Shown here: piece after piece, positions 1 to 64,000 of the stretch
Layout: each line of letters opens with the position of its first letter
Numbering within the stretch: the stretch's first letter is position 1
Assembly: GCA_964556895.1 (NCBI GenBank)
Contig: CAZKYC010000001.1
Coordinates: 29,371 to 93,370 of the forward strand
Direction of reading: 5' to 3'
Length of the DNA stretch: 64,000 nt
DNA from: an uncultured bacterium
Lineage (GTDB): Bacteria > Hinthialibacterota > Hinthialibacteria > Hinthialibacterales > Hinthialibacteraceae
The notes under the pieces: generated by a model
What the model was told of the DNA's origin: nothing
Seen by the model: only the letters and a program-made list of their open reading frames with translations
Databases searched by the model: none
Translations under genes and position numbers: made by a program

Positions 1-943
1 CATCTATATTGGTTTGCAGGGTAATTTCGCCCCGGTGATAACCAGGCGTGTTTGGCACGGTGTAGCTGACCTTCAGGCGAATCTGGCCCAGCGCGTTCTT
101 GCCGATCACTTCGGCGTTGACGTCATCGCCGCCTAGTATGCTTTTGATTTCAAAACTATCGGCCATTGATTTATCTGTCAGCGTCAGGCGCAGTTCACGG
201 TCGACCGTCTTGCCTGCTGGCGTGCGGCCAAAGTAAAGAGTAGTCGGAGTGAACTTCACATACCCTGTGATCGACGCCATCACCCGGGCGCGGGCGCGCG
301 GTTGTTCGGAGTGGTCAGTCAATATTTCTAAACTGGCTGACATCGTTTCGCGTTTGGTCCCTGATTTGAAATACACCGTGATGGGCGTGCCCGCGTCGGT
401 TGGCTCTCCCGCCTCGACGCGAAACTCGACCCTATCAGCATGGGCCTCTAACACCTTGAAGGGCGCCCCTTCGGTATTGCTTAAATAGAACGTCTCTGAG
501 CGTTCAGTGTTGTAAGGAACATCGTTGAATTGAACCATCGACTTGGGCGAGAACGTCCAGATGTTGCGAACGTCGGCGATCAGGTTGACGCTGAGTTCTT
601 TGTTCTTTGGGTCATTGCTGACGATTTTGACTTGCTTTTCCATGCGAGAGGTGCTGCTATTCGCGGTCATGGTGACCGAGACGATGCTGGTCGCGCCCGA
701 TACGATCATGGAGGCCGAAGGCACCGCCGCGGTGCAGCCGCAAGTCGTACCGACGTTAATGATTTCTAGCGGTTGATCGCCGACATTTGTGATAACGATA
801 TCATGGCGCAGCTTTTCAAACGGCGCCGCTTTGCCAAAATCATGGCTGTCTTGGTTGAGTTTTATGCTCGGCTGCGCCTGAACCGCCGAAGAAAAAATGA
901 ATATCGCTAATCCTGAAAAAATGATGGATGCCAAACGGCCCAT
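1..943 (-). CDS. Secreted DUF1573-repeat protein, partial. The N-terminus is in the window and the C-terminus runs past the left edge.
   Basis: Minus-strand ATG at 943-941. I checked codon by codon and found no in-frame stop down to position 2. N-terminal signal peptide MGRLASIIFSGLAIFIFSSAVQA. Repeated HDFGK...NVG..PL.I.NV.TTCGCT modules are typical of DUF1573. The ORF track omits it because it runs off the window. Confidence 0.6.
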   Translation of the reverse strand, partial: MGRLASIIFSGLAIFIFSSAVQAQPSIKLNQDSHDFGKAAPFEKLRHDIVITNVGDQPLEIINVGTTCGCTAAVPSASMIVSGATSIVSVTMTANSSTSRMEKQVKIVSNDPKNKELSVNLIADVRNIWTFSPKSMVQFNDVPYNTERSETFYLSNTEGAPFKVLEAHADRVEFRVEAGEPTDAGTPITVYFKSGTKRETMSASLEILTDHSEQPRARARVMASITGYVKFTPTTLYFGRTPAGKTVDRELRLTLTDKSMADSFEIKSILGGDDVNAEVIGKNALGQIRLKVSYTVPNTPGYHRGEITLQTNID

Positions 944-1244
944 TTCGAATGTCTCCTCGCATCGATGCTGATGTTTATGTCTGGTAAAATTACTCAGAAG
1001 CACATCTTAATCGTAACATTAAAGGGCGTTTGTTCCAAGCGAATCTACGGGTTCTCTCAATCGTACGCCGCCGCCGCCCTCATCTGAGACGTTTCCCAGC
1101 AGAAAATCGACTGAATGCGGATTTTCATCCCCCATCTTACCATTAGGTGTCATGCGCACCCCGTCAACATTCAGCTCAGCGCAACCGTTCGAATCAACGC
1201 TTCGAGTATTCAGCGCTCGCAGCATGTTAATCTGTAAATTGGTC

Positions 1245-1321
1245 GGCGCCCGAATCCGCCGCGGCGGGCAGCGATAGATCCAGTCAGGACTCTTCAATCT
1301 GCACAGTATTTTGCCAACTAC
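1245..1321 (+). repeat. Intergenic repeat family 2, copy a. It contains the GC palindrome CCGCCGCGGCGG.
   Basis: About 80 bp, homologous to 48755-48836 (same orientation) and 22365-22440 (reverse complement). Shared block: gcgcccg(a/t)atccgccgcggcgg(g/a)cagcgatagat(c/a)cag....caatc(t/c)gcaca.aat...gcaac.ac. Confidence 0.7.
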
Positions 1322-1389
1322 AAAAAAAAGTTGGCATTGAGATTGAAATTTTATAGGATGAATTCTGTTTGTTGTAAGTCAGCCCTGAC

Positions 1390-1418
1390 TTGTCGTAAGA
1401 CAGGCGTCACGGTATAAT
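1390..1418 (+). promoter_or_regulatory. Sigma70-type promoter for trxA, TTGTCG-N17-TATAAT.
   Basis: -35 TTGTCG at 1390-1395, a 17-nt spacer, and -10 TATAAT at 1413-1418. This is about 37 nt upstream of the trxA ATG. RBS GAGGTG at about 1443. Confidence 0.5.
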
Positions 1419-1454
1419 ACTGACTCGTAAAAATCAGTTTGATGAGGTGAAAGT

Positions 1455-1781
1455 ATGTCAAATGCTCCCGAAGTAGCCACCGCTACATTTGAAAGTGAAG
1501 TTATCCAAGCCAATGTGCCTGTTTTAGTTGACTTTAGCGCGACTTGGTGCGGCCCCTGCCAAAAGATGGCGCCGTTAATTGATGAACTCGCCAGCGAGTA
1601 TGACGGCAAGGCCAAAGTCGTAACAGTTGACGTCGACAACAGCCAAGACCTCGCCACAAAGTATGGCGTCATGAGCGTTCCGACCATCGTTTTATTGAAT
1701 GGCGGCGAAATTGTTAACAAGTGGATCGGCTTCACCCCCAAACAAGCCTTGGCCGACGCGCTCGACGGCGTGGTTGGGTAA
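1455..1781 (+). CDS. trxA: Thioredoxin
   Basis: 108 aa with the WCGPC active-site motif and full-length thioredoxin-fold conservation (VLVDFSATWCGPCQKMAP...SVPTIVLL). Confidence 0.95.
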   Translation: MSNAPEVATATFESEVIQANVPVLVDFSATWCGPCQKMAPLIDELASEYDGKAKVVTVDVDNSQDLATKYGVMSVPTIVLLNGGEIVNKWIGFTPKQALADALDGVVG

Positions 1782-1803
1782 TGCCCCTCAGAATTCTAAG
1801 ATA

Positions 1804-1830
1804 AGGCCGCCAGTCAGGCGGCCTTTTTTA
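1804..1830 (+). terminator. Rho-independent terminator after trxA.
   Basis: Hairpin aggccgcc-agtc-aggcggcct followed by TTTTTT. Confidence 0.8.
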
Positions 1831-2001
1831 TTGCTTCCTTTTACTGCCCTCTGCTTTCATCTGATCCCTTAATTCACTACAGTAGTTATTAGAAAGAAAA
1901 ATTTGGACCCAATTAGCCGCCTTCTGAGGGCAACAGTGAGCAAAAAAAGGGGGAGGGCGAGTCTCCCGACGAGCCGGGCAAACACAAAACAAGTTCATTT
2001 T

Positions 2002-2260
2002 AGGCTCATCCGGGATTTGGATACGTTCTTTCAAATTGAAATATAAATTTCCAGACACGATCTCAAGGATGATTTTTTTATCGTTGTATTTGGCATGGGT
2101 ACAACTCTGCTCGCTTCAGTGCGGCTCCGCCTTTTTGCACAGGCGCTCCCAGAGTTGCACCCATGCCCGAGTTGGATTGTCTATTATTGATAGGACAAAT
2201 ATCGTTTTTTGACCAAATTCCAGGTTATTCAGCATGGGAAGTACTCAAATATCGGAAGAA
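2002..2260 (+). mobile_element. MITE-like repeat family 1, copy 1a. Full length, with a conserved 66-nt core hairpin at 2097-2162.
   Basis: Flanked by a perfect 9-bp direct repeat GTTCATTTT (1993-2001 and 2261-2269). Imperfect terminal inverted repeat tccgggatttggatac / gtactcaaatatcgga. The core is gggtacaactctg...cagagttgcaccc, a 13-bp stem. Near-identical copies lie at 23124-23381 (reverse complement), 43874-44041 and 54484-54900. Confidence 0.75.
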
Positions 2261-2409
2261 GTTCATTTTATTGTGGCTCACAAGACGCCCTCCCCATTAT
2301 TCAAGATCACTACATCATCCTGCATTAGGCAGGCTTCTCGCGATGACACAAACATAATTACGGGTGGCAAGGGCAAGACCGCGAAGCGGGCAGCCCTTGA
2401 ATCGACAAC

Positions 2410-4119
2410 ATGATGAGACGCCTCGGCGGTTGGTTTTATTCTTGGTTCCCCTTCTTTCGCGACAACCTGGTCCAAAACCCCATCCTGTCGCGCGAGATGA
2501 TACGCTATCTGCGCCAGACGCGCTCGTTTGTTTTGCTGGGGTGTATCTTACTCGGCGGCATGGCCCTGCTCACCTGGATGTGGTCGACGCCCTCTGACAA
2601 CCTATCGCCGGTTGGCCGGCGGCTGTTTTACGCCACCCTGGGCGGCGAGATCGCCGTATTATTACTGCTGCTGCCTGGCTACGCCGCCCAGTCATTCATC
2701 ACCGAACGCGAACGCAACACCCTGGCCCTCTTACTCACCAGCCCGCTCGGCGAAGAACGCATCGCCGCAGGCAAACTCGCATCGGTCATCGGCGTGATGG
2801 CGCTGATCTTATTCGCCACCTATCCGCTCATCGCTGTTTGTCTGGCGCGCGGCGGCGTCGCGCCGTGGGAGATACTCGCGGCGGGCGTGGGCATGTTAAT
2901 CGCCACATTTATCATTTCATCATTCGCGCTGTATTTTTCTCTGATCGCTAAAACGCTGTTTCGCGCCGTGATCATGACCCAGATGAGTATGTTCACCATC
3001 TATATCGGCGGTATGTTCGCCATGTTTATGTTGACCAGCGCTGCCATCCTGATCGTTTCGCTGGCGTCCATAGCCGCGCCGGGGATGCAACCCACTTTCG
3101 CAATCATTGTCGCCGTTGCCGTGGTCTGTATGGCGATTCCGCTCGCGTTGCTGGTTCCATTGGGCATGTTCAAACTTACCGCGATCAAACTTCGGACAAT
3201 TGGTTCTGAGTTGGTCAGCGCGCGGGGCTATGACCAGGAGGTCGCCTTTCAGTTTGGCCAGGAAACCGTCACTGAACCCATCAACCAACCGCGTTCCAAA
3301 TGGAACGTACCCGAACGCGGCAACGCCTTCTTTTGGCGCGAGAAACTAAGCAACGCGGTCGCATCGCCGTTCCTGGCGATGCCGTCATGGTATGTCGTCG
3401 CCATTCTGGTCTATCACTTGTGTCTAGTGACGCCGCTGCAAAATGGCAGATGGCTGGTAGTCGCTACGTTGTGCTTATTATCTCAAATGGGCGGGGCCTA
3501 TGCGGCGCGGGCGTTCGCAGGCGAGAGAGAAAATCAAACCTGGGACCTCTTGATCACCACCACCTGCCGCAACAACGACCTCTTACTGGGCAAACTCTAC
3601 GGCGCGCTTCACCCTTGCCTGGTTCGCGGCGCCGCAATGTTTTTCATCCCGGCGGGACTGTTCATGGTGATTGATTCTTGCATTTCTCTTTTCAACTACA
3701 GCTCGCCCGCCGGCATCGGCGTGCCCATGGTCCACCAACTGGTTTACGCGACTGTGATTGTGGTAAATGTATTTCTGGTATGCGCGCTGGGGTTGTATTA
3801 TTCGTCCATTAAAAAAAGCGTCAACCAAGCCTTGATGTGGACCTATGGGACCGTTGCGCTTCTTTACCTTGGGCCGATGGCTCTTTCAGCCGTTCGCGGC
3901 GGCTTAGAACATCTCTACATCTTCAGCCCATTGTCGACCTGTCTCATGATCGGATCCTCCAAGGCAACATCGTTAGAAGAAGCCTACACGCTGCCGACGA
4001 CTATTTTGTATGAGCCGATTCCAAACTACCCGATGGCGGTGATTCACGTTATGGTTGTGAGTTTGATGATCGCCATCTTGCTTTGGCTGACTCAGAAACA
4101 ATTACACCAAGCCCGATGA
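2410..4119 (+). CDS. Polytopic integral membrane protein, possibly an ABC-2-type permease-like protein. Function unknown.
   Basis: 569 aa. More than 10 hydrophobic segments. No soluble catalytic motifs recognised. Confidence 0.5.
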   Translation: MMRRLGGWFYSWFPFFRDNLVQNPILSREMIRYLRQTRSFVLLGCILLGGMALLTWMWSTPSDNLSPVGRRLFYATLGGEIAVLLLLLPGYAAQSFITERERNTLALLLTSPLGEERIAAGKLASVIGVMALILFATYPLIAVCLARGGVAPWEILAAGVGMLIATFIISSFALYFSLIAKTLFRAVIMTQMSMFTIYIGGMFAMFMLTSAAILIVSLASIAAPGMQPTFAIIVAVAVVCMAIPLALLVPLGMFKLTAIKLRTIGSELVSARGYDQEVAFQFGQETVTEPINQPRSKWNVPERGNAFFWREKLSNAVASPFLAMPSWYVVAILVYHLCLVTPLQNGRWLVVATLCLLSQMGGAYAARAFAGERENQTWDLLITTTCRNNDLLLGKLYGALHPCLVRGAAMFFIPAGLFMVIDSCISLFNYSSPAGIGVPMVHQLVYATVIVVNVFLVCALGLYYSSIKKSVNQALMWTYGTVALLYLGPMALSAVRGGLEHLYIFSPLSTCLMIGSSKATSLEEAYTLPTTILYEPIPNYPMAVIHVMVVSLMIAILLWLTQKQLHQAR

Positions 4120-4233
4120 ACGACCCCGCTTCAATATCTGAAATATCTATTCGTTTCATTTGAATCGATCTCAACACCATTTCGCTTGACAGAAATAACG
4201 ACCTGTCAAAAAAAGACCGGCCTAATTAGGCAT

Positions 4234-4302
4234 GGGTGTATCTCTGAGAGCGCCTGTGCTTTAAAGCCGCTGAAAATTACACTCACAAATCCAGATACAC
4301 CC
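4234..4302. repeat. Solo copy of the family-1 core hairpin, diverged. It overlaps the last codons of the gene at 4283-5356.
   Basis: ggcatgggtgtatctctgagagcgcctgtgc...cagatacaccc shares the 5' stem and the gagcgcctgtgc loop block with family 1. The 3' stem arm encodes the C-terminal residues VGVYLDL* of the minus-strand gene. Confidence 0.55.
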
Positions 4303-5356
4303 CGACGCCAACGTAGTCGCCGTCTTGGCTAAACGCAGGAAAATTCAATGGCCGCCCGTTGTAATACTCTAACAACAAGCGCAGCGCCTTGCTTCGAAAC
4401 GGCCAGTCTTTAAACTCGACGCCCGCCGTGTAGCGCTGGTTAAGTTCCCAGTCGTCTTCTTCCCAGGTGGTGAAGTGCACGCCAAACACGGGGTGAATCG
4501 ACAAATGAGACCAGGGACGGTACTCGCCGCCAAACACCATCTCAAGCGGGTCGATGTCGCCCACGTCATCAAAGATATACACCGGCCCGCCATACACCCG
4601 CCAATCGGGTTGGCTGTAAGCCAGCGTCAAGTCGACCAGGTTACGGTCAAGTTGGCGGCCCAGAATATCAAGAAACGGCGGCAGCTCGCGCACGATATGG
4701 TCGTCGCCCAAATGGCCGCTGCGGTGCATGTATCTCACCCGCGCAGTGAAGTCGTCATAGTGAAAGATGAATGGAAACCCGACCTGAAAGTCAGTGTTTT
4801 CGAGATCGCCGCCGTTTTCCATATTGAAGTGGCCAAACACGCCGCCTTCAATGTTCATCTGGACGGTCAACCCTGGCGTGAACACATTCGTCCAACGATA
4901 GAGCGGCAACACTTCGCCAAAGCCAACCACGCCCGAGTTGTCCATATCATCGCTCGCGCGGTAACTTAAAAAGAACCGCGATTCCCATGGGTCGGCGACC
5001 AGCGGCTCAAACAAATCGCCCTTGGGGAACAACCCTTCGGTCGATTCGTTGATTTCGCTCGCCCAGTCAGTTTCATTCACTTCTTCACCTTGTTGTTCAA
5101 AGCGAACAGAACGAACGCCCGGCGCGCTTTGTAATGCGTCTTGAATCTCATTGCGAATAGCCTGATCTTGTGGAGCGTTGAGAATGATAATCGCGCCGGC
5201 TTTGACGATCACGTCCGCTTTAATTTGGTGAGTGGTTTGCAGAATCGCCGTCGCGTATCCACGTAAAAACTCATCGCTGGATGACTGCTGTGAAACCGAA
5301 GAAGAACAAACCACGCCTATGGCTAGTATCATCACGACCAAATGTTTAACCATCAT
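4283..5356 (-). CDS. Secreted, likely outer-membrane-associated protein with an N-terminal BON-like domain and a beta-rich C-terminal domain.
   Basis: 357 aa. Signal peptide MMVKHLVVMILAIGVVCSS. BON-like segment IKADVIVKAGAIIILNAPQDQAIRNEIQDALQSAPGVRSV. The C-terminus is rich in aromatics and Gly. Function not assignable. Confidence 0.5.
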   Translation of the reverse strand: MMVKHLVVMILAIGVVCSSSVSQQSSSDEFLRGYATAILQTTHQIKADVIVKAGAIIILNAPQDQAIRNEIQDALQSAPGVRSVRFEQQGEEVNETDWASEINESTEGLFPKGDLFEPLVADPWESRFFLSYRASDDMDNSGVVGFGEVLPLYRWTNVFTPGLTVQMNIEGGVFGHFNMENGGDLENTDFQVGFPFIFHYDDFTARVRYMHRSGHLGDDHIVRELPPFLDILGRQLDRNLVDLTLAYSQPDWRVYGGPVYIFDDVGDIDPLEMVFGGEYRPWSHLSIHPVFGVHFTTWEEDDWELNQRYTAGVEFKDWPFRSKALRLLLEYYNGRPLNFPAFSQDGDYVGVGVYLDL

Positions 5357-5445
5357 GGTTCTCCTTGTTTAGCAGGCAAAAGCCATTTCAAACCAATCAA
5401 ATCAATAACATTTTTCAACTTTTCGAATAACGACTTGGTAAGTCT

Positions 5446-5521
5446 GGCCGGGGTGTGTCTCAGTGAGCGCCTGCGCCAAAAAGCGGAGCGGCGCCGAAGC
5501 GAACAGAGATGCACCCCGGCC
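5446..5521. repeat. Solo copy of the family-1 core hairpin. It lies just downstream of the 3' end of the M14 gene.
   Basis: Outer stem ggccggggtg / caccccggcc, 10 bp and perfect. The loop gtgagcgcctgcgccaaaaagcggagcggcgccgaagcgaacagag is nearly identical to the loop of copy 1b at 23222-23287. Confidence 0.65.
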
Positions 5522-5555
5522 TAGCATTAGGTGCATCAGAGACGGCTTCAATCCA

Positions 5556-7289
5556 TTACGGCAATTCAATCACCCTCTCGATGCGCCCGCCTTTGAGCGA
5601 GTCAACAACCAGGTTGGCCTTGCCGCGGCCTGACACGATAAACTGGACGCGCACCGCGCCCATGCCCGGCACGCGGTTGACCGCCAACCGCTCTGGCCGC
5701 GCCTTGACCGCGCTGACTTTCCCAAAAAAACGGTCGGTCACATGCCCGCCGCTGATCACTTCGATATCGGCGCCCGACAACATCACTAAGTCGGCGCGAT
5801 TAATGTTGTTCTTACTATCCTGCTGAAGCCGGGTCGGGATCATGCCCTGATTGCGAATCTCAACCCACACTTTAGACAAACCGTCGCGCAACCGCTCGAC
5901 CTCGATCTCGCCAAATTCGAGCAGCGGGGTTTGTGACGCATGATAGAGCGTAAACGCCATGTTGCGGTGGCATTCTTCTTCTAATAAAAACGACGGCGGC
6001 ACGCGGCCAAACTCTTTCTTGACGCCGCCGATCTCTATGGCGCCATATTGGGGGTGGTCGTATGGCCGCCACTCGACCACGCCGTCATTTAATAATAGAT
6101 ACCGCAAAAAATCGCCGCGCGCGACCGCGCCGGTGTCGTTACTGCGAAACATGTTTTTCGGCGTCCACAATTCGTTGGTGAAGGCCGAGATGCCCCGGCC
6201 AGCGTAAAACCAGTCGAACTGTCCGCCCCAGACTGGATACAGGTGTTCCCATGAGATGACGTTAACATATTGCGGCAGCATGCGCTCCCCGCGCTTGGCG
6301 ATATCAATCATCAGGCGCTCGTCTTCTGGCTCAAGCGGCCCGCCGTCGCGATTTGGCCCGCGCAAGATCATGCCGCCGTAATTATGAAACGAAACCATCC
6401 CGCCAATGTTCGGGCGCGACAACACAAACTCGCCCACCGCGCGAACCGCCGGGAACGAGAAGGGAAAATCTTTCGCCCAATATTGAACATAATGAGGCTG
6501 CCAGTCGAACGCCCAGTTTCGGTTGGGGTCATAGCCGCCGGGGTTGTCTTCGTTGACGCGGCCGTCGCCGTCGTTGTCGACGCCTTCATAGCCCAACATA
6601 CTATACTCGCCGCGCTCGTCAGGCTCCGCGGGGACCATCTGAAACTCCGGATAATCAGGATGAGGCAGATACCGCCCGTTGGGGTCGCGCTTGCGCATCA
6701 TGGTGATCGAGCCGTCGCCGTTTAAATCGTCGAACGGGTCTTCATCCATGCGCCCGTCTTTGTCTTCATCGGTGGGGATCTGGCCGGTGCGCGACGAATG
6801 TTGGGTATTGGCGTTGTGAAACCAATAGTCGCGTCCGTCTGGGTTCACACTTGGCAACAAATAAATCACCCGCGAATCAACCAGGTCTGTGACCAGTTCG
6901 TTCTTGCCGTAATTCTCACACAGATACCACGCGGTGTAAGCCACCACTTCGCCGGCTTGCACCTCGTTGCCGTGTATGTTGCCGTCGATATACATGCCCG
7001 GCTTTCGGTCAGGGTCGCCCATGTCGCGATTGGTGACTTCTAACACCCACACCGGGCGCCCCTGATATGACTCGCCAATGGAATACAACTTGGTAATTTT
7101 TGGATACGCCTGATGAAGTTGTTGTAAGATCGACGCCAGCCCGTCTACGTCGTAGAAGCGGTTCCACGACACATCGACGTTTCGCTGGGCCGGCGCGCCC
7201 AATGCCTTGAATGCGTTTTCATCAAGCGCAAACGACGTGACAGAAAATACGGCGACTAAGAATCCAGTCAGGAAGGTTCGCTGCGTCAT
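5556..7289 (-). CDS. Secreted M14-family zinc carboxypeptidase.
   Basis: The HxxE zinc motif is present (GNIHGNEVQAGE), as is NPDG. N-terminal signal peptide MTQRTFLTGFLVAVFSVTSFA. RBS GGAAGGAG lies 7 nt before the ATG at 7289; the track's earlier M overlaps this RBS. Contains a DEDPFDDLNGDG calcium-loop-like insert. Confidence 0.85.
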   Translation of the reverse strand: MTQRTFLTGFLVAVFSVTSFALDENAFKALGAPAQRNVDVSWNRFYDVDGLASILQQLHQAYPKITKLYSIGESYQGRPVWVLEVTNRDMGDPDRKPGMYIDGNIHGNEVQAGEVVAYTAWYLCENYGKNELVTDLVDSRVIYLLPSVNPDGRDYWFHNANTQHSSRTGQIPTDEDKDGRMDEDPFDDLNGDGSITMMRKRDPNGRYLPHPDYPEFQMVPAEPDERGEYSMLGYEGVDNDGDGRVNEDNPGGYDPNRNWAFDWQPHYVQYWAKDFPFSFPAVRAVGEFVLSRPNIGGMVSFHNYGGMILRGPNRDGGPLEPEDERLMIDIAKRGERMLPQYVNVISWEHLYPVWGGQFDWFYAGRGISAFTNELWTPKNMFRSNDTGAVARGDFLRYLLLNDGVVEWRPYDHPQYGAIEIGGVKKEFGRVPPSFLLEEECHRNMAFTLYHASQTPLLEFGEIEVERLRDGLSKVWVEIRNQGMIPTRLQQDSKNNINRADLVMLSGADIEVISGGHVTDRFFGKVSAVKARPERLAVNRVPGMGAVRVQFIVSGRGKANLVVDSLKGGRIERVIELP

Positions 7290-7291
7290 GA

Positions 7292-8992
7292 TTATTCTCC
7301 TTCCCAAGTGATTGTTTGAGTTACGCTTCCGCCAACGGCAGAGATCAATAAAAAGGCCGTCTTGCTGCCTGGCGCGGCCTGTACCACAACCCTGGCTTCA
7401 CCCACCTCGCCTTTGGCGAGGCGCCCGAATGTGGTTCGCGGTTCGCCTGCGAGAAAGGCGTCATCCGGCAAATCAATTTCCAACCGGGTCGGGACAATCT
7501 CCGTCGTGCGTACGCCGTGTTGTAACGCTGTAGGAAGATAACCGGTGTTGGTCACGCGCGCGGTGACTTCATACACGCCGCGCCGTAATGATTTGACCTC
7601 AATCCCTTCAATCTCAACCCGCGGCAGCGACTCGCCTAGCGAGAGCAGAAACTCAACATGGGATCGCTTCCAGTCGTCGAACACATCCATTGGCGGAGTG
7701 GTCAACGCATACGGCGCCCAACCACCAATCTCTACGGTCTGGCCTGGATAATCGGGATGGTCAAACCCGCGCCATGGAATGAAATAATCGCCAGCCCGGT
7801 CACCCAGCCAATTCAGGTATTCAACCTGGTCTTTCTCGCGTTCTTCTTGAGATGGCTCATCGTCGGTTTCTTCGCCTTCATCGTCTTTTGTCTCATCCTG
7901 CTTCATTGCCAATGCAACCGCTGGGCTCCAGCCTGAGGCGACCAATCCCATTCGCCCGCGATGAAAATACACCCAATCGGTCAACGCACCGCGCACGCTT
8001 TCAGTTTCATCAACCTCGTCAAGGCCAACTAGGTCGCGATAGGTTTCGCCGACGTGGGTGTAATACTCAGCGTCATCGTCTGTGATTTTGGTTTGGGGAG
8101 TCCTGCCTGAAGTTTGCTTTTCCGTAGCGGGCGCTTTCGCGAGGTTGTCGTTTGACGCGAAGGCAAACACCACCCCAATGTTTGGATGGTCAATAATAAA
8201 GCGCCCCAGCGCATTGGTGATGTCTTCTCGTAATGGATACGCTCCGGCCTGGGCGTCAAACCACGGGTAGTCAAACGTGAATTGCTTGTTGAAATTGACG
8301 CCGCCCACTCCATCTTCGTTGAGCATGGCGTCGGCGTCATTGTCTTTGCCCTCGCGCAAGTACACCCACTGGCCGTCTTCGCCTTTGACTGGGTCAGCTT
8401 CGATCAAGATGCGTTCATCATCTGGATGAGCGATGTAGGCGCCGTCGGCGTCTTTCACTCGCATCCAGGTGACAAGCCCGTCGCCGTTGAGGTCTTCGGG
8501 CGGGTCTTCATCAACAAACCCATCGCGGTCGTCATCGTATGGGGTGAGATTTGAATCGCGGTGAAATCGGGGCGAGCGAAAAAAACGCTCTGAGGCGTCT
8601 GGGTTCAATCGTGGAACCACATAGACGGTGATGTCATTCAGCCGCGCCTTGTTGTCAGCGCTGAGCAACGATTCAACGAACGCCAACGCCGCTTCGCTTC
8701 CCGCCGGGCGGTCGCCTTCGATGTCGCCGATCACCAACAATGCCGGACGGACGAGCCGCAGTTCAGCGCCGCCGGCGCCAAGTTCGATGAGCCATACATC
8801 GCGGCCTTCGTTTGATTTCGCTAGCGACGAGTGATGGGCGAGTTTAGAACTGCGGCTTAGCGTTTTCACCTGCTCAGTGAGTTGACGATGAGTCGAGAAC
8901 GGCGGCGCCGACTCGTTTGCAAAGCACATCCGTTGCAAAGGCAGTAGAGAGGCGGCGAACATACCAATGTACAACCAAGGGGAGCGTATCAC
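7292..8992 (-). CDS. M14-like paralog with degenerate zinc ligands, probably a pseudo-peptidase. Secreted.
   Basis: Homologous to the downstream M14 enzyme along its whole length, including the DEDPPEDLNGDG insert. At the position of the NIHGNE zinc motif it reads DIEGDR, so His becomes Glu and Glu becomes Arg. NPDG becomes NPDA. Hydrophobic N-terminus. Its stop is 3 nt from the next gene's start. Confidence 0.7.
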   Translation of the reverse strand: MIRSPWLYIGMFAASLLPLQRMCFANESAPPFSTHRQLTEQVKTLSRSSKLAHHSSLAKSNEGRDVWLIELGAGGAELRLVRPALLVIGDIEGDRPAGSEAALAFVESLLSADNKARLNDITVYVVPRLNPDASERFFRSPRFHRDSNLTPYDDDRDGFVDEDPPEDLNGDGLVTWMRVKDADGAYIAHPDDERILIEADPVKGEDGQWVYLREGKDNDADAMLNEDGVGGVNFNKQFTFDYPWFDAQAGAYPLREDITNALGRFIIDHPNIGVVFAFASNDNLAKAPATEKQTSGRTPQTKITDDDAEYYTHVGETYRDLVGLDEVDETESVRGALTDWVYFHRGRMGLVASGWSPAVALAMKQDETKDDEGEETDDEPSQEEREKDQVEYLNWLGDRAGDYFIPWRGFDHPDYPGQTVEIGGWAPYALTTPPMDVFDDWKRSHVEFLLSLGESLPRVEIEGIEVKSLRRGVYEVTARVTNTGYLPTALQHGVRTTEIVPTRLEIDLPDDAFLAGEPRTTFGRLAKGEVGEARVVVQAAPGSKTAFLLISAVGGSVTQTITWEGE

Positions 8993-9175
8993 GAGATTTT
9001 CCTTCTTACTTGTCAGAGTTTCAAAACAAGTTCAACAATTCAATTTCAACATAGAAACGTTCGCCGCCGACTTCAAGGCCTTGCGCTTGCATTCAACCGC
9101 CGAGTTCGGTTAGACTGTGTGGTTAATTGTCCTGCACGACACGCTCTGTCATCATATCGCCCTGGAGGGTCGTTT

Positions 9176-10798
9176 ATGTCGAACCAGAATTCGAACGGAA
9201 TGCCGCGCGAAAGTTGGGGAACAAAAATCGGGGTCATTCTGGCCGTCGCCGGCAGCGCGGTCGGGCTAGGCAACTTCTTACGCTTTCCTGGCGTCGCTGT
9301 TCAAAACGGCGGCGGCGCGTTTATGGTCCCTTACTTTATTTCGTTTCTCCTGGTCGGCATCCCCATCTGTTGGGCCGAGTGGATCATGGGCCGTCGCGCC
9401 GGGCGGTTGTCAGGCCTCGCCTCTGCGCCTGGGCTGTTTGGCGTATTGACCAACGGCAGCCCCATGCGCTATCTAGGGTCGCTCGGGTTGTTTGTTCCAT
9501 TCATCATCTATTTATATTATGTCTATATCGAGTCGTGGTGCCTCGCCTATTTCTTCTTTATGTTGTCAGGCGCCCTAGATTTAACCGACTCGGCCATCTC
9601 TGGCGTCTATGGCCAATTTTTCAATGAATTTGTCGGCAACTTTACCAGCGATGCCGTCGTGACCACAGATTTTTTCTCTGGCGTTAGCCTGGCTTATTTC
9701 TTTTTCCTCATCACATTCTTCATCAACTTCTTCTTTATCTATCGCGGATTGAGCCGCGGCATTGAACTGTTCTGCCGCTTCGCCATGCCCGCGCTGATGA
9801 TCATGGCGGTCATCATCGCGATTCGCGTTATCACACTTGGCAACGTCACCCCCGAAACCCCCGAACAAAACTTCATCAACGGTTTGGGGTATATGTGGAA
9901 CCCCGACTGGTCGACCCTGAAAAACCCAGAAGTCTGGATCAACGCCTGCGGCCAGATCTTCTTCTCGCTTTCGGTCGGGTTTGGCATCATCATCACCTAC
10001 GCCAGTTATCTCAGCAAAAAAGACGACGTTGTGCTCAGCGGCCTCACCGCCTGCTCAATGAACGAGTTTTGTGAAATTTGTCTGGGCGGGTTGATCGTCA
10101 TCCCGTCAGCGTTGATCTTTTTGGGCATCTCTCAAATGGAATCGGTCGCCCAGGCGGGCACCTTCAGCATTGGCTTTGTCGTCATGCCTGAGATCTTCGA
10201 CCAGATGCCGGCGGGCCATTTGTTTGGCGCCATGTTTTTCTTCTTGCTGTTTCTCGCGGGCGTCACCTCGTCGCTGTCGATGCTACAACCGGTCATCGCG
10301 TTTCTTGAAGAAGGCTTTGGCCTCAACCGAAAGTCGTCAGTCGCCATTTTGAGCCTGATCACCTTTCTCGGCGCCAGCTCGATTATTCTCTCGCCCGGCC
10401 TCACCGCGATGGACACCATCGACAAATATTCCAACAACTTGGGCATCCCGCTGCTCGCCTTGTTTGAAGTCATCATCTTTATCTTTGTGTTAAAAGTCTC
10501 GAATGGAATCAAAGAAGCCCAACACGGCGCTGACTTACAACTGCCCAAAGCGTTTGGGTATGTGATTTATATATCGCCCTTGTTCTTGCTGTTGATTTTG
10601 GGCTGGTGGGTCTACATTCAAGTGTCAGACTATTTAAAAGGGACCGCCCCACCGTTGGGAACGATTGAAACCGTCTCGATCTTAGGCATGATCGCCGTCT
10701 TGATCATGTTGGCGATATTACAAAAACTCGCCTGGCCGCGCATGCAGCGCCGCCACCGCGCATACAAAAAAATGATGGAAACCGAACCACTCGATTAG
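9176..10798 (+). CDS. Sodium-dependent transporter of the neurotransmitter:sodium symporter (NSS / SLC6-like) family.
   Basis: Hallmark N-terminal motif GSAVGLGNFLRFP...GGGAFMVPYFISFLLVGIPICWAEW. About 12 TM segments. RBS GGAGGG lies before the ATG at 9176; the track's start is further upstream in a stretch that is unlikely to be coding. Confidence 0.9.
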   Translation: MSNQNSNGMPRESWGTKIGVILAVAGSAVGLGNFLRFPGVAVQNGGGAFMVPYFISFLLVGIPICWAEWIMGRRAGRLSGLASAPGLFGVLTNGSPMRYLGSLGLFVPFIIYLYYVYIESWCLAYFFFMLSGALDLTDSAISGVYGQFFNEFVGNFTSDAVVTTDFFSGVSLAYFFFLITFFINFFFIYRGLSRGIELFCRFAMPALMIMAVIIAIRVITLGNVTPETPEQNFINGLGYMWNPDWSTLKNPEVWINACGQIFFSLSVGFGIIITYASYLSKKDDVVLSGLTACSMNEFCEICLGGLIVIPSALIFLGISQMESVAQAGTFSIGFVVMPEIFDQMPAGHLFGAMFFFLLFLAGVTSSLSMLQPVIAFLEEGFGLNRKSSVAILSLITFLGASSIILSPGLTAMDTIDKYSNNLGIPLLALFEVIIFIFVLKVSNGIKEAQHGADLQLPKAFGYVIYISPLFLLLILGWWVYIQVSDYLKGTAPPLGTIETVSILGMIAVLIMLAILQKLAWPRMQRRHRAYKKMMETEPLD

Positions 10799-10943
10799 GC
10801 AGCACACCCTCCCCCCAAGATGGGGGAAGATCAAGAGGGGGGTTGAAAGCCCAACGATACGCACTGCGAATCAAACAACCCCCACCCAGCCTCCCCCAAC
10901 TTGGGGGAGGAGTGAACTTTGCAACAAAGAAAGGAAACGAATC

Positions 10944-11132
10944 ATGGAACCAATGGGATGGGTGATCTTTCTAATTTCAAACGCCGCTGTAATCGCGTTG
11001 GTGGTCTTCTGTTTCAGCCGCGTGTTGTCAGTCGATTCAGAACACATGCACCCCACAGTCGAAATCGACACACATGACTTAAACGACAACGACAATGAAA
11101 ACGGCGACGCGCCGCTAAACCCCAACAACTGA
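10944..11132 (+). CDS. Small single-TM protein with an acidic tail, immediately downstream of the NSS transporter.
   Basis: 62 aa. One hydrophobic helix WVIFLISNAAVIALVVFCF followed by an Asp/Asn-rich tail. AGGAAA sits 8 nt before the ATG. Speculative. Confidence 0.35.
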   Translation: MEPMGWVIFLISNAAVIALVVFCFSRVLSVDSEHMHPTVEIDTHDLNDNDNENGDAPLNPNN

Positions 11133-11134
11133 CC

Positions 11135-11785
11135 TCACATCGAGCGGATCAGGCCCACCACGATGCCCAACAGCGCAAAACTTTGGCCGTTGTCTGGGCC
11201 GCCCGCGTCGGGGATATGAATCGGGGCGTATGCCCGGTTGGCCGGTTCCAAAACCACTTCGTTTGATCCGCGTTTATACCGCTTCACCGTCGCTTCATCT
11301 TCTAACCGCGCCACCACGATGTCGCCGTTATTGGCGTTGTCTTGTTGGCGCACTACCACAATGTCGCCGTCATGAATGCCCGCTTCGACCATACTGTCGC
11401 CACTCACGCGCAAACCAAACAAATCAGGCTCAGCCGCGCGGTCGCCGAAAAACTGTGGGTCAACTGTCAACTCGTCTTCGCGAATGTCAGGCTCAGCCAG
11501 GCTAAACGGCCCGGCGGGCACCCGCCCCACAATCGGCATCTGATACGTCCGTCTGGGCGGCGGCGGCGCGGGGCGGTCGGTGCGGCGCATTCCTCGCGAC
11601 GTGTTTGACTGCACTTCGAGATGCCCCATTTTCTGAAGCCGCAACAGGTGATAGCGAGCGCCATTGGTCGACGCAATTTTGAAGCGCTTACAAATTTCCC
11701 GTAGGGTTGGGGGGTAACCGCTTTCGTCCATACTTTCGTCGATGAATGCCAGAATTTCTTTTTGCCGCTTGGTCAATTCTTTCAT
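11135..11785 (-). CDS. lexA: LexA repressor (S24 peptidase).
   Basis: N-terminal winged HTH (TKRQKEILAFI...GYPPTLREICKRF...LLRLQKMGHLE). C-terminal S24 domain with the catalytic Ser (VSGDSM) and Lys (VKRYKR). RBS GGAGAG lies 5 nt before the ATG of MKELTK; the track's M at 11797 is a TTG overlapping this RBS. Confidence 0.9.
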   Translation of the reverse strand: MKELTKRQKEILAFIDESMDESGYPPTLREICKRFKIASTNGARYHLLRLQKMGHLEVQSNTSRGMRRTDRPAPPPPRRTYQMPIVGRVPAGPFSLAEPDIREDELTVDPQFFGDRAAEPDLFGLRVSGDSMVEAGIHDGDIVVVRQQDNANNGDIVVARLEDEATVKRYKRGSNEVVLEPANRAYAPIHIPDAGGPDNGQSFALLGIVVGLIRSM

Positions 11786-11827
11786 GGCGCTCTCCAAATG
11801 AGTGCTATTTTGTTCAATATTATATGT

Positions 11828-11839
11828 GTACGGATGTTC
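11828..11839. promoter_or_regulatory. Candidate SOS (LexA) box, GTAC-N4-GTTC, in the lexA promoter region.
   Basis: Near-palindrome tGTACggatGTTCa about 43 bp upstream of the lexA start codon. It resembles Gram-positive/cyanobacterial GAAC-N4-GTTC and RGTAC-N3-DGTWC LexA boxes. lexA autoregulation is the rule. Confidence 0.35.
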
Positions 11840-11939
11840 ACTGTCAAGAAGGTGTTTTCACTTTTTGTAAGTTGAGTAGCCCCAGTGGCGCGGGGCCGTT
11901 CTCTCACCTATAGTACTGGCAGATGATATCGGTGCGGCC

Positions 11940-12755
11940 ATGAAACAGCGAATCAAACACATTCTATTTCACCGTCATTTGATCTATGAATTTCTCAAGC
12001 GCGACCTTCAGGCGCGCTACCTGGGCAGCGCCATCGGGTTTTTCTGGTCGGTGATCAATCCGCTCATTTTATTGGCGGTTTATGCGGTGGTGTTTGGCTA
12101 CATTCTCAAGGCGAAATATGACGCTCTCGGCTTTGGCGAGGCAGGCACAGTGGCGTTTGCGTTTTATATCTTCAGCGGGCTGATGCCGTGGTTCGCCTTT
12201 CAAGAGTCGCTGATGCGCACCACCACCAGCATCGTTGACAACGCCCATTTGATCAAACAAGTTCGTTTCCCCGCGAAGGTGTTGCCCGCCTATCTCACCA
12301 TCTCAAGCCTGATCAACCAATTGATCGGGACAAGTATCTTCATGGCCGGCTATCTGGCGTTTACCTCAAGCGCCCATCTTACTTGGTTGGCGCTGCCGCT
12401 GGTGTTGGCGGTTGAGTTTGTCATGTTTTTTGGGCTGGGGTTGTTCTTCTCAACGCTGCATACCTACATCCGCGACGTGGGCCCGCTAATCAGCATCATC
12501 ACCATGATTATGATGTGGACGACGCCCATGCTCTATACGCTTGAGATGGCCCAACAGGCGCCGCAGTGGGTGCAGTCGGTTCTCTACGCCAACCCGATCA
12601 CCTATTTGATTCTAATTCACCATGATTTGATGTTGAAAGGCGTGTGGCCCGCGTTATGGCTGTGGCTGGTATTTGGCGGGATATCGTTTGTCTCTTTGAT
12701 ATTGGGGTATTGGTTGTTCACACGCTGCCATAGCGAATTCGCCGACCTACTCTGA
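11940..12755 (+). CDS. ABC-2 type (Wzm/KpsM/TagG-like) polysaccharide-export permease.
   Basis: 271 aa with 6 TM segments. The N-terminus RDLQARYLGSAIGFFWSVINPLILLAVYAVVF is typical of ABC-2 permeases. No ATPase partner is adjacent. Confidence 0.7.
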   Translation: MKQRIKHILFHRHLIYEFLKRDLQARYLGSAIGFFWSVINPLILLAVYAVVFGYILKAKYDALGFGEAGTVAFAFYIFSGLMPWFAFQESLMRTTTSIVDNAHLIKQVRFPAKVLPAYLTISSLINQLIGTSIFMAGYLAFTSSAHLTWLALPLVLAVEFVMFFGLGLFFSTLHTYIRDVGPLISIITMIMMWTTPMLYTLEMAQQAPQWVQSVLYANPITYLILIHHDLMLKGVWPALWLWLVFGGISFVSLILGYWLFTRCHSEFADLL

Positions 12756-13463
12756 TTCACAGGTCGTGTTTTCAAATTCGACTTTCTTTATCCACTCTAA
12801 CACCGCATCCGCCAATACCGCATCAAGTCTTGACGCGCGCATCCCCATCTGGATCAGCAACGGCAGCCCCCACGGTCTTGATGCGATCACTTTGAGTGAA
12901 GCGCCAATGTTGGGAAAACCGTCTTGCCCGATACAGCGAATCGCCTCTTCAGAAACCACTTCATCCGCGCCGTCTGAGATGGCTTTGATCCATGCGAAGC
13001 GTTCCCCGCGAGCCTTGGCGTGAATGGCGACTGCGGCGGATTCCATGTCGACTAAGTCGGCGTTCAACCGCTGTCGAACATCGCGCTTACTTTCAGGGGT
13101 CAACAGTGGTGTATTGCTGCAATAGAGAAAATGTGATTGGTTTACGGTAAAGCCCACGGTGTTTCCATCATTTGTGATGACAGAGCCGCCTTGATAACAG
13201 GTCCCAACTTCGATCTCATCATGCAGTGCGCCCGCCGCGCCAAACGAAAGCCAATACGAAACCGGATCGCTGCCAAGCGACTCGAGTTGGGCCTGCATGC
13301 GCGTTCGTCCCACTCCAGAGGCGATGAGGGTCAACTGTGCGCCGCCATACGGGCTGACGGTATGCACAACAGTACGCTTTGGAGCCAGCGGGGCGGTCCC
13401 CAACCGCTTACAGAGCGCTCGCGTCTCCATCGGCATGGCCGCGCACAATACAATTCGGTCCAT
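12747..13463 (-). CDS. PNP_UDP_1 family nucleosidase, either an MTA/SAH nucleosidase or a futalosine hydrolase MqnB-like enzyme.
   Basis: IVLCAAMPMETRAL...LIASGVG...FGAAGAL...DMESAAVA fits the nucleoside phosphorylase/nucleosidase fold. The start is taken at the internal Met (MDRIV) to avoid a 41-nt overlap with the upstream gene; it is uncertain. Confidence 0.5.
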   Translation of the reverse strand: MDRIVLCAAMPMETRALCKRLGTAPLAPKRTVVHTVSPYGGAQLTLIASGVGRTRMQAQLESLGSDPVSYWLSFGAAGALHDEIEVGTCYQGGSVITNDGNTVGFTVNQSHFLYCSNTPLLTPESKRDVRQRLNADLVDMESAAVAIHAKARGERFAWIKAISDGADEVVSEEAIRCIGQDGFPNIGASLKVIASRPWGLPLLIQMGMRASRLDAVLADAVLEWIKKVEFENTTCESE

Positions 13464-13542
13464 GGCTTCAGACTTTACAAAACGTTGTTGAATGAATGAT
13501 AAATAAAAACTACACTCATTTTTTCGAGTGAGATTGGCCGCT

Positions 13543-15006
13543 TTATTCGCCAAACGCCCACAAGGCGCTTTCTGTTCTGACAAAGAGGGCTTCGCCCGCG
13601 ATCATTGGCGTGGCGAAGACGCCTTCGCCCAATTCGTTCGCGCCTAACACGTCTGGCTCAGCGCCCGTTGTAAACGAAGTGATCTTACCGCCCTGTGATG
13701 AGATATAAATACGGCCGTTCGCCGAGACGGGCGAGGCCGAATAATTCTCCTTGACGCCCAGGCGCTTGCGGTAGACTTCTTCGCCTGTCTTTGCGTCTAA
13801 ACAGGTGACCACCCCGCCCGCTTTGCAGAGATACACCAGGCCATCGACATAGATGCAAGACGGCATGTAGGGAATCGAGCGTTCGTATGTCCAGACCACT
13901 TCGTTCTTGCCCTTACCGTCAGATTTGACCGCCTTGATCGATGAGCGAACGTTTAGCGAAACCATGGTAATAAAGTTAGTTAGTTCGTCTTCAGACATTG
14001 AGTTGCTTTTGTCGCGGTCGACCCATAGAATTACGCCTTCGGCGAGCATCTTGCCTTCCGGCAAGTCGGGGTCCATGACAATCATCACGTCATTGGGAAT
14101 CTCTTCGGCAGTGACTAATTTGTCGCCGTTCTTGTCAAACTGTACATAATAGTCCCACGAAAAATAATTCACTTTCGAGTCAGACTCAGTCGCTGAGAGC
14201 GTACTGGCCAATAAATAGTCGCTCCCCACGATTGGGATGGGAATCGCCGCGCCGAACCCATCCACCGTCCAGAGTTGGTTGCCTGAGAGCGGGTCGTATG
14301 AGGTGAGGCGCCCGCCGCCCAAGACAATGAGTTCGTCGCCCGAGTCTTTGCTCCACAATAGCGGCGTCGACCAGTTGGGGTTATACACTTCGCGCTTGGC
14401 CTTCCAGGCTTCTGTTCCGTCTTTTTTGTTCAGCGCTAAGAGATACGAGTCGCCGTCGAGGCTGTCGTGAATCAAATAGACGAAGTTCTTATACAGAACC
14501 GGCGAGGTCGCCGTTCCGTGCATGTTCATGGGGGTACGGACCGGCGTGGTCCAGACCTGGTTGCCGTGGTGGTCATAACACAACATGCCAAACGAACCAA
14601 AATAGATATACACCATGTTCTCATCAACGGCGGGCGACGAACTCGCCGGGCTGTTTTGGGGATGGTGAGGCTCGGCCTTGTCGACAGCGAAGGCTTTCTT
14701 CCAAATGGGGGCGCCCGTCTTGCGGTTGATGCAAATGGTGATCAGTGACGACTCTTCAAACCCGGTGATGAATATCTTGTCGCCCCACATCACCGGCGAC
14801 GATTGGCCCTTGGGCAGTTCGGCTTTCCATCTCAGGTTTTTGTCTGCTCCAAATTCAATGGGCGGATTGGCGTTTTCAGCGACGCCGCTGCCGTTTGGCC
14901 CGCGAAAACGGTCCCACTGGCTGTTCGCATTGACGGCCAAGCAAGCGGTCAAGGCGAAAACCGCCATGCCCCAAACTACATTTTGTGTACGAGAAAACAT
15001 ATTCAT
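13543..15006 (-). CDS. Secreted PQQ-like beta-propeller repeat protein.
   Basis: Signal peptide MNMFSRTQNVVWGMAVFALTACLAVNA, with RBS AAGGA 6 nt before the ATG. Repeated W-x-hydrophobic-G beta-propeller blades (IWKKAF, LWTVDG, VVWTYE). One EF-hand-like loop DKNGDKLVTAEE. Confidence 0.6.
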   Translation of the reverse strand: MNMFSRTQNVVWGMAVFALTACLAVNANSQWDRFRGPNGSGVAENANPPIEFGADKNLRWKAELPKGQSSPVMWGDKIFITGFEESSLITICINRKTGAPIWKKAFAVDKAEPHHPQNSPASSSPAVDENMVYIYFGSFGMLCYDHHGNQVWTTPVRTPMNMHGTATSPVLYKNFVYLIHDSLDGDSYLLALNKKDGTEAWKAKREVYNPNWSTPLLWSKDSGDELIVLGGGRLTSYDPLSGNQLWTVDGFGAAIPIPIVGSDYLLASTLSATESDSKVNYFSWDYYVQFDKNGDKLVTAEEIPNDVMIVMDPDLPEGKMLAEGVILWVDRDKSNSMSEDELTNFITMVSLNVRSSIKAVKSDGKGKNEVVWTYERSIPYMPSCIYVDGLVYLCKAGGVVTCLDAKTGEEVYRKRLGVKENYSASPVSANGRIYISSQGGKITSFTTGAEPDVLGANELGEGVFATPMIAGEALFVRTESALWAFGE

Positions 15007-15116
15007 TGCATGTCCTTTAATGGTGAATGATTTTAATAGTGAATTCGAAACGATAGAGTAATGGAATGATAAAGCAAGTCGTGATGAAGTCAAATTAAAA
15101 TGATGATGAGAAGAGT

Positions 15117-15881
15117 TTACCCGGTCCCCCACACGATCATTCGGGGTTGGGAAGCGTCAAACGCCTCGCCGTTGAAGTCGCCTAGAACGCCATCAACCTT
15201 GAGGTCAGCCGACGAGAGCATTTCGCAAATATCATCATACGAATAGAGCCTGACCGACTCGTGAAACGCCCGCGTCTCGCCGCCCCAGTTTTCGATCACG
15301 ATCTCTTTTTCGACCCGTTCGCCGTCGCCTGAAAACGACCGCGTCTCGCGAATGAGATAGGCGCCGTGTTTGCGTTCGCTGGTCGGCTCAAAGTTGGCGC
15401 GAACATGGTCGGGGTTGAGGTAATCAATCAAATAGCGCCCGCCCGCTTTAAGCGCACGGCGAATCTCATGTAATACCTTCAGGTTTTCAACATTGGTTTT
15501 GAAATACCCGAATGAAGTAAAAAACATCATAAGCGCGTCGATGCTGCCGTCGCGAAGCGGCAACATGCGCATGTCGCCGCGAAGATACCGCGCCCGCGGT
15601 TTTTCTGACTGGCCGAAGCGCAACAACGGGTACGAATAGTCAACCCCTGTCACATTCTCAAAACTCAGCCGTTTCAGCGCGCGGCTGTGCCGGCCATTGC
15701 CGCAGCATAAATCTAAAATTGCGTCTGTTGGTTTGAGAGCAAGCAGGTTGGCCGCCGCCAACGCTTCAATCCGGGCGCTGGCGTCGTCGCGATGAGAATA
15801 GACATCAAGGTAGATATCATTAAACCAGTCGCGCCACCATGCGTCAGTTTGTTTGGGTTGCGGTTGAGTCGCCATACTCAC
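15117..15881 (-). CDS. Class I SAM-dependent methyltransferase.
   Basis: Motif I ILDLCCGNGRHS, plus the motif post-I acidic residue and a following hydrophobic beta strand. Confidence 0.75.
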   Translation of the reverse strand: MSMATQPQPKQTDAWWRDWFNDIYLDVYSHRDDASARIEALAAANLLALKPTDAILDLCCGNGRHSRALKRLSFENVTGVDYSYPLLRFGQSEKPRARYLRGDMRMLPLRDGSIDALMMFFTSFGYFKTNVENLKVLHEIRRALKAGGRYLIDYLNPDHVRANFEPTSERKHGAYLIRETRSFSGDGERVEKEIVIENWGGETRAFHESVRLYSYDDICEMLSSADLKVDGVLGDFNGEAFDASQPRMIVWGTG

Positions 15882-16079
15882 GATGCGCTTTCGTATGCAG
15901 GGTGAGTTCTCAACCCACCCTCTTCAATGATCTCAAGATAACAGTGTATCAAACGACGCCCCAAATGCCGACAGACGGCCAGCGCTTTTATCAAGAGCTA
16001 CGCGAAAACTTGATTCAGGCTGCGCTTCATCATAGGGTAGTGTTCACCAATTCAATAAATCTAGATCGTGCGAGGCGAA

Positions 16080-17333
16080 ATGATGAAACGAATGAAACTG
16101 GGTGTGATCGGCGGCGGGTTTATCGCCAACTTTATGTCAGTCGCGATGGAGACGGTGCGCAATACAGAACTAGCGGGCATCTACGCGCCCGACGGCGCCG
16201 AGGCGTTGTCGAAATCGGCCCAGGAACGCGGGCTGGGCGACGCGGTGGTCTACCCCAACATCGCTGAACTCTGTAAAAACGTCGATGCGGTGGCGGTGTT
16301 CTGCCCCAACTTCGCCCGCATCGAAGTGATCGAACAGGTTCGCGACGCCGTCAAAGCCGGGGCCGAACTCAAAGGCCTGATCTGTGAGAAGCCGCTGGCG
16401 CGAAACCTCGCCGAAGCCAAACAGGTGTTGGCCATCGTCGGCGAGATCGGCGTCCCGACGGCGTATTTCGAAAACCAGCTTCACATGAAGCCCATCATTC
16501 GCCAGATGGAGCAACTAGGCCCCCAACAAAAGACCATGGGGCCGCTCTCGCTCACCCGATGCAGCGAAGAACACGCCGGGCCTCACAGCGGCTGGTTCTG
16601 GGACCCGACCCGCCAGGGCGGCGGCGTACTCAGCGACATGGGCTGCCACTCCATCGCGGTCGGCTGGTATGTGTTAAACCCCATCGGCAAACCGCTGACC
16701 TTCATGGAACCGGTCAGCGTGTCATGCGAAGTGGGCCTGCTCAAATGGGGGCTGCCCAAATGGCGCGGCGTGTTAAAAGACAAATTTGGGCTGGACTATG
16801 AAACATGCCCCGCTGAAGATTTCGTCACCGGCATGATCACCTACCGCAATCCCGAAACCGGGCAACTCGCCAAGTCACAGTTCACCAACTCATGGATGTT
16901 TGAGAAACAGGGCTTGCGCCTGTTTATGGACGGCATGGGGCCGGGCTACGCCTTCGAAGTCAATACTCTGGTCGCGCCGCTGACCATCTTCATCGGCGAT
17001 GAAGCGGCTGAAGCCGCCGCCGACGCTGAAACCGCGTTGGAGAAATCGACCTCCAGCCGCGGCCTGTTGGCGGTCCACCACAACGAAGCCGACGTGTATG
17101 GTTATAACGACGAACTGGTCGACGCTTCCGATAGTTTCATGGCGGGCAAGAGCGCCAAACTCACGCTCGACTATGGCTATGAGATCGTCAAGCTGTGTAT
17201 GGCGGCCTACATGGCGGCTGAAAAAGGCGTGACCCTCGACCTGACTGACCCCAAAGTGCAGGCCGAACTCGAGACCTATATCCCCGCCATTCAACAAGGC
17301 AACGGCGCTGATCAATTGTATGGCAAGAAATAG
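16080..17333 (+). CDS. Gfo/Idh/MocA family NAD(P)-dependent oxidoreductase.
   Basis: N-terminal Rossmann motif MKLGVIGGGFIANF, with the EKPLA motif and the family's C-terminal alpha/beta domain. RBS GAGG lies before the ATGATG at 16080. Confidence 0.75.
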   Translation: MMKRMKLGVIGGGFIANFMSVAMETVRNTELAGIYAPDGAEALSKSAQERGLGDAVVYPNIAELCKNVDAVAVFCPNFARIEVIEQVRDAVKAGAELKGLICEKPLARNLAEAKQVLAIVGEIGVPTAYFENQLHMKPIIRQMEQLGPQQKTMGPLSLTRCSEEHAGPHSGWFWDPTRQGGGVLSDMGCHSIAVGWYVLNPIGKPLTFMEPVSVSCEVGLLKWGLPKWRGVLKDKFGLDYETCPAEDFVTGMITYRNPETGQLAKSQFTNSWMFEKQGLRLFMDGMGPGYAFEVNTLVAPLTIFIGDEAAEAAADAETALEKSTSSRGLLAVHHNEADVYGYNDELVDASDSFMAGKSAKLTLDYGYEIVKLCMAAYMAAEKGVTLDLTDPKVQAELETYIPAIQQGNGADQLYGKK

Positions 17334-17370
17334 GCGGCGGTTAACTGAAACCCTATCGCGTTATTGTTAG

Positions 17371-17515
17371 GGAGCCTGCCTTTCGCAGGCAGGTTCGCCA
17401 ATTGGAGCGCGCGTGTCCACACGCGCATTGACACTTCGGGTGCAGCACGCCGCACCTCTGCTTTATCCCTCAGTTTTTAGCCCCCCTTTGTAAGGGGGGA
17501 TGTCCGCATCAGCGG
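17371..17515. repeat. Cluster of four different short GC-rich hairpins in the convergent intergenic region.
   Basis: cctgcc-tttcgc-aggcagg; gcgcgtg-tcca-cacgcgc; cccccc-tttgtaa-gggggg; gtccgc-atca-gcggac. None is followed by a U-tract. They lie between the 3' ends of convergent genes. Confidence 0.5.
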
Positions 17516-17620
17516 ACAGGGGGGATCATTCGTTTTACCGCATCCGCCATCGCCCAAAACGCCGCCAAACTCTTCTGCTTCGGCGCCGCGGTAAAGTTGA
17601 GGAAGTTGGAGCAAGAGCAA

Positions 17621-18364
17621 TTACCCTTTCACCGCTGCCGCCGCTTCTTCGATAGTGAATTTTTTTTCATAAAGCGCCTTGCCGACGATGACGCCGCTGA
17701 TTGAGCCTTGCTCAAGCGAGTGGGCGAGTTTGACCACATTGCGAATGTCATCCAGCGAGCCGATTCCGCCCGAAGCGATTATCGGGAACGTAGACGCCGC
17801 CGCCATATCTTTCAGTTGCTCAAGATTGGGGCCGACCAGCGTGCCGTCGCGCGCAATGTCAGTGTAAATCACCGCGCAATACTCCAAGCCGTCAAATTCT
17901 TTCACCAGGTCAACCGCCTTCACCTGGCTGGTCTCGCGCCAGCCGCGGGTGGCGACCAACCCATCGCGGGCGTCGATGCCGAGAATGATGCGCCCCGGGT
18001 AGGCCTGGGCCGCTTCGCGGGCGAAGCCGGGCTTTTCTAACAACACACTGCCGAGAATGGCGCGGACCACACCCAGTTCGCCCAACACGCGGTGGACAGC
18101 CTCCATATCGCGCAAGCCGCCGCCCAGTTCGGTCGGGACCGACAGCGTCTCAACAATGGCGCGGATGGCGTCGCGGTTTTGCATGGCGCCGTCGCGGGCG
18201 CCGTCGAGGTCGACGATGTGGACAATATCGCCGCCGCCGTCCTGCCAGGTTTTGGCGAACTCAGCAGGGGTATTAGAATAAACCGTCTCTTGGTCATACT
18301 CGCCGCGCAACAAACGTACTGCATTGCCGCCGCGTAAATCAATGGCGGGAATCAAATCAATCAC
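17621..18364 (-). CDS. hisA: Phosphoribosylformimino-5-aminoimidazole carboxamide ribotide isomerase (HisA/PriA family).
   Basis: VIDLIPAIDLRGGNAVRL...DIVHIVDLDGA...(beta/alpha)8 barrel motifs. Probable GTG start at 18364 preceded by GGAGGA. It overlaps the plsY stop in a GTGA arrangement. Confidence 0.85.
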   Translation of the reverse strand: MIDLIPAIDLRGGNAVRLLRGEYDQETVYSNTPAEFAKTWQDGGGDIVHIVDLDGARDGAMQNRDAIRAIVETLSVPTELGGGLRDMEAVHRVLGELGVVRAILGSVLLEKPGFAREAAQAYPGRIILGIDARDGLVATRGWRETSQVKAVDLVKEFDGLEYCAVIYTDIARDGTLVGPNLEQLKDMAAASTFPIIASGGIGSLDDIRNVVKLAHSLEQGSISGVIVGKALYEKKFTIEEAAAAVKG

Positions 18365-18993
18365 GAAGGCTCCTCCGTCTTGGGTTGGCCAATGCGCGGT
18401 TCCGTCCCCGCCCACAGGCGCAGAATGTTGGTTTTGTGTTTAATGATTACCATTGTTGCCGCGATGGTTGCGAAGATGGCGACTTCGACCGAAGGCGCAT
18501 ACTCGTTCTTCATCCAAAGAGCGACAAAGATGCAGCCAACCAGAATCACCGCCCCGCTAATCGAGGCGATCGACATATACCGCGTAGTGAACAAGATGAT
18601 GAGAAACAGGGTAAACGTAATCGCGAATGGAACCGGCGTCAGCGCAGCAAATACGCCCGCTGATGCGGCGACTCCCTTTCCGCCGCCTTTGAAGCCGAGA
18701 AAGATGGTCCAGTTGTGGCCCAGAATCGCGACCAGCCCGGCAGCAATCGCCAGCCATTCGACGTTTGGAACTAGCATCCGTGCGATAATCACCGCCGCCG
18801 CGCCCTTGCCGATGTCGAAAGCGAAAACCGGCAGGCTCATCCACAGGCCAAGAACGCGCCAGGCGTTGGTGAAGCCCAGGTTGCCGCTGCCGACCGTGCG
18901 CAGGTCAACGCCTTTGGCCCACTTGCCCATGTAATAGGCGGACGGGATCGAGCCGAGTAAGTAGGCGATGATGAGAGCAAGCGCGTCGTTCAT
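18361..18993 (-). CDS. plsY: Glycerol-3-phosphate acyltransferase PlsY.
   Basis: 210 aa. MNDALALIIAYLLGSIPSAYY...GSGNLGFTNAWRVLG is the characteristic PlsY N-terminus, followed by 5 TM helices. Confidence 0.9.
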   Translation of the reverse strand: MNDALALIIAYLLGSIPSAYYMGKWAKGVDLRTVGSGNLGFTNAWRVLGLWMSLPVFAFDIGKGAAAVIIARMLVPNVEWLAIAAGLVAILGHNWTIFLGFKGGGKGVAASAGVFAALTPVPFAITFTLFLIILFTTRYMSIASISGAVILVGCIFVALWMKNEYAPSVEVAIFATIAATMVIIKHKTNILRLWAGTEPRIGQPKTEEPS

Positions 18994-20324
18994 TCCTGGT
19001 TCTTTTCCCGCTTGCGAAAATACAACCGCAGCGGCACCCCCTCCAACTGAAAGTGTTGATAGAGTTGGTTCATCAAATAGCGCTCATACGAAAAGTGAAT
19101 CGCGCTGGGGTCGTTGACAAAGGCGAGAAAAGTCGGCGGCGCCGTACTCACCTGGGTCGAATAATACAACCGCGCCGGGCGCCCGTGATGTGACGGGGGC
19201 GGGTTTTGTGCGATGATGCGCTCCATCAGTTGGTTCAGCAAACTCGTCGACGCGCGAAACTGGTAGTTGGCGAGAATCTGCTCGACTTTGGGAAAAATAC
19301 GATGCAAGCGCTGTTTGGTCATGGCTGAGATAAATTCTAAAGGGGCGTATTGTAAAAACGGCAGGTCTTCGCGAATTTTCTTGGCAAACTCGCCCGCGCT
19401 TTTTTCGGTTTTGTTATCGATGGCGTCCCATTTGTTGACGAGAATCATCGCGGCTTTCCCCGTATCTTTGGCGAGGCGAAACACTTTGGCGTCGGTCTCG
19501 GTCAGCCCTTCAACCCCATCGATGACCAATAGCGCTAGGTCGCACCGTTCGAGCGCTTTTTCATTTCGTTTGAGGGCGTATCGTTCTAGCCCCTGGTTCA
19601 TCTTGCCGCGGCGGCGGATGCCTGCGGTGTCGATCAATAAATATTTTTTTTCATTGACTTCGACAATTTCATCAACCGGGTCGCGGGTGGTGCCGCCGAT
19701 GGGCGAGACAATGGCGCGTTCGCTGCCGCAGAGCGAGTTCAGTAAGGTTGACTTACCCACATTGGGCCGCCCCAGAATAGCGATGCCGGGCGGATCGTCT
19801 TCAAACTGCGCCTCGTTTTCAGGAATGCGATTGACAATCTCATCTAACAGGTCGCCTACGCCCAGGCCATGAGTTGATGAGACAGGCAAAAACGCGTCAG
19901 CGCCCAATTCAAAAAACGAGGCCATCACTTCGTTTTCGGTTTTGGGATTATCGACCTTATTGATCGCGCACAAAATCGGTTTGTGAGAACGCCGCAATAA
20001 ATTGAAAATCTCGTGATCCAGAGGTGTGGGGCCGTCGCGCCCGTCTAAAACAAAGACAATCAACACACATGCCTGAACCGCCCGTTCAATTTGGTTTTGA
20101 ATCGCCTTTGAAAACGGGTCTTCGTCCGGCCCGAAAATTCCGCCGGTGTCAACCAACTCAAATGGCTTTCCGTTCCAGTCGGTTGGCCGGTATTTCAGGT
20201 CGCGGGTAACGCCCGGCTGATCGTCAACAATCGCGTCGCGGCTGCCGATGATTCGGTTAAACAGCGTCGACTTGCCCACGTTGGGGCGTCCGACAATTGC
20301 GACCAGAGGTGGTTTTTTGGGCAT
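18990..20324 (-). CDS. der: Ribosome-biogenesis GTPase Der (EngA), with two GTPase domains.
   Basis: Two tandem G domains, each with G1 GRPNVGKST, a DTAG/DTGG motif and NKVD/NKWD, plus a KH-like C-terminus. ATGA overlap with plsY. Confidence 0.95.
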   Translation of the reverse strand: MPKKPPLVAIVGRPNVGKSTLFNRIIGSRDAIVDDQPGVTRDLKYRPTDWNGKPFELVDTGGIFGPDEDPFSKAIQNQIERAVQACVLIVFVLDGRDGPTPLDHEIFNLLRRSHKPILCAINKVDNPKTENEVMASFFELGADAFLPVSSTHGLGVGDLLDEIVNRIPENEAQFEDDPPGIAILGRPNVGKSTLLNSLCGSERAIVSPIGGTTRDPVDEIVEVNEKKYLLIDTAGIRRRGKMNQGLERYALKRNEKALERCDLALLVIDGVEGLTETDAKVFRLAKDTGKAAMILVNKWDAIDNKTEKSAGEFAKKIREDLPFLQYAPLEFISAMTKQRLHRIFPKVEQILANYQFRASTSLLNQLMERIIAQNPPPSHHGRPARLYYSTQVSTAPPTFLAFVNDPSAIHFSYERYLMNQLYQHFQLEGVPLRLYFRKREKNQE

Positions 20325-20612
20325 GCGCCTTACTCTTTCATTGAGACATAACCCGTAAGCTTGACTACGCCTCTCGTTTGTATATCAAGGCGTTTTCGTA
20401 AATAGCAATCAAGGCGCCTCGGCCTATCGAACGAAAAAACATCCTGATAGAATGCCATACTCGATTGGTTATTTGTCTGGACCTTACAGAAATGTCTTTT
20501 CCTGACCTTGTGATCAAAAATCAACATTGATTTTTAAACGATTGCGCTGCCGCCATGAATCCTACATTTTTGTAAGTACATAGGAATCAATCAATTGAGA
20601 TTGTTTGAGTTA

Positions 20613-20628
20613 TTGGCATGGCTTCTGC
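20613..20628 (+). promoter_or_regulatory. Candidate sigma-54 promoter for glnA, TGGCAT-N5-CTGCT (-24 GG and -12 GC).
   Basis: The GG at 20614-20615 and the GC at 20626-20627 are separated by exactly 10 nt. The site lies in a long AT-rich leader about 270 nt upstream of the glnA ATG. glnA is commonly NtrC/sigma-54 controlled. Confidence 0.35.
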
Positions 20629-20896
20629 TTCTATTTTTTGAAATTCAGCCAATTCTCGCGGTCTAATTGGATTGTAACCGGTAAGTTGATAGGTTGAGAG
20701 TCTAACGCAATATATCTGAGAATGGTATCTATTACCCGATCAGTGTTTGACAATGACCGAACCAATAACGTACCCACTGCAAGAGCCTTTCTTCATATTG
20801 ATTACATCCGGTTGAGGGCCGGAACACGGATTCACGCAATCGGCGCAAGCCGAACCAAGTATTCTATATCTCAACATTAGTAAGGAGAGCGGACAT

Positions 20897-22306
20897 ATGA
20901 CTCCAAAAGAAGTTATCACAATGATCAAAGAAAAAGGCATCCAATTTGTTGACTTTAAGTTCCAGGACCTTCCCGGCACTTGGCAACACACCAGCATTCC
21001 TTCTAACCATTTAGAAGAAGATTCTTTTGAAGATGGTTTTGGGTTTGATGGTTCATCGATTCGCGGCTGGAAGGCGATCAACGAGAGCGACATGTTGATT
21101 TTGCCTGACCCGACAACAGCGTTTGTTGATCCATTCATGCAGTACCCGACATTATCATTGACTTGTTCGATCCTCGACCCAATCACAAAAGAGCGTTACA
21201 CCCGCGACCCACGCAATGTTGCGTTTAAATGTGAAGAATACGTTAAATCAACCGGAATCGCAGACTCGATTTTTATCGGCCCTGAAGCGGAGTTTTTCTT
21301 GTTTGACAGCGTCCGTTATGGTCAAGAAGCCAACTTCGGCATGTTTGAAATCGATTCGCAAGAAGCGATTTGGAACTCGGCCAACGGCGATTCCAGCCTA
21401 GGCCACTTGGTGCGTCACAAAGAGGGGTACTTCCCCTGCGCGCCAGTCGATACGCTTCAAGACATTCGTTCAGAAATGGTCGCAACCATGATCGAACTTG
21501 GCATTAACGTCGAAGCCCTTCACCACGAAGTGGCGACCGCCGGCCAATGTGAAATCGACATGCGCTTTGCGCCGCTGTTAAAGATGGGCGACGACTTGAT
21601 GCTATACAAATATGTCGTCAAGAATGTCGCGAAAAAACATGGCAAGACAGCGACCTTTATGCCGAAGCCGATCTTTGGCGATAACGGCTCGGGTATGCAC
21701 GTTCACTCCAGCCTCTGGAAAGGCGATAAGCCTCTCTTCGCGGGCGATAAATACGCCGGGCTGTCTCAAGAGTGTTTGTGGTATATCGGCGGTATCTTAA
21801 AACACGCCAACGCCCTGATCGCGCTCACCAACCCGACCACCAACTCATTCAAACGTTTGGTTCCGGGTTATGAAGCGCCGGTCAACCTGGCTTACTCACA
21901 ACGCAACCGTTCTGCGGCCTGCCGTATCCCGATGTACTCGCCCAGCCCCAAAGCCAAACGGGTTGAGTTCCGTTGCCCCGACCCATCGTGCAACGGCTAC
22001 TTTGCCTTCTCAGCGATTGTCATGGCTGGCCTAGATGGAATCTTGAACAAGATTGATCCAGGCGATCCGCTCGACAAAAACATTTATGACTTGTCGCCGG
22101 AAGAAGCGGCTGGCGTTCCTCAAGTTCCCGGTTCATTGGGCGACGCACTCGACGCCTTAGAAAAAGACCACGACTTCTTGACCCATGGCGACGTCTTCAC
22201 TTCAGACTTAATCGAAACATGGATCGGCTATAAGCGCGAAAACGAAGTTGAACCCAACCAGTTGCGCCCGACTCCATACGAATTCTTCCTCTACTACGAT
22301 TGCTAA
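20897..22306 (+). CDS. glnA: Glutamine synthetase type I.
   Basis: 469 aa with GS-I signatures throughout (FKFQDLPG, the ATP-binding [35 protein letters not shown]). RBS AAGGAGAG. Confidence 0.95.
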
Positions 22307-22332
22307 GCAATTGTTGCAGATCGAAAACCAAA

Positions 22333-22365
22333 AGGCCGGGCGAATCGCCCGGCCTTTTTCGTTTT
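22333..22365 (+). terminator. Rho-independent terminator after glnA.
   Basis: aggccgggcg-aatc-gcccggcct followed by TTTTT. Confidence 0.85.
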
Positions 22366-22440
22366 ACAGTGGCTGTCAGAATTTGGTGCGGGTTGATTTT
22401 TTGTTATCTGTAATGATCGCTGTCCGCCGCGGCGGATACG
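22365..22440 (-). repeat. Intergenic repeat family 2, copy b, in reverse-complement orientation.
   Basis: atcgctgtccgccgcggcggatacgggcgcgctt is the reverse complement of the 1245-1321 and 48755-48836 copies. Palindrome at 22414-22425. Confidence 0.7.
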
Positions 22441-22550
22441 GGCGCGCTTGCCAAATCTAGTATTGATAAACGAAATACCCTAATCGCTAATTAACAAATT
22501 AGTCGTAGAATAACCGTATTCTTTTAATTGAATGAAACGGATAGGCCGAT

Positions 22551-23069
22551 ATGAGAAAGAGAAGCCAAGCGTTCACACTGATTGAACTGTTAATCGTCGT
22601 CGCCATTATTGGCATCCTGGCGGCGATTGCCGTCCCCAACTTTTTACAGGCCCAAGTCCGCGCCAAGGTGGCCCAGATGCAGGGAACATTTAAAACCATG
22701 GTGACCGCGCTTGAGACCTATCGCATTGACAATGGCGCGCCGCCCGTCCATTACAATGACCCCAAACAAAACGCTTGGATGACAACCCCCATCGCGTATG
22801 CGTCGACCCGGCCCTATGACATTTTTCAAGACTTTAACACTGGCGTTTCGAGATTAGGCTGGCATGACTATGGCCGTAAAGAACGCTATGGCTGCCCCCA
22901 CTATGAGACCGGCAGGCAAAACACCGAGTATTGGATCGTCGGCATCGGCCCCGACCAGATTTGGCAGACCTTCAGTACTGACGCCAAGACCTACGACATT
23001 ACAAATGGAGTGATGAGCCAGGGCGACATGTATGTTGTCGAATCGTCGCTGACCTACATTTTTCACTAA
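22551..23069 (+). CDS. Prepilin-type (type II secretion GspG-like) pseudopilin paralog.
   Basis: Prepilin leader and cleavage/methylation motif MRKRSQA|FTLIELLIVVAIIGILAAIAVPNF. The C-terminal part carries a GIGPDQ motif resembling the GspG S.GPDG signature. Confidence 0.8.
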   Translation: MRKRSQAFTLIELLIVVAIIGILAAIAVPNFLQAQVRAKVAQMQGTFKTMVTALETYRIDNGAPPVHYNDPKQNAWMTTPIAYASTRPYDIFQDFNTGVSRLGWHDYGRKERYGCPHYETGRQNTEYWIVGIGPDQIWQTFSTDAKTYDITNGVMSQGDMYVVESSLTYIFH

Positions 23070-23123
23070 TCTCAGAAACTTGGCGAGCTCGCGAAGCCGC
23101 CCACCAAGCCTGTTCAAATAAGG

Positions 23124-23381
23124 TTCTTCCGATATTTGAGTACTTCCCTTGCTGGATGACCTGGAATTTGGTCAAAAAACGATATTCATCCTATCAATAC
23201 TAGACAATCCTCCTCAGGCAAGGGTGCAACTCTGTGAGCGCCTGTGCAACAAAGCGGAGCGGCGCCGAAGCGAGTAGAGTTGTACCCATGCCAAATACAG
23301 CGATAAAAAAATCATCCTTGAAATGGTGTCTAAAAAAATTAATTCAATTTAAGAGAACGTATCCAAATCCCTGATGAGCCT
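23124..23381 (-). mobile_element. MITE-like repeat family 1, copy 1b. Full length, reverse orientation, core hairpin at 23222-23287.
   Basis: About 90% identical to copy 1a along all 258 bp. Flanked by similar 9-mers CAAATAAGG (23115-23123) and CAAATAACC (23382-23390), which I read as a roughly 7-bp target-site duplication CAAATAA. Confidence 0.75.
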
Positions 23382-23543
23382 CAAATAACCTTCAGCGGTG
23401 GGCGAACCCATCCTGCGGTGTTCCCCAGATAAATTTTCCCCGCACTCGTCGTTTTTCTGATCTCATACTATTCTACTACTGAACGAAAACATACCGCCTA
23501 ATGGCGCCAATCTTGTTACTGCTTACTGTAAATTCATAGGCTG

Positions 23544-24173
23544 ATGAAAGATCAACAAATGACAAAAATGAAATCAGGTTTTACCTTAATTGAATTGTTA
23601 ATTGTCGTCGCCATTATTGGCGTCCTCGCGGCCATCGCCGTGCCCAACTTTCTGAATGCGCAGATTCGCGCCAAGGTGGCGGCGGCCCAAAGCGACATGC
23701 GCGCGCTCGGAACCGCGCTCGAAATGTATTCACTCGACAACAACGCCTACCCGCCCTTTCGCCATGACATCAACGGCGAGTGGCGCTATAAGGGCGCGCT
23801 GGCGCGGCTGACCTCGCCAGTGTCATACATGAACACCATCCCCAACAGCGACCCATTTAATTCAGAGGCGCCATCGGCGTATGGCGGCGCAACCGACGAC
23901 GCCAATTATGGGTATACCTATGTCGATTACAAATCATTTTCGCCCAATAACTATTGGCCGTTGTGGGCCAAGCCGCTCAACATTCTGTGGGTGCTCTATA
24001 GTTTTGGCCCTGACCGCAACGATGACGTGGGCGTGGTGGCGATTGGTAAAGTGATCGGCCCGAATTTTGACATTCCCACATGGAACCCAAACCGGGTTCC
24101 CTATTCGTCATCAAATGGAATCATCTCCAACGGCGACCTCATGCGCTCCAACCACGGCGATCACAGTAAGTAG
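23544..24173 (+). CDS. Prepilin-type (GspG-like) pseudopilin paralog.
   Basis: MKSG|FTLIELLIVVAIIGVLAAIAVPNF prepilin motif. C-terminal SFGPDRNDD motif. 209 aa. Confidence 0.8.
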   Translation: MKDQQMTKMKSGFTLIELLIVVAIIGVLAAIAVPNFLNAQIRAKVAAAQSDMRALGTALEMYSLDNNAYPPFRHDINGEWRYKGALARLTSPVSYMNTIPNSDPFNSEAPSAYGGATDDANYGYTYVDYKSFSPNNYWPLWAKPLNILWVLYSFGPDRNDDVGVVAIGKVIGPNFDIPTWNPNRVPYSSSNGIISNGDLMRSNHGDHSK

Positions 24174-24298
24174 AAGTCAAGGAATTCTAAAAAAAAAAGA
24201 TAAAAAGATTGAAAAAACTAACCCACTAGATTCCTTCCTGTTCATTTACGCGTTATGTGTCTATAATTGCACAACTTGTTATATCAGCGGGGATCAAC

Positions 24299-24847
24299 GT
24301 GTCAAAAAAGAAAAACGGCTTTTGGGAAAGCCTTCGAGCGAACTATGATGAGATGCGAATCGTGTTTGTCTTTGAACATCTCCAAGAACAAGGATTTGAT
24401 TTAGACCAAATACTCCAATCAAATAATGTCTCAGACCGCATTCCACTCTTAAAAGCCTTCAAAGAATTTGAAAAACAAAAGCCTTGGTCAGATTTTGTTT
24501 TTGATAATGATGAGATATGTTATTTATTAGCGAGAATAGTAGATTATAGAGGAGTGTGTAGATTTCTTTATGATTTAGAAGACAAAAGTGTGTTAGAGCC
24601 AGATTTTAAACTTCATGAACATTCCGAAAAATATGATGACGAGAACGAGAACGACAAGTTACAGTTGCAAACAGACATAGAAAATGCTAAGAATTCTGTG
24701 AGTATTTTGTTGAAATACGAAATAATTGTAAAGAATGGAAGAAAATTTTCGTTAACTAAAGAAGGTAGAGAATCGTTTGTTAATGTACAGTATGAGAGAA
24801 TTGAAAAAAACGCAGTTCTTTCATATTGGAGGCCAAAGAAAGGATAA
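24299..24847 (+). CDS. Hypothetical acidic protein in the AT-rich islet. No recognisable domain.
   Basis: The ORF stays open from 24257. Candidate starts are the GTG at 24299, preceded by GGGGA, or the ATG at 24353. A TATAAT lies at about 24261. Composition is markedly AT-rich relative to the flanks. The C-terminal 40 aa (ILLKYEIIVKNGRKFSLTKEGRESF) loosely resemble a winged helix. Confidence 0.45.
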   Translation: MSKKKNGFWESLRANYDEMRIVFVFEHLQEQGFDLDQILQSNNVSDRIPLLKAFKEFEKQKPWSDFVFDNDEICYLLARIVDYRGVCRFLYDLEDKSVLEPDFKLHEHSEKYDDENENDKLQLQTDIENAKNSVSILLKYEIIVKNGRKFSLTKEGRESFVNVQYERIEKNAVLSYWRPKKG

Positions 24848-24852
24848 GAGCC

Positions 24853-25134
24853 ATGACAAATATCAGTCCTGATCGAATGATTGACGCTTATGGTCAGCTC
24901 ATTGAAGAAGATCCAAATTTGGTCGAATTTTTTTCCCGAATCAATGAAAAGAATACAATAAGGATACGTGATCTTGCTGGCCCTTTTCAGGATTACTACA
25001 ATGCGTTGCGTGGGTTTGGTTTTCTAGAAGCAGAAACTGACCATCTTAGCCGCGACACAAAAATAGTATTTGCTGAAACGGGGAAAAAGTTTTGGGAAAA
25101 ATACGGATCTAAAATCGAAGAGTTGCGTAACTAG
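24853..25134 (+). CDS. Hypothetical 93-aa protein in the AT-rich islet, translationally coupled to the upstream ORF.
   Basis: AAAGGA lies 8 nt before the ATG of MTNISPD. It overlaps or abuts the preceding ORF. No recognisable motif. Confidence 0.45.
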   Translation: MTNISPDRMIDAYGQLIEEDPNLVEFFSRINEKNTIRIRDLAGPFQDYYNALRGFGFLEAETDHLSRDTKIVFAETGKKFWEKYGSKIEELRN

Positions 25135-25163
25135 GAATTCATCTATATTACGACTTCTTATAA

Positions 25164-25190
25164 AGGCTCCTCCAAATGGAGCCTTTTTGT
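25164..25190. terminator. Bidirectional Rho-independent terminator between convergent genes.
   Basis: ggctcc-tccaaa-tggagcc hairpin with an A-tract on its 5' side and TTTTT on its 3' side. It lies between the 3' ends of 24853-25134 (+) and 25204-25806 (-). Confidence 0.7.
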
Positions 25191-25203
25191 ATTCTATATT
25201 CTA

Positions 25204-25806
25204 TCAATACGGCATGATCACGCCCTCGTGAGAGGCGTAGATCTCACCATTTGACTCAACGCCGTTTGAGATGTGATAGACGTGTTTGATTGCTTGTGAT
25301 GGTGTGTACATCCACATCATGTCTTCATCTAAATCCGGCCCCATGCTACTCAAAGTAAACGCTTGAGCGCCTAAATTATATCTTTCTCTTATCGTATTTG
25401 AATATTCATACAATGGATGGATTTTTCGCCCGTAGTTCCATCTTTCTTTGATCGCTTTTACATAAAACACGTCTTCTGGAATAGATGAAATATACGCCGT
25501 AGGGGTTGTCAATAGGGTGTATGAGTAGATTTCCGTTTGAAATTGAGCGCCTTGCGTTCCTTTTTGCGAATTAAACGCAGGAGAAAGGCTACTGTGATTA
25601 CCATCAAAATCAGGCGGGGTGTCTTTGTAGTCGAGATAATAGGCGTTAATCGCGTCTGACAGTTTTCCTAAGTCGGTCACTGCTTGAGCGAGATCAGCGC
25701 GAATTTGCGCCTTGGAGAATTTTGGCAGCGACACCGCGAATAAAAGCCCCAACACAACTACGACAACAATGATCTCAGCAATGTGAATTCGGCGAAGCGA
25801 TTTCAT
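25204..25806 (-). CDS. GspG-like pseudopilin paralog with a degenerate prepilin cleavage motif.
   Basis: Same fold signature as its neighbours (hydrophobic N-helix, ...SMGPDLDED motif). The leader reads MKSLRR-IHIAEIIVVVVVLGLL and lacks the Gly(-1)-Phe(+1) pair; the +5 Glu is kept. Confidence 0.65.
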   Translation of the reverse strand: MKSLRRIHIAEIIVVVVVLGLLFAVSLPKFSKAQIRADLAQAVTDLGKLSDAINAYYLDYKDTPPDFDGNHSSLSPAFNSQKGTQGAQFQTEIYSYTLLTTPTAYISSIPEDVFYVKAIKERWNYGRKIHPLYEYSNTIRERYNLGAQAFTLSSMGPDLDEDMMWMYTPSQAIKHVYHISNGVESNGEIYASHEGVIMPY

Positions 25807-25885
25807 GCGTCCCCCAAGAACTACGCGGATAAAGAATCCTAAAATGGTTACGTGTCAATTTATAGGGGGAGAAACACTATGGCGC

Positions 25886-26461
25886 TCAGCCTTTTTTGGC
25901 CTCGAGCGCCCGGCGGGCTTGGGAGAGGTGGCGCGATTGGTGAACGAGCAACAATACGACCCATTGGCCCACACTGACCTTCAACCACGACGCGGCGGGG
26001 GACGGCATTTTGGTTTTGGACGGGTCTTTTCCTTTGAGGTTTGAAATCACTTCGATGAGGTCGCCCTGCCAGCGTTCAAACTCTTCGAGCATCGGGTTGG
26101 TCTCAAGCGCGGCTTGAGGGACATACAGCGAAGGCGCTTTGAATCGCACCTTGGGCCGCTGCTCGCTTCCACTGGCGAGGTAGACGAACATGCGCTCAAA
26201 CATCGAATAGTGATAGCGGTCGGGGCGCTTTGACTCGTCGGCCTTCATCGACTCGACCACCTCGCCAAGGTTGGGCAGCATCTTCGACGACACTTCGATC
26301 AAATGTTGAAAACATTCCGCCGCCGACCAGCCGCCGTCGCTGGGGTGGGCCTGCCATAACGACGCGTCAGACGACTCAACGATACGACGCGCTTCGGCGT
26401 TGAGACGCTTGGCTTCATCAATCAAACTTGGTATGTCATCATCAGAATTAAATTGGATCAT
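25886..26461 (-). CDS. DinB/YfiT-like (DinB_2 superfamily) four-helix-bundle protein.
   Basis: GGWSAAECFQHLIEV and downstream His residues match the DinB_2 metal-binding pattern. 191 aa. Confidence 0.45.
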   Translation of the reverse strand: MIQFNSDDDIPSLIDEAKRLNAEARRIVESSDASLWQAHPSDGGWSAAECFQHLIEVSSKMLPNLGEVVESMKADESKRPDRYHYSMFERMFVYLASGSEQRPKVRFKAPSLYVPQAALETNPMLEEFERWQGDLIEVISNLKGKDPSKTKMPSPAASWLKVSVGQWVVLLLVHQSRHLSQARRALEAKKG

Positions 26462-26504
26462 AAACTTACTGTATCACTGAATTTTCCTACCTGAAAAAAA
26501 TACT

Positions 26505-27611
26505 TTACCTCTTCATATTCGATTGGATCCACTGTTCACGAAACGCCTCAAAAGTTCCTTCGCGGATAGTGTGGCGGCATTTAGCCATGAACTGTTGAAA
26601 GAAGGTGATGTTGTGAAGCGAGGCCAGGCGGGAGGCGAGAATCTCGCCCGCCTGAAAGAGATGGCGCAGATAGGCGCGGCTGTAGTTTTGACAGCAATAA
26701 CAGCCGCAGTTCTCATCAATGGGCGCCTCGTCTTCACGAAACTTGGCTTGTTTTAGCGTGAGTTTTCCGCCCCAGGTGAGCAGGTGGCTGGTGCGCGCCA
26801 GCCGGGTCGGGACAACACAGTCAAACATATCCACGCCGCGATAAATCGCTTCGAGAAAATCTTCGGGCGTGCCCACGCCCATCAGATAGCGCGGCTTGTC
26901 TTTGGGCAGAATCTCATTCATGGCGTCACAGATCGCCCAGGTCTTTTCTTTGTCTTCACCGAGCATCAACCCGCCGATGGCGTACCCGGGGAAATCCAGT
27001 TGCAGCAGGTCGTTGGCGCTGCGCTCGCGCAGGTCTTGATAAACCCCGCCCTGGACGATGCCAAACAGCGCCTGGTCGTCGCGCTGGTGAGACTCGACGC
27101 AGCGCCGCGCCCAGTTGGTAGTAATCTGCACCGAGTTTCCAGCGTACTCACGAGTGGCGGGGTAGGGCGTGCATTCATCGAAGCACATAATAATGTCAGC
27201 GCCGAGGTCGTTTTCGAGTTTCATCACGCGTTCGGGGGTGAAGCGGTGTTGGGCGCCGTCGATGTGCGAGCGAAACGAAACCCCGTCATCGTCGATCTTG
27301 CGCAGCGACGCCAAGCTGTAGACCTGAAAGCCGCCGCTGTCAGTGAGGATGGGGCCGCCCCAATTCATGAACGAATGCAGCCCGCCCATCTTGGCGACGA
27401 TGTCCTGCCCGGGGCGCATGTAGAGGTGGTAAGCATTACAGAGCAATATCTGAGAGCCTGTCTCAGCGACCTCTTCGGGCGTGAGCGACTTCACGGTGGC
27501 GTTGGTGCCGACTGGCATGAATGCTGGCGTGTCGAACGGGCCGTGAGGCGTGGTGACTGTCCCCACCCGCGCTCTTTGGTCAGATTGGTGAATTTCAAAT
27601 GAAAGAGACAT
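26505..27611 (-). CDS. tgt: Queuine tRNA-ribosyltransferase (tRNA-guanine transglycosylase).
   Basis: GTVTTPHGPFDTPAFMPVGT, LLCNAYHL, the catalytic Asp region, and the Zn site CGCYCCQNYSRAYLRHL. Confidence 0.9.
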   Translation of the reverse strand: MSLSFEIHQSDQRARVGTVTTPHGPFDTPAFMPVGTNATVKSLTPEEVAETGSQILLCNAYHLYMRPGQDIVAKMGGLHSFMNWGGPILTDSGGFQVYSLASLRKIDDDGVSFRSHIDGAQHRFTPERVMKLENDLGADIIMCFDECTPYPATREYAGNSVQITTNWARRCVESHQRDDQALFGIVQGGVYQDLRERSANDLLQLDFPGYAIGGLMLGEDKEKTWAICDAMNEILPKDKPRYLMGVGTPEDFLEAIYRGVDMFDCVVPTRLARTSHLLTWGGKLTLKQAKFREDEAPIDENCGCYCCQNYSRAYLRHLFQAGEILASRLASLHNITFFQQFMAKCRHTIREGTFEAFREQWIQSNMKR

Positions 27612-27854
27612 AGCAACGTATTGTAGGGCGGGAAAAGATTTTCAGAATATGCGCGCTTCGCCGACTGAACAACAACGGGCATCTGGCCGGGTGGGCCAAG
27701 TGAACGCCCCCGCAAGTTCCAAGTGCTAACCCTCCTTACAAACGTATGAACTCTTTGAGAAACTTGGGCCTTGCGTAGAACGCTCTCGATGTCGATCCAT
27801 GCCCTTGTCCTTTTGTTCGCGGTTGAATGTAAATCCCCATATGGCCCGTAAACT

Positions 27855-28067
27855 CTATTTGGGGGGTATATCTACTGGGTCCCAGTAATTTTCTTCTATG
27901 AAGCCGGAACCGACTAGACTTCTACAGAAGGCAGGATGCTCAGTAAGCATTGCCTGAAGAAATGACTGCATTCGAGTCGCATCTTCTGGAAACTCTTCAC
28001 ATCCGGCCCATTCGTCCATTACCCTTTTTGCAATGGCAGCAGCCCAATCTTCAATAGGTTTGTTCAT
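27855..28067 (-). CDS. Small 70-aa hypothetical protein co-transcribed with the HNH endonuclease, overlapping it by 17 nt.
   Basis: Lies in the low-GC islet. It starts inside the 3' end of the HNH gene. No recognisable motif (MNKPIEDWAAAIAKRVMDEWAGCEEFPED...). Confidence 0.45.
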   Translation of the reverse strand: MNKPIEDWAAAIAKRVMDEWAGCEEFPEDATRMQSFLQAMLTEHPAFCRSLVGSGFIEENYWDPVDIPPK

Positions 28068-28653
28068 ATTGCTTCCTAACTTGCTTCAGTAGATACTCCC
28101 GAATGGGGTTTGTTTCTTCTGGTCGGGCAAAGTGGGCCATCTTATGGTGATGGGCGCACAAGACAGCGAGATTCCAAAGACCATCCTCTCCACCCAAGTA
28201 AAGAGGAATAATATGGTGAACTTCGATATATCTTTCACCGTCCGGCTTGATGAAGGTATTTTCGCAGCTGTCCATTAGGCATCGTGAACCAAGAAATTCT
28301 TTTGCCCTACTTGCCCACTGTGTTTTACGGACATAAGACTCAACAAGATACTCCTTGCGTTCAGGCGTTTCTCCAGAGATATCAAGCGTGTGTGTTTCAT
28401 CCAGTTCACTGTCCAGCCATTCAACACCCCTTAGCGTATAGCAACCGGACTTATCAAGGAATGATAGAAAGCCCTCGTCACGAAGTTCCTGTAGGAGTCG
28501 TCGAACCGTTGCCTGTGGTGTTTGTCCCCCGATACCAATGGCTTCATAATTGCCGTGTGTTTCATTGATTTGCTTGAGCGTGAAGGTTCGTGAACCTTGC
28601 CGATTGCAGAATTCCAGTACCAGGCTTTTCAATCTATCTCTTTGCCCTATCAT
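28051..28653 (-). CDS. HNH (His-Me finger) endonuclease with an N-terminal winged-helix-like domain.
   Basis: C-terminal HNH module CLMDSCEN...EVHHIIPLYLGGEDGLWNLAVLCAHHHKMAH. The N-terminal roughly 110 aa is a wH-like DNA-binding region. Low G+C relative to the flanks. RBS GGGGA. Confidence 0.8.
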   Translation of the reverse strand: MIGQRDRLKSLVLEFCNRQGSRTFTLKQINETHGNYEAIGIGGQTPQATVRRLLQELRDEGFLSFLDKSGCYTLRGVEWLDSELDETHTLDISGETPERKEYLVESYVRKTQWASRAKEFLGSRCLMDSCENTFIKPDGERYIEVHHIIPLYLGGEDGLWNLAVLCAHHHKMAHFARPEETNPIREYLLKQVRKQYEQTY

Positions 28654-28660
28654 TGGTCCC

Positions 28661-28828
28661 CTAATAACGCCGCGATATATTGAATGTAAGATAAATTAAA
28701 CAACCGCATGTCAGCTTATTCATAATTAAATTAAAGAGATCGACGCTCTCTTCTGGCAGTTGGCGCAATACATCGATGACGTTTCCGAGAAAAAGTCGGA
28801 CACCCGGCTTTTTGAAATAGGCTTCCAT
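28661..28828 (-). pseudogene. Truncated 5' remnant of a DNA (N6-adenine/N4-cytosine) methyltransferase gene.
   Basis: A 55-codon ORF, MEAYFKKPGVRLFLGNVIDVLRQLPEESVDLF-NLIMNK..., matches the conserved MTase N-terminus (hydrophobic-x-x-G-D/N-x-hydrophobic-x-x-L-x-x-L-P-D/E-x-SVDL-I-x-TDPPY). It breaks off just before the DPPY motif. An intact TATAAT and RBS AAGGAAGG lie immediately upstream. Confidence 0.55.
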
Positions 28829-29195
28829 GACGTTCCTTCCTTAACAAATTATAACAGCACCGCCATAACGGTGTTGTTGGGTTGGCCTTCTACGGCTTTG
28901 TTGACGGCGAGAGCCTGTCTGCCGCGCCAGACTGTCAAACCCATCCAAAACAACCCATTTTTGAAACTCGTGAACTCAACTTAGAGTTTTATTGGACAGC
29001 ATTGATTGCCACCAGATAATACACCAGAAATCAAAAAGAAAATAGAACGTAGATGTCAATGGAAAAGCACAATGCGATCGAAAAAGAAGAAGCAATCAGA
29101 CGTTCAAGGTTAAATTAATTACCCAAAGAAACACAATCAGAAATCTAGGCGGGCTGCTTGGCTTCGCTGGCGAGGCGGGCTATCCAACCATTCAA

Positions 29196-30104
29196 TCAAC
29201 GTTTGGCGCTTCCCTCTCGCTCTCCGTCTTTCACAAAGAACATCATGTGTTGCCAGGGCAGGTTGTCATATTGGCTGGCGAGGCGGAAACCGTTGGCGGT
29301 GAATTCTTTCATAATTTGCTTCTTGCTCATTTTGTGAAGCGGCTTGATGGGCACATCGGGGTCTTCGGCGCGGTATTCCAACAGCGCCACCCGGCCCTCT
29401 GGCTTCAGGCTGTCGCGCACCGACTTCAACATCTCTTCAGGGTGTGAAAACTCATGGTAGACATCGACCAATAAGACCAGGTCGAGCGCCCCTTTGGGCA
29501 GCTTCGCGTTTGTGGCGGTATTAACAATCGGCTTGATGTTCTCTATGCCCGCCTTTTTCGCGCGCGTCTTCAACAGGTCTAACATCTCTATCTGAATATC
29601 GACCGCAAACACCCTACCTTCTTCGCCAACCAGTTCTGCGAGTTTTAAGGTGTAGAACCCGTTTCCGCATCCCAGGTCGGCCACCGCCATGCCTGGCTTC
29701 ACGCCCAAGTTGGCGGCCACTTCTCCGGTGGCTTCTTCGCGTTCGCGCGATTCGCGCAATAGCCATTCGGCCCCGGTGTAGTGCATGGTGCGGGCGATGG
29801 CGCGCCCCATGTAATGTTTGGGGCCGGGCGCGGACGCGCCGATAATCAAGGCGCCCTTGGCGTCGGTTTTGACAACCGCATAGCGCTGGTCGATGGTTCT
29901 CACCGAGAGGACGCCAGACACGGCTTCGAGCGCGTATTTCACTGAGCCGGATTGGTTGGTTGTGATGGTCGACAGGCCGACGAAATACTCGCCGTCGACG
30001 GCGACTACCTTATGCTGCTTGCCATTGCTTTGAAAGGTCGCGGCGTTGGCTGTTACTGCGATACACACAGACAAGCCGATAACCAAAAATCGAGTCAAGT
30101 TCAT
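29196..30104 (-). CDS. Secreted/periplasmic class I SAM-dependent methyltransferase.
   Basis: Signal peptide MNLTRFLVIGLSVCIAVTANA. MTase motif I VADLGCGNGFYTL, with the post-I acidic residue in VFAVDIQ. 302 aa. Confidence 0.7.
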   Translation of the reverse strand: MNLTRFLVIGLSVCIAVTANAATFQSNGKQHKVVAVDGEYFVGLSTITTNQSGSVKYALEAVSGVLSVRTIDQRYAVVKTDAKGALIIGASAPGPKHYMGRAIARTMHYTGAEWLLRESREREEATGEVAANLGVKPGMAVADLGCGNGFYTLKLAELVGEEGRVFAVDIQIEMLDLLKTRAKKAGIENIKPIVNTATNAKLPKGALDLVLLVDVYHEFSHPEEMLKSVRDSLKPEGRVALLEYRAEDPDVPIKPLHKMSKKQIMKEFTANGFRLASQYDNLPWQHMMFFVKDGEREGSAKR

Positions 30105-30344
30105 TCAGAGTCTCCTAGAGGGATCGAAAGATAGCCATGGATGGATTAGCCGTGAGGAAATGAAATATAGACTCCGTTTGGCTTTTAATGAAGCAAGAAG
30201 TTCAGGTTTTGTAAAATAAGTACCCTATTTTAATAGGTTTATACAATTATTTAACCTAGAGGCACACAAATCGTACATTCGGTGTTTCTTCCTAGGAAAT
30301 ATTTAGTTTAGAAGTCAATAAACCCGGTTATTGCCCGTTTCAAT

Positions 30345-30398
30345 GGATACGGGATGAAAACCCAGGGTGAGCACGCCTTCCCCAAACTTCGTATCCCG
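30345..30398. promoter_or_regulatory. Inverted repeat GGATACGGG...CCCGTATCC in the AT-rich leader of the T2SS operon.
   Basis: ggatacggga at 30345-30354 and cgtatcccg at 30390-30398, separated by about 35 bp. They sit 40-90 bp upstream of the gspE ATG. Possibly a regulator binding site or a 5'-UTR hairpin. Confidence 0.3.
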
Positions 30399-30434
30399 AA
30401 ACAAATCAAGAACTCATAGAAACGAGATTCTTTC

Positions 30435-32099
30435 ATGCCGAGTTTGCTTCAGTCGATGGTCGAGTTAAAGCAGCTCTCGAATGCTGATGCAGAGAAACTC
30501 TCTGCATTAATCGGCTGCGGCAAAGTCAAAGCCGTCACAGAAGAAGATGTTCTTCATTGGCTGGCGGTTGAATATCAACTCCCTATAACCTTGTTACAGG
30601 ATGTCCCAATCGACCGCCAGCTGCTTTCTGAGTTCCCCGCGCGCGTCTTGCTCAAAGAAGAGTTGCTGCCGCTTCAGCGAACGAATGGCTCAGTCGATAT
30701 CGCCACCAGCCGTTTGTTCGCCACCGACGGCTTTGACGCGTTGCGTTCAATCACAGGATTAAAACTCAAACCCGTGTTGGCGCCGCGCGAGACCATCTTG
30801 CGCGAACTCAAACAACGCCTGGGGGTTGGCGCCGACACCATCGACTCACTCGACGACGACATCAACCTTCAAATCGTCGATGAATCGTCTGACGAAAACG
30901 TCAACCTCGAACAGGCCGCCGAAGACGCATCGATCATTAAATTTGTGAATCAGGTGTTTAGCGACGCGATTGAGTTGCGCGCCACTGACATCCACATGGA
31001 GCCGTTTGAAGACGAGTTGCGCATCCGCTACCGCATCGACGGCGTATTGCAGAGCGTACCGGTGCCGTCGCAAATCAAACGCTTTCAGCCCGCGATTGTC
31101 TCCCGCGTTAAAATCCTCAGCCATTTAAATATCGCTGAAAAGCGCCTGCCCCAAGACGGACGCATCAAGATTCGCATTAAAGACGGCGAGGTCGATGTTC
31201 GCGTGTCGATTATCCCCATGCTTCACGGCGAGGCGGTAGTCATGCGTCTGCTGCGGCAAGATTCGACCATCCTCGCCTTGAGTGAATTACACATGGCGCC
31301 GCGCGAAGAAGACCTGTTTCGGTCGATTCTCGACCTGCCGCACGGCATTGTCTTGGTCACCGGGCCAACTGGCAGCGGCAAGACGACTTCGCTTTACACC
31401 GCGCTGAGCGAGATCAATGACCACGAACGTAAGATCATCACCATCGAAGACCCCATCGAATATCAACTCAAAGGCATCAACCAGATTCAGGTGTCTGAAA
31501 AATCGGGCCTCACCTTCGCGCGCGGGTTGCGTTCTATCCTTCGCCATGACCCGGATGTCATTCTCATCGGCGAGATTCGCGACGAAGAGACCGCCCAGAT
31601 CGCGGTGCAGGCGTCGTTGACCGGGCACCTGGTCTTCTCAACGCTTCACACCAACGACGCGCCCGGCGCGATTACGCGACTCGTCGACATGGGCGTCGAG
31701 CCTTACCTGGTCGCTTCGTCGCTCGAAGCCATCATGGCCCAGCGCCTGGTGAGGGTGTTGTGCCCCCATTGTAAACAAGAAGACCATACCGATAAAACCC
31801 AGACGCTGCGCCAACGGTTGGAGATATTAAACGGCTCAGTCATCTATCAGGCCGTTGGTTGTGAACAATGCCGCCACACCGGCTTCCATGGCCGCCGGGC
31901 AGTGTTTGAAGTCATAGGCATGACCACCGAGATTCGCGAGATGGTGTTGAAAGAGCACTCGTCCGGCGAGATCCGCCAGGCGGCGTTTCGATCAGGCATG
32001 AACTCGCTGAGCCACGACGGTTGGCGCCTAGTCGCACAGGGCGCCACCACCGTCAATGAAGTGTTGCGCGTCACCAAAGACGAAGGCATCCAGAACTAA
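30435..32099 (+). CDS. gspE: Type II secretion / type IV pilus assembly ATPase (GspE/PilB family).
   Basis: N-terminal T2SSE_N-like domain. Walker A LVTGPTGSGKTT. Asp and His boxes. The C-terminal tetracysteine CPHC...CEQC. Confidence 0.9.
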   Translation: MPSLLQSMVELKQLSNADAEKLSALIGCGKVKAVTEEDVLHWLAVEYQLPITLLQDVPIDRQLLSEFPARVLLKEELLPLQRTNGSVDIATSRLFATDGFDALRSITGLKLKPVLAPRETILRELKQRLGVGADTIDSLDDDINLQIVDESSDENVNLEQAAEDASIIKFVNQVFSDAIELRATDIHMEPFEDELRIRYRIDGVLQSVPVPSQIKRFQPAIVSRVKILSHLNIAEKRLPQDGRIKIRIKDGEVDVRVSIIPMLHGEAVVMRLLRQDSTILALSELHMAPREEDLFRSILDLPHGIVLVTGPTGSGKTTSLYTALSEINDHERKIITIEDPIEYQLKGINQIQVSEKSGLTFARGLRSILRHDPDVILIGEIRDEETAQIAVQASLTGHLVFSTLHTNDAPGAITRLVDMGVEPYLVASSLEAIMAQRLVRVLCPHCKQEDHTDKTQTLRQRLEILNGSVIYQAVGCEQCRHTGFHGRRAVFEVIGMTTEIREMVLKEHSSGEIRQAAFRSGMNSLSHDGWRLVAQGATTVNEVLRVTKDEGIQN

Positions 32100-32118
32100 A
32101 CCGGAAAGATCGTAAGCC

Positions 32119-33342
32119 ATGTCACAGTTTCGATACCGCGTGATGCAAAGCGACGGCTCTCTCGCCGAGGGGACCATCGAAGCGCAAGGCAAAAACGACG
32201 CCTTCAGCCAGTTGGAAGCGCGCGGTTGGGCCCCCATTCAAATTAAAGAAGCCCAGGCAGGCCAAAAACAAACGGGGCTGTTTGACGGCTTTCAATTCAG
32301 CAAACGCGTTTCATACGCTGAATTGGAGAATTTCACCCGCTTGCTTTCAAACCTGCTGGCGGCGGGCATCCCTCTCAGCCGCGCTTTGGTGTTGCTATAC
32401 AAAGAAACCTCAACCCCGGCAGCCTCATCGCGCTGGAAAGAACTACACGACATGGTAGTCGACGGCAACTCGCTGGCCGACTCGATGGCCCAGTTTCCTG
32501 ACACGTTCCCCAAGGTGTATGTGGCGATGGTCCAGGCGGGCGAGACCGGCGGCTTCTTGGATTTGGTGTTGAACCAGATCGCCGAGTTTCAATCGCGCGA
32601 AAAAGACCTGCGCTCTAAAGTCATGTCGGCTCTAATTTACCCAGCGGTGTTGTTGACGCTGGCGATTGGCGTGGTCATCTTTTTGATGGTGTTTTTTATC
32701 CCGCGTTTTCAAAAACTGTTCGCCGGGTTTGGCGCCGACCTGCCGCTATTAACTCAGATCATCGTCAGCGCCAGCGAACTAATACGCGACTACGGCCCCT
32801 TTGTCGCCGTCGCCCTGGGCGTAATCTATTACTTCACACGCGCGTGGTTAGAGACCAGCCAAGGCAAGCGCTTCAAAGAAACCGCCGTATTGAACTTGCC
32901 CGTGATTGGGCCGCTCAACGCCAAATTCGCCATGGCGCGATTCAGCCGCATGTTAGGCACGCTGCTCGGCGCGGGCGTTCCGCTGATCAACAGCCTCAAC
33001 GTGGCGCGAAAGTCGATTCAAAACCAGATACTCTTCGACGCGGTCTCTGAATCGATCGAGCGCGTAAAAAAAGGCGACCAACTGGCGAGTAGCTTTGTCG
33101 ATTGCAAGCAACTGTTCCCGGGCACAGTACTCGAAATGATCAAAGTCGCCGAAGAAACCGGGCGGCTGGATGAAGAACTCTTGCGCCTGGCGAATACCAC
33201 CGAGAGCGATCTGGAGCGCCAGCTGCGCACGGCGGTGTCGTTGTGCGAACCATTGATGTTGTTCATCATCGCTGGATTTATCGGAACCATTTTTGTCGGG
33301 ATGGTGATTCCGATCTTCACCATACAAGACTATATCAAGTGA
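32119..33342 (+). CDS. gspF: Type II secretion inner-membrane platform protein (GspF/PilC family).
   Basis: 407 aa with two T2SSF repeats and 3 TM segments. Typical GspF motifs (LLAAGIPLSRAL, LGAGVPLINSL). Confidence 0.9.
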   Translation: MSQFRYRVMQSDGSLAEGTIEAQGKNDAFSQLEARGWAPIQIKEAQAGQKQTGLFDGFQFSKRVSYAELENFTRLLSNLLAAGIPLSRALVLLYKETSTPAASSRWKELHDMVVDGNSLADSMAQFPDTFPKVYVAMVQAGETGGFLDLVLNQIAEFQSREKDLRSKVMSALIYPAVLLTLAIGVVIFLMVFFIPRFQKLFAGFGADLPLLTQIIVSASELIRDYGPFVAVALGVIYYFTRAWLETSQGKRFKETAVLNLPVIGPLNAKFAMARFSRMLGTLLGAGVPLINSLNVARKSIQNQILFDAVSESIERVKKGDQLASSFVDCKQLFPGTVLEMIKVAEETGRLDEELLRLANTTESDLERQLRTAVSLCEPLMLFIIAGFIGTIFVGMVIPIFTIQDYIK

Positions 33343-33362
33343 TGTATTAGAGGAGACGTACA

Positions 33363-33803
33363 ATGAATATTCAAACCAAACCGAGACAACGCCGCCGCGC
33401 CCAACGCGGCTTTACGCTGGTTGAAATGCTTTTGGTGCTGGTGATTCTGGCGACCTTGGCGGCCATTGTCGTCCCCAAATTCGCCGGACGATCCGAACAG
33501 GCCAAAGTCACCGCCGCGCAGACGCAAATTAAAAACTTTGAAATGTCGCTCTCGGCGTTTGAAGTTGACAACGGCTTCTACCCCAAAGGCAGCGACGGGC
33601 TTGAAGACCTGGTCGAGCCGCCCAACAACGCCGCCGATTGGCGCGGGCCGTATCTTGATGAGATTCCCCTCGACCCCTGGGGCGCCGCCTATGTCTACGC
33701 CTACCCCGGTAAGAACAATACGCGGGGGTTTGACATTCACTCGAAGGGGCCTGATGGGCGCACAGGCGGGGATGATGACATCAGCAACTGGTCAAAAAAA
33801 TAA
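33363..33803 (+). CDS. gspG: Major pseudopilin GspG.
   Basis: Leader MNIQTKPRQRRRAQRG|FTLVEMLLVLVILATLAAIVVPKF. The C-terminal DPWGAAYVYAYPG...GFDIHSKGPDG is the canonical GspG signature. Confidence 0.9.
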   Translation: MNIQTKPRQRRRAQRGFTLVEMLLVLVILATLAAIVVPKFAGRSEQAKVTAAQTQIKNFEMSLSAFEVDNGFYPKGSDGLEDLVEPPNNAADWRGPYLDEIPLDPWGAAYVYAYPGKNNTRGFDIHSKGPDGRTGGDDDISNWSKK

Positions 33804-34314
33804 TCGCCAGGGGTTTACCCTGATCGAGATGATCGTGGTGATGGCGATTTTGACCGTCGTCGCCCTGGTCTCGGCGCCGTCTTTGTCGCGCTTCTTTCGC
33901 GGAAACGAACTGCTCGACGAAGCGCGGCAGTTCCTCGCCCTGACGCGCTACGCCCGGGCGCAAGCGGTCTCGACAGGCGTTCCCATGGTGATGTGGGTTG
34001 ATGAACAGCAATTTGAATACGGCCTGCGGCCTCAGCCCGGCTTTGTACTCGAAACCGATGAAGTGATCGGTTACGAACTGCCGGAAACCATCGAAATCGT
34101 CGCCTACCCACTCAATGTGGATACCGACAATATACACTACTTCATGTATGACGCTGAGGGCGGGGTTGAGACCCAGCAAGTCACAATGTTGATCTTTCAG
34201 AGAACGGGGCAAGTAAAAAATCAAGACCGCGTCGTCATGGTTCAATCATTACTGCGGCCTGAGTTCGAAATTGTGGACGAAAATGATCCAAATCTGGCCT
34301 ACTACCTCCAATAA
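33772..34314 (+). CDS. Minor pseudopilin, GspH-like.
   Basis: MMTSATGQKNNRQG|FTLIEMIVVMAILTVVALV prepilin motif. It starts inside the 3' end of gspG in another frame. The track shows a longer, spurious N-terminal extension. Confidence 0.75.
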   Translation: MMTSATGQKNNRQGFTLIEMIVVMAILTVVALVSAPSLSRFFRGNELLDEARQFLALTRYARAQAVSTGVPMVMWVDEQQFEYGLRPQPGFVLETDEVIGYELPETIEIVAYPLNVDTDNIHYFMYDAEGGVETQQVTMLIFQRTGQVKNQDRVVMVQSLLRPEFEIVDENDPNLAYYLQ

Positions 34315-34720
34315 AGCGCGCCGCCAGCGCGTTACACATACCAGAGAGGAACGCGGGTTCACGTTTCCTGAAGTATTGGCGGCGATGGTGTTCACCGCGG
34401 TTGTGGTTCCGACCGCGCTGCAGGGCGTCGCCATCGCCCACCGCGCGTCGGTCTTTTCGCAACGGCAGGCGGTCGCAGTCAGATTGGCCGAACAGACCCT
34501 GAACGAAATCATCATCAGCCAATCGTGGCAGTCAGGCCTCAACGAAGGGGCGTATGGCGAAGACCACCCCAACGTTCATTGGAAACTGTTCTCTGAACAT
34601 TGGCAGCAAGACGACATGCGGGTATTGACCGTGGCCGTCTATTTTCCACTCCAGGGCCAAGAGCGCCATGTCAGGCTCAGCGCCCTGGTCAGCGACGATG
34701 AGTTAAATGAAGACGAATAG
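34283..34720 (+). CDS. Minor pseudopilin, GspI-like.
   Basis: ...REERG|FTFPEVLAAMVFTAVVV prepilin motif with an unusually long leader of about 25 aa. It overlaps the end of the GspH-like gene by about 30 nt. Confidence 0.65.
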   Translation: MIQIWPTTSNKARRQRVTHTREERGFTFPEVLAAMVFTAVVVPTALQGVAIAHRASVFSQRQAVAVRLAEQTLNEIIISQSWQSGLNEGAYGEDHPNVHWKLFSEHWQQDDMRVLTVAVYFPLQGQERHVRLSALVSDDELNEDE

Positions 34721-35531
34721 GCCCGCCGCCCATAGCCAATCTGGCTTCACTTTGATCGAGTTGCTCTCAGCGGCGGCGATCTCGGCGATTCTGATCTTGT
34801 CGCTCAACACGGTGTTGTATAACGCCTTCAACCTGCGCGACAGTTCGGTTGAGTCATCCAACAAAACCAGCGCCCAACTCTACGCCGTCAATCTGATGAC
34901 GCGCGACTTCAAACACATGCTGCCGCCCGGCGAAGGCCTCGCGGGCGACGTGTTTGGCGAAGACCTGGGCGGACGCTCCATGCCCATATCTGTCGTTGAA
35001 TTTTTTACATCAAATGGAGCGATAGAGCCGTCCGAACCGTGGGGCGACATTCAATTCGTCGAATATTCTCTCAAAGAAATCACCGCGTTAGAAACTGAAG
35101 AGACGCGAAACGACAACGTCTATTACCTGGTGCGGTCGGTAGAACAAAACATTCTCTCATACACCGAAGAAGAACCCGCCTACCAACCTGTGCTCGCCAA
35201 TGTGAAAGGCTTTTTGGTTTCGTATTACGACGGCGAAGTTTGGGCCGACTATTGGGATTCAGGCGAAATCGACGAAGAAGAAACCGAGCGCCTGCCCCAA
35301 GCGGTTCGCGTGCAAATCCTAATTGAAGATAAGAAAGACGGTTCATCTATCGCTGCTCAGTCAAACCAACAGCGACTGGAACAAATCGAGTTTATTGTTC
35401 CCATCACGACCCAATCCATCACGCAACCCGAAGACGAACAAGACGAACAAGAGGCGGGGGCCGAAGAAAACAATCAAGAAAACCAAGACCCAAATAACGA
35501 CGGCCAAAACCAGGGAGGCGGTGGACGATGA
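34707..35531 (+). CDS. Minor pseudopilin, GspJ-like.
   Basis: MKTNRPAAHSQSG|FTLIELLSAAAISAILIL prepilin motif. A larger globular body. An acidic low-complexity C-terminal tail (QPEDEQDEQEAGAEENNQENQDPNNDGQNQGGGGR). Confidence 0.7.
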   Translation: MKTNRPAAHSQSGFTLIELLSAAAISAILILSLNTVLYNAFNLRDSSVESSNKTSAQLYAVNLMTRDFKHMLPPGEGLAGDVFGEDLGGRSMPISVVEFFTSNGAIEPSEPWGDIQFVEYSLKEITALETEETRNDNVYYLVRSVEQNILSYTEEEPAYQPVLANVKGFLVSYYDGEVWADYWDSGEIDEEETERLPQAVRVQILIEDKKDGSSIAAQSNQQRLEQIEFIVPITTQSITQPEDEQDEQEAGAEENNQENQDPNNDGQNQGGGGR

Positions 35532-36871
35532 CCCCCCCAACGCCTCTCTGTCAAAACAACCAATGCGGCGCGGTGTTAATCATCGTGTTGTGGATCGCAA
35601 CCGGCCTGGTCACCATCGCCTTGTTGTTCGGCCAGTCGATGATGTTTGAATACCGCGTCTCAGAAAACGCTAAGGCGGGCGTCCAGGCCCAGTTCGCCGT
35701 CGAGAGCGCGGCGCGTTATGCGACATCTATTCTTAAAAACCTTGAGTCGCCCGGCGACGTTCCTCTTGGAGAAAACTACACCGCCGAGCTCGCCCAGGTA
35801 GGCGACTCGCTTTTATGGATGCTCGGGCGTAACCATCAAGACGCCGCCTATACCGACCCCCAGTTCGGCCTCATCGACGAAGGCGCAAAACTAAACCTGA
35901 ATACCGCATCACTCGAAATGTTACTGGAGCTGCCCGGCATGACCGAGCAATTCGCCGCCGCCATCGTTGATTGGCGCGATGAAGACGACGAGGCGTCTGA
36001 AAACGGCGCCGAGGCCGACGCCTATGCGTTATTAAACCCGTCGTATGAATGCAAAAACGCGCCGTTTGAAACCATCTTTGAATTGCGCCTGGTTTATGGC
36101 GCCGATGACGAAACCTTGTTCGGCGAAGACGCCAACCTCAACGGCCTGTTAGACCCAAACGAGAGCGACGGCGCCATTGCTCTGCCAGAAGACAACCGCG
36201 ACGGCGTCTTAGACATGGGCCTGTTTGAATATGTCACCGTTTTCAGCCGCGTCCCTAACACCAACAGCGAGGGCGAAGCGCGGGCCAATATCAACGGCGA
36301 CAACGATGACGCGCTGGAAGAGTTATTAACCGAGACCTTGGGTTCTGAGCGCATGGGCGAATTGAACACCAACCCCGGCCAGGGAGAAGAATTCACCAGC
36401 CTGCTTCACTTCTTCATTATCAGTGGAATGACCGAAGACGAGTTCGCCCAAATCGAAACCGAAATCTCAATCAACGAAGACGAATATCTGCCGGGCTTAA
36501 TCAACGTCAATACCGCCAGCGCCGCGGTATTGGCCTGCGTACCCGGAATCGATGAATCAAACGCCCAACAAATCGCCGCCGAACAAGAAGAGCGCCGCGA
36601 GTCTAACTCGGTCGCCTGGGTGAAAGACATCCTCGGCGACGACGCCGCCATCGAAGCGGGGCCTTATCTCACCGGACAGTCATATCAGTTCACCGTCGAC
36701 GCCGCGGCGGTGGGGCGGCTGGGCAAAGGCTATCGCCGGACGCGCTATGTCATCGACCTCAGCGAGGGCGACCCAAAACTTGTCTACCAGCGCGACCTGA
36801 GCGGCCTGGGCTGGGCGTTGGGCGAGCGCCTGCGCCGCGATCTTATGGTATGGAAGGAACAAGCGTTGTGA
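35528..36871 (+). CDS. gspK: GspK-like minor pseudopilin / pseudopilus cap.
   Basis: N-terminal TM helix without a prepilin Phe. Internal helix-hairpin-helix/SAM-like repeats (LNLNTASLEMLLELPGMTEQFAAAIVDWR; INVNTASAAVLACVPGIDESNAQQI) are typical of GspK. Confidence 0.7.
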   Translation: MTPPTPLCQNNQCGAVLIIVLWIATGLVTIALLFGQSMMFEYRVSENAKAGVQAQFAVESAARYATSILKNLESPGDVPLGENYTAELAQVGDSLLWMLGRNHQDAAYTDPQFGLIDEGAKLNLNTASLEMLLELPGMTEQFAAAIVDWRDEDDEASENGAEADAYALLNPSYECKNAPFETIFELRLVYGADDETLFGEDANLNGLLDPNESDGAIALPEDNRDGVLDMGLFEYVTVFSRVPNTNSEGEARANINGDNDDALEELLTETLGSERMGELNTNPGQGEEFTSLLHFFIISGMTEDEFAQIETEISINEDEYLPGLINVNTASAAVLACVPGIDESNAQQIAAEQEERRESNSVAWVKDILGDDAAIEAGPYLTGQSYQFTVDAAAVGRLGKGYRRTRYVIDLSEGDPKLVYQRDLSGLGWALGERLRRDLMVWKEQAL

Positions 36872-38274
36872 TTGGTTCGCCAACACCATCCTACAAATCT
36901 ATCGTCAGCATCGAATTTGGGCGCGAATCGGTCAAAGCGGTTTCAGCGGCCAAAAACGGGCGCGGGCTCAAGATCAAAAAGACGCTTGATTGCCCGATTG
37001 ACGCCTGCCTGCTTACAACCGACCCTGACGCGCTGGGCGAGGCCTTGCGCATGCGTATGACTGAGACGGGCATGTATGATGCGCATTGTATGGTCAGCGT
37101 CCCGCTGCAATGGGTGCTGAAACACCGCATCGAGGTCCCTGAATTGTCGCCGGACGATGTCGAGAGCTATATCCGCCTTCAAGCCGAGCGCGCGTTTCCC
37201 TTCCCGCTTGATGAACTATCGATATCAACCTCATGGTTTGAAGCCGCCGATGGAAAGCGCTATGCGTCGATCCATGCGGTGCGCCTGTCACAAATTGAAG
37301 CGCTGCGCGCGGTATGCAAAAAAGCCAAACTCACGCCGCTGAGTTTCACCATTGGCCAACCGTCTGAGTTTAACGGCCAAACAAGCGGCCACGCAGTGCA
37401 TTTACGGCAGCGCGACGACGGCGTCGATTGTCAGATCATTCACAACAACGAATTGATTGGCTTTCGCTTTTTTGAAGCCGACTGGTCAGAAGGCGCACAC
37501 AAAGGAATTCCATCGCTGTTTCGCGACATTCGCGTGACGCTTAGCGAATTGCCCCTGGCGCTGCAATCATCGTTTGGCGCCATCGTGGTTTGCGGCCCCA
37601 GAGAATGGGCAGACGCGTTCATACAAGCGGCGGGGCCTGCGGCGAGCTTGATGAACATGCGCCTGGAGACAGCGGCGCCAATATCGCCCAAGCCGATCAA
37701 CGTAAACGGCGACGCCTATTGGGTCGGCCCTATCTATCACACCGCCAACCAGTTTTATCTAAACCAGAAGTCGCAGGTTGAATTTCTACCGCCGAGGGTG
37801 AACCGCTTTAAACAATGGGCGTCAAAAATTTCTTCGCGCGGCAGCCTGGTCGCGGGCGCAAGCGCCACCGCGGTGATGGTTGTCGTCTGCGCCGCGTTCG
37901 TCTACCAGTATTACACTTGGTCGAGCCTCAATTCGCGCTGGCAATCCATCCGCGATCAGGTCGATGAAGTCAGCGTCATTCAAGACAACGTCAGGCTGTT
38001 TCGCCCCTGGTTTGACGAATCGCTGCCTGCGTTATCCAGCCTCCATACCTTGGTCGAGGCGTTCCCCGAAGCAGGCAGCATCTGGGTCCAAGTGGTTGAG
38101 ATTGACCAAAGCCGCCGCGTGTCATTCTCCGGCTTCGCCGAAGACAGCCACGCGCTGCTCATGCTTCACGAAACCTTGAAACAAGACGAGCGCGTCCAAT
38201 ACCTGACGGTCGAACAGATGTTGGGCGAGCCGCCGATAAAATTTGCATTCAACTTTCAATGGATAGGCAACTGA
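36850..38274 (+). CDS. GspL-like assembly protein, a fusion of a PilM-like actin-fold cytoplasmic domain, one TM segment and a PilN-like periplasmic domain.
   Basis: PilM-like N-terminus IVSIEFGRESVKAVSAAKNG. TM LVAGASATAVMVVVCAAFVY at about residue 340. Periplasmic C-terminus. An alternative GTG start at 36868, preceded by GGAAGGA, makes a GTGA overlap with the gspK stop. Confidence 0.65.
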   Translation: MEGTSVVIGSPTPSYKSIVSIEFGRESVKAVSAAKNGRGLKIKKTLDCPIDACLLTTDPDALGEALRMRMTETGMYDAHCMVSVPLQWVLKHRIEVPELSPDDVESYIRLQAERAFPFPLDELSISTSWFEAADGKRYASIHAVRLSQIEALRAVCKKAKLTPLSFTIGQPSEFNGQTSGHAVHLRQRDDGVDCQIIHNNELIGFRFFEADWSEGAHKGIPSLFRDIRVTLSELPLALQSSFGAIVVCGPREWADAFIQAAGPAASLMNMRLETAAPISPKPINVNGDAYWVGPIYHTANQFYLNQKSQVEFLPPRVNRFKQWASKISSRGSLVAGASATAVMVVVCAAFVYQYYTWSSLNSRWQSIRDQVDEVSVIQDNVRLFRPWFDESLPALSSLHTLVEAFPEAGSIWVQVVEIDQSRRVSFSGFAEDSHALLMLHETLKQDERVQYLTVEQMLGEPPIKFAFNFQWIGN

Positions 38275-38276
38275 CC

Positions 38277-38813
38277 ATGAATATCGAAAACCGGCAACGC
38301 AACCTGGTCATATTCGCCATCGCCTGTCTCGCCCTGCTCGCGGGCGACAAACTGGTGGCGACGCCGTTGATCGCCTATTGGCAAGACGCCGCCGAAGACA
38401 TCGAAGCGCTGCGCCTGTCGCTCGACGAGGGCGAGCTGTTGCTCTCGCGCGAAGACGCCCTGCGCCAGCGGTGGGGCCTGATGCAGCGAAACGCCATGCC
38501 CGAAAGCAAAGCCCAAGCCGAAAATCTGGTGTTAAACGCGGTCGACGAATGGGTCAACCAAAGCGGCGTCAATATTTTTTCATTCAAACCGCAATGGAAA
38601 GACCAGAGCGACGACCACTTCACCTTAGAGTGCCGTGCGTCGCTTCAGGGCGACATGGAGGCGATGGTCAAGTTTTTATACACCCTCGAAACCGACCCGC
38701 TCGCGCTCAACGTCGAAGACATCGACTTGACATCGCGCGACGAAAACGGCAATAACCTGGCGCTGACGGTGGTATTCAGTGGATTGCAATTCAAACCCGA
38801 TACGGACGAATAA
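38277..38813 (+). CDS. GspM/PilO-like bitopic assembly protein.
   Basis: A short cytoplasmic N-terminus, TM LVIFAIACLALLAG, then coiled-coil and a ferredoxin-like periplasmic domain. Its position in the operon supports the call. The ATG is 3 nt after the upstream stop. Confidence 0.6.
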   Translation: MNIENRQRNLVIFAIACLALLAGDKLVATPLIAYWQDAAEDIEALRLSLDEGELLLSREDALRQRWGLMQRNAMPESKAQAENLVLNAVDEWVNQSGVNIFSFKPQWKDQSDDHFTLECRASLQGDMEAMVKFLYTLETDPLALNVEDIDLTSRDENGNNLALTVVFSGLQFKPDTDE

Positions 38814-38814
38814 C

Positions 38815-39369
38815 ATGAACAAACGACAACTGAATCATATCCTTTGGCCTGCGTTGTGGATGATGGCAATACTTAGCCCCACAGCCCCTGGGCAAAGCCA
38901 AGAGGCGCGCCGCCCGTCAATTGAGTTGGACGCCTTTCGGCTCATCGTTGAACGCAACATCTTTGACCCCAGCCGCGAAAAGCCCGGAGGCGAAGCCCCT
39001 CCCATCGAGCGCGCCCCCCAGGCAGACGAAATCGTCTTAGTTGGAACCTTAGTCACCGAATCTCAACGTTTCGCCTTCTTTGACGGATCGTCTTCCAGCT
39101 ACCGCCGCGTGTTGACAGTCGGCGCAGACATCGCTGGCGGCGCCGTTGCGGCGATTGAGTCAGCGACCATCTCCATTCGTCTTGATGACAACACCTTTGA
39201 CCTGCCGATTGGCATGAGTCTAAGCAGAGAAGACGACCAGCCCTGGCGCATCGAAACCGTTAAGCGCCGCATAGAGCCTGAAAAAGAAGAAGACAACAAA
39301 CAACCGGCCCCCGCCAACGATATTCTACGAAAACTCATGGAACGACGCAGTCAGGAGCAAAATCAATGA
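38815..39369 (+). CDS. PilP/GspC-like periplasmic linker protein.
   Basis: Signal-anchor MNKRQLNHILWPALWMMAILSP. A Pro/Glu-rich linker. A C-terminal beta domain (VLVGTLVTESQRFAFFDGSSSSYRRV). It lies immediately upstream of the secretin genes. ATGA overlaps at both ends. Confidence 0.55.
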   Translation: MNKRQLNHILWPALWMMAILSPTAPGQSQEARRPSIELDAFRLIVERNIFDPSREKPGGEAPPIERAPQADEIVLVGTLVTESQRFAFFDGSSSSYRRVLTVGADIAGGAVAAIESATISIRLDDNTFDLPIGMSLSREDDQPWRIETVKRRIEPEKEEDNKQPAPANDILRKLMERRSQEQNQ

Positions 39370-40757
39370 AAGCCGTGCAAACCATCCTACTGATTTCTAC
39401 AATGATCTTCATCGCCCAGCCGTTGGTTGGCCAAGACCAACCCGCCAACGGCGACAATGAGATTCGCCTCAATTTTCGCGGGGCCAGCCTCGACGCCGTG
39501 CTCGATTATTTGAGTGAAGTTGCGGGGTATGTCATTGTCAAACAAACCGAAGTCGACGGCCAGATCGACGTGTGGAGCCGCCAGCCGCTCAACCAAGAAG
39601 AAGCCATCAACCTGCTCAACACGGTGCTTCACGAAAAAGGCTACGCCGCCTTACGAAACGGGCGCATCCTCACCGTGGTCGACCGCGACGACGCCCGAGA
39701 GAAAGACATCCCCGTCAAAATCGGCAACGAGCCGCGCGCGCTGCCCAAAACCGACGAGATGATCACTCAGATTATCCCGGTGCGTTACACCGACGCCATG
39801 GCGTTGATCGACAATTTATCGCCGCTCCTGCCTGAATACGCCGACCTGTCAGCCAATGAAAGCAGCAACGCGGTCATCATCACCGACACCCAGGCCAATG
39901 TTCGCCGCATGATGATGATTGTCCGCGCGCTCGACACCTCAATCTCAAGCATCTCGGCGATCAACGTCTATCGGCTGCAATACTCAGACGCGACTCAAAT
40001 CGCTGAGATCGTCAACGAACTGTTTGAAGTCGAAGACGATGACACCCGTGGACGCGGCGGCGGGCCGGGCGGGTTCTTTGGCCGCGGCGGGCGCGACGGC
40101 GGCAATGAGAATGAATCTGACAGCGAAGCGCGAAAGGCCGCCTCTCGCGTGGTTGCGGTCGCTGACGAAAACACCAACTCGCTCATCGTTAGCGCGCCCG
40201 AAGAATATATGTCCACCCTCACCGAACTCGTCGACAAAGTCGACCAGCCGGTCTCTGACATTACCGAGATCCAAGTGTTTCGCCTGGAATACGCCGACGC
40301 CTACGAAATGGCCGACCAGATCCAAGAGTTGTTCCCTGATGAATCGTCCCAAGAACAAACCACCTTGGCGCCGCGCTTCGGGCCAGGCGCGTTCTTTGGC
40401 CGCGACGGTGGACGAAACAACCAACAATCTGACGACAGCGAGCGCCAACTACAGCAAGCCACCGTGCGCAGCGTCGCCGACCCGCGCACAAACTCTGTTG
40501 TGGTGTTCGCCGCCCAAGAGACCATGGCCCAAATCGCCCAGATGGTTCAGCGGCTTGATTCAGACACATCGAAGAAACAGAAAGTGTTTGTCTACCGCCT
40601 CGAATACGCCGACGTCGACAACCTCGCCGAGATATTGCGCAACATCTTTGAATCTCAAAACACCAACATCAACCGAACCGCCGACACCAACCAAAACACG
40701 CTCTCAAACCGCCAAGTCAATTTAAACACAGCCGACAACGACCAGCCGTTTAACTAA
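39366..40757 (+). CDS. Secretin N-domain protein. It has a signal peptide, an N0-like domain and three secretin_N-type repeats, but no pore domain.
   Basis: Signal peptide MKAVQTILLISTMIFIAQPLVGQ. N0-like IRLNFRGASLDAVLDYLSEVAGYVIV. Three repeats of the form (I/V)xV(Y/F)RL(Q/E)Y(S/A)DA...(A/I)(E/D)I(V/L)...F, separated by Gly/Arg/Phe low-complexity linkers (GRGGGPGGFFGRGGRDGG; RFGPGAFFGRDGG). A real TAA stop at 40758. Confidence 0.75.
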   Translation: MKAVQTILLISTMIFIAQPLVGQDQPANGDNEIRLNFRGASLDAVLDYLSEVAGYVIVKQTEVDGQIDVWSRQPLNQEEAINLLNTVLHEKGYAALRNGRILTVVDRDDAREKDIPVKIGNEPRALPKTDEMITQIIPVRYTDAMALIDNLSPLLPEYADLSANESSNAVIITDTQANVRRMMMIVRALDTSISSISAINVYRLQYSDATQIAEIVNELFEVEDDDTRGRGGGPGGFFGRGGRDGGNENESDSEARKAASRVVAVADENTNSLIVSAPEEYMSTLTELVDKVDQPVSDITEIQVFRLEYADAYEMADQIQELFPDESSQEQTTLAPRFGPGAFFGRDGGRNNQQSDDSERQLQQATVRSVADPRTNSVVVFAAQETMAQIAQMVQRLDSDTSKKQKVFVYRLEYADVDNLAEILRNIFESQNTNINRTADTNQNTLSNRQVNLNTADNDQPFN

Positions 40758-40778
40758 ACCGGAGCCAAGGCCGAAACC

Positions 40779-41939
40779 ATGAAAACCAAACTGACCTCAT
40801 TCATCCTAATCACCCTACTTACAACGGCGACCGCCTTCGCCCAACGCGCGTTTAACTTCAACCAGACCCAAAACGCGTCAAGCGCTTCTGGAACGCAGCG
40901 CACCTACTATTCAAACGGCATGATCGGCGAAGCCATCATCGAAGCCGACCGCGACACGCGTTCAATCATCGTGATCGCCGACGACTACACCAACGAACAC
41001 ATCAAGCGAATCATCGAAAACCTCGACCGCCCCGTCCAACAGGTGTTGATCAAAGTGTTGTTCGTCGAAGTGACCTATCGCGATGATTATGACTTTGGCC
41101 TTGAAGGCGCCCTTGATCTCAACAACAGCCGCCCCGGCTCCAATGTGTTTGACACCGCCTTTGGCGTGGCCGCTGAGTCGGCGGGCGGGTTTTACCGCCT
41201 GCTTGAGAGCGACGTCAACGTAACCATCCGCGCCATTCAAGAAGTCGGCAAGACCGAAGTCTTGTCGCGCCCGTCGATTCTGACCCGAAACAATCAAGAA
41301 GCGGTCATCACAGTAGGGCAGGAAGTGCCCTTCATCACCAGCAGCCAGACCACCGAACAGGGCAACACCATCAACGTCATCCAATATGAAGACATCGGCA
41401 TCATCCTGCGAGTGACCCCCTTCATCACCAAAGACGGCCTGGTCGAGATGATTCTCGCCCCCGAAATTTCCACCATCACCGATGAAACCGTGCCCATTTC
41501 AGAGACCGTCAACTCGCCGGTGTTCGCGAAACGCTCAGCCGACACCGTGGTGGTGACCCCCAACGGCCAGACGGTGGTCATCGGCGGCATGATGGAAGAC
41601 AACAACATCGAAGTGGAAAACAAGGTCCCTATTTTGGGCGACATCCCACTGTTGGGCTCGATCTTTCGCCGCACTCAAAAAAACAACTCAAAAACCGAAC
41701 TGTTAATCTTTCTGACGCCCTATGTCATGGAAGGCCCCGAACGCCTAGTTGAGCGCACCGCCATCGAGCGCAATGAATCAGACCTGGTGCCGAAGGCGTT
41801 TACACCGGAACAAATCGAAAAATACTTCGACAGCCCCCAGCCCCAAAATGAGGGCGAGGCCAACGAAACCCAAAAAAGGGAACCCAACACGCCGCCCTCA
41901 CGCCCAAGACAATCAAACAGCAAAGGGCGGCCATACTAA
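40779..41939 (+). CDS. gspD: Secretin (GspD/PilQ family) pore subunit. It has its own signal peptide, a single N3-like domain and the secretin C-domain.
   Basis: Signal peptide MKTKLTSFILITLLTTATAFAQ. N3-like IIEADRDTRSIIVIADDYTNEHIKRIIENLD. Secretin domain VLSRPSILTRNNQEAVITVGQEVPFITS...VVIGGMMEDNNIEVENKVPILGDIPLLGSIFRRTQKNNSKTELLIFLTPYVM. Confidence 0.85.
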   Translation: MKTKLTSFILITLLTTATAFAQRAFNFNQTQNASSASGTQRTYYSNGMIGEAIIEADRDTRSIIVIADDYTNEHIKRIIENLDRPVQQVLIKVLFVEVTYRDDYDFGLEGALDLNNSRPGSNVFDTAFGVAAESAGGFYRLLESDVNVTIRAIQEVGKTEVLSRPSILTRNNQEAVITVGQEVPFITSSQTTEQGNTINVIQYEDIGIILRVTPFITKDGLVEMILAPEISTITDETVPISETVNSPVFAKRSADTVVVTPNGQTVVIGGMMEDNNIEVENKVPILGDIPLLGSIFRRTQKNNSKTELLIFLTPYVMEGPERLVERTAIERNESDLVPKAFTPEQIEKYFDSPQPQNEGEANETQKREPNTPPSRPRQSNSKGRPY

Positions 41940-42057
41940 ACACGCACCGCCCAAAAACCGCGCCTCAAACACAAAACAAGCCGGCCCGATTTTGGCGGAA
42001 TACCCAGGCAACGCCGACCCGCACTGCACCTTCATGGACAAGGTCGAGTAGCCGCGC

Positions 42058-42627
42058 TTATTCGCCGCGCCCCAGCAAGCCGAGTTCTTCGGCGCGAGGT
42101 TTGAGCGCGTCGATGATAAACTGGATGTGTTCGCCCAGCTCAACGCCGAGTTGTTCGGCGCCACGGTTGACTTCGTCGCGGTTTACCTTGGCGGCGAAAC
42201 TCTTGTCTTTCAATTTTTTCTTAACGCTCTTCGGCGCCAGCGTGTGAATGCCGTCGGGGCGCACAAAACAACACGCGCCGATAAAGCCCGTGATTTCGTC
42301 GCAGGCCAACAGCGATTTGTCTAACGGGCTCTTACACTCTTCGCCCCATTGGGTGAAATGACAGGCGATGGCGTGGGCCATCTCGTCTTCGCCGCGCTCG
42401 CGCAGCCAGGCCATGATGCGCTTGGGGTGGTCGTCGGGCCATTGTTCATAATCCGCGTCATGAAGCAGCCCGGTCACGCCCCATCGTTCGACGTCGCTCT
42501 CGCCGCCGCCATACTTGAGCGCCGCCGCTCGCATCACCACCTCCACCGAACGCGCATGAATGCGCAGCGCCTCGCCCGGCGTCCATTCACAGAGAAGTTC
42601 CCAAGCTTCATCGCGGCTGATTGTCAT
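42058..42627 (-). CDS. HD-domain phosphohydrolase (YfbR/HDIG-like).
   Basis: His...HD...D pattern (IHARSVEVV...GLLHDADYEQW...H). 189 aa. Confidence 0.6.
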   Translation of the reverse strand: MTISRDEAWELLCEWTPGEALRIHARSVEVVMRAAALKYGGGESDVERWGVTGLLHDADYEQWPDDHPKRIMAWLRERGEDEMAHAIACHFTQWGEECKSPLDKSLLACDEITGFIGACCFVRPDGIHTLAPKSVKKKLKDKSFAAKVNRDEVNRGAEQLGVELGEHIQFIIDALKPRAEELGLLGRGE

Positions 42628-42648
42628 CGTTCACCTTCATTTCAATTT

Positions 42649-43767
42649 TCAAAACCCAAACAGTTGGCGGTAGTCTTCTTCGGCGTAGCGGTCGGTCATG
42701 CCTGAAATATAGTCGCAGGTGCAGCGTTCAAGACGATAATCGCCTATTCGCGCCTGGAACGATTCCGGCATCTGGTCTGGATGGTTGGTGTAGTTCTCAA
42801 ACAGGCGCTGAATAATCAACCCACAACGGGAGTTTGAACGCAACACCTGCGGATGGCGATAGAGGTGGTCAAATAAAAACCGCCGCGCTGACTGAACATG
42901 GTCCTGCATCGCCGGGCTAAAGCCGACCAGCCCGTCTTGGATCTCGCCTGCGTGGTGATTCAGCCGCCGTATGGTCTCTTCGGCGAGGTCGGTGACCTGC
43001 CAGTTGATCAAGTGAAGAATGAGTGGATACCGCCGCCGTTTTCCGCGCCATTCGGCGACCTGGTCACGCACCTGCTCAGCCGCCTCGCGCCACAGAGGCA
43101 CGGTCATCACGTCGTCAGGGTGAAGCAGGCCCGAATCGATGCCGTCGTCTAGATCATGGCTGCAATACGATATTTCATCTGCGGCGTCGACGACTTGGGC
43201 CTCGATACAGGGCGCGCCTTCGAGGCCTTTCCCCATGCCCACATAGGGCGCGTGGCCTTTGAGGATGCCGCGGCGGGTTTCTTCAGTCAGATTGAGCCCG
43301 ACGAACTGGGGGTAGCGCACTTCGAGATAATCGACGATGCACAACGCTTGGGCGTTGTGTTCAAACCCGCCCGACGCCTGGGCGAGATCGTTTAACACGC
43401 GTTCGCCCGCGTGGCCAAACGGCGGGTGGCCCAGGTCGTGGGCCAGGGCGATGGCCTCGCACAGGTCTTCATTGAGCGAGAGCGCCCGCGCCAGCGTGCG
43501 AGCGATTTGGGCGACTTCGAGGGTATGAGTCAGCCGGGTGCGGTAGTGGTCGCTGGCTTTGTTGATAAACACCTGGGTTTTATATTCCAGCCGCCGAAAG
43601 GCGCTGCTATGGATGATGCGGTCGCGGTCGCGCTGGTAACAGGTGCGGTAGCCGTGCTCGCGTTCGGAGTAGATGCGTCCACGCGAATTGGCCGACTTAG
43701 CGGCGTAGGGCGCCAGTCGTTCGCTCTCCCATTGTTCAAAACGCTCACGCGACAGAATTGATGCCAT
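42649..43767 (-). CDS. dgt: Deoxyguanosinetriphosphate triphosphohydrolase-like protein (dGTPase family HD hydrolase).
   Basis: The N-terminal PYAAKSANSRGR...QRDRDRIIHSSAFRRLEYKTQVF, HD-domain TRLTHTLEVAQI and HDLGHPPFGHAGE are diagnostic. The start is taken at the Met of MASILS; the track's start is 23 codons upstream. Confidence 0.85.
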   Translation of the reverse strand: MASILSRERFEQWESERLAPYAAKSANSRGRIYSEREHGYRTCYQRDRDRIIHSSAFRRLEYKTQVFINKASDHYRTRLTHTLEVAQIARTLARALSLNEDLCEAIALAHDLGHPPFGHAGERVLNDLAQASGGFEHNAQALCIVDYLEVRYPQFVGLNLTEETRRGILKGHAPYVGMGKGLEGAPCIEAQVVDAADEISYCSHDLDDGIDSGLLHPDDVMTVPLWREAAEQVRDQVAEWRGKRRRYPLILHLINWQVTDLAEETIRRLNHHAGEIQDGLVGFSPAMQDHVQSARRFLFDHLYRHPQVLRSNSRCGLIIQRLFENYTNHPDQMPESFQARIGDYRLERCTCDYISGMTDRYAEEDYRQLFGF

Positions 43768-43873
43768 TTTCGTGGAGTTGACCATAGTGGTTTTTATCTT
43801 AAATAGACTGTATGTGGTGATGGGGTGAGAACCCACCCTTCATTTGCTCTCTTCTTGATTTACACCCAGTGTG

Positions 43874-44041
43874 GCATGGGTACAACTCTACTCGCTTCAG
43901 TGCGGCTCCGCCTTTTTGCACAGGCGCTCACAGAGTTGCACCCATGCCTGAGTTGGATTGTCTATTATTGAAAGGACGAATATCGTTTTTTGACCCAATT
44001 CCAGGTCATCCATCAAGGGAAATACTCAAATTTCGGATGAA
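43874..44041 (+). mobile_element. MITE-like repeat family 1, copy 1c. It is 5'-truncated: it has the core hairpin at 43878-43943 and the right arm but no left arm.
   Basis: It aligns with copy 1a from ggcatggg through aatttcggatgaa. Confidence 0.7.
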
Positions 44042-44062
44042 CCTGTATTTTGATATTTCTCC

Positions 44063-44644
44063 TTACTTCAAATACGCGTCTGGCGGCACATAGCCCGGGC
44101 GCACATCGCTCATATCGAGAATGCGACGCCCTACGCGGTAGCGGGCGCCGCCCATGTAATACAATAACAGTTCTTCGGGCTGCCAGCCGATCTGATCAAT
44201 CTGTTCATGCATGCCGACATATAAGACTTCCGCCGTGATCATCGGGCGCCCCATGCCTGGAATAATGTCTCTCACCCGACATTCGATTTGGGCCAGGCAT
44301 TCGGTAATCATGAGAGGCGTGACGGTTTTCGCCCGCGCAGTCGTTAAATTTAATATCCGTATTTTGTCGACGTCGCGCCCAGAATGGACGCCGCAAAAAT
44401 GAGCCTCTTTGACCAGCGACTCGCCCGCCACGCCTAAAATAAAATCGCCCGACTCTCTGACAAAATGATAACTCTGTGAACTGGGCTTTAACGAAATCGC
44501 CACCATGGGCGGGTCTAAACTAACAGGCATATACCACAAAACAGGCGAAACTGCGTTGAAACGACCCTTACGCGCAGAGAGCAAAAGCACCGGATGAGAA
44601 ACAATCAAGTTCGAAAAATCGCCTATCGGTTTAGAGATCATCAC
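44063..44644 (-). CDS. Flavin reductase-like (FMN-binding split-barrel) domain protein.
   Basis: 193 aa. LLLSARKGRFNAVSPVLWYMPVSLDPPMVAISL... matches the flavin_reduct fold pattern. Confidence 0.6.
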   Translation of the reverse strand: MMISKPIGDFSNLIVSHPVLLLSARKGRFNAVSPVLWYMPVSLDPPMVAISLKPSSQSYHFVRESGDFILGVAGESLVKEAHFCGVHSGRDVDKIRILNLTTARAKTVTPLMITECLAQIECRVRDIIPGMGRPMITAEVLYVGMHEQIDQIGWQPEELLLYYMGGARYRVGRRILDMSDVRPGYVPPDAYLK

Positions 44645-44806
44645 CCGGCCCTTTCTGCCAGCAACAAATAGCGATTCAGTAAATTATGCCCGAATGACCT
44701 CATTCGCCAAGTTGCACTTGCTACAATGCGCCTGATTCATTACAATCGTTCCACTGCCTATAAATCGGCATTTACACAAAACTAACTCGACTGACGACAA
44801 CGAATT

Positions 44807-46093
44807 GTGGATACGAACACCGTAACACTCACACGCTCTCCTTATGAGGTCCTCAAAGTCAACCCTTGGGCTGACATAGAGACCATCAAAGCCCAGTATT
44901 TTCACTTGGTGAAACAATACAATCCAGAATATTATCCCCAAGAATTTATTGAGATTCGTACGGCGTTTGACATTCTCAAAGAACCAGCCAGCCGCGCGGT
45001 CTCAGATATCGAAAACTTTTCGCCGCCGCCCTCGTTTAACCATAGCGATTATAAAGGGATGGACATTCACTCCATCTCTCTCTTCAAACTCAACCAAGAG
45101 ATGAAAACGCTCTGCGGCGAACGCGAATTACACCAACTTGAAGGCGCAGAAAAAGACAAGGCGCTTCACCTGCTTCACGGCGCAGCCCTCTACCAGTCAA
45201 TTCACGGACACATCGAAGAAGCCAAAGAGGTCTGGAGCAAGATTCTCCAACTCTACCCTGACGACGAAGAGTCAAAAAGCAACCTTACCTATACCACATG
45301 GCAAGAAGCCTTTGACCGGTTCTCTGACGGCCAATATGAGAAAGCCGAAACCGCCTTTACCCAACTCGCCGAGTCAGGCTTCACCAACGCCGCCATTTAT
45401 AAAAATATTGCCCTCGCCCAAGAAAAGCAGGGCAAAAAAGACGAAAGCCGCGACTCGTGGAAGCAGACGATTGACTCACTCAACCAAGAATTAAAGTCTG
45501 ACCCCGAAAATGATTATCTGAAGGCCTTGGTTATCGCCGCCCATAAATACACCGGCGGCTACCACCTTGAAAGCCACGAAAACGGCGAAGGCAGCGAAGA
45601 CAATATCACCGCCGGGTCGGCAAAAGAACTTGGCTACGCTTGCATCAAACAAGGCAACTGGCGCCAAGCGCTTGAAGCGCTCGAGCGCGCCCGCAAAGAC
45701 AACGAAAAAGACATCGATGTCTTATGCCAACTTGGATGGGCGTATCTCAATACAAATCAACATAAAATCGCGTTTCAAACCTGGAACCACGCGCTAAAAA
45801 TCGCCCCGTCTAAACAGGGTGTCATCGACCACCTGGTCAAAGGACACACCATTTTTGGAAAACGCCTCGTCGAACAACGTATCTTTAACCAGGCGCTGGT
45901 TCAATTCAAAAACGCATTAAAACACGAGCCAAATAACATCGAACTCAGACTGTTAGTAGGCGAAACCTTTTTTAATATGAAAAACTACACCTCCGCCTTG
46001 TCTGAATTTCAGCGAGTGATGGAGCACGAACCACGAAACAAGGTCGCCCGGCAGGGCGTGAGAGAGTGTAAACGTCTCGGAGGATTTCGATGA
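44807..46093 (+). CDS. J-like domain (HPD replaced by NPE) plus TPR-repeat protein, a putative Hsp70 co-chaperone-like adaptor.
   Basis: N-terminal roughly 65 aa: SPYEVLKVNPWADIETIKAQYFHLVKQYNPEYYPQEFIEIRTAFDILKEP. This has J-domain helix II/III spacing but reads KQYNPE where K.YHPD is expected. It is followed by at least 6 TPR-like repeats. GTG start. ATGA overlap with the downstream grpE-like gene. Confidence 0.65.
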   Translation: MDTNTVTLTRSPYEVLKVNPWADIETIKAQYFHLVKQYNPEYYPQEFIEIRTAFDILKEPASRAVSDIENFSPPPSFNHSDYKGMDIHSISLFKLNQEMKTLCGERELHQLEGAEKDKALHLLHGAALYQSIHGHIEEAKEVWSKILQLYPDDEESKSNLTYTTWQEAFDRFSDGQYEKAETAFTQLAESGFTNAAIYKNIALAQEKQGKKDESRDSWKQTIDSLNQELKSDPENDYLKALVIAAHKYTGGYHLESHENGEGSEDNITAGSAKELGYACIKQGNWRQALEALERARKDNEKDIDVLCQLGWAYLNTNQHKIAFQTWNHALKIAPSKQGVIDHLVKGHTIFGKRLVEQRIFNQALVQFKNALKHEPNNIELRLLVGETFFNMKNYTSALSEFQRVMEHEPRNKVARQGVRECKRLGGFR

Positions 46094-46632
46094 TTGGTTG
46101 GTTGACCCGGTCAACTCAACTCGATCCTCGAGACGTATTTCCAATCGACAATATGCCGATTGAGACGTATGGAGGAAAAGGGACCAGCGCAATCAGGCTG
46201 ATGTATAAAAAGACGCCTGCCTTGCCCGCTCCCGGCGATACGCGGCGCCTGGCCGCCAAAAACGGCCTGGACAAGAATAAAGAAGATTTTTTCCGCCGCA
46301 TTCTCCCAATACTAGATAGCTTTGACACAATCTTTAACTATGCAAAAAACAACCACTTAGAGAGCAATGAGACCATCACCAACTGGGTAAGAACGCTAGA
46401 ATCGCTCTATAGGCGATTGTTCTCGGCTCTAGAAAAAGAAGGCTTGGTTAAGATAGAATCGCAGGGGCGTCAACTCAACCTCTCAGTTCATGAGGTGGTT
46501 GAAACCCGTGAAGCGCCAGAAAAGCCTGACCAATTGATTTTAGAGGAATTACTGAAGGGGTATCAATACGGGAACCGGGTCTTACGCGACGCCAAAGTGG
46601 TCGTGGTTAAGAACCCTCGCGTTGAAGATTAA
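46090..46632 (+). CDS. GrpE-like nucleotide exchange factor, short form.
   Basis: ILPILDSFDTIF...LESLYRRLFSALEKEGLVKIESQGRQLNLSVHEVV...GYQYGNRVLRDAKVVV matches the GrpE coiled-coil and beta-sheet domain pattern. 180 aa. RBS GGAGGA. Confidence 0.65.
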   Translation: MIGWLTRSTQLDPRDVFPIDNMPIETYGGKGTSAIRLMYKKTPALPAPGDTRRLAAKNGLDKNKEDFFRRILPILDSFDTIFNYAKNNHLESNETITNWVRTLESLYRRLFSALEKEGLVKIESQGRQLNLSVHEVVETREAPEKPDQLILEELLKGYQYGNRVLRDAKVVVVKNPRVED

Positions 46633-46787
46633 ACCATTACACGCGTTCTTCTTCATGATATGTTATCATCGAAGATTGCGTCAATCGAAAAAAACTTGAT
46701 TGATCGGCCAGATTTAGACGACAAGTTCACTGAACTTATGATATATCTTGGCCATATACCGAACGCGCGCCGGAGGAAGCAGAATAG

Positions 46788-48542
46788 ATGGCTAGGATTT
46801 TAGGCATCGACCTTGGAACAACAAACTCCGTAGTTGCTTATATGGCGGGCGAAAAGCCCACCATTATTCCCAACGACCTAGGAGACCGGATTACACCGTC
46901 GATTGTTTACTACCAGGATGACGGTTCCGTCCTAGTCGGTAAAAAAGCCCGGCGGGCGGCGGGGATGAACCCTGACCGCTCAATCTTTTCAATTAAGCGT
47001 CATATGGGTACGGCTTATCGCGTCGACATCGACGACCTGAGCCACACCCCGCAAGAGATTTCGGCCTGCGTGTTGCAGAAATTGAAATCCGACGCCGAAG
47101 AGTTTCTTGGTGAAGAGTGCCCTCAAGCAGTCATCACCGTCCCGGCCTATTTTACGGATGCGCAACGCCAAGCGACCCGCGACGCGGGCGAAATCGCTGG
47201 ATTCACCGTACGCCGCATTATCGACGAACCGACCGCCGCGGCCATTTCGTATGGCCTCGAACGCGAAAACGACCAAATTCTCATGGTCTATGACCTTGGC
47301 GGCGGTACGTTTGACGTCTCGATCATTGAAATGGTCGAAGGCGTATTTCAGGTTCTCTCAATCAAAGGCAATAACCACCTCGGCGGCGACGACTTTGACC
47401 AACGCATCGTCGAAAACATGGTCGAACGCTTTAAAGAAAAAGAAGGCGTCGACCTGACCAATGACACCAAGGCCATGTTCCGCCTTCGCGAGGCGGCCCA
47501 AGAAGCCAAAATCGAACTCTCAGGCGTGACCAAGACTGAGATCATCGTCGAAGCCATCGCCATGACCGACCGCGGCCCGGTGACGCTCGCCGAAGAACTC
47601 ACCCGCGCCGAATTTGAGAGCCTAGTTCACGACCTGATCGACATGACCACCCAGCCAACCCTTGACGCCATTCAAGACGCCGGGCTGAAACCAGATGATA
47701 TTTCAAACATTCTTCTGGTTGGCGGCAGCACCCGCATCCCTTACGTTCAACAAACCGTGGCGAAGGTTGTCGCCAAAGAACCGCGCAAGGACGTCAGCCC
47801 TGACGAATGCGTCGCCTTGGGCGCCGCCGTTCAGGCGTCGATTTTGGCCCCGCTTGATGACGAATTACATCATTCAGCGGCTGACGCGGTCAACAAAGAC
47901 GGCCCGGTCATCGTTCACTTGACGCCGTTCTCACTGGGCGTCGGCTTAGCTGAAGACCGCTATGGCGTGTTGATCGAACGCAACTCGACCTACCCGACCG
48001 AAGCCAAAGACCTGTTTACCACGACGCGCGACTTCCAAGATGCGATCAGCTTCCCCATTTATGAGGGTGAAGAAAACATCGCCTCGGCCAACACCTTTTT
48101 AGACATGTTGCGCATTGATAAGATTCCGCCCGCACCGCGCGGCGTGCCGCGAATCGAAGTCACCTTCCGCCTCAACCAAGACCGTATTCTTGAAGCGACG
48201 GCGAAAGACCTCACCACCGACACCGAAGTCAGCATCACCGTTATGGCGACTGACAACCGCCTCAGCGACGACGAACGCAACGCACTGAAACAACAGACCC
48301 AAGAACGCGTCGCCCAACAAATGACCGCCCGCCAGCGACAAGACATGGCGAATGAGGTTGATAGTTTGGTCTTCCGCGCTAAGCGCGTGTTTGGCGAATC
48401 TGAAGACCCAATGGCTGAAGAAGCCATGCGCGTTCTCAGCGACCTCGAAGAAGCGCGGACCCAGTCGGATGAATCATCTGTACAAGAAAAAATGGGCCAG
48501 TTGAACGAAATGTTGGCCCGCTACGAAACAGCCGATTATTAA
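46788..48542 (+). CDS. Hsp70-family chaperone (DnaK paralog), C-terminally short form.
   Basis: ILGIDLGTTNSVVAY, DLGGGTFDVSIIE, IDEPTAAAISYGL and LVGGSTRIP are all present. 584 aa. The substrate-binding domain is present but the usual C-terminal lid/tail is shortened. Confidence 0.9.
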   Translation: MARILGIDLGTTNSVVAYMAGEKPTIIPNDLGDRITPSIVYYQDDGSVLVGKKARRAAGMNPDRSIFSIKRHMGTAYRVDIDDLSHTPQEISACVLQKLKSDAEEFLGEECPQAVITVPAYFTDAQRQATRDAGEIAGFTVRRIIDEPTAAAISYGLERENDQILMVYDLGGGTFDVSIIEMVEGVFQVLSIKGNNHLGGDDFDQRIVENMVERFKEKEGVDLTNDTKAMFRLREAAQEAKIELSGVTKTEIIVEAIAMTDRGPVTLAEELTRAEFESLVHDLIDMTTQPTLDAIQDAGLKPDDISNILLVGGSTRIPYVQQTVAKVVAKEPRKDVSPDECVALGAAVQASILAPLDDELHHSAADAVNKDGPVIVHLTPFSLGVGLAEDRYGVLIERNSTYPTEAKDLFTTTRDFQDAISFPIYEGEENIASANTFLDMLRIDKIPPAPRGVPRIEVTFRLNQDRILEATAKDLTTDTEVSITVMATDNRLSDDERNALKQQTQERVAQQMTARQRQDMANEVDSLVFRAKRVFGESEDPMAEEAMRVLSDLEEARTQSDESSVQEKMGQLNEMLARYETADY

Positions 48543-48579
48543 ACACGTTTAACTTGAATTACGCTTACTACCATTGATC

Positions 48580-48613
48580 CCAGACGGCCTCGCGCCGTCT
48601 GGTTTTTTGTTTT
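48580..48613 (+). terminator. Rho-independent terminator after the Hsp70 gene.
   Basis: ccagacggc-ctcgc-gccgtctgg followed by TTTTTTGTTTT. Confidence 0.85.
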
Positions 48614-48754
48614 CATGCTTATCTGCATGTAATTATTACCAGGAGGTTCGCCCTCCCCGTAATACCGAAAGCAAGTCAATATAAATTGAGCAGAGACGCG
48701 TTCAAGAAAGTGTAAGTTTGATTTCTAGAGCGTTTGTCAAAAAATGTGCGTAAA

Positions 48755-48836
48755 GCGCGCCCGTATCCGCCGCGGCGGACAGCGATAGATACAGTTACGT
48801 AAACTCAATCCGCACATAATTCTGGCAACCACTATA
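48755..48836 (+). repeat. Intergenic repeat family 2, copy c.
   Basis: gcgcgcccgtatccgccgcggcggacagcgatagatacag...caatccgcacataattctggcaaccac aligns with 1245-1321. Confidence 0.7.
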
Positions 48837-48986
48837 AAACTGAAAAAATGAATTGGTCAGCCTAACGAGACGTTTTGTCCAATCGTTATTTATAGATTGA
48901 AGGCGCATACCCTGCGATAAATCAGGGATTTCGCGATACAATAGTCAGCAACACCGGCTTTGAAAGCCTACCCAAGGAGATTTTGA

Positions 48987-50591
48987 ATGGACGCCATCCT
49001 TTGTCCAGAATGTGGCGCGAGCAACCCGGTTGAGGCGCAAGTTTGTGAAGAATGCAACGCTGACCTGTCAGCCGTCAAAAGCATAATCGATACCGCAAAC
49101 ACCCATTACAACGAAGCGCTCGCCCTCGCCCATAACGGCAAATTAGACGAAGCCCTCGGCCAAATCGAAGCCGCGTTGGCGTTGTCGTCAGAGAACCCCC
49201 AATTCCATAACTTAATGGGCACCATCTACGCCCAAAAAGGCCTGTACACCGAAGCCATGCGCGCCTGGGAACGTTGCATGGCGCTCGACCCGGAATTTGA
49301 AAAAGCCTACAAAAATATGGAAAAAGCCCGTCATATGGAAGAAGAAGCGGTCGAAGAAGAAGAACGCCGCCCCTACATCATGAAAACCTATATCGCCTAT
49401 GCGGCCGCGGCCTTGATGTTGGTTGTCACCATCTATTTTGGTTTTCGCCTCAATACCAAAAACCGAATGATTGACGACTATGCGGTACAATTGAGCGCCA
49501 AAGACCAGGCGATCAGCGCCCAAAAAGACCGCCTCAACAAAGCCGACGCCGAATTGAACGCCTATAAATCAAATTTCCCTGAGGGCGGCATTGAAGGCAT
49601 CCTGCAAAAAATGAGTCAATCTGAATCGCTGGCCGAAACCCGCGAAGCCCAGATTCGCCGGCTGACCGAGATGCGTAACAAAGAGCGCGACAGTTTTCGC
49701 GACCAGATCGCCGCGCTGCAGAAAGAAAAAGACGACCTGGTTCGTGAAACCCAAAAAATTAACGCCTTATCAACCGAAGTCAGGACCCGCGACGCAAAAG
49801 TTAACGCACTCCAAAAACAGCTGACCGATACCCAACACGCTCTCACGCTCGCCCAAGAGCAAGCGGAAACCTACCGCACCCAACTCGAAACCGAACAACA
49901 GAGCGCTCAACAGGCCCGTCTCACCCACGAAGACGAAATCAAAACCATTCGGCGCACCTACGACCAAAACATAGAAACCCTGCGCGAAGACAACCGAAAA
50001 CTGCGCGATGAAATCGCCGCGCTGCAACGCAGCATGGATGACTACAAATACGCCAACGAACTGGCGGTCCAAGCCCAAGAACAGTTGGAGCAAAACAACT
50101 ACCAATTGGCCCTGCAAAACGTCGACGCCGGGTTGAACCGCGCCAGCGGCCATGCCTTGTTGGTTTCCATGCAAGAAGCCATTCAAAAAATTCTCGACGA
50201 CCCGCTCGAACAAGCGCTTCGCCTCGAAGAAGCCCGAAACCGTGAAGAACAGATGCAGGCCAAACGCCAACAGTTAGCGTCTCGCTTGCTCAAAGACGCC
50301 AACACCAGCCTCTCGAACGGCAAACTCGACGAATCGGTCGAACTCGCCGAACAGGCGATGAAACTACTGCCCGACGATGAGCGCCAAATTGCCGATGCGC
50401 AAAAAGTCATCGACCGGGCGGAAGAGCAAAAAACCAAACTGCGCCTGATTTTACTTGAAGCCAAAGAGTCAATCACCGACAATAACCTGAGCGACGCTCG
50501 ACGCAAACTGCAACAAGCGATGAAACTCTCATCCTCACACCCCGAAGTCAAAGCGTTGGAGGCGCAACTCAACGAAAACCAGGAATCGTAA
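48987..50591 (+). CDS. Zinc-ribbon, TPR, single-TM and long coiled-coil protein.
   Basis: N-terminal CPECG...CEEC zinc ribbon. TPR-like repeats. TM YIAYAAAALMLVVTIYFGF. About 330 aa of heptad-rich coiled coil. Confidence 0.6.
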   Translation: MDAILCPECGASNPVEAQVCEECNADLSAVKSIIDTANTHYNEALALAHNGKLDEALGQIEAALALSSENPQFHNLMGTIYAQKGLYTEAMRAWERCMALDPEFEKAYKNMEKARHMEEEAVEEEERRPYIMKTYIAYAAAALMLVVTIYFGFRLNTKNRMIDDYAVQLSAKDQAISAQKDRLNKADAELNAYKSNFPEGGIEGILQKMSQSESLAETREAQIRRLTEMRNKERDSFRDQIAALQKEKDDLVRETQKINALSTEVRTRDAKVNALQKQLTDTQHALTLAQEQAETYRTQLETEQQSAQQARLTHEDEIKTIRRTYDQNIETLREDNRKLRDEIAALQRSMDDYKYANELAVQAQEQLEQNNYQLALQNVDAGLNRASGHALLVSMQEAIQKILDDPLEQALRLEEARNREEQMQAKRQQLASRLLKDANTSLSNGKLDESVELAEQAMKLLPDDERQIADAQKVIDRAEEQKTKLRLILLEAKESITDNNLSDARRKLQQAMKLSSSHPEVKALEAQLNENQES

Positions 50592-50655
50592 TCTTGTCGA
50601 TGCGCCTGAGTTTGCGATACTGTCAGCCGCATGGCGGCGTGGACGAGAGGAAGCG

Positions 50656-51441
50656 ATGCACCCAGATCGGATACGAGATGTATTAGAGCAAGTCAGCCAG
50701 GGCCAAGCGTCAGTTGACGACGCCTTGCTCTTGCTGCGCGATTTGCCCTACGAAGACCTTGGCTTCGCCAACATCGACCATCACCGCGCGCTTCGCCAAG
50801 GCCAGCCCGAAGTCGTGTTCGGCCAAAACAAAACCATCCAAGAGATTGTCGACATCGTCGGCGCGATTCGCGAGAAAAACATGCCCGTTCTGACTACACG
50901 CGCGTCAGAAGACGCGCTGGCGAAGTTAAAAGAAGCCTATCCGAATGGAACGCTGCACCAACGCGCCCGGGCGTTCACCGTCGGCGACGATGAAATCGGC
51001 GAGGCTGTCGGCAACGTCTTGGTCGTTTGCGCCGGGACCTCAGACCTGCCCGTCGCCGAAGAAGCCGCCCTCACCGCGCGCTTTACCGGCTCAAAGGTGA
51101 AACGCTTGTCAGACGTGGGCGTGGCGGGCATCCACCGCCTGTTAGGACGAATCGACGTCTTACGCAACGCCGATGTGATCGTGGTTGTCGCGGGCATGGA
51201 AGGCGCGCTGGCTAGCGTCGTCGGCGGCCTGGTCGACTGTCCGGTGATCGGCGCGCCCACCAGCGTCGGCTATGGCGCCAGTTTTGGCGGCGTGTCAGCG
51301 TTGTTGACCATGTTGAACAGCTGCAGCGCAGGCGTCACGGTCGTGAATATCGACAACGGCTTTGGCGCCGGGTTCGCCGCCAGCGTAATCAACAAAAAAA
51401 TTCACCATGCAAAAAAACACGCGAAGGAACCAGTCGGATGA
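50656..51441 (+). CDS. larB: LarB-like PurE-family enzyme, the nickel-pincer nucleotide cofactor biosynthesis carboxylase/hydrolase.
   Basis: N-terminal extension followed by a PurE-fold core (VVCAGTSDLPVAEEAA...VIVVVAGMEGALASVVGGLVDCPVIGAPTSVGYG...GVTVVNIDNGFGAG). This is the LarB length and architecture. Confidence 0.7.
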   Translation: MHPDRIRDVLEQVSQGQASVDDALLLLRDLPYEDLGFANIDHHRALRQGQPEVVFGQNKTIQEIVDIVGAIREKNMPVLTTRASEDALAKLKEAYPNGTLHQRARAFTVGDDEIGEAVGNVLVVCAGTSDLPVAEEAALTARFTGSKVKRLSDVGVAGIHRLLGRIDVLRNADVIVVVAGMEGALASVVGGLVDCPVIGAPTSVGYGASFGGVSALLTMLNSCSAGVTVVNIDNGFGAGFAASVINKKIHHAKKHAKEPVG

Positions 51442-52796
51442 CCCTCTCACGTTTGCGCGCTTGTTGTTTCATTGCGTTATCGCTGGGCATTTTGGCAGCG
51501 GCAATCGCGCCAACCTATGCGGATGTTGTCTTCTTAAAAGACGGCGCCAGGCTGCGCTGTGAACTGGTCTCTTCTGAAGAAGCCAACAACCCGACCAATG
51601 AGTACATCCAGATCCGGCTCAACCAATCAACGGTCTGGCTCAAGCGCGAAGCGGTGGAGCGCATCGAAGAAACCGACGCCGAACCTCCCTCCGAGCTCAA
51701 CAATGACGAACTCGTCAAACGCCTCATCGAAGTAGGCTATATCTTAAAAGAAGACAACTCGGCGCCCCCGACAACAGGCGATAGCGCCAGCGGCGACGCC
51801 ATGCGCCTCAGCGTAAAATCGGTTCGTGGATGGGCGTATGTGTCAGACACCCGGCGGGTCGATTCATCCCAAAACCGAGAGCCGCTCCAAGAGGGCCAAG
51901 AAATTCCTCTGGGGCGAATGATTCTGGTCTCAGGCAACTCGCGCGTCACCCTGAATATCGAAGAGATGGGCGAAATCGGGTTGATGCCCGGCGCCCATAT
52001 TCGCTTTGATCAATTGATCTGGGACCCGTCCGTTCAAAACTACCGCATCCACCTTCGCCTTGAGAACGGCGGCGTCTGGTTTAACATCGGCCAGGGCAAG
52101 TCTCAGTGGCGCCGCGTTATCTTAAGCGTCAACTCCGTCCAGACCATTCTTCAAACGGGTGTGTTGCTGGCTGAAGCGACCCAGATGAGCGGCGGCGCCA
52201 ATTTACATTACCTCGAAGGCTCCGCAGACCTGCGCTTTTGGCGGGGCAGCGACCCCTATTTAGTGCCCTCCGGGCAATCGCTTCGCGTGTCGCCCGACTC
52301 AAACAAACTCAATCTGCAAGAATTCGCCGGCGCCCAATCAAAACTGGCGGCAATCAAAGACTGGGACAATTGGCAGCCCGAACCACTGGGGTTGTCCTTT
52401 GACTTTCAACCGCCGCCGCTAAACCGCTTTCGCCTGTTTGGCCCGCTGCCTGCAATGTATCCACATAAAATCCCCATTGACTTGTCGATCGCGTTTCCGC
52501 CCATCGCCCAGGGCCTTGGCGAAGTGTTTACCGAATACAAAAAGGCCTTAGACCAATACAAGTTTGATACAGGAAAGTATCCCTCAGAAGAACTCGGCCT
52601 CGGCGCCTTACAACAGTCGTATGGCGTCCCTGGCTGGCAAGGCCCCTATCTAAAACCCAGCGTGCCCTTGCGTGACATGTGGGGCAGCCCCTTTGTCTAC
52701 GACTACTTCAAAGACGGCAATAAGGAGTACGTCAGCGTGCGCAGTTTTGGCCCCAACCAATACGACGACAATGGGCTGTTAGACGATTTGCGTTAA
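51438..52796 (+). CDS. Secreted protein with a FecR-like beta domain and a C-terminal GspG-like pseudopilin domain. It has no prepilin leader.
   Basis: Sec signal peptide MTLSRLRACCFIALSLGILAAAIAPTYA. The C-terminal 100 aa, YKFDTGKYPSEELGLGALQQSYGVPGWQGPYLKPSVPLRDMWGSPFVYDY...VRSFGPNQYDDNG, reproduce the GspG globular-domain signature. ATGA overlap with larB. Confidence 0.6.
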   Translation: MTLSRLRACCFIALSLGILAAAIAPTYADVVFLKDGARLRCELVSSEEANNPTNEYIQIRLNQSTVWLKREAVERIEETDAEPPSELNNDELVKRLIEVGYILKEDNSAPPTTGDSASGDAMRLSVKSVRGWAYVSDTRRVDSSQNREPLQEGQEIPLGRMILVSGNSRVTLNIEEMGEIGLMPGAHIRFDQLIWDPSVQNYRIHLRLENGGVWFNIGQGKSQWRRVILSVNSVQTILQTGVLLAEATQMSGGANLHYLEGSADLRFWRGSDPYLVPSGQSLRVSPDSNKLNLQEFAGAQSKLAAIKDWDNWQPEPLGLSFDFQPPPLNRFRLFGPLPAMYPHKIPIDLSIAFPPIAQGLGEVFTEYKKALDQYKFDTGKYPSEELGLGALQQSYGVPGWQGPYLKPSVPLRDMWGSPFVYDYFKDGNKEYVSVRSFGPNQYDDNGLLDDLR

Positions 52797-53305
52797 GAGG
52801 TTTCTGGCAGAATCTGTTGGATGGCTTTGAGAAGTTTCTTGGGTTCTTGAGAACCGATCAAGATATGCTTCCCGTTTTTGTAGTGAATCCTCACGCCCTC
52901 ATTGCCTGACACGTTGTAGGCTTTGCCCTTCCAGACATAGCGAATGCCCCAGCCGCCATAGCCGAGAATTGGCCTGTATTCTTTGGCTTCGACTGACTCG
53001 ACTTCATCTAAACTGACAGAAATATCTTTCCAATACAGCCCGCGATAATAGAGAAACAGCCCATCCGGCCTCACTGTGGTTGTCATCTTCAACCACAACA
53101 ACCAGGCCGAAATTGAGATACTGACATAGAGACTAAACAACAGGCCATAGAGGGCCTCCCACCAACCGTCCGATCCGCTTTCCGTTCCAACAAGCTCAAC
53201 CGTCAATGCTATCGGCGCATACATCAACGCGGCGCCGACAATCAGCCAAAACCAGATAACGCGGAACGCCTGTTCTTCGACATACAGCGGCTTCGATTTG
53301 TTCAT
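52793..53305 (-). CDS. Membrane protein with two TM helices and a bacterial PH-like (bPH/DUF304-type) domain.
   Basis: Two N-terminal TM helices, then the pattern RPDGLFLYYRGLYWKDISVSLDEVESVE...GIRYVWKGKAYNV. Confidence 0.5.
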   Translation of the reverse strand: MNKSKPLYVEEQAFRVIWFWLIVGAALMYAPIALTVELVGTESGSDGWWEALYGLLFSLYVSISISAWLLWLKMTTTVRPDGLFLYYRGLYWKDISVSLDEVESVEAKEYRPILGYGGWGIRYVWKGKAYNVSGNEGVRIHYKNGKHILIGSQEPKKLLKAIQQILPETS

Positions 53306-53487
53306 GGGTTGTCCTCATGTGGAGAGGCGGTTTTCTCATTGACGCGCTTGCGCCTCCGATTCACCGCCTCCCGCAGTAGAAATTCGATTTGGCCATTCAC
53401 GCTGCGCAGTTCCTGATCCGCCCAGGCGTTAATTTCATCCCAGAGTTTCGGGTCCATCCGCAGCAAAAAACTTTTCCGTTTAGCCAT
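53302..53487 (-). CDS. Ribbon-helix-helix (CopG/Arc/MetJ-type) DNA-binding protein.
   Basis: A 61-aa RHH pattern: KSFLLRMDPKLWDEINAWADQELRSVNGQIEFLLREAV. 4-nt overlap with the downstream gene. Confidence 0.6.
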   Translation of the reverse strand: MAKRKSFLLRMDPKLWDEINAWADQELRSVNGQIEFLLREAVNRRRKRVNEKTASPHEDNP

Positions 53488-53492
53488 TCGTC

Positions 53493-54383
53493 TTAATTAA
53501 ATAACGTGCCTGTGTTCACAATCGGCTGTGCGTGTTCTTCACCGCAGAGCACCACCAACAGGTTGCTGACCATTGCCGCTTTGCGATCTTCGTCGAGGTC
53601 GACAACTTGTTTTTCGCTGAGCTGCAGCAGCGCCAGTTCGACCATGCTCACCGCGCCCTGGACGATCAACTTACGCGCGGCGATGACCGCCTGGGCCTGT
53701 TGGCGGCGCAACATCGCCCCGGCGATTTCAGCCGCGTAAGCGAGATGGCTGATACGCGCTTCTTCGATCTCAACGCCGGCTTTGGCTAGGCGCTCTTGCA
53801 ACTCGCCCATCAATTGTACGTTGACCTCATCCGTCCCTTGGCGCAGCGAGATTTCCTCTTCTTCTTCAGAATCGTAAGGATACCGCCCCGCCAGATGGCG
53901 GATCGCCGCTTCGCTCTGGGTTTCGACATATTCTTCATAGTCATCAACTTCAAACAGCGCCTGAGCGGTGTCTTTCACCTTCCACACCACCACGGCGGCG
54001 ATCTCAATGGGGTTGCCGTTGTGGTCATTCACTTTGAGTTTTTCGCCATTCAGGTTCCGGGAGCGAAGCGAAATTTTTTTGACCGTTGTGAACGGATTGC
54101 GCCAACAAAAGCCCGATTGTTTCACCGTACCCTGATAGTGGCCAAACAACACATAAGCCCCTGCTTGATTTGGGTTTAGAATGAACAGACCAGTCATGAA
54201 TACTATATTGCATACACCAATAATTATCGCTGGGACATAAAACCCGATCGGATTGCCTCTTTGGATAGAAACCATGATTCCAGATACAACCAACCAGATA
54301 ATCACAGCGATGACTACCAGCCCGATAATCAGAAACATCCATCCTGATTTTGGTTGTAAATCTTGCTCTTCTGTTTTCATCAT
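53493..54383 (-). CDS. SPFH/Band-7 (stomatin/prohibitin-like) domain membrane protein.
   Basis: N-terminal [24 protein letters not shown]. The SPFH core carries the conserved Ala/Glu-rich C-terminal helix ([37 protein letters not shown]). Confidence 0.75.
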
Positions 54384-54483
54384 GCCCTCCGATGATATAA
54401 TTATGATATCACTACCATATCATATTATACGCAAGAGTTAAATAAAAAGTTCAAAAAAAATTCCAAAGGGGAAAAATTTTAAA

Positions 54484-54900
54484 AATCCAGAAACCATGTC
54501 AAAACACAGCAACCTAATATCGGCTTGGGTGCAACTCTGGAAGCGCCTGTGCAAAAGGGCCTGAAAGCCCGCACTGAAGCGAGCAGAGATGTACCCAAGC
54601 CAGACACAGCAAAATCTCAATTCAATATACGGAAAAAACCTAAAATGAATGACCCCGCCCCAAAGGGCGAGGAATTAAACCCGAATTAGATAAAATCCAG
54701 AAACCATGTCAAAAACACAGCAACCTAATATCGGCTTGGGTGCAACTCTGTGAGCGCCTGTGCAAAAGGGCCTGAAAGCCCGCACTGAAGCGAGCAGAGT
54801 TGTACCCAAGCCAAATACAACGATAAAAAAATCATCCTTGAGATCGTGTCTGGAAATTTTAATTCAATTTGAGAGAACGTATCCAAATCCCGGATGAGCC
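54484..54900 (-). mobile_element. MITE-like repeat family 1, tandem pair. D1 is a partial copy with its core at 54527-54596. D2 has its core at 54738-54807 plus the full left arm. Both are in reverse orientation.
   Basis: The block aaaatccagaaaccatgtcaaaa(a)cacagcaacctaatatcggcttgggtgcaactctg occurs twice, 208 bp apart. The left arm at 54808-54900 matches the left arm of copy 1a at about 90%. The right arm belongs to a different subtype (aagccgatattaggttgctgtgtttttgacatgg...). Confidence 0.7.
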
Positions 54901-54928
54901 TTTTTTTTGCAAAAATCTATAAACCGAG

Positions 54929-55483
54929 TTAGATGGTGGGTTTCCAGATCACTTCTGGGGTTTCATCAACGGCGTTTTGATAGCGCGCCATGACAAACAA
55001 CAGGTCAGAAAGCCGATTGAGATACTGCAATAATGTATCACTAACCGGCTCGCTGTGGCGTAACGTAACGACCCGACGTTCAGCACGGCGGCAAACCGAA
55101 CGCCCCATGTGAAGGTAAGATGCCGGCCTTGATCCGCCCGGCAGAATGAACTGACGCAGCGGCTCAAGACAGGCTTCGTAATGGTCGATCCAGCCTTCAA
55201 GCTCAACAACATGGGCATCCTGGATGCGCGGCACGACCATCTTGCTTTTCTCATCGGGCGGACAGGCTAAATCCGCCCCCAGGTCGAACAGCGTCGACTG
55301 AACCTTCAGAATAGCGGGTTGAAGCGGCTCAGACACACCATGGGCGACAGCCAGACCCAGCAGCGAGTTGAGTTCGTCTACCTCGCCATAAGCCTCTACC
55401 CGCAACGCGTCTTTATTGATGCGGCGCCCGGTAGCCAGGCAGGTGACGCCGTCATCTCCAGTCTTCGTATAAATTTTGACCAT
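54929..55483 (-). CDS. PduO-type ATP:cob(I)alamin adenosyltransferase.
   Basis: MVKIYTKTGDDGVTCLATGRRINKDALRVEAYGEVDELNSLLGLA is the hallmark PduO/MMAB N-terminus. 184 aa. Confidence 0.85.
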   Translation of the reverse strand: MVKIYTKTGDDGVTCLATGRRINKDALRVEAYGEVDELNSLLGLAVAHGVSEPLQPAILKVQSTLFDLGADLACPPDEKSKMVVPRIQDAHVVELEGWIDHYEACLEPLRQFILPGGSRPASYLHMGRSVCRRAERRVVTLRHSEPVSDTLLQYLNRLSDLLFVMARYQNAVDETPEVIWKPTI

Positions 55484-55643
55484 TTATCGCACCTTATTTC
55501 ATTTGTTCCTAACTGTACCCAAATGTAATGGGCAAACAACAAGAATACAATAGCGCATTTGTTGAAATTCCCAGCCGATAACCCGTTCAATATGCGCCTG
55601 AGTTTCTATCAAAGAGAAGAATTGTACTTTTGTGGAGGTTCCC

Positions 55644-56333
55644 ATGAAACAGGGTTTCGTATTCGCGTCTATTCTTGGGCTTCAGCTAGCCGCCCAGGCT
55701 CAAGTTATTGAAATTCGATATCAAGAGAGTGGATTGACTGAGTATCACGACGTCCAGATTTATAAATGGGACACAGACGAAAGCGACGGGGCGTCAGGCG
55801 TGGTAGAATATAATGAGAACCACATGCTTCTCAAATTTGGCGGAGTAGAAGTCCCAGCAGGGCTATATGACTTAGATTTACAGATCAAGTTGTCTTCCGT
55901 ATCCACTCCAGGCGACATGAGAGTCTATTTTTTAACGGATTATGATTGGGCCGACCCGGGGACCCAGTTAAACCCGCCTTCTGCGTCGAGTCTAAACCCA
56001 ACCTGGTCACATATCAATTATAACAGCCGCGCCTGGTCGACGCCTGGTGCGGTGGGCGGCGCCGAAGCTAACCAATTGATGGACTCAAAAACGATCTCAA
56101 CCGCAGGCGTCCACATCTTTGATGGGACCTCTGTGAGCATGACCAGCCAGGCCGATTTTGCGTTCGCCATTACCATGCAGACCAGCGCAGTGATGTACAC
56201 CAAAGAGAGCGCTCCTACCAACACCTACCTGCCGACGCTTCGCTTCACGTTAATTGAGTCATATGAAGCGGCGCCCCGCTTTGGCGGATTGGATTGGAAC
56301 GGTTTCTTTTACCCGTTCCATCTCATGCGGTAA
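55644..56333 (+). CDS. Secreted hypothetical protein.
   Basis: Signal peptide MKQGFVFASILGLQLAAQAQ. A beta-rich mature part with no recognised domain. Confidence 0.5.
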   Translation: MKQGFVFASILGLQLAAQAQVIEIRYQESGLTEYHDVQIYKWDTDESDGASGVVEYNENHMLLKFGGVEVPAGLYDLDLQIKLSSVSTPGDMRVYFLTDYDWADPGTQLNPPSASSLNPTWSHINYNSRAWSTPGAVGGAEANQLMDSKTISTAGVHIFDGTSVSMTSQADFAFAITMQTSAVMYTKESAPTNTYLPTLRFTLIESYEAAPRFGGLDWNGFFYPFHLMR

Positions 56334-56443
56334 GCCGTTTTATCAGAGTGAACCGTTCACAGCGGCCATGTTGCTTTCAACACTGATTCGAGTATCATCA
56401 TATTCGTTTGTTTGGTTGAAATTCACCGAAAGAGCTTTCATTC

Positions 56444-57385
56444 ATGACGCGTTTTTTGGTCTCTGGCGGCGCAGGGTTTATCGGCTCTCATATTGTTGAA
56501 CGGTTGTTGAACGACGGCCACGACGTCACCGTTATTGACGACCTCAGCACGGGGCGCATCGAAAATGCGAATGAGTTTGAAGGGCGCGTCGATTTTCACA
56601 AGATCGACCTGAGAAACCTCGACGATGTGCAACGCGCAACCGAAGGCGTTGACCACATCTTTCACCAAGCGGCGCTGCCGTCTGTTCCACGTTCAATCGA
56701 GAACCCTCTCGAAAGCCATCATGTCAACGTCACCGGAACCGTCAACCTGCTCATCGCCGCCAAAGAAGCGGCCGTGAAGCGGTTTGTTTACGCCGCCTCG
56801 TCTTCAGCCTATGGCGACGCTGAAATCGACTATAAACATGAAGAAATAAACCCGGCCCCGCTGTCGCCCTATGGCGCCGCGAAACTGTCAGGCGAGCTTT
56901 ATTGCCAGGCGTTTTATCATTCGTATGGGCTTGAGACTGTTTGCTTACGCTATTTCAACGTGTTTGGCCCGCGCCAAAACCCGTTTTCGGCGTATACGGG
57001 CGTGTTGGCGATCTTCATTCCACTCATGCTCAAAGGCAAACAGCCCACCATCTACGGCGACGGATCCGCGTCACGCGATTTTACCTTTGTGAAAAACAAC
57101 GTCGAAGCCAACCTGTTAGCCATTGAGGCCAAAGACGCGCCCGGCGAAGTGATCAACATCGCCTGCGGCAGGCAATACACCATTCTCGAAATCGTTGACG
57201 CGATCAACCAAATTTTAGGAACAACCATCAAGCCCAAATTTGAAGCGCCCCGCGCCGGCGACATCAAACACTCGCTCGCCTCCATTGAGAAAGCCAAAAC
57301 TGTATTAAATTACGACCCCGCGATCCGTTTTGAAGACGGCCTGCGCACGACCATCGACTGGTACCGCAAGGAACTGGGGCTTTAA
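56444..57385 (+). CDS. NAD-dependent epimerase/dehydratase (UDP-sugar 4-epimerase-like extended SDR).
   Basis: GGAGFIGSH, the YxxxK catalytic pair (YGAAKL) and the typical extended-SDR length of 313 aa. Confidence 0.85.
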   Translation: MTRFLVSGGAGFIGSHIVERLLNDGHDVTVIDDLSTGRIENANEFEGRVDFHKIDLRNLDDVQRATEGVDHIFHQAALPSVPRSIENPLESHHVNVTGTVNLLIAAKEAAVKRFVYAASSSAYGDAEIDYKHEEINPAPLSPYGAAKLSGELYCQAFYHSYGLETVCLRYFNVFGPRQNPFSAYTGVLAIFIPLMLKGKQPTIYGDGSASRDFTFVKNNVEANLLAIEAKDAPGEVINIACGRQYTILEIVDAINQILGTTIKPKFEAPRAGDIKHSLASIEKAKTVLNYDPAIRFEDGLRTTIDWYRKELGL

Positions 57386-59106
57386 GACGTCTTGGTTTTC
57401 TTCCAGTTCAAATACTGTTTATAGGTCATGGTGTTAATGACATCGCCTGGCGCCAGCCCGCCGCGGCGCGCCATTTTGACGCCCAGTTCCAGGTGATCAA
57501 AATGGCCCACCGTATGAGTGTCGGTATTGATCGAAAACTGAACGCCGTGCGCCTTGGCCTGGCGGATATGCGCATCATTGAGGTCGAGGCGAGTTGGGTA
57601 ACAGTTGATCTCCATCACTGTGTTGGTTTCAGCGGCCTTGGCGAAGACCGCTTCAGCGTCAAATTCAATTGGCGGGCGCCTGCCGATCAGGCGCCCGGTC
57701 GGATGGGCGATAATGTCAACGTATGGGTTTTCAATCGCCTTGAGAATTCGGGCGGTCATCTTGTCTTTGGGCTGTTCAAGCGCGGTATGGACTGACGCGA
57801 TTACGATGTCTAGCTCGCTCAACAGTTCATCGTCATAATCCAGACGCCCATCAGAACGAATATCGACTTCGGCGCCAGCCAAGACCACAATGCCCTTGGT
57901 TTTCTCATTGTATTCGCGCACCCGTTCGATCTGTTGTTTGAGTTGATCGTTCGACAAACCGCCGGCGACGCCCAGCGAGGCCGAGTGGTCTGTGACCGCG
58001 ATGTAGAAATACCCCCGTTGTTTGGCTTGGCTGGCGAGTTCTTTCAACGACATGGCGCCGTCGCTGTCGGTGGTGTGGTTGTGCAGCGCCGACCGAATGT
58101 GCTTGGCCTCGATCAATTCAGGCAGGGCGCCTTCTTCGGCCAAGCTGATTTCGTCGCGGCCTTCACGCAATTCAGGCGCAACCCACGCCAGCCCCAACGA
58201 CTGATAGACATCGTCTTCGGTCTCGCCCGCGACGCGTTTTTCAGATTCGGTTTCGAACACGCCGTATTCGTTTACTTTCAGTTGTTTCTTCACAGCCCGC
58301 TCGCGCAGTTTGACATTGTGTTCTTTGGAGCCGGTGAAGTATTGCAGCGCCGCACCGAACGCCTGTTGTTCAACCACGCGAAGATCAACTTGAAGGCCGT
58401 TGTCTAATACGATGCTTGACTTGGTCTCGCCTTTGGCCAACACATCGCGAACCTCAGGGGTTGAAAGAAACTCATCCATTACCGCCGAAGCGTTTTTGGC
58501 GGACACCAATAGATCAACATCGCCGACGGTCTCGCGGCCCCGCCTGAGGCTGCCCGCGATGTCAGCCTGGACGACCCCCTTCACCGCTTTGACCCGCTCA
58601 AGAATTTCACGGGCGATGGGCGCGGCGACGCCCAGGTCATAGCGCCCGCTGGATTGCTCAAGGTTGGCGATGCCTTTCAGAATCTTCTCTTCGCTTTTCT
58701 TGCCCATCGTGGGCAGCGACTGCAACTTGCCCGCTTTAGCGGCTTGTTTGAGATCATCAATCGACGACACGCCCAACTCTTCATAGACCAATTTGACCGT
58801 CTTCGGCCCCATGCCGTTTACCTTGAGCAGGCCAAGAATGCCGTCAGGAAACTCGCTTTTCAGCGTTTCATGGGCGCTGACTTTTCCGGTCTCGATAAAC
58901 TCAGCGGTTTTTTCGACAATCGCCTTACCGAAACCGTCGATGGTTTTCAATTCGTCGCGTTCATACAAGTCGCGCAACGGCTGGCCCAGATCGCCAATCG
59001 TGCGCACGGCGTTTTGATAAGCGCGTATCTTAAATGGATTTTCGCCTTTCATTTGCAACAGGCTGGCCATTTCATCAAAGACTTGCGCGATTTGTTTGTT
59101 TTCCAT
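57382..59106 (-). CDS. polX: Family X DNA polymerase with a C-terminal PHP phosphoesterase domain (PolX).
   Basis: N-terminal Pol-beta-like 8-kDa, fingers and palm region (IAQVFDEMASLLQMKGENPFKIRAYQNA...GSLRRGRETVGDVDLLV). C-terminal PHP (LHNHTTDSDGA...VTDHS). Start taken at MENKQ. Confidence 0.85.
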   Translation of the reverse strand: MENKQIAQVFDEMASLLQMKGENPFKIRAYQNAVRTIGDLGQPLRDLYERDELKTIDGFGKAIVEKTAEFIETGKVSAHETLKSEFPDGILGLLKVNGMGPKTVKLVYEELGVSSIDDLKQAAKAGKLQSLPTMGKKSEEKILKGIANLEQSSGRYDLGVAAPIAREILERVKAVKGVVQADIAGSLRRGRETVGDVDLLVSAKNASAVMDEFLSTPEVRDVLAKGETKSSIVLDNGLQVDLRVVEQQAFGAALQYFTGSKEHNVKLRERAVKKQLKVNEYGVFETESEKRVAGETEDDVYQSLGLAWVAPELREGRDEISLAEEGALPELIEAKHIRSALHNHTTDSDGAMSLKELASQAKQRGYFYIAVTDHSASLGVAGGLSNDQLKQQIERVREYNEKTKGIVVLAGAEVDIRSDGRLDYDDELLSELDIVIASVHTALEQPKDKMTARILKAIENPYVDIIAHPTGRLIGRRPPIEFDAEAVFAKAAETNTVMEINCYPTRLDLNDAHIRQAKAHGVQFSINTDTHTVGHFDHLELGVKMARRGGLAPGDVINTMTYKQYLNWKKTKTS

Positions 59107-59279
59107 TGAGTCGCCCTTTCGTGTACGCAACTATTGTAAGCGGGTATGGCTTTGTGAGAACGGCGCCTAGGCCTGAATTGGCTGGAGTAAACCGACAGGA
59201 TGTGATACCCTCTATACCTTTGAGATGGCTTTTTGTGAATCGCCGAATGGTTTACAGAGCGCCCTGCCCAAAACACATT

Positions 59280-60584
59280 ATGAAATCATTTCAGACCAAA
59301 CCTCGCATCGCGTTCGTTGACCTGACCTTCAACTGGCCCCCAGTGGGCGGCTGTTGGATTGACCTGCATCATGTCATGCAGGGGCTACAGGCGCGCGGCG
59401 CTGAGGTATCGCTATTTACGCCTGACTTTTCGACGTATTACCCCAGAGGGCAAGTCAAACAGACAATGCCCTACCCGGTGGTTGGCATTCCTTTCAACCG
59501 GTATACCTACAACTACGCGACGGTGATGAAGCGCTTTCGCCACTGCGTCGAGAATTTCCAACCCGACCTGGTTGTCATTGGCGACGGCTATCACATGAAA
59601 AACCACCTCATGACCGCCTTGGGGCCTCAGCGCTGTTGGCTGCGGTTTTATGCGTATGAGATGCTTTGCATCAACCTTCACTACTACCGCTATCATGAAG
59701 GCCGGGTATGCGACCAGGGCTATTTTGACAACCCGCGCGAATGCCACCGCTGTTGGTTTCGCCGCATGCCCGCGGTTGGGCGCGCCGCCCAAATCGCCGT
59801 CGGCTGGCCCGAACGCCACCCCAACCTGCATTTCTCACACGAATACATCGCCAGCCTGGCGTTCACCGAAGGCTATCGCCGGCGCCTGATCGAAAATTTC
59901 TCACAACTGGCGGGCGCCATCGTCTACAACCCCTTCATCCAATCAAAACTCGAGCCCTACATTGAGACCATTCACAGGGTCCCATCGGGCGTTGATCCAA
60001 ACCAGTTCACACCGCCAGACAAAGCCCCCAAGAATGATGGAATCAAACTGTTCTTACCGGGCCGCGCCAATGATCCATTAAAAGGGCTGGAGGTCTTAAT
60101 CAAAGCCTGTGACTTATTGCATGAAGAAGGCGTCTGGTTTGAGGTGCATTACACCGCCGCGATGGACTGTCCATCGAAGCGGTCGTGGCTGTTTAACCGC
60201 GGCTGGACCGGGCCTGACCAGCTGCCTCAACTCTATCACGAGATGGATGTCGTGGTCGCGCCCTCAACCTGGATCGAGCCGTTTGGCATCACCGCGCTCG
60301 AAGGCATGGCGTCGGGCCTGCCCGTGGTGGCCAGCAACGCGGGCGGCTTCGCCCAGACCGTCGTCCACACAGTGACCGGAAAACACTTCGAACCCGGCGA
60401 CCCGCGCAGTTTGGCGAACGCGCTGCGCCCCTTAATCGCTGACCAGGAGTTGCGCCAACAGCTGGGCCGCAACGGGCGCGAGCGCGTCATGCAGCATTAC
60501 GCCTGGCAGCGCATTCTCGACGACCGCTACGTCCCCATGGTCGAGGCGTTTCTTGACACCAACCCAAAGGCGCCGGCGCCATGA
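59280..60584 (+). CDS. GT4-family (GT-B) glycosyltransferase.
   Basis: The C-terminal VVAPSTWIEPFGITALEGMASGLPVVASNAGG...TG is the GT4 EX7E-type motif. The start is ambiguous: the ORF stays open from 59034, and an internal Met at 59280 (MKSFQTKPRIAFVD) is plausible. Confidence 0.7.
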   Translation: MKSFQTKPRIAFVDLTFNWPPVGGCWIDLHHVMQGLQARGAEVSLFTPDFSTYYPRGQVKQTMPYPVVGIPFNRYTYNYATVMKRFRHCVENFQPDLVVIGDGYHMKNHLMTALGPQRCWLRFYAYEMLCINLHYYRYHEGRVCDQGYFDNPRECHRCWFRRMPAVGRAAQIAVGWPERHPNLHFSHEYIASLAFTEGYRRRLIENFSQLAGAIVYNPFIQSKLEPYIETIHRVPSGVDPNQFTPPDKAPKNDGIKLFLPGRANDPLKGLEVLIKACDLLHEEGVWFEVHYTAAMDCPSKRSWLFNRGWTGPDQLPQLYHEMDVVVAPSTWIEPFGITALEGMASGLPVVASNAGGFAQTVVHTVTGKHFEPGDPRSLANALRPLIADQELRQQLGRNGRERVMQHYAWQRILDDRYVPMVEAFLDTNPKAPAP

Positions 60585-61894
60585 ACAGACTGTGGTATTG
60601 GGGCCCCATCATGTACGCCGGTTACGCGCTGGCGGCGCCCATCTTCGCCGCGCGCATGGCGACATCTGACAAATACCGCATCGGCTTGTCACAGCGCCTG
60701 ACGCTTTACCCCAGCGAACTGCAGGAAAAACTGCGGCGCAAACCCAACATCTGGCTTCATGCGGTTTCGGTGGGAGAACTACAGGCGGCCAAGGGCGTGC
60801 TTTCATCATTACGAAACGCATTTCCAAACACTCAACTCGCGGTCAGCACGGTCACCAACACCGGACAAAGCCTGGCCCGCCAACTCGAAGCAATCGACGC
60901 GCCGTTTTATCTGCCGCTTGACCTTTACCCGCTCTGCAGGCGGGCGCTCCAAATGACGAAACCTGCCGCGCTCATCATTATGGAAACCGAACTGTGGCCC
61001 AACTTGATTCGCGCGGCGTCAGATGAAGGCGTGCCTATTTTTTTGGTGAATGCGCGGCTGTCAGACAAATCGTTTGGCAACTACTACCGCGCCCGGGCGC
61101 TGTTTGGGCCGTTGCTGAACCGCTTACATGGCGTGTTGGCGCAAAGCGACGAAGACGCGCGGCGCTTCATTCAACTGGGCGCCCATCAAGAGCGGGTCAC
61201 CAGCGCGGGCAATATCAAATTTGAGATTGGCGCGCCTCAAGACAATGACCAAGAACGGCGCCATTGGCGGGCTTTGTTCCAGATTGACGATGACGAATTG
61301 CTACTGGTGGCTGGCTCGACCTTTGACGGCGAAGAGGGTCTCCTGGCCAGAACAGCCGCAGCCATTCGCAAGACTGGCGTCCCACTTCGTATTGTCATCG
61401 CGCCGCGCCACCTCGAGCGCACGGAGGCGATTGTCTCCAGCCTTGCGGCGATGAAGCCGGTGCGCCGCTCTCAGATCAATGAATCAGAACCGTTGGATTC
61501 AAACGCGCCGGTTCTGTTAGACACCATCGGCGAGTTGGGCCGGGTCTACGCCGCCGCTGACCTGGTGTTTATCGGCAAGTCGATTGGCGCCAAAGGCGGC
61601 CAAAACCCCATCGAACCCGCCGCATGGTCGAAGCCGATTGTGTTTGGCCCCAACATGCAAAACTTCCGCGATGCGGCGGCGATGCTCTTGCGCGAAGGCG
61701 GCGCCCGCCAGGTAGAAGACGAACGCCAACTCACCACCGTATTGTGTGAGTTGTGTCAGTCCGCCGATATTCGCAACACGATGGGCCAACACGCGCTGCA
61801 AGTGGTTCAAGCCAACCGGGGGGCGCTGAAACGCGCCCTGGATGTCATCACCCCAATCATTCAATCTCGGCTCAACCAGGCCAACCAACTATGA
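60581..61894 (+). CDS. waaA: 3-deoxy-D-manno-octulosonic acid (Kdo) transferase.
   Basis: IWLHAVSVGE and the GT30 family pattern through the C-terminal EPAAWSKPIVFGPNMQNF. Confidence 0.85.
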   Translation: MNRLWYWGPIMYAGYALAAPIFAARMATSDKYRIGLSQRLTLYPSELQEKLRRKPNIWLHAVSVGELQAAKGVLSSLRNAFPNTQLAVSTVTNTGQSLARQLEAIDAPFYLPLDLYPLCRRALQMTKPAALIIMETELWPNLIRAASDEGVPIFLVNARLSDKSFGNYYRARALFGPLLNRLHGVLAQSDEDARRFIQLGAHQERVTSAGNIKFEIGAPQDNDQERRHWRALFQIDDDELLLVAGSTFDGEEGLLARTAAAIRKTGVPLRIVIAPRHLERTEAIVSSLAAMKPVRRSQINESEPLDSNAPVLLDTIGELGRVYAAADLVFIGKSIGAKGGQNPIEPAAWSKPIVFGPNMQNFRDAAAMLLREGGARQVEDERQLTTVLCELCQSADIRNTMGQHALQVVQANRGALKRALDVITPIIQSRLNQANQL

Positions 61895-62970
61895 GTGGAA
61901 TGCTGCGCCGCGCCTGGATGGAACTGGCCTACCAAAACCGCGGGCCGTTGAAGCCTGCGGCCGCGCTGCTCTCGCCGCTCTCTCATCTTTACGGCGCCAT
62001 CGCGAAGCGAAAGCGCTCTGGCGCTTCTCACAAAGAGACGTGCGGTCTGCCCGTGATATCAGTAGGCAACCTCACCGTTGGCGGCTCGGGCAAGACGCCG
62101 CTGGTTCACTATCTCGCCCGAATTCTCCAAGCCCAGGGGCGCCGCCCCGGCGTGTTGTTGCGCGGCTATAAGCGCCACTCAAACCAAACCCTGGTGGTCA
62201 CTCCAGAAACGTTTGAACCCGGCCGCGTCAACGAATACGGCGACGAGGCGGCGTTGTATGTATTTCGCCACGGCCTGCCCGTCGGCGTCGCCGCCAACCG
62301 CGCCAACGCGGCCAGAATGCTTACAGCGCAAAGCGACTGCGACATCGTGTTACTCGACGACGGCTTTCAACACTACCAGTTTCACCGCGATGTTGATCTG
62401 GTCTTGCTCAATGGCGACAACCCGTTTGGCAACGGGCTGTGTCTTCCATTCGGCCCCTTGCGCGAACCCGCGGCGGCGGCGGCCCAGGCAGACGCTATCA
62501 TCGTTCGCGGCGGCGATATTGATTTGCCCATGGTTGAAGCCATGCCGCTCTTTCAAGGCGGCTTCGAGTGGTTGTCAATCACCCCTTACACCGAATGGCG
62601 CCAGCGCAACTTTGATACCGGCGCTGCTGTTCAATCGTTTGGCGCCAAGCGGGCGGCGCTGCTATCGGGCCTGGGCGACCCGGCGCGGTTTGAAACTCAA
62701 GCCCGCAACATGGGCCTAGAGATTGAAGCCCATTACGCCTTTTCTGATCATCACTGGTATTCAGCCAGCGAGATAAAAAAAATCGCCGCCAAACAGGATG
62801 TAATACTCACAACCGAAAAAGACGCCGCGCGGTTGTTGCCGCTAGACTCAAGCATGAATGAGATAATGGCGGCGATTTATGTCATTCAGGCCGAATGGCG
62901 CATGAAGGAAGACAGAAAATTTCACCAATGGCTGTTTGGCCGTCTCGAAGACGTCTGTTCGGTTGAATGA
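61891..62970 (+). CDS. lpxK: Tetraacyldisaccharide 4'-kinase.
   Basis: P-loop ISVGNLTVGGSGKTPLV and the LpxK family core. Start at the Met of MSGMLRRAW, with an ATGA overlap with waaA. The track's N-terminal extension lies inside waaA. Confidence 0.85.
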   Translation: MSGMLRRAWMELAYQNRGPLKPAAALLSPLSHLYGAIAKRKRSGASHKETCGLPVISVGNLTVGGSGKTPLVHYLARILQAQGRRPGVLLRGYKRHSNQTLVVTPETFEPGRVNEYGDEAALYVFRHGLPVGVAANRANAARMLTAQSDCDIVLLDDGFQHYQFHRDVDLVLLNGDNPFGNGLCLPFGPLREPAAAAAQADAIIVRGGDIDLPMVEAMPLFQGGFEWLSITPYTEWRQRNFDTGAAVQSFGAKRAALLSGLGDPARFETQARNMGLEIEAHYAFSDHHWYSASEIKKIAAKQDVILTTEKDAARLLPLDSSMNEIMAAIYVIQAEWRMKEDRKFHQWLFGRLEDVCSVE

Positions 62971-63025
62971 ACGGCGCCGCGTCGATAGAGTGAAAGGTTC
63001 ACTTTGATTTGAGGAGCGAAACACG

Positions 63026-64000
63026 ATGAACCAACACGCCCACTGGGACCAAAACTACCAAGCCGCCTACCAACGCGGCCTGAAGCGCATCGCCGCGCTG
63101 GAGGGTGTGTGCTGCGCCTTTCACTCAGTCATTGACGGCGTGATTCATCTCACGCCCGAACTCATCGCGCCTGTCTTAGAGTCAGACCCCGCCCTCAAAG
63201 AGGCGGCGCTAGCGGGATGCCGCGGCGAGACGCCGCTGGAGATCCAGTCGCCCGCCGACTTTATTCAAGGCATGTTTTACGGCGTCAAACGCGGCAGCGC
63301 CCTACAGCGCATGGTGCGCTCAAAAGAAACCTACGAATGGGCGCTGAAAACCTTTGGCCCCGGCGAACTCAGGCTGGGCGGCACCTCCGCCAACATGGCG
63401 CGTTCATTGGCCCCGCTTGAGATTCCGGTCACGGTATACGCCAACCCGCTGACGGTCGAGCTCGCCGAACTGTTTGGCGAGTCAGACCACATGCGCGTCA
63501 TCGCCCGAGACGGCGACGGCTATTCGCTCAAACGGCCCATCGAGGCCGCAACCGAACGCGGCGTGTTCGCCATCCATTGGATCTTTGAATATGACCCCTC
63601 GTTTGAACTCGCGCTCGACGGCGAGACCATCAAGCCCCACCGCTCAAACCGGTATATCCCCTCATGGAACCCGGCCAACAACCAATTCAAGATGGCGCCG
63701 CTGTTCGCTGAAGGCTTCAAGGCGCGGTTAGACCACTATAGCCACCTACTCTTTTCGGGCTTTCACATCTTGTCCGAAACCTATCCCGACGGGCAAACCT
63801 GTGAAGACGTGGTCAGACCGCTGGGCGACTATCTGGCTGACATTCGCGCCCAAAAACCTGAACTGAAAATTCATCTTGAAATGGCGTCGATTGCGTCGGC
63901 CCGCGTACGCCAGGCGGTGATTGATTTTGTCTTGCCCTACATTGACAGCCTGGGCCTGAACGAGACCGAACTGCCGCTACTACTCGAAAACATCGGCCAG
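63026..64000 (+). CDS. ADP-dependent sugar kinase family protein (ADP-glucokinase/phosphofructokinase-like), partial. The C-terminus runs beyond the window.
   Basis: RBS GAGGAG lies 9 nt before the ATG. The ORF is open to the window end (325 codons). GGTSANMARSLA and the NETELPLL (NEXE) motif are characteristic of ADP-dependent kinases. The ORF track omits it because it runs off the edge. Confidence 0.55.
   Translation, partial: MNQHAHWDQNYQAAYQRGLKRIAALEGVCCAFHSVIDGVIHLTPELIAPVLESDPALKEAALAGCRGETPLEIQSPADFIQGMFYGVKRGSALQRMVRSKETYEWALKTFGPGELRLGGTSANMARSLAPLEIPVTVYANPLTVELAELFGESDHMRVIARDGDGYSLKRPIEAATERGVFAIHWIFEYDPSFELALDGETIKPHRSNRYIPSWNPANNQFKMAPLFAEGFKARLDHYSHLLFSGFHILSETYPDGQTCEDVVRPLGDYLADIRAQKPELKIHLEMASIASARVRQAVIDFVLPYIDSLGLNETELPLLLENIGQ

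Follow-up and report, generated by a model that had tools for sequence, protein, structure and literature searches.

A probable non-autonomous MITE family with a conserved hairpin core in an uncultivated relative of Candidatus Hinthialibacter antarcticus

In the 64-kb stretch of DNA analysed here (the window, taken at its full length), a short repeated element was found that we interpret, with a probability of about 85%, as a non-autonomous MITE family in an uncultivated relative of Candidatus Hinthialibacter antarcticus. A complete member is about 260 bp long. It begins with an imperfect terminal inverted repeat of 22 bp (GGYTCWTCCGGKATTTGGATAC), continues with a ~67-bp left arm, a rod-like hairpin core of 76–80 nt, and a ~75-bp right arm, and closes with the inverted terminal repeat. 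The preliminary description, made from the window alone, had called the family MITE-like, and this designation agreed with what we observed. The elements were 222–262 bp long with no conserved reading frame, ended in imperfect terminal inverted repeats of 22 bp, and carried duplications of fixed length and different sequence on independent copies. Multiple copies were dispersed between genes in both orientations and in two species, and their presence or absence varied between genomes.

Two full-length copies were present in the window. Copy 1 (260 bp; 2003..2262, plus strand) comprised the left terminal repeat (2003–2024), the left arm (to 2091), the hairpin core (2092–2167), the right arm, and the right terminal repeat (2241–2262). 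Its 22-bp terminal inverted repeats were imperfect (GGCTCATCCGGGATTTGGATAC/GTACTCAAATATCGGAAGAAGT), and the target-site duplication TCATTTTA was located on the left at 1995..2002 and on the right at 2263..2270. Copy 2 (259 bp; 23122..23380, minus strand) had terminal repeats at 23359–23380 and 23122–23143 and a core at 23217–23292, and its target-site duplication was located at 23114..23121 (TCAAATAA on the plus strand, that is, TTATTTGA on the element strand) and 23381..23388. When the window was searched by BLAST with positions 1993–2269 as the query, copy 2 showed 88.5% identity with copy 1 (23124–23389, minus strand; query 1–268).

The ends of the elements were set from an alignment of the family including the window copies and the H. 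antarcticus copies, and this shifted several of the boundaries first proposed. The element had been placed at 2002–2260 (~259 bp) and was corrected to 2003–2262 (260 bp). The 9-bp direct repeat GTTCATTTT reported at 1993–2001 and 2261–2269 was present, but the perfect repeat was 10 bp (GTTCATTTTA; 1993–2002 and 2261–2270), and the target-site duplication was 8 bp. The right tip of copy 1 is GT, in contrast to the family consensus CC, the elements otherwise having GG...CC ends. Therefore, the duplication of copy 1 can be read either as 8 bp beside a mutated tip or as 10 bp beside a tip that is 2 bp shorter. The reverse copy had been given as 23124–23381; its flanks were as described, but its ends were at 23122–23380, by which a 7/9 match became a perfect 8/8 duplication. 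Likewise, the 16-nt termini quoted as imperfect inverted repeats existed and matched at 12/16 positions, but the true termini were 22 bp.

We compared the 8 bases on each side of 12 elements in which neither end was missing; two of these came from the window and the other ten from H. antarcticus contigs. Seven elements were flanked by perfect 8/8 duplications, no two of which had the same sequence: window copy 1 (TCATTTTA), window copy 2 (TTATTTGA), L081 (AAAAAAAT), L088 (TTAATTCT), L092 (TTTTTTTA), the L093 tandem dimer (ATGTTTTT), and L096 (TAATTTAT). L090 and L097 matched at 7/8 positions, and L087 at 6/8. L082 and L084, which are intact elements without a duplication, matched at 3–4/8 positions. 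The offset controls gave a mean of 2.4/8 and no perfect match in 384 comparisons. The A+T content of the duplicated sites was 90% in genomes with a G+C content of ~53%. These perfect, A+T-rich duplications are the mark left by a transposase that cuts its target with an 8-bp stagger, in accordance with the initial reading of the A+T-rich duplicated flank as a trace of insertion.

Seven loci in the window carried the core. Two were the full copies, one was a copy without the left arm, two were variants arranged in tandem, and the remaining two were decayed cores. The preliminary description had claimed at least five occurrences in 64 kb, a number borne out by these loci, several of which were truncated or decayed. 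The copy without the left arm (43873..44043, plus strand) consisted of the core (43873–43948) and a complete right arm with the right terminal repeat (44022–44043). The first member of the tandem pair (54692..54900, minus strand) had the left terminal repeat (54879–54900), the left arm, the core (54733–54812), and a short alternative right tail (R'). The second member (54481..54640, minus strand) had a shortened left arm beginning with GGTTTTTTCC at 54640, preceded by TCATTTTA, then the core (54522–54601) and the R' tail. A terminator-like hairpin was observed between these two members (54653–54672, minus strand). The decayed core-only copy at 5446..5521 (minus strand) retained the hairpin with compensatory changes, its arms were unrecognisable, and it was located ~35 bp downstream of an M14 peptidase gene in the sense orientation. 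In the strongly decayed core at 4229..4309 (minus strand), the hairpin arms GGGTGTATCT and AGATACACCC were still complementary, remnants of the R' tail followed, and the stop codon of a DUF1207 gene (4283–4285) fell within the core.

The BLAST search described above detected the same loci. The 1993–2269 query matched 43872–44041 (plus strand; query 99–268, 92%, core and right arm), 54733–54901 (minus strand; query 10–175, 93%, left arm and core), 54522–54602 (minus strand; query 99–175, 88%, core), and core fragments at 5459–5516 and 4229–4259 (minus strand; 81–90%). Two patterns derived from the core each gave 6–7 matches in the window, as opposed to 0.00–0.03 expected from shuffled sequences, and a covariance model of the core detected six complete cores and one decayed core. 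The element is modular, consisting of left arm, hairpin core, and right arm, and some loci lack one or more of these parts. Head-to-tail pairs were found in both species (54481–54900 in the window and 403–889 of L093). The L093 dimer was surrounded as a whole by a single perfect 8-bp duplication (ATGTTTTT), and at its junction a terminal-repeat-like sequence internal to the right arm (ATGGCCATCC) met a true left end. After insertion, the elements would have decayed through truncation and point mutation, and some would have come to form tandem pairs. The window copies diverged from one another by 7–12% and therefore give no sign of current activity.

All cores in the window lay at or between the ends of genes, in both orientations and beside functionally unrelated genes: thioredoxin and ABC permease, two pseudopilins, HD hydrolase and flavin reductase, Band-7 and cobalamin adenosyltransferase, and M14 peptidase, DUF1207, and ABC permease. 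Orientation with respect to the neighbouring genes was split ~10:7, gene calls on the short contigs being rough. The spacer between the thioredoxin and ABC permease genes was 628 bp in the window versus 131 and 135 bp in two relatives, in which the element was absent. In the other direction, a decayed copy was located beside a PNP_UDP_1 gene in H. antarcticus, and none was found there in the window. The unrelated contexts, the two orientations, and the spacer without the element in two relatives support the earlier view that the element is mobile and not a fixed neighbour of conserved genes.

As regards the empty sites that the preliminary description had suggested looking for, the orthologous spacer was short in two relatives, but an empty allele with alignable flanks was not obtained from the relatives' spacers or from the Logan contigs of the source samples. 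The relatives are too diverged for a base-level comparison, the ABC-2 permease beside copy 1 showing 73% identity with the Candidatus Hinthialibacter antarcticus protein (GCA_030765645.1) and 64% identity with that of a second uncultivated relative. These identities place the window in an uncultivated member of this lineage (Hinthialibacterota/OLB16). In addition, the Logan contigs of the source samples break near the elements: contigs of SRR7048221 and SRR7048222 were 100% identical to the window and stopped within ~30 bp of elements (L075 at window position 1974 and L099 at 54878). Exact-protein look-ups of the flanking genes returned only short Logan contigs, and other look-ups, one of them with the identical protein P0001 from the homology search, gave no record. 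In the H. antarcticus MAG, the site was occupied as in the JGI contig.

Several other features of the window were observed. The DUF1207 gene (4283–5356, minus strand) was bracketed by the two decayed cores in the same orientation, one upstream (5446–5521) and the other over its stop codon (4229–4309). In H. antarcticus, only 98 bp separated the ABC permease gene from the M14 peptidase gene, and this interval contained no DUF1207 gene. This arrangement suggests that DUF1207 was gained or lost via the repeats or that a MITE-flanked segment moved. An integron attC cassette was rejected as an account of the core-flanked DUF1207 gene because an array, an integrase, and R'/R'' core sites were all missing. 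The region 24001–26000, which adjoins copy 2 and the pseudopilin genes, had a GC content of 0.41 versus ~0.53 elsewhere, and its ORFs at 24257–24847 and 25204–25806 had no Pfam match; this region may be acquired DNA. In the type II secretion/pilus cluster (30.4–41.9 kb), the secretin was split into two ORFs 21 bp apart, one containing N0 and Secretin_N (39366–40757) and the other the Secretin domain (40779–41939). The split could be genuine, a frameshift, or an assembly error. A stand-alone ORF of 200 aa with an HNH endonuclease domain was located at 28051–28653 (minus strand).

The family was also found in Ca. Hinthialibacter antarcticus of Ace Lake, in 18 JGI contigs and the NCBI MAG. These 18 contigs, with 19 copies, were the result of scanning 241 million JGI metagenome records with a pattern from the left part of the core, and they belonged to only two samples, Ga0222672 and Ga0222663; copies without the core are invisible to this pattern. 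One of the 18 contigs encoded a protein 100% identical to a protein of the H. antarcticus MAG, and the MITE occupied the same place in the MAG, consistent with the JGI copies being those of H. antarcticus. The left end was GGTTCTTCCGGTATTTGGATAC in H. antarcticus versus GGCTCATCCGGGATTTGGATAC in the window, and the right end was GTACTCACTTACCGGATGAACC versus GTACTCAAATATCGGAAGAACC. Most intact copies were 258–263 bp long. A short form of 232 bp had lost ~30 bp from its left arm, and the left-arm deletion in L096 (222 bp) was larger. The 22-bp terminal repeats matched each other at 14–17 of 22 positions within an element and were conserved across copies and both species.

The covariance model detected one core in each of two ~21-kb stretches of H. 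antarcticus and no core in 40 kb of a third relative. A solo left terminus was observed in this third relative (L079, 8311–8332, minus strand; GGCTCATCCGGGATTTGAATCC), identical to the window end at 20/22 positions and located just downstream of a 311-aa gene that has no counterpart at this place in the window. This terminus could have been left behind by a lost copy, or it could belong to a related element whose interior is different. Among viral contigs, the core pattern gave no match, and the single match to the terminal-repeat pattern lay inside a GC-rich ORF and was judged to be due to chance. A scan of a genome collection with a pattern of the GC-rich right half of the core (GCRCAGGCGCTNNNNGAGNNNCACCC) gave at least 74 single matches in high-GC genomes, none of them homologous by BLAST, and these were also regarded as chance.

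We scanned the 50 longest ORFs of the window (all but one at least 150 aa) against Pfam. None of them contained a DDE, Y1, or serine/tyrosine recombinase domain, which is in line with the initial statement that the window contains no transposase; the ORFs represented housekeeping, type II secretion/pilus, and other genes. A parent element with the same termini, also proposed at the outset as something to search for, did not emerge: no autonomous element with matching ends was present in the window, in ~100 kb of relatives' DNA, or in the 18 metagenome contigs, and no pair of matching termini enclosed more than a MITE in any locus compared. In the mechanism we propose, a DDE transposase supplied in trans by an autonomous element elsewhere in the genome would insert the non-coding element, and its 8-bp staggered cuts in A+T-rich intergenic DNA would generate the flanking 8-bp direct repeats.

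As judged from the sequence of the element, there is about an even chance that an ISL3-type transposase acts in trans. This assignment is based on the 8-bp A+T-rich duplication and the GGYTCWTCCGG termini, that is, on duplication length and ~8–16 nt of terminal similarity. ISL3 elements generate 8-bp repeats with a possible AT-rich preference (PMC3469429), and the duplications seen here were likewise 8 bp and A+T-rich (90%). Published ISL3 ends include GGCTCTTCGCGG... (ISArsp7), GGGTATCCGGAATTTCTGG..., and GGGTATCCGGAATTTCTGGTTGAT (ISPst2), and examples of ISL3 duplications are TTTTTAAA and CAAAAAAG (PMC6305408). The same criteria led to the attribution to ISL3 of a 187-nt Microcystis MITE that has GGCTCTTCG ends and is flanked by 8-nt repeats (PMC11448079). 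The present ends have GG(C/T)TC(T/A)TC in common with the ISArsp7/Microcystis type and ATCCGG(G/A)ATTT in common with ISPst2. Terminal repeats of the ISL3 family are imperfect, ~15–40 bp long, and start with GG, often as GGCTCTT. When compared with the three published ISL3 examples, GGCTCATCC and GGTTCTTCC matched GGCTCTTCG at 7/9 positions, and the present ends matched ISPst2 (GGGTATCCGGAATTT) at 12/15 aligned positions with one gap.

Because no parent was found, the transposase family is not fixed, and another family that makes 8-bp duplications (IS6, IS1595, IS256, ISAs1, or IS66) is a less likely but reasonable source of the mobility. Some IS6 ends begin with GGTTCT or GGCACT, and the IS6 consensus is GGTTCTGTTGCAAAG or GGCACTGTTGCAAA. 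The Ace Lake copies begin with GGTTCT like some of these IS6 ends, but past the first 6 nt the present ends differ from the IS6 consensus. IS6 makes 8-bp repeats, and two IS6-derived MITEs have been catalogued (PMC7986276). On the other hand, IS6 moves through cointegrates, a route that is harder to reconcile with short copies scattered over the chromosome between intact duplications. The present ends also have ATCCGGRATTT in common with ISPst2, and GGCTCTTC in common with the ISArsp7 and Microcystis ISL3 elements, which would favour an ISL3-type transposase over these families.

The core forms a rod-like hairpin of ~76–80 nt, and the same rod was obtained for 24 of 24 cores, with folding energies of −32 to −53 kcal/mol and z-scores of −3 to −9. 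The rod has an outer stem of 9 bp, a middle stem of 8 bp, a further stem of 5 bp that includes a G·U pair, a GTGC/GCAC stem, and an apical GC hairpin. Changes on both sides were found in five base pairs (nine cells); the pair count was reached in 4/500 shuffles and the cell count in 0/500. Compensatory changes at the stem base include AT/AT to TT/AA, CG/CG, and GC/GC, although the signal of the core came mostly from conservation and less from covariation. The apical helix occurred in two non-homologous versions, GCGGCTCCGC and GGGCTTTCAGGCCC, which differ by 4 nt. Since this indel breaks any frame, a conserved peptide in the core was ruled out. Together with the fact that only mechanical ORFs (64–76 aa) overlap copy 1, this agrees with the earlier claim that the element is too small to encode a protein. 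Rfam gave no match for the whole window at gathering thresholds or for the element at E ≤ 10, and no tRNA or tmRNA was detected in the window. Simple scans of the core called neither a terminator nor a promoter, the inner hairpin being followed only by TTAT or TTTT(T).

Between the window and H. antarcticus copies, identity was 84% in the core, 75–78% in the terminal repeats, and 57–60% in the arms; as the H. antarcticus copies were found by a core-derived pattern, the left half of the core looks more conserved than it is. The window, which was searched without that bias, contained two core-only remnants, one copy without the left arm, and no arm-only remnants. Both core-only remnants of the window and the decayed H. 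antarcticus copies L086 and L089 were in the sense orientation and coincided with a stop codon or followed it closely, although these cases are few. No other part of the element is as conserved as the core, which also persists after the arms have decayed. The core is therefore probably under constraint: it may act in cis for the element, or it may form a hairpin that the host tolerates or uses at gene ends. More tentatively, the core may be a functional module, cis-acting for propagation or retained by the host as an RNA or DNA hairpin at gene 3' ends. The 84% core identity, the replacement of the apical helix, the compensatory changes, the presence of core-only but not arm-only copies in the window, and the sense-oriented position of the four decayed copies at stop codons fit this reading, which we nevertheless hold to be a doubtful one. 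A hairpin retained by the host could, for example, stabilise transcript ends, serve as a processing site, or terminate transcription weakly.

The same properties of the core bear on two accounts that dispense with a MITE, both of which appear highly improbable. In one, the core would be a REP/REPIN palindrome spread by a RAYT (HUH/Y1) transposase, the core being mobile and the arms incidental. Such a palindrome would be suited by the hairpin, which is long and symmetric and shows compensatory changes, and by the core-only copies (5446–5521 and 4229–4309 in the window, and L089). The core-only copies, however, keep arm remnants on one side and look like decayed MITEs, and both arms travel together with the core as a single unit within inverted repeats, with the 8-bp duplications lying outside the palindrome. 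REP/REPIN sequences are not known to have terminal inverted repeats apart from the hairpin or to create target duplications, and no Y1 transposase domain was found among the 50 window ORFs scanned.

The other account holds that the repeats are not mobile and constitute a conserved cis-regulatory region or a family of small-RNA genes beside particular genes. This would accommodate a structured, highly conserved core and the position of several decayed cores just downstream of stop codons in the sense orientation. It is opposed by the flanking genes, which are unrelated and stand in both orientations, by the orthologous spacer of relatives, which lacks the element, and by Rfam, in which nothing matched even at E ≤ 10. 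A fixed regulatory region also leaves the inverted termini and the differing target duplications unexplained. A mobile, non-autonomous MITE family is thus the reading we prefer.

Among known systems, the family resembles the ISL3-derived 187-nt MITE of Microcystis aeruginosa in being short and non-coding, in having imperfect inverted repeats starting from GGCTCTTC or GGYTCWTC and 8-nt repeats, and in its stem-loop potential and many intergenic copies (PMC11448079). It differs from the Microcystis MITE in that there is no similarity past the first ~8 terminal bases, the host phylum is Hinthialibacterota, the ISL3 source is putative, and the central hairpin is more conserved than the termini. 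Correia elements (CREE/NEMIS) of Neisseria occur about once per 10–20 kb, are intergenic, and have inverted termini and whole-element hairpin potential; they are often located at gene ends, and their RNA hairpin can affect transcripts. The present family is comparable to Correia elements in density, intergenic location, inverted termini, and placement at gene ends, whereas Correia elements duplicate TA instead of 8 bp, are ~105–155 bp long, and have unrelated ends. A conserved palindromic core with compensatory changes, mosaic copies, and tandem pairs are shared with REPIN, BIME, and ERIC-type palindromes. Unlike the present elements, these palindromes are without bounded inverted termini and target duplications, and REPINs need a RAYT, not a DDE transposase.

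These elements represent an abundant MITE family, previously undescribed, in Hinthialibacterota/OLB16, a candidate phylum for which metagenomes are the only source. The density of about one copy per 10 kb estimated at first lies within the range that we obtained, roughly one copy per 9–20 kb. If the regions sampled are representative, a genome would contain some hundreds of copies. The breaks of Logan contigs near two MITE copies fit the fragmentation of short-read assemblies by repeats, and the elements could mark insertion polymorphisms at the strain level. Since they are located at the ends of genes, they could influence gene expression or give rise to rearrangements. The element belongs to an ordinary class in a poorly known phylum and leaves the current understanding of transposons unchanged. 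Only the structured core, which is strongly conserved, sets it apart from that class, and this conservation raises the testable question of whether a hairpin carried as MITE cargo has a function.

Follow-up and report, generated by a model that had tools for sequence, protein, structure and literature searches.

The two hairpins located at the 3′ ends of adjacent genes, referred to here as S1 and S2, are probably decayed internal fragments of a MITE of approximately 259 bp that lie next to a conserved gene of the DUF1207 family. They are part of an undescribed MITE family, and the kind of element to which it corresponds is already known. A motif search found seven matches to the repeat in the window (the whole stretch of DNA that was analyzed, 64 kb) and none in shuffled sequences. 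Besides these seven copies, two are present in the related genome L031 and at least 15 in the contigs of one metagenome. Profile searches with nhmmer connected both S1 (hmm 66-134 of 262, aligned to positions 4199-4268, E 1.6e-11) and S2 (hmm 52-176, E 2.6e-14) to the element. The preliminary description, which placed both hairpins in one repeat family and proposed that they derive from a mobile element, was correct on these points, and the stems and fold energies calculated for S1 and S2 agreed with the hairpins it had located.

The full-length element has terminal inverted repeats of about 22 bp, is bordered by AT-rich target-site duplications of 8-9 bp and carries at its center a highly conserved stem-loop, the core, of 76-82 nt. 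In the core, 92.8% of the structure is paired, and four pairs show double changes. The terminal repeats consist of GGTTC(A/T)TCCGGTA..GAGTAC and its inverted copy; the left end, GGTTCATCCGGTAAGTGAGTAC, and the reverse complement of the right end, GGTTCTTCCGGTATTTGGATAC, are alike at 18 of 22 positions. When the element profile was compared with its own reverse strand, the match covered the whole length (nhmmer, E 1e-9), and the element is a long imperfect palindrome sited in AT-rich intergenic DNA. Two full-length copies of 259 nt are found in the window: copy A (2003-2261, minus strand), between 9-bp direct repeats (TTCATTTTA) at 1994-2002 and 2262-2270, and copy B (23122-23380, plus strand), between 8-bp direct repeats (TCAAATAA) at 23114-23121 and 23381-23388. 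Direct repeats of 8 bp border four of the six full copies (TCAAATAA, TAAAATGA, ATTTTTTT and AGAATTAA). The profile search also identified copy C (43868-44043, minus strand), a truncated element with the left arm and core and without the right arm. Copies D and E (54495-54900, plus strand) are partial elements in a tandem 211-nt duplication; the former consists of the inner-left arm and core, and the latter includes the right arm as well.

Several properties identify the family as a MITE. The full copies, at 259 nt, are below approximately 500 bp and contain no transposase gene, the copies are dispersed, and orthologous sites occur in filled and empty states. In the window, the S1 site contains the fragment, and in L031, L035 and L001 it is empty; at the site of copy A, the intergenic DNA has diverged too far for such a comparison. 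A scan of 24 large open reading frames of the window revealed no transposase, no RAYT transposase was seen among the window reading frames scanned, and no autonomous parent insertion sequence was found. The start of the repeat, GG(C/T)TC.TC, and the 8-bp duplication presumably resemble those of the ISL3 family. Searches of viral contigs and plasmids returned no matches to the repeat, and a collection of genome contigs returned only 11 scattered single matches, which come from unrelated taxa and are consistent with chance.

The DUF1207 gene (4283-5356, minus strand; Pfam PF06727) encodes a protein of 357 amino acids with a signal peptide and a conserved C-terminal GVGVYLDL. It had initially been taken for a BON-domain gene. 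The Pfam match is to DUF1207 (E 5e-46, profile positions 69-338 of 342, reaching residue 353 of 357), and no BON domain was matched in the N-terminus; a precomputed BON match exists on one DUF1207 ortholog. The gene belongs to an M14-M14-DUF1207 cluster that is conserved in synteny in L001, L003 and L031, in which an M14 carboxypeptidase gene (5556-7307, minus strand) lies upstream of it. An ABC-2 permease gene (2410-4119, plus strand) is convergent with the DUF1207 gene.

S1 (4199-4283, plus strand) comprises the inner-left arm of the element and the 5′ half of the core, and ends in ACACT, the equivalent of the family's GCACT. The nhmmer homology stops at 4268, and the right boundary at about 4283 is a by-eye extension from the alignments. 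Its covariance-model score was 24.4 bits, as compared to 75-109 bits for full copies. S1 is a half-hairpin and not the diverged whole hairpin first described. The 5′ arm of its stem, GGGTGTATCT (4234-4243, plus strand), is repeat-derived. The 3′ arm, AGATACACCC (4293-4302, plus strand), is the reverse complement of the DUF1207 codons for G-V-Y-L and consists of ancestral coding DNA. Together they form a perfect 10-bp stem, with an outer GGC (4229-4231) facing GCC (4307-4309). The fold energy was -24.1 kcal/mol (z -2.7) on the plus strand and -31.6 kcal/mol (z -3.0) on the minus strand.

This arrangement could suggest that the mobile hairpin entered the DUF1207 gene at its 3′ end and that the 3′ arm of the hairpin encodes a rebuilt C-terminus, an in-frame fusion of the Rickettsia palindromic element or QMITE type. 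The 3′ arm of the stem does lie inside the last codons, and if a 3′ arm of the S2 type were translated in this frame, it would yield G-V-H-L, which differs from G-V-Y-L by a single base. In Coxiella and Rickettsia, C-termini supplied by MITEs are known. The reading frame ends in ...VGVYLDL*, as had been noted, with the last seven codons at 4286-4306 and the stop at 4283-4285. Only the G-V-Y-L codons are in the arm; the D-L codons and the stop are in the loop. However, all ten DUF1207 orthologs compared (32-85% identity) end in G[VLFI][GS][VIL][YH][LMF][DEF][LFY], residues that fall inside the Pfam profile, and the repeat homology detected by nhmmer ends before the arm. Four lineages that are hairpin-free at this gene end use near-identical codons for the same ending: GGC GTG TAT TTA GAT TTA TAG in L031/L002, where the stop of the convergent gene is 3 nt off, GGC GTG TAT CTC GAT TTG TAA in L001, GGC CTC TAT CTC GAC CTG TGA in L003, and GGT GTG TAT TTG GAT TTG TAA in the remnant found in L035. 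The shared codons include GAT TTG/TTA and the stop, which the arm could not have supplied. A covariance-model search of L001, L003 and L035-L038 found no copy of the repeat. Because hairpin-free orthologs encode the same ending with near-identical codons, and because the 5′ arm of S1 pairs with the gene's own ancestral last codons, these results demonstrated that the C-terminus is the ancestral ending of the gene and was not rebuilt by the hairpin. The comparison with repeat-free orthologs had been put forward in the preliminary description as the test that could refute its claim that the hairpin supplies the last seven codons; the same residues were found in non-hairpin DNA, and the rebuilt terminus is now extremely improbable.

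The spacer between the ABC-2 permease and DUF1207 genes is 163 nt long in the window (4120-4282) and contains S1; the corresponding spacer measures 3 nt in L031 and 1 nt in L035. A tight junction is therefore the ancestral state, which implies that S1 is lineage-specific. By parsimony, S1 would have originated as an insertion, specific to the lineage of the window, into the tight tail-to-tail junction, and a later deletion may have taken the 3′ half of its core and the right arm, as far as the stop codon of DUF1207. A deletion between the hairpin 3′ arm and the similar gene end acting as direct repeats was rejected, since the stop and the D-L codons would have been lost in such an event, and both are intact and ancestral. 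S1 is not a local duplicate of S2 either: it is 63-68% identical to S2 copies, in comparison to 70-76% to most MITE copies (65-67% to copies D and E). Gene conversion of S2 by an ancestral S1 is disfavored, since the tight junction in L031 and L035 implies that S1 is lineage-specific. Such a conversion would account for the shared arm variant and for the TTACAAATCC loop of L031; the 10-mer match, however, was within the background of about 1% per comparison.

S2 (5402-5523, plus strand; covariance-model score 72.5 bits) is composed of the inner-left arm and a complete core hairpin at 5446-5521. It is located 34 nt past the stop of the M14 gene (5556-5558), not directly after it as originally reported, and 89 nt before the start of the DUF1207 gene. 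Its 16-bp stem, GGCCGGGGTGTGTCTC / GAGATGCACCCCGGCC, includes two G.U pairs, and the hairpin folds with -50.7 kcal/mol (z -6.2) on the plus strand and -45.2 kcal/mol (z -4.4) on the minus strand. Although both solo hairpins had been regarded as consisting of the core only, each one keeps about 30-45 nt of the inner-left arm of the element. An orthologous S2 copy is present in L031 (9826-9907), and S2 is absent from L001 and L003. These results demonstrated that the insertion of S2 between the M14 gene and DUF1207 is old: it took place before the split from the L031 lineage, and the terminal repeats have since been lost. Decayed terminal repeats to the right of S2 were marginal when compared with shuffled sequences, those to the left of S1 were no better than shuffles, and target duplications were detected at neither site. 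Both hairpins presumably were once complete MITE insertions, now with terminal repeats and target duplications beyond detection.

In the comparison of the window with L031, a single genome pair, 44 of the 55 stem and internal-loop positions of S2 were identical (80%; p 5e-5 to 2e-3), as compared to 43-61% for the flanks and the apical loop and 54-61% for four-fold sites. In the outer stem, a compensatory difference (CCGG vs CATG) was noted. The raised conservation suggests that S2 is not wholly functionless.

The complementarity between the S1 arm and the end of the coding sequence is improbable by chance: a perfect 10-bp complement in the family register has a chance probability of approximately 1e-3. 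Of 11 positions, 8 already pair between the ancestral DUF1207 end and the modern family arm, GGGTGCAACTC; with an S2-type arm, there are nine Watson-Crick positions and one G.T. A T at arm positions 6 and 8 is found only in S1, S2 and the S2 ortholog of L031, all three of which flank DUF1207. For glycine, the S1 stem uses the minor codon GGG (17% usage) in place of the GGC of the orthologs. The perfect stem could then have been reached by a few point changes, namely two arm positions, if the arm was once of the consensus type, and the change of the glycine codon from GGC to GGG. Quasipalindrome template-switch correction, weak selection or luck could each account for these changes. Template-switch mutation at quasipalindromes is an established mechanism, and it provides a selection-free way for an imperfect pair of arms to become perfectly complementary (PMC7202029). 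It would fit the changes that perfected the S1 stem with the protein unaltered. The account of S1 and S2 as neutral relics leaves the complementarity of about 1e-3 and the T-bearing arm variant near DUF1207 unaccounted for. A more elaborate proposal, to which we give little credence, is that the core was domesticated around DUF1207, with S2 selectively maintained as an intercistronic element, the S1 half-module re-completed by evolving complementarity to the last four codons of the gene, and the GTGTRTC arm variant of the three copies around DUF1207 being a gene-specific adaptation.

It had also been suggested that the hairpins serve as transcript-end structures, such as RNA stabilizers or Rho-dependent pauses, and that they lack U-tracts. 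The latter was confirmed: no U-tract directly follows the stem at S1 or S2, and a terminator scan predicted no terminator at either. In the sense of the DUF1207 mRNA, the nearest U7 run is 14 nt past the base of the S1 stem (4206-4212). The S1 and S2 stem-loops are not intrinsic terminators. A search for sigma-70-like promoters near S1 and S2 found none. Ordinary U-tract terminators are present in the organism, which argues against a stabilizer or a Rho pause; a canonical one is located at 1803-1830, after the thioredoxin gene. Within transcripts, the stem-loops would at most be generic barriers to 3′ exonucleases or processing sites, like REP, ERIC and Correia elements.

A broader version of this idea is that the stem-loops, MITE in origin, were co-opted as RNA structures and that both are kept by selection. 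S2 would be an intercistronic stabilizer or processing site in an M14-M14-DUF1207 transcript, and S1 a protective 3′-end stem, re-completed with the last codons of the gene as the 3′ arm. The conservation of S2 with respect to its flanks and four-fold sites, the compensatory change in its outer stem, the low chance probability of the S1 stem and the GGG codon within it are in line with this proposal, as are three further solo hairpins in metagenome loci, 38-44 nt from the stops of reading frames, and the precedents of ERIC and Correia (PMC2229807). However, the orientation with respect to the flanking genes is mixed, S1, S2, D and E being antisense and B and C sense, and in the mRNA sense the two G.U pairs of S2 become C.A and A.C mismatches. 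In addition, S1 is absent from L031, L035, L001 and L003, the last two of which also lack S2, the conservation was measured in one genome pair, and the leucine codon CTG loses a pair that a CTC like that of L001 would provide. The S1 stem would also be melted by the translating ribosome in every round. Taken together, co-option of both hairpins appears rather unlikely, and decayed MITE fragments continue to be the preferred interpretation.

The core itself was considered as a functional nucleic-acid module, either a structured RNA of small size or a DNA or RNA motif to which a protein binds, that is carried and spread by the MITE and of which the solo hairpins are domesticated copies. The window and metagenome copies are about 90% identical in the core, as estimated by eye on the alignment, with many more differences in the arms. 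The unpaired bases of the internal loops, CTCTG-N-GAGCGCCTG and GAAGCGAGCAGAG, are invariant across 22 copies while the apical part is variable, the G10.U71 wobble, possible on one strand only, is kept in 16 of 21 copies, and the 5′ motif is intact in S1 despite its diverged flank. These features are in line with such a module. On the other hand, the likeness of the copies may merely reflect recent amplification from one master copy, and there is an ascertainment bias in that decayed copies are detectable only where the core survived. The mixed orientation of the copies relative to genes, the lack of matches in viral contigs and plasmids and the lack of a conserved promoter or terminator around the core also speak against a module. 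A search of the whole window against Rfam 15 at the gathering threshold gave no matches, and one full copy searched at an E-value threshold gave only chance miRNA matches (E 6-9). A functional module therefore seems improbable. Interpretations of the internal loops as hammerhead-like (CUGANGA/GAAA) or K-turn motifs were ruled out by eye, with A6 missing and no 3-nt bulge, and no tRNA or tmRNA was found in the window. Integron attC sites have R′′/R′ core sites (RYYYAAC ... GTTRRRY) at the ends of the stem and are located at the 3′ ends of mobile cassettes near an integrase. The GCAAC/GTTGT of modern copies is in mid-stem and absent from S1 and S2, and the neighboring genes form a conserved syntenic cluster and not cassettes; an attC identity was discarded.

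Among known systems, the family is closest in kind to QMITE1/QMITE2 of Coxiella, Correia/NEMIS of Neisseria and ERIC of enterobacteria, which are also small, non-coding and multi-copy, with terminal inverted repeats and target-site duplications. In all of them the whole element is a long hairpin, the location is mostly intergenic, and truncated copies are common. The present family has no sequence relation to described MITE families, has no counterpart in Rfam, plasmids or viral contigs, and differs in its host, an uncultured Hinthialibacter-like lineage. MITE copies beside or over the last bases of genes are on record elsewhere (PMC5896051), and co-transcribed MITE hairpins can change mRNA stability (PMC2229807). 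Unlike the gene overlaps of QMITE, Correia and ERIC, in S1 a half-element is paired with DNA that belongs to the gene itself, and there is no element DNA inside the gene. Rickettsia palindromic elements resemble S1 in being palindromic mobile repeats physically associated with coding sequence. However, they add residues that are missing from orthologs, whereas the residues at the DUF1207 end are ancestral and present in hairpin-free orthologs. The REP/BIME of proteobacteria, like S1 and S2, are intergenic and intercistronic stem-loops without U-tracts. REP/BIME stem-loops can shield upstream mRNA from 3′ exonucleases. REP units measure 20-40 nt, are tied to RAYT (Y1) transposases and have neither terminal inverted repeats nor target duplications, in contrast to the present 76-82-nt core, which lies inside an element bounded by both; a REP/RAYT system was ruled out on these grounds.

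The result is mainly of value for annotation: an undescribed MITE family exists in an uncultured phylum-level lineage, and what look like hairpins at gene ends in this lineage are remnants of a transposon instead of terminators or rebuilt protein termini. If confirmed, the conservation of S2 and the pairing between half-element and coding sequence would illustrate, on a small scale and cleanly, how MITE fragments are exapted, and in S1 the non-coding DNA would have adapted to a coding partner that is fixed, with the stem restored. Were the proposed domestication of the core around DUF1207 true, a conserved coding stretch would also serve as the 3′ arm of a stem with a regulatory or protective role.

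Both stem-loops that the preliminary description had placed at the 3′ ends of two adjacent genes are present, and the observation is real and in part mis-described. The hairpin between the M14 carboxypeptidase and DUF1207 genes (S2, 5446-5521) has a 16-bp stem that includes two G.U pairs and folds at -50.7 kcal/mol, far beyond shuffled sequences (z -6.2). It is found 34 nt past the M14 stop, not directly after it, and 89 nt ahead of the DUF1207 start. The hairpin at the 3′ end of the DUF1207 gene (S1) has a perfect 10-bp stem (4234-4243, GGGTGTATCT, with 4293-4302, AGATACACCC) with three further pairs outside it, and its fold z-score is modest, -2.7 to -3.0. This gene (4283-5356, minus strand), originally labeled a BON-domain gene, was assigned to DUF1207 by Pfam (E 5e-46, profile matched up to residue 353 of 357), and no BON match was found in the N-terminus of its product. 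It terminates in VGVYLDL*, an ending that had been attributed to the 3′ arm of S1; the arm does encode the G-V-Y-L codons, but the stop codon (4283-4285) is located inside the loop. ORF calling gives the two M14 genes a 16-nt overlap at 7292-7307 (TTG start at 7307, upstream stop at 7292). Since the corresponding gap in relatives is 0-5 nt, translation of the downstream gene probably begins further inside the called ORF.

A motif built from both hairpins matched seven sites in the window and none in shuffled sequences. The copies in the window, 15 from JGI metagenome contigs and two from the related genome L031 were aligned with their flanks, and the repeat unit was 259 nt long. The element has terminal inverted repeats of ~22 bp (GGTTCATCCGGTAAGTGAGTAC; right end as reverse complement, GGTTCTTCCGGTATTTGGATAC). 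AT-rich direct repeats of 8 bp are located at both sides of four of the six full copies, such as TCAAATAA in copy B (23114-23121 and 23381-23388); in copy A the direct repeat is TTCATTTTA, of 9 bp (1994-2002 and 2262-2270). Compared with its own profile, the complete element scores on the reverse strand (E 1e-9), which makes it a long imperfect palindrome. This anatomy is that of a MITE. The best conserved part is a central stem-loop, or core, of 76-82 nt, 92.8% paired among 21 distinct copies and with both-sided changes at four pairs; the internal loops, CTCTG-N-GAGCGCCTG and GAAGCGAGCAGAG, do not vary between copies, in contrast to the apex. Searches of Rfam and of plasmid and viral collections produced no match to the family.

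Full copy B is found between two paralogous prepilin-type (N_methyl) genes (22551-23069 and 23544-24173), the 5′ ends of which are 76% identical. The partial copies D and E (54495-54900) are duplicated in tandem at a period of 211 nt and lie between the start of a Band-7 gene and the stop of a cobalamin adenosyltransferase gene. A second repeat family of 83 nt (1246-1328 and 48757-48839, 78% identical) showed no notable structure when folded. At two metagenome loci (L021, ~1010-1095; L024, right of its hairpin), its reverse complement, GTRGTTGCCAAAATACTGTGCRGATTRAG...GTATCTATCGCTG, is inserted in or beside the hairpin MITE, and the repeat may represent the terminus of a different mobile element targeting the MITE.

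The window was searched with an nhmmer profile made from the six full copies. S2 aligned with positions 52-176 of the profile (window 5402-5523, E 2.6e-14), comprising the inner-left arm and the complete core. S1 matched only positions 66-134 (4199-4268, E 1.6e-11), the inner-left arm and the 5′ half of the core, with homology extending by eye to ACACT at ~4283 (GCACT in the family); what was taken as a diverged hairpin is a half-element. The covariance model scored S2 at 72.5 bits and S1 at 24.4 bits, compared to 75-109 bits for full copies, and neither terminal repeats nor target duplications were detectable at S1 and S2. S1 and S2 are each a fragment of a MITE from a previously undescribed family. 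That S1 is a local copy of S2 was ruled out by the identities (63-68% with S2 copies, 70-76% with most other copies, 65-67% with D and E). Solo cores lacking terminal repeats were also found 38-44 nt from ORF stops in metagenome loci L020 (1707-1786), L023 (996-1075, between two convergent ORFs, resembling S1) and L029 (1084-1163), a placement compatible with either co-option or deletion trimming of non-functional DNA to gene boundaries. The nhmmer alignment of the S2 ortholog of L031 with the MITE profile reaches, with low posterior, the last four M14 codons (L031 9771-9784; window 5559-5570). The M14-end octamer CAATTCAA was aligned with profile positions 222-229 and is also present in MITE-less M14 orthologs, and therefore this similarity is probably coincidental.

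The preliminary description proposed, as one of two options, that the hairpin rebuilt the DUF1207 terminus, and named orthologs with the same C-terminal residues in hairpin-free DNA as the finding that would refute it. Exactly such orthologs were found. All ten orthologs (32-85% identity) end in the motif G[VLFI][GS][VIL][YH][LMF][DEF][LFY], and DNA with no hairpin at the S1 site carries near-identical last codons: GGC GTG TAT TTA GAT TTA TAG in L002/L031, with the convergent ABC-2 permease stop 3 nt distant, GGC GTG TAT CTC GAT TTG TAA in L001, GGC CTC TAT CTC GAC CTG TGA in L003, and GGT GTG TAT TTG GAT TTG TAA in Candidatus Hinthialibacter antarcticus (L035), 1 nt from the ABC-2 stop. A covariance model search of L001, L003 and L035-L038 found no MITE copy. 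These sequences refute the rebuilt terminus; the DUF1207 C-terminus is not hairpin-derived. The hairpin-free junctions of 1-3 nt indicate that the tight tail-to-tail arrangement is ancestral, and so, by parsimony, the 163-nt spacer holding S1 would be a lineage-specific insertion. The host is an uncultured bacterium, and the ABC-2 permease of the window is 73% identical to that of Ca. H. antarcticus (GCA_030765645.1), in which a DUF1207 remnant of ~97 nt (L035 7720-7816) between the ABC-2 and M14 genes ends in ...GTG GGT GTG TAT TTG GAT TTG TAA; the gene was lost, with its last codons kept as debris.

Outside the MITE copies, 128 kb of sequence contains just two complements of at least 10 nt to the S1 arm, so that the probability of a chance match at most 80 nt away and in the family arm spacing (49 nt in S1, 46-50 in the family) is roughly 1e-3. 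The family consensus arm, GGGTGCAACT, has two mismatches to the gene end, and S1 has T at exactly both. The same T bases are found in S2 and its L031 ortholog and in no other copy; they may have been inherited from an older subfamily rather than being compensatory. Within the stem, Gly is encoded by GGG (17% usage) where orthologs use GGC; pointing the other way, the adjacent Leu codon, CTG, costs the stem a pair that CTC would allow. An origin by deletion between the hairpin 3′ arm and the similar gene end was rejected because the stop codon would be lost. The apical loop of the L031 S2 (9865-9874) contains TTACAAATCC, identical to the L035 DUF1207 stop and last codons in reverse complement (9/10 in L001 and in the window). 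Matches of at least 9 nt occurred in about 1% of comparisons (empirical background), and thus this one may be due to chance. The favored reading of the S1 stem is a fortuitous partial match that would later have been perfected by a few changes; these could reflect weak selection or template switching within quasipalindromes, a mutational route already established (PMC7202029).

The alternative proposal, a transcript-end structure, is unproven. As had been described, the hairpins have no U-tract: a scan detected no intrinsic terminator at S1 or S2, and in the DUF1207 mRNA sense the closest U-run is 14 nt past the S1 base. A canonical terminator 3′ of the thioredoxin gene (1803-1830, GGCCGCC-AGTC-AGGCGGCC followed by TTTTTT) is conserved in L031, indicating that the organism uses ordinary U-tract terminators. 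Orientation is mixed, with B and the truncated copy C sense to flanking genes and D, E, S2 and S1 antisense to the genes preceding them, and the two G.U pairs of S2 become mismatches in the mRNA sense. A stalling role of S1 is unlikely because the ribosome must melt the stem before the stop. S2 is orthologous in the window and L031, and absent in L001 and L003. Identity between the window and L031 is 54-61% at four-fold degenerate sites of both flanking genes and 43-61% in the intergenic flanks and hairpin apex, while the stem and internal loops agree at 44 of 55 positions (binomial p 5e-5 to 2e-3), and the outer stem has a compensatory difference (CCGG versus CATG). This conservation, seen in one genome pair, is the best hint of constraint, and it is, together with the unlikely stem that joins half an element to ancestral coding DNA at S1, a residual curiosity. 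The elements might at most be generic 3′ exonuclease barriers or RNase III substrates, by analogy with the roles reported for ERIC, Correia and QMITE elements (PMC2229807, PMC5896051, PMC10969869).

Follow-up and report, generated by a model that had tools for sequence, protein, structure and literature searches.

A conserved tandem of M14 carboxypeptidase paralogs whose upstream member has lost its catalytic residues

M14 carboxypeptidases are single-subunit enzymes, and two adjacent M14 genes of which one encodes a complete catalytic set and the other does not raise the question of what the inactive product provides. Such a pair occupies part of the window, the whole stretch of 64,000 nt of DNA that was analysed. 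The upstream gene, here termed UP (7292..8992, minus strand, as are all features below), runs from a GTG start at 8992 to a TAA stop at 7294-7292 and encodes a catalytically dead M14 paralog, or pseudo-carboxypeptidase, of 566 aa, and the downstream gene, DN (5556..7289), begins with an ATG at 7289 and encodes an M14 carboxypeptidase of 577 aa, as judged from its open reading frame and its Pfam and PDB sequence matches. As listed by program, the DN reading frame begins further out, at an overlapping TTG (7307).

An intact enzyme and a degenerate copy

The original prediction described tandem M14 paralogs homologous over their full length, and the comparison bears this out: UP and DN share 26% identity over 506 aa (BLASTP, E 2e-45), far beyond chance, and both match the Pfam profile PF00246, Peptidase_M14. 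For DN this match (2e-49, 169 bits, with a cut-off of 21.6 bits) places the protein in the M14 family, and UP, with a match of 6e-14 confined to its N-terminal part together with an M14 fold, belongs to the family as a homolog. NCBIfam holds a model for neither protein.

DN is the predicted zinc carboxypeptidase of the pair. Its structure model matches the folds of carboxypeptidases T and A (Foldseek, E 2e-16), and its PDB sequence matches are carboxypeptidase D domain II (1h8l, the best) and carboxypeptidases T, N and M. The motif NIHGNE (residues 104-109; 6963..6980) is an intact HxxE zinc motif, invariant in all 79 orthologs and in alignment A2, SFHNYG (residues 300-305; 6375..6392) contains the third zinc ligand, His302, and FTNELW (residues 370-375; 6165..6182) the catalytic Glu373. 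The full set of H106, E109, R153, N256, R257, H302, Y351 and E373 corresponds to H69, E72, R127, N144, R145, H196, Y248 and E270, and its members are conserved in 76-79 of the 79 orthologs. An assignment of specificity from CPA position 255 (Phe358) was abandoned, the position being variable among orthologs. The M14 alignment begins at residue 43 in DN and residue 32 in UP, just past a signal-like segment in each; in DN about 20 residues separate the signal peptide from the M14 domain, which leaves no N-terminal pro-segment, in keeping with subfamily M14B (N/E, 'regulatory').

The contrasting motifs on which the original prediction was founded are present as described, with UP reading DIEGDR (residues 90-95; 8708..8725) where DN reads NIHGNE, and NPDA (130-133) where DN reads NPDG (149-152). 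DIEGDR is a degenerate HxxE motif in which H69 has become E92 and E72 has become R95, and an independent alignment with human carboxypeptidase M (1uwy) likewise sets its HxxE against E92 and R95. Two zinc ligands are thus gone, as predicted, but the damage is not confined to them. In BLASTP and MAFFT alignments the third ligand, H196, is replaced by Ala279 within AFASND (residues 277-282; 8147..8164), and alignments place Ser353, within VASGWS (residues 351-356; 7925..7942), at the general base E270. R127 has become Ser134, R145 has become Lys236, and Y248 is a glutamate or an aspartate depending on the alignment, leaving N144 as the only residue that UP keeps among the general-base and substrate-binding set (N144, R127, R145, Y248 and E270). 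None of the residues that mark an active peptidase at H69, E72, H196, E270, R127, R145 and Y248 survives, and with E92, R95 and A279 at the zinc-ligand positions UP is therefore an M14 non-peptidase homolog and not a peptidase.

The loss extends across the UP family. In an alignment of 41 sequences (A1) glutamate is invariant at position 69, and in orthologs position 196 is occupied by G, S, T or A and never by His, and position 270 by P, R, K, S or A and never by Glu. Replacement residues vary by clade (E, D, H or K at 69; D, H, Y or R at 72), and there is therefore no single conserved 'new site' in the family. In most UP orthologs position 69 is acidic and position 270 or 72 is basic, at the place of the former metal site, and a UP-specific FHRGR motif has H344, R345 and R347 invariant or nearly so in A1.

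An insertion is common to both proteins, with the motif DEDPPEDLNGDG in UP and DEDPFDDLNGDG in DN. In UP it extends from the NPDA motif to the N144 position (roughly residues 134-232; 8279..8536) and contains the loops DDDRDG and DLNGDG and the related DNDADAMLNEDG; in DN (roughly residues 154-253; 6513..6770) it contains three DxDxDG-type loops, DEDKDG, DLNGDG and DNDGDG. Motifs of the form D-x-[DN]-x-[DN]-G accordingly number two in UP and three in DN, and at least two DxDxDG-type motifs are present in 73 of 78 UP-type and in all 76 DN-type proteins. The insertion is thus shared, as originally described. The DxDxDG sequence pattern is there, and an EF-hand, a helix-loop-helix with a 12-residue loop and a terminal bidentate Glu, is not: a Pfam search up to E 0.1 gave neither protein an EF-hand match, the loops are surrounded in the models by coil and beta structure and not by flanking helices, and the twelfth loop residue is Pro, Arg or Asn. 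The loops are putative calcium-binding sites. A PDB search with the insertion segment alone, taken as far as E 10, gave no sequence relatives. Confidence in the structure models is moderate (pLDDT 76-77) and falls below 50 in the insertion loops; in the UP model the loops adjoin a small beta unit, and both models end in an all-beta part (UP 459-562, DN 457-576), a candidate for the transthyretin-like beta-sandwich that follows the catalytic domain in M14B enzymes. The M14 fold, the insertion and the C-terminal beta-rich domain are retained in UP from an ancestor common with DN.

Gene arrangement and conservation of the pair

Read from the sequence, the gene junction (7287..7300) is GGAGAA-TAA-TC-ATG, comprising a Shine-Dalgarno-like GGAG, the UP stop, a spacer and the DN start. 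The spacer is therefore 2 nt and not the 3 nt originally given, and the same spacing occurs in the ortholog pair of Ca. Hinthialibacter antarcticus; over 79 loci the gap has a median of 19 nt, with an overlap in 17 pairs. As originally described, the putative ribosome-binding site of DN is embedded in the 3' end of UP: GGAG lies in the terminal codons of UP, 7 nt ahead of the DN ATG. A promoter scan gave matches at chance level, and no Rfam RNA element was found within the window. Terminator-like matches fell mostly within the UP and DN coding regions. Both proteins are predicted to be secreted, periplasmic or extracellular, in agreement with the earlier description and as judged solely from their hydrophobic N-termini: signal-peptide-like segments span about residues 1-25 of UP (MIRSPWLYIGMFAASLLPLQRMCFA; 8918..8992) and about residues 1-22 of DN (MTQRTFLTGFLVAVFSVTSFA; 7224..7289), with 13-residue hydropathy maxima of 1.84 and 2.3, respectively.

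Whether relatives maintain the pair, a check that the original prediction had proposed, has a clear answer. The live copy lies directly downstream in 79 of 80 genome loci anchored on UP, drawn from many phyla, the lone exception being interrupted by a contig end, and the dead copy lies directly upstream in 69 of 69 informative metagenome loci anchored on DN; adjacency thus holds in 148 of 148 informative loci, with the order dead then live in every sampled locus. The UP-anchored genome loci came from an alignment-based contig scan, a scan with the single UP protein having given nothing, and UP's own sequence is absent from the matches of the UP homolog search, a 39-aa fragment standing for its 90% cluster. 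A search for contigs that encode the exact DN product gave no record. Across the sampled loci no third neighbour gene is conserved. An SNF transporter and LexA are neighbours shared only with the close relative Ca. H. antarcticus. The module is found in more than 1000 protein clusters at 50% identity, in Planctomycetota, Verrucomicrobiota, Bacteroidota and other environmental phyla, and its cultured carriers include Runella salmonicolor S5, Arcicella aquatica LMG 21963, Pedobacter sp. Hv1 and Planctomycetales bacterium 10988. In six proteins of Phycisphaerae (for example MBX3355142.1) the dead and live copies are naturally fused, with one signal peptide per fusion. The pair is ancient and seems to be obligatory.

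What the inactive copy may contribute

The explanation that we consider probable is that UP is the non-catalytic subunit of a secreted M14 carboxypeptidase heteromer in which DN is the enzyme; the binding, the 1:1 stoichiometry and the contribution of UP are what we infer. On this reading UP and DN together make up an ancient and self-contained module of two genes, in which UP, since its descent from a shared ancestor, has lost its zinc site, all catalytic residues and most of those that anchor the substrate. The two genes are co-transcribed, with translational coupling probable, and the products would assemble 1:1 as a stable heteromer. The likeliest role of UP would be to stabilise DN, or to shape or gate access to the active-site funnel, possibly via the shared and highly conserved calcium-loop insertion, a segment of 99 residues that holds 25 of the 77 columns invariant in the UP alignment of 41 sequences. 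Catalytic loss, purifying selection, strict adjacency and fusion all lend support to the initial reading of UP as the pseudo-peptidase partner of a live twin. Adjacency and fusion, conserved as they are, would also fit two proteins that act one after the other, or a UP that serves as a cleavable element like a pro-segment in place of a stable complex.

In a rival reading UP acts in trans as a pro-domain, chaperone or inhibitor, binding DN transiently to help it fold, or to keep it from acting before export or some trigger, and being released or degraded afterwards. UP would then replace the pro-segment that DN lacks, and it does always precede DN in operons and fusions, as a pro-region would, and evolves faster than DN. 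This reading is nevertheless unlikely, as UP is a full-size copy of the three-part enzyme whose invariant columns go far beyond the needs of a pro-segment, and no conserved processing motif was seen at the junctions of the six fusions. It is quite unlikely, too, that UP is an independent non-catalytic binder of peptides, cell-envelope polymers or calcium, co-regulated with DN and never in contact with it. N144 and R145 hold the C-terminal carboxylate of the substrate in active M14 enzymes, and among 81 UP-type proteins N144 is kept in 62 and R or K at 145 in 69; known M14 pseudopeptidases are, moreover, binding proteins (PMC11266112). The fusions, however, carry D at 144 and L or M at 145, so that carboxylate binding is not family-wide, and unbroken adjacency together with fusion exceeds what co-regulation usually entails.

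Conserved replacement residues invite the thought that UP has been neo-functionalised, with another metal site or chemistry built from E92, from the Asp or His that other clades have at position 72, and from the FHRGR motif. Acidic and histidine side chains can bind metals, and in A1 the glutamate at 69 is invariant and the FHRGR residues are so or nearly so. Yet position 196 offers no third ligand (Gly or Ala), nothing remains of the general base, R127 or Y248, the clade-to-clade variation does not fit one conserved catalytic site, and the UP of this window has Arg at position 72, all of which makes a new activity very improbable. That UP is merely a decaying duplicate without function, a pseudogene in the making, has next to no probability: its faster evolution and an interrupted or shortened frame in 2 of 80 loci (L007 and L046) are what decay would produce, but about 150 loci from different phyla keep the frame intact, dN/dS is about 0.15, indicating purifying selection, and UP is retained as a domain in fusions. 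Together with the invariant columns, these conservation data effectively refute it already.

Returning to the heteromer, conservation across many phyla, sometimes as a fusion, points to an undescribed two-subunit peptidase. A more far-reaching version, which we put forward tentatively, is that the pair is the founding case of a widespread, phylum-spanning class of obligate heteromeric M14 carboxypeptidases, containing the first bacterial M14 pseudopeptidase and standing to M14 as the alpha/beta enzymes stand to M16B. In such an enzyme the dead subunit and the calcium-loop insertion would form or gate the substrate chamber, and activity or specificity would depend on the dead partner. If true, this module of a dead and a live copy would bring heteromeric architecture to the M14 family and provide a clean bacterial system for learning what a pseudoenzyme gives its active twin, and the cultured carriers (Runella, Arcicella, Pedobacter and Planctomycetales) put the idea within direct experimental reach. 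The pair has a practical bearing on annotation as well. The names that the dead copy receives from current pipelines, 'M14 family metallopeptidase' and even 'murein tripeptide amidase MpaA', overstate the peptidase repertoire of the carrier genomes.

Relation to known systems

To our knowledge, the known dead relatives of M14 enzymes are all eukaryotic and matrix-binding. A literature search whose coverage leaves out most subscription journals, and in which absence is not proof, found no account of UP and DN as a pair and none of a bacterial M14 pseudopeptidase, and a 2024 review contains no bacterial M14 pseudopeptidase (PMC11266112). Among active enzymes, carboxypeptidase T of Thermoactinomyces vulgaris (M14A; identity 18%) is a single catalytic domain of 323 residues with a pro-segment and, unlike UP and DN, has neither the DxDxDG insertion of roughly 100 residues nor a C-terminal domain nor a dead partner. 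AEBP1/ACLP, CPXM1, CPXM2 and the fungal Ecm14 resemble UP in combining an M14 fold and substitutions at catalytic positions with non-catalytic action. Ecm14 has E270K and AEBP1 has E270Y, and AEBP1 and CPXM1/2 are collagen-binding animal M14 pseudopeptidases (PMC11266112). All of these proteins are eukaryotic, however, and most keep H69 and E72, whereas UP is without all three ligands; none is reported to pair obligatorily with an adjacent active paralog.

In gene organisation there is a likeness to the M16B peptidases, the mitochondrial processing peptidase alpha/beta and its bacterial homologs in two-gene operons, which likewise pair active and inactive paralogs encoded by adjacent, co-oriented genes conserved across taxa. 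Substrate binding in M16B depends on the dead subunit, and in related enzymes the two halves share a single chain (PMC11266112). M16 and M14 have nothing in common in fold or clan (the M16 clam-shell as opposed to the M14 funnel), and the M16B heterodimer is experimentally established whereas that of UP and DN is one we infer. The likeness is one of working and not of membership. Within M14 itself, metazoan carboxypeptidase D (M14B) joins an inactive third domain, CPD-III, to active M14 units. CPD-III is without E72, H196, R127, R145 and E270 (PMC11266112). Carboxypeptidase D and the UP-DN pair have in common a beta-rich C-terminal domain in each unit and no N-terminal pro-segment, and the Phycisphaerae fusions share with carboxypeptidase D the layout of live and dead M14 units in a single chain.

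A disabled and a complete M14 paralog in tandem

Two long minus-strand open reading frames lie head to tail in the window, the upstream gene (UP; 8992 to 7292, GTG start, TAA stop at 7294-7292) encoding 566 aa and the downstream gene (DN; 7289 to 5556, ATG start) encoding 577 aa. Read directly, the junction is GGAGAA-TAA-TC-ATG; the spacer, originally put at 3 nt, is 2 nt by this reading, and the DN ribosome-binding site does fall within the 3' end of UP as proposed, a Shine-Dalgarno-like GGAG being situated 7 nt ahead of the DN ATG inside the final UP codons. The two products are homologous over essentially their whole mature length, as had been predicted (BLASTP of UP vs DN, 26% identity over 506 residues, E 2e-45). 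Pfam PF00246 (Peptidase_M14) matches DN at 2e-49 and UP weakly, at 6e-14 and over the N-terminal 95 residues only; neither has a dedicated NCBIfam model. NCBI has entries for both exact products, encoded on a single 139.5-kb contig. The hydrophobic, signal-peptide-like segments at both N-termini suggest that UP and DN are exported.

In bovine carboxypeptidase A numbering, the catalytic and substrate positions H69, E72, R127, N144, R145, H196, Y248 and E270 correspond in DN to H106, E109, R153, N256, R257, H302, Y351 and E373, and in UP to E92, R95, S134, a retained Asn, K236, A279, a lost Tyr and S353. An independent phmmer alignment sets UP IEGDR on MHGDE of human carboxypeptidase M (1uwy). 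The original prediction that two zinc ligands of UP are mutated was correct but understated, since UP has lost all three ligands as well as the general base. By its residues, DN qualifies as a complete M14 enzyme; UP is a homologous member of the M14 family, yet not an M14 peptidase by the family's defining tests.

In the nearest named relative of the source, the MAG Candidatus Hinthialibacter antarcticus, the orthologs are adjacent genes (MDP8243651.1 and MDP8243650.1), also with a 2-nt spacer, and the order LexA, SNF transporter, UP, DN and ABC-2 permease is common to both. A secreted 357-aa DUF1207 protein (4283-5356, minus strand; Pfam 5e-46) is encoded on the same strand 200 nt downstream of DN; its gene is missing from the otherwise syntenic H. 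antarcticus locus, so it probably does not belong to the module. The sodium:neurotransmitter symporter family (SNF) transporter (9119-10798, plus strand), divergent from UP, is syntenic in the close relative (L081) and not kept beside the pair in other phyla; carboxypeptidase action might be tied to amino-acid uptake, though nothing supports this. The LexA repressor gene (11135-11797, minus strand; LexA_DNA_bind and Peptidase_S24), two genes from the pair and syntenic with the relative, has no evident functional link to it. Elsewhere, 24001-26000 has a G+C of 0.41 vs 0.50-0.58 in the rest of the window, several short ORFs of ~200 aa on both strands and no Rfam match.

Co-inheritance and natural fusion of the pair

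The pair proved to be conserved in relatives, a point raised with the original prediction. In an alignment-based, UP-anchored scan of one genome per species, which yielded 80 loci, a DN-type gene directly follows the UP-type gene on the same strand in 79; at the sole exception (L043) the sequence stops 121 nt past UP. These loci span Planctomycetota (Pirellulales, Phycisphaerae, Sedimentisphaerales, Planctomycetaceae), Bacteroidota (Arcicella, Runella, Leadbetterella, Roseivirga, Chitinophagaceae, Pedobacter), Verrucomicrobiota, Balneolaceae, Gemmatimonadota, KSB1, Aegiribacteria and others. Reciprocally, a UP-type gene lies upstream in all 69 DN-anchored metagenome loci with at least 600 nt ahead of the DN-type gene, two of them having been flagged for no other reason than long stop-to-stop ORFs. 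The order in sampled loci is invariably dead then live; the estimated gap has a median of 19 nt and is 30 nt or less in 49/79, with overlap in 17/79. Beyond UP and DN the neighbourhood shows no recurrent gene family; the commonest of the others appears in 11/81 loci. At ~150 sampled loci across many phyla, UP and DN are thus inherited together, in strict order and with tight spacing.

In 99.8% of locus comparisons divergence is faster for UP-type than for DN-type proteins, with mean identities of 38% and 51%. UP and DN distances are correlated (r = 0.93), and within-locus UP-to-DN identity (23-35%) is mostly under both, a pattern that fits a single ancient duplication followed by co-inheritance.

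UP and DN can also be fused. A representative search recovered MBX3355142.1 (P0297; 1235 aa; L162 4001-7708), from a 495-kb contig of a Phycisphaeraceae MAG, and this query in turn found five further full-length fusions (P0397-P0401; 1220-1265 aa, 59-72% identical) in independent assemblies, plus one partial. All six belong to a Phycisphaerae clade and join dead and live units in one chain of ~1230 aa: the N-terminal half is UP-type, reading D-R-A/T-D-x-G-x-T at the eight catalytic positions, and the C-terminal half retains H-E-R-N-R-H-Y-E in full. The only signal-like segment of each fusion is N-terminal (hydropathy maxima 2.0-2.9), and the six junctions, with Pro/Ala-rich linkers of ~50-70 residues, have no hydrophobic stretch (maxima 0.65-1.55), so the DN signal peptide has been lost. 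These fusions are genuine, kept over substantial divergence, and not read-through artefacts. In a different multi-peptidase fusion, P0461 (1272 aa), a DN-type unit of the same M14 subfamily (residues ~720-1240) lies behind an M28/PA/TFR-dimer (PSMA-like) peptidase module.

A selected pseudoenzyme and its shared insertion

From 41 family sequences, AlphaFold2 gave a UP model with a pTM of 0.81 and a mean pLDDT of 77; the DN model (pTM 0.80) is similar and matches carboxypeptidases T and A. Both comprise an M14 domain, a ~100-residue insertion and a beta-rich C-terminal domain, an architecture that no solved structure covers entirely (query TM about 0.4). The insertion, which has no sequence relative in the PDB, lies between the NPD(G/A) strand and N144, where carboxypeptidase A has 17 residues. 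It carries two D-x-[DN]-x-[DN]-G loops in UP (DDDRDG, DLNGDG) plus a related DNDADAMLNEDG, and three in DN. The EF-hand-like insertion originally described is indeed common to both proteins, but its loops are DxDxDG-type calcium-loop motifs rather than canonical EF-hands: Pfam gives no EF-hand match, the models show no helices on either side of the loops, and loop position 12 is not Glu. The loops may bind calcium. The insertion is the most conserved region of both proteins (invariant-column fraction 0.25 vs 0.11 elsewhere in the UP family, 0.29 vs 0.17 in the DN family). In carboxypeptidase A the stretch from residue 127 to residue 144 adjoins the active-site funnel, and if the pair has an interface or a lid, the shared insertion is the obvious place for it.

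At 69/72/127/145/196/248/270, nearly all of the best 120 UP homologs (38-65% identical) read E-D-A-R-G-x-K/R, and the small subclade of the window's UP reads E-R-S-K-A-x-A/S. Asp at 72 is paired with Lys or Arg at 270, and Arg at 72 with a small residue or Pro; because of this charge pattern, a maintained salt-bridge network may fill the former metal site. UP is under purifying selection, since its dN/dS against the H. antarcticus ortholog is 0.15 (DN 0.10), at a dS of 1.2-1.4 that is near saturation. Searched in full with HMMER, 1.84 billion cluster representatives yielded 1145 matches to the UP profile at E 1e-30 or better. Across the genome-scan loci UP-type proteins never carry H196 or E270, and DN-type proteins keep H69 (79/79), E72 (79/79), H196 (77/77) and E270 (76/76). 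UP is a folded, selected and catalytically disabled M14 paralog. Two MAG loci (L007 5869-7653; L046 6526-7704) have an intact DN-type gene next to a split or truncated UP-type gene; misassembly could explain this, as could an occasional genuine loss of the dead copy. At 90% identity the exact UP sequence is clustered under a 39-aa fragment as representative, an artefact of clustering through which a word-indexed homolog search missed full-length UP.

A proposed complex and its parallels

From a disabled but selected UP, a complete DN, strict co-inheritance and natural fusions, we infer that the two would assemble as a 1:1 heteromer with UP as the non-catalytic subunit, following a Rosetta-stone argument and the established general behaviour of operon-encoded complexes. 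UP might stabilise DN, shape or gate its active-site funnel, or play a pro-segment-like role. Among the rivals, the strongest is that UP acts as a transient chaperone or inhibitor; less probable is an independent binding protein, and less again a neo-functionalised enzyme. That UP is a decaying pseudogene is ruled out by the conservation data. The original interpretation, a dead paralog serving its active twin as a regulatory, scaffolding or substrate-delivery subunit, is supported.

In databases both proteins carry the labels 'M14 family metallopeptidase', 'hypothetical protein' or 'murein tripeptide amidase MpaA'. The M14 family is well known, as are pseudoenzyme partners; an ancient bacterial operon-encoded dead/live M14 module, and this pair itself, were not found in the searchable literature, coverage of which is incomplete, so that novelty is unproven. 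The dead/live pattern is robust, and cultured Bacteroidota and Planctomycetota allow it to be tested directly. The M14 pseudoenzymes listed in a 2024 review of metallopeptidase pseudoenzymes (AEBP1, CPXM1, CPXM2, carboxypeptidase D domain III and fungal Ecm14) are all eukaryotic, and most keep H69 and E72 (PMC11266112). In architecture the closest parallel is carboxypeptidase D, in which live and dead M14-plus-beta-domain units share one chain; in mechanism it is M16B (MPP alpha/beta and bacterial two-gene operons), of unrelated fold, whose active subunit requires an inactive paralog.

Follow-up and report, generated by a model that had tools for sequence, protein, structure and literature searches.

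An AT-rich, probably horizontally acquired two-gene cassette with a predicted winged-helix protein lies where two pseudopilin genes converge in a Candidatus Hinthialibacter-like bacterium

The DNA analyzed was a stretch of 64,000 nucleotides, referred to here as the window. Within it, an AT-rich cassette at positions 24174 to 25203 (+ strand) spans the distance from the stop codon of one pseudopilin gene to the stop codon of another, in a promoter-free gap where the two genes converge. The bacterium is Candidatus Hinthialibacter-like. The gene order across the region is tgt, dinB, pil200, the cassette genes ORF2 and ORF1, pil209, pil172, glnA, and der. The left flanking gene, pil209 (23544 to 24173, + strand), encodes a GspG-like pseudopilin with matches to N_methyl and T2SSG, and its orthologs in close relatives are 87 to 90% identical. 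The right flanking gene, pil200 (25204 to 25806, − strand), is pseudopilin-like, and its match to the GspG family TIGR01710 (E 4.6e-10) falls below the family cut-off. Subject to that reservation about the right-hand gene, an earlier interpretation made from the letters alone (the sequence-only reading) had correctly placed this islet between GspG-like pseudopilin paralogs. The pil200 product has a degenerate prepilin signal (RRIHIAEII, without Gly at −1), and the GC3 of the gene is intermediate at 0.46.

Both cassette genes are read on the + strand. ORF1 (24299 to 24847) starts with GTG and encodes a protein of 182 amino acids (aa) with a pI of 5.4, which belongs to an orphan family and is identical to the NCBI-annotated protein P0001. 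ORF2 (24853 to 25134) starts with ATG and encodes a predicted winged-helix protein of 93 aa with a pI of 5.0. These data agree with the acidic protein of about 180 aa and the 93-aa protein described in the sequence-only reading, in which the genes were also considered to be overlapping or translationally coupled. They are indeed adjacent, with 5 nt between the ORF1 stop and the ORF2 start and an AAGGA motif inside the 3′ end of ORF1, and they are possibly coupled; an overlap would arise only from use of an alternative upstream TTG start at 24826.

The A-run and TATAAT reported for the start of the cassette were both present, at 24189 to 24207 and at 24262 to 24267 (+ strand), respectively, with the −10-like hexamer located 32 nt upstream of the ORF1 start. 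Read directly off the sequence, the A-run belongs to a set of phased A-tracts (A10-GAT-A5-GAT-TG-A6) at 24189 to 24217 (+ strand), which possibly constitute an UP-element or a bent stretch preceding the putative promoter. The candidate −35 element, TGTTCA at 24239 to 24244, is weak, and a sigma-70 promoter at the TATAAT was not called by a consensus scan. At the other end of the cassette, an intrinsic terminator hairpin, AAAGGCTCC-N7-GGAGCCTTT followed by TTGTATTCT, was located at 25162 to 25186 (+ strand). Its 9-bp stem has an energy of −15.3 kcal/mol (z of −4.2 versus shuffles), and on the − strand the same hairpin follows the pil200 stop codon at a distance of 18 nt. The previous description of a bidirectional terminator at 25164 to 25190 is partly right, since the U-tract is good on the + strand and weak on the − strand. 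In addition, an 8-nt direct repeat, AGGAATTC, brackets ORF1 and ORF2, with the left copy at 24180 to 24187 and the right copy, which overlaps the ORF2 stop codon, at 25133 to 25140. By chance, 1.6% of shuffled controls had a shared 8-mer, as did 2.6% of window pairs drawn at random (P about 0.02 to 0.03), and the repeat is suggestive only.

The GC content of positions 24180 to 25200 was 0.349 versus a mean of 0.534 for the 64-kb window (sd 0.043 for 1-kb windows). The cassette is the lowest-GC 1-kb window in the 64 kb, and the low-G+C stretch of about 1 kb noted previously was therefore real. The GC3 values were 0.30 for ORF1 and 0.35 for ORF2, versus 0.655 ± 0.064 for the ORFs of at least 200 aa in the window; the neighboring genes tgt, dinB, and pil209 gave values of 0.67 to 0.72.

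The Tgt encoded in the window falls into a 90%-identity cluster with the Tgt of Candidatus Hinthialibacter antarcticus, of the phylum Candidatus Hinthialibacterota, formerly OLB16 (PMC9324843). The locus was compared with contigs of three close relatives in this Tgt cluster, namely, relative A (L088-L090), relative B (L092/L093), and Ca. H. antarcticus (L087), whose Tgt and GlnA proteins are about 90% and about 92% identical, respectively, to those of the window. The cassette was absent from all three. In relative A, tgt is followed by 470 bp, the pil209 ortholog (90% aa identity), glnA, and der, and in relative B the same genes occur with 64 bp after tgt (pil209 ortholog, 87%). In Ca. H. antarcticus, tgt and dinB are followed by unrelated genes. 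DNA homology to relatives A and B amounted to 81 to 87% over positions 17527 to 22358, 23500 to 24173, and 26527 to 27652. The left edge of the cassette was set by this comparison, as the blastn homology extends to the pil209 stop codon (24173) and no further. The right edge was set by the 3′ end of pil200, which from 25203 on matches a 66-nt remnant of this gene in relative A. The remnant, MKTLRRIHWVEIIIAGVILPY* (L088, 11105 to 11170), lies directly after tgt and is an in-frame fusion of the first and last codons of pil200 only, with 30 of 39 nt matching in the 5′ part and 20 of 22 nt in the 3′ part. From this remnant it was deduced that pil200 predates the split between the window organism and relative A.

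Several other differences between these genomes were seen around the cassette. In relative A, the cassette position is taken by about 400 bp of DNA with normal GC, which includes a copy of an approximately 100-nt repeat. This intergenic repeat is imperfectly palindromic and REP/MITE-like, and copies that are 81 to 95% identical are scattered in the window (54491 to 54608, 54701 to 54840, 2064 to 2167 on the − strand, 23222 to 23320, 43872 to 43948 on the − strand, and 4204 to 4259), in addition to the one in the L088 spacer. In relatives A and B, the pil209 ortholog comes immediately after glnA, and the gene pil172 (22551 to 23069) and the 470-bp spacer after it are missing; the normal GC of pil172 points to the gain of a local paralog and not to foreign DNA. 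A DinB_2 gene adjoins tgt both in the window (25886 to 26461) and in Ca. H. antarcticus (L087, 11147 to 11722), with 52% aa identity and, for the 5′ half, conservation also of the DNA sequence, and is absent from relatives A and B.

The absence from three relatives, the homology break at the pil209 stop codon, and the pil200 remnant together indicate that the cassette is lineage-specific DNA between convergent genes. When the foreign GC and GC3 are also considered, the sequence data give good support to horizontal acquisition, as proposed in the sequence-only reading, of a self-contained two-gene unit comprising the A-tract and TATAAT, ORF1, ORF2, and the terminator. No integrase or transposase was found near the cassette, no ORF of recombinase size adjoins it, no tRNA was found in a scan of the 64-kb window, and an Rfam scan of the same window gave no match. 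The cassette locus was recovered as 100% identical DNA from two samples (SRR7048221 and SRR7048222), and exact look-ups of both flanking pilins gave only this arrangement in these two samples, with no empty site in the same species. A literature search on the SRA runs returned nothing. The position of the pair between pseudopilin genes, co-oriented with pil172 and pil209, could suggest that ORF1 and ORF2 are native regulators of these neighbors. This was deemed highly improbable, given that relatives have the pil209 ortholog but not the pair, that the composition of the pair is foreign, and that no pilin gene occurs in the little flanking DNA of the homologous pairs on contigs L083 and L084.

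These two homologous pairs were the only ones found. When 1.84 billion cluster representatives were searched exhaustively with HMMER, P0003 (180 aa, E 8e-14, full-length match) and P0004 (181 aa, E 4e-6) emerged as the sole homologs of ORF1, encoded on the short Logan contigs L083 and L084, respectively. These contigs, of 1.2 and 1.9 kb, come from SRR22388047 and SRR22388331. The k-mer protein searches yielded only the proteins themselves and the two Logan homologs. Each ORF1 homolog is followed, after 27 and 14 nt, respectively, by an ORF2 homolog of 97 and 101 aa that is 51% and 41% identical to ORF2. The ORF1 homolog is thus always accompanied by an ORF2 homolog (3/3 loci), from which it was concluded that ORF1 and ORF2 are real genes and a conserved pair. 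The tight two-gene operon of the sequence-only reading is accordingly genuine, and it is kept in both other family members, which are likewise AT-rich (GC 0.30 to 0.39 over all three modules); the module on L083 lies between GC-richer flanks. The ORF1 homologs share 24 to 30% identity versus 41 to 51% for the ORF2 homologs, which identifies ORF2 as the better conserved partner. The family is extremely rare, being represented by three loci in about 15 billion proteins, and association statistics are impossible at this family size (n = 3), with all members but one on contigs of less than 2 kb. As to whether homologs occur on phages, a question raised in the sequence-only reading, no relatives of the pair were found in IMG/VR, the JGI metagenome contigs, the INPHARED phages, or the PLSDB plasmids.

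The structure of ORF2 was predicted with AF2 from the single sequence, giving a model with a pLDDT of 90.3 and a pTM of 0.80. The predicted topology is a1-a2-(b)-a3-aR-b1-b2-a5, in which helix a3 is very short. A Foldseek search against the PDB retrieved MarR-family and SmtB repressors at a TM score of about 0.55 to 0.63, and the fold matches of the model comprised ArsR, MarR, and TubR. On the basis of this model, ORF2 is predicted with high confidence to be a winged-helix protein of the ArsR/TubR size class with flanking dimerisation helices. The statement that the two proteins have no recognizable motif is consequently half right: it does not hold for ORF2, with its winged helix at a pLDDT of 90, but it does for ORF1, which matches nothing reliably.

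Although ORF2 shares the predicted winged-helix fold with the ArsR/SmtB and MarR repressors, it differs from them in several respects. None of the three ORF2 homologs matched the curated HTH families (Pfam, including HTH_5, HTH_20, and MarR, and NCBIfam), ORF2 has neither Cys nor a metal-site motif, and, besides the very short a3, the recognition helix and wing are acidic. The putative recognition helix (x-YNAL-x-x-F) and wing have no invariant K/R and are net negative in all three homologs (alignment A1), so that DNA binding or autorepression by ORF2 would not be assured. No operator, in the form of a clear palindrome or iterons, was found to be common to the upstream regions of the three loci. 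Another explanation for the pair is a relic of mobile-element DNA handling, stranded or captured from a plasmid or phage, in which ORF2 would be a TubR/AspA-like centromere or operator binder and ORF1 a DNA-binding or adaptor partner, with no addiction involved. ORF2 is only 11% identical to TubR of type III TubZRC plasmid partition, and the cassette differs from TubZRC systems by having no tubZ GTPase and no tubC iterons and by being chromosomal without plasmid context. We regard this explanation as rather unlikely.

Invariant residues of the ORF1 family include W63, G85, C87, P101, E107, N116, N118, Q122, K131, and a C-terminal WRP. The window protein carries an EKYDDENENDK stretch, and the pI is not kept across the homologs (5.4, 6.8, and 8.6). 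The AF2 model from the single sequence reached a pLDDT of only 52, being mostly helical with one hairpin, and its Foldseek matches were meaningless; the structure prediction proposed in the sequence-only reading was therefore productive for the ORF2 fold and not for ORF1. Searches of ORF1, ORF2, and all family members against Pfam, NCBIfam, PHROGs, and PADLOC gave nothing consistent. Scattered sub-threshold matches in these scans were to DUF5460, HTH_45, phrog_37124, Wmk, and rad10, and no family in PADLOC-DB v2 was matched at E ≤ 1 by either ORF1 or ORF2. Weak and inconsistent matches of ORF1 to HTH_45, Csa3, and Sso10a hint that it may contain HTH-like segments and that its C terminus may be winged-helix-like. 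No significant similarity of ORF2 to either half of ORF1 was detected that would indicate paralogy.

ORF1 was also considered as a catalytically dead, ERCC1/Rad10-like DNA-binding protein of the XPF-nuclease fold that would work with ORF2. The ERCC1 central domain was the top PDB match of the profile of A2, the three-member ORF1 alignment (E 0.14), and P0004 matched TIGR00597 (rad10) with an E of 0.003. Alignment of A2 with human ERCC1 by hhalign gave a Prob of 51% and an E of 1.5e-4 over 81 columns, with a score of 29 versus 12 ± 2.3 for 300 shuffles, or about 7 sd above. These values are to be read against the size of the PDB, for which the corrected match is about E 0.1 to 2, and against the single member of three that matched TIGR00597, at 17.4 bits versus a cut-off of 72.9. 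Furthermore, yeast Rad10 (32% identical to ERCC1) scored at background and lowered the Prob to 21% when added, the XPF nuclease domain gave nothing, and the low-confidence AF2 model of ORF1 is helical where ERCC1 has strands. After hhalign, shuffling, and the use of Rad10 as a second family member, the ERCC1/Rad10 lead was left unconfirmed, and this identity for ORF1 is considered unlikely.

The unequal conservation of the two proteins bears on a further explanation, in which the cassette would be an Acr-Aca-like anti-defence operon, with ORF1 as a fast-evolving inhibitor of host defence and ORF2 as a conserved HTH autorepressor of a strong promoter. The cassette resembles such operons in having a variable orphan upstream gene (24 to 30% identity), a better conserved downstream gene of the HTH type, here a predicted winged helix (41 to 51%), and a putative, strong-looking promoter with the A-tract and TATAAT, together with a strong terminator; the acidic window ORF1 with its EKYDDENENDK stretch and the orphan-like nature of the family also fit. 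It differs from them in that ORF1 is homologous at all three loci rather than swapped and in that its acidity is not kept, the homologs having pI values of 6.8 and 8.6. The cassette also lies outside any recognizable prophage or plasmid and has no phage, plasmid, or viral-contig homologs, and a chromosomal anti-defence gene without a surrounding mobile element would have no obvious beneficiary. Known Aca families are mostly of the Xre-type HTH, whereas ORF2 is predicted to be an ArsR-like winged helix. An Acr-Aca function is considered distinctly unlikely.

The genomic surroundings lend some indirect support to a toxin-antitoxin or defence function. L003, a more distant relative whose Tgt is 75% identical, has in its tgt-glnA gap, at 11261 to 12980, the candidate defence system HEC-01, composed of an AAA_21 ATPase and a DUF4276 protein (PADLOC E 6.5e-138 and 1.6e-60, respectively). 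From this finding, the tgt-glnA interval was deduced to be a hotspot for accessory and defence cargo, and it represents a synteny breakpoint at which different relatives hold different cargo. No more than a few kb away, relatives carry genes for HicB, ParD, HEPN_AbiU2, and Xre-RES. In the window itself, a type IV restriction-like gene (27855 to 28653, − strand; PADLOC mREase_IV, E 2.8e-8) lies 3 kb from the cassette on the other side of tgt; its product is an HNH endonuclease that begins with a DpnI_C-like winged helix. The gene is overlapped by a 70-aa ORF, and the GC3 of the two is low (0.43 and 0.39). Synteny with the close relatives stops at 27652, which means that lineage-specific DNA is present on both sides of tgt.

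Since relatives have defence genes at the same spot and the pairing is tight and conserved, we hypothesized that ORF1 and ORF2 form a selfish accessory unit, of either the toxin-antitoxin or the defence type, with the winged-helix ORF2 controlling the larger ORF1, and we assign this hypothesis a probability of roughly one in three. ORF1 and ORF2 would act as a complex in which ORF2, probably as a dimer, would control or neutralize the faster-evolving ORF1, and ORF2 would probably also repress the promoter of the cassette. A module of the toxin-antitoxin, abortive-infection, or defence kind might then be kept by addiction or by episodic selection rather than as a housekeeping function. The cassette is like type II toxin-antitoxin systems with a downstream DNA-binding partner (the order of HigBA, HicAB, and MqsRA) in its two small, co-directional, and nearly abutting genes, in being apparently horizontally mobile within a variable region, in having its own putative promoter and a terminator, and in the retention of the pair at all three loci. 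It differs from them in that no known family of toxins or antitoxins includes either protein and in that ORF1 exceeds typical toxins in size and is less basic. The toxin-antitoxin or defence hypothesis is weakened by the absence of any toxin, antitoxin, or defence profile match in PADLOC, Pfam, NCBIfam, and PHROGs, by the large size of ORF1 for a toxin and its nonconserved pI, by the possible HTH-like segments within ORF1 itself, and by the unassured DNA binding of ORF2 together with the lack of a shared operator.

In a further reading, the pair would be an undescribed and very rare two-protein mobile module of toxin-antitoxin, defence, or anti-defence function, in which an acidic ArsR/TubR-like ORF2 would act by protein-protein contact rather than by operator binding and the fold of ORF1 would be either new or that of a degenerate ERCC1-like nuclease; this combination seems improbable. 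At the level of the family, the cassette is a new and extremely rare representative of a familiar kind, one of the small orphan accessory operons that include a winged-helix gene. If an addiction, defence, or anti-defence activity were true, it would constitute a new small system from the barely studied candidate phylum Hinthialibacterota, and it would also illustrate how a winged-helix protein can serve in an uncommon, acidic form. Its main present value is as a clean and well-bounded case of a tiny cassette, by all indications horizontally acquired, in a convergent intergenic gap.

Two minor features were observed on the contigs of the homologous pairs. On L083, a perfect 11-nt inverted repeat, CTTGCCACCCG at 54 to 64 and CGGGTGGCAAG at 1167 to 1177, is located where the AT-rich module passes into the GC-rich flanks. 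These copies may represent the ends of an element, and no counterpart of this repeat was seen in the window. On L084, an ORF at 1320 to 1847, downstream of the homologous pair, contains an in-frame TAG (AWHEFILFTG*YRLFCQ), which could be due to a pseudogene, a sequencing error, or stop-codon reassignment. The product of this ORF has a Cys/Gly/Ser-rich tail that arises from 12-nt tandem repeats and presumably resembles the glycine-rich-domain proteins.
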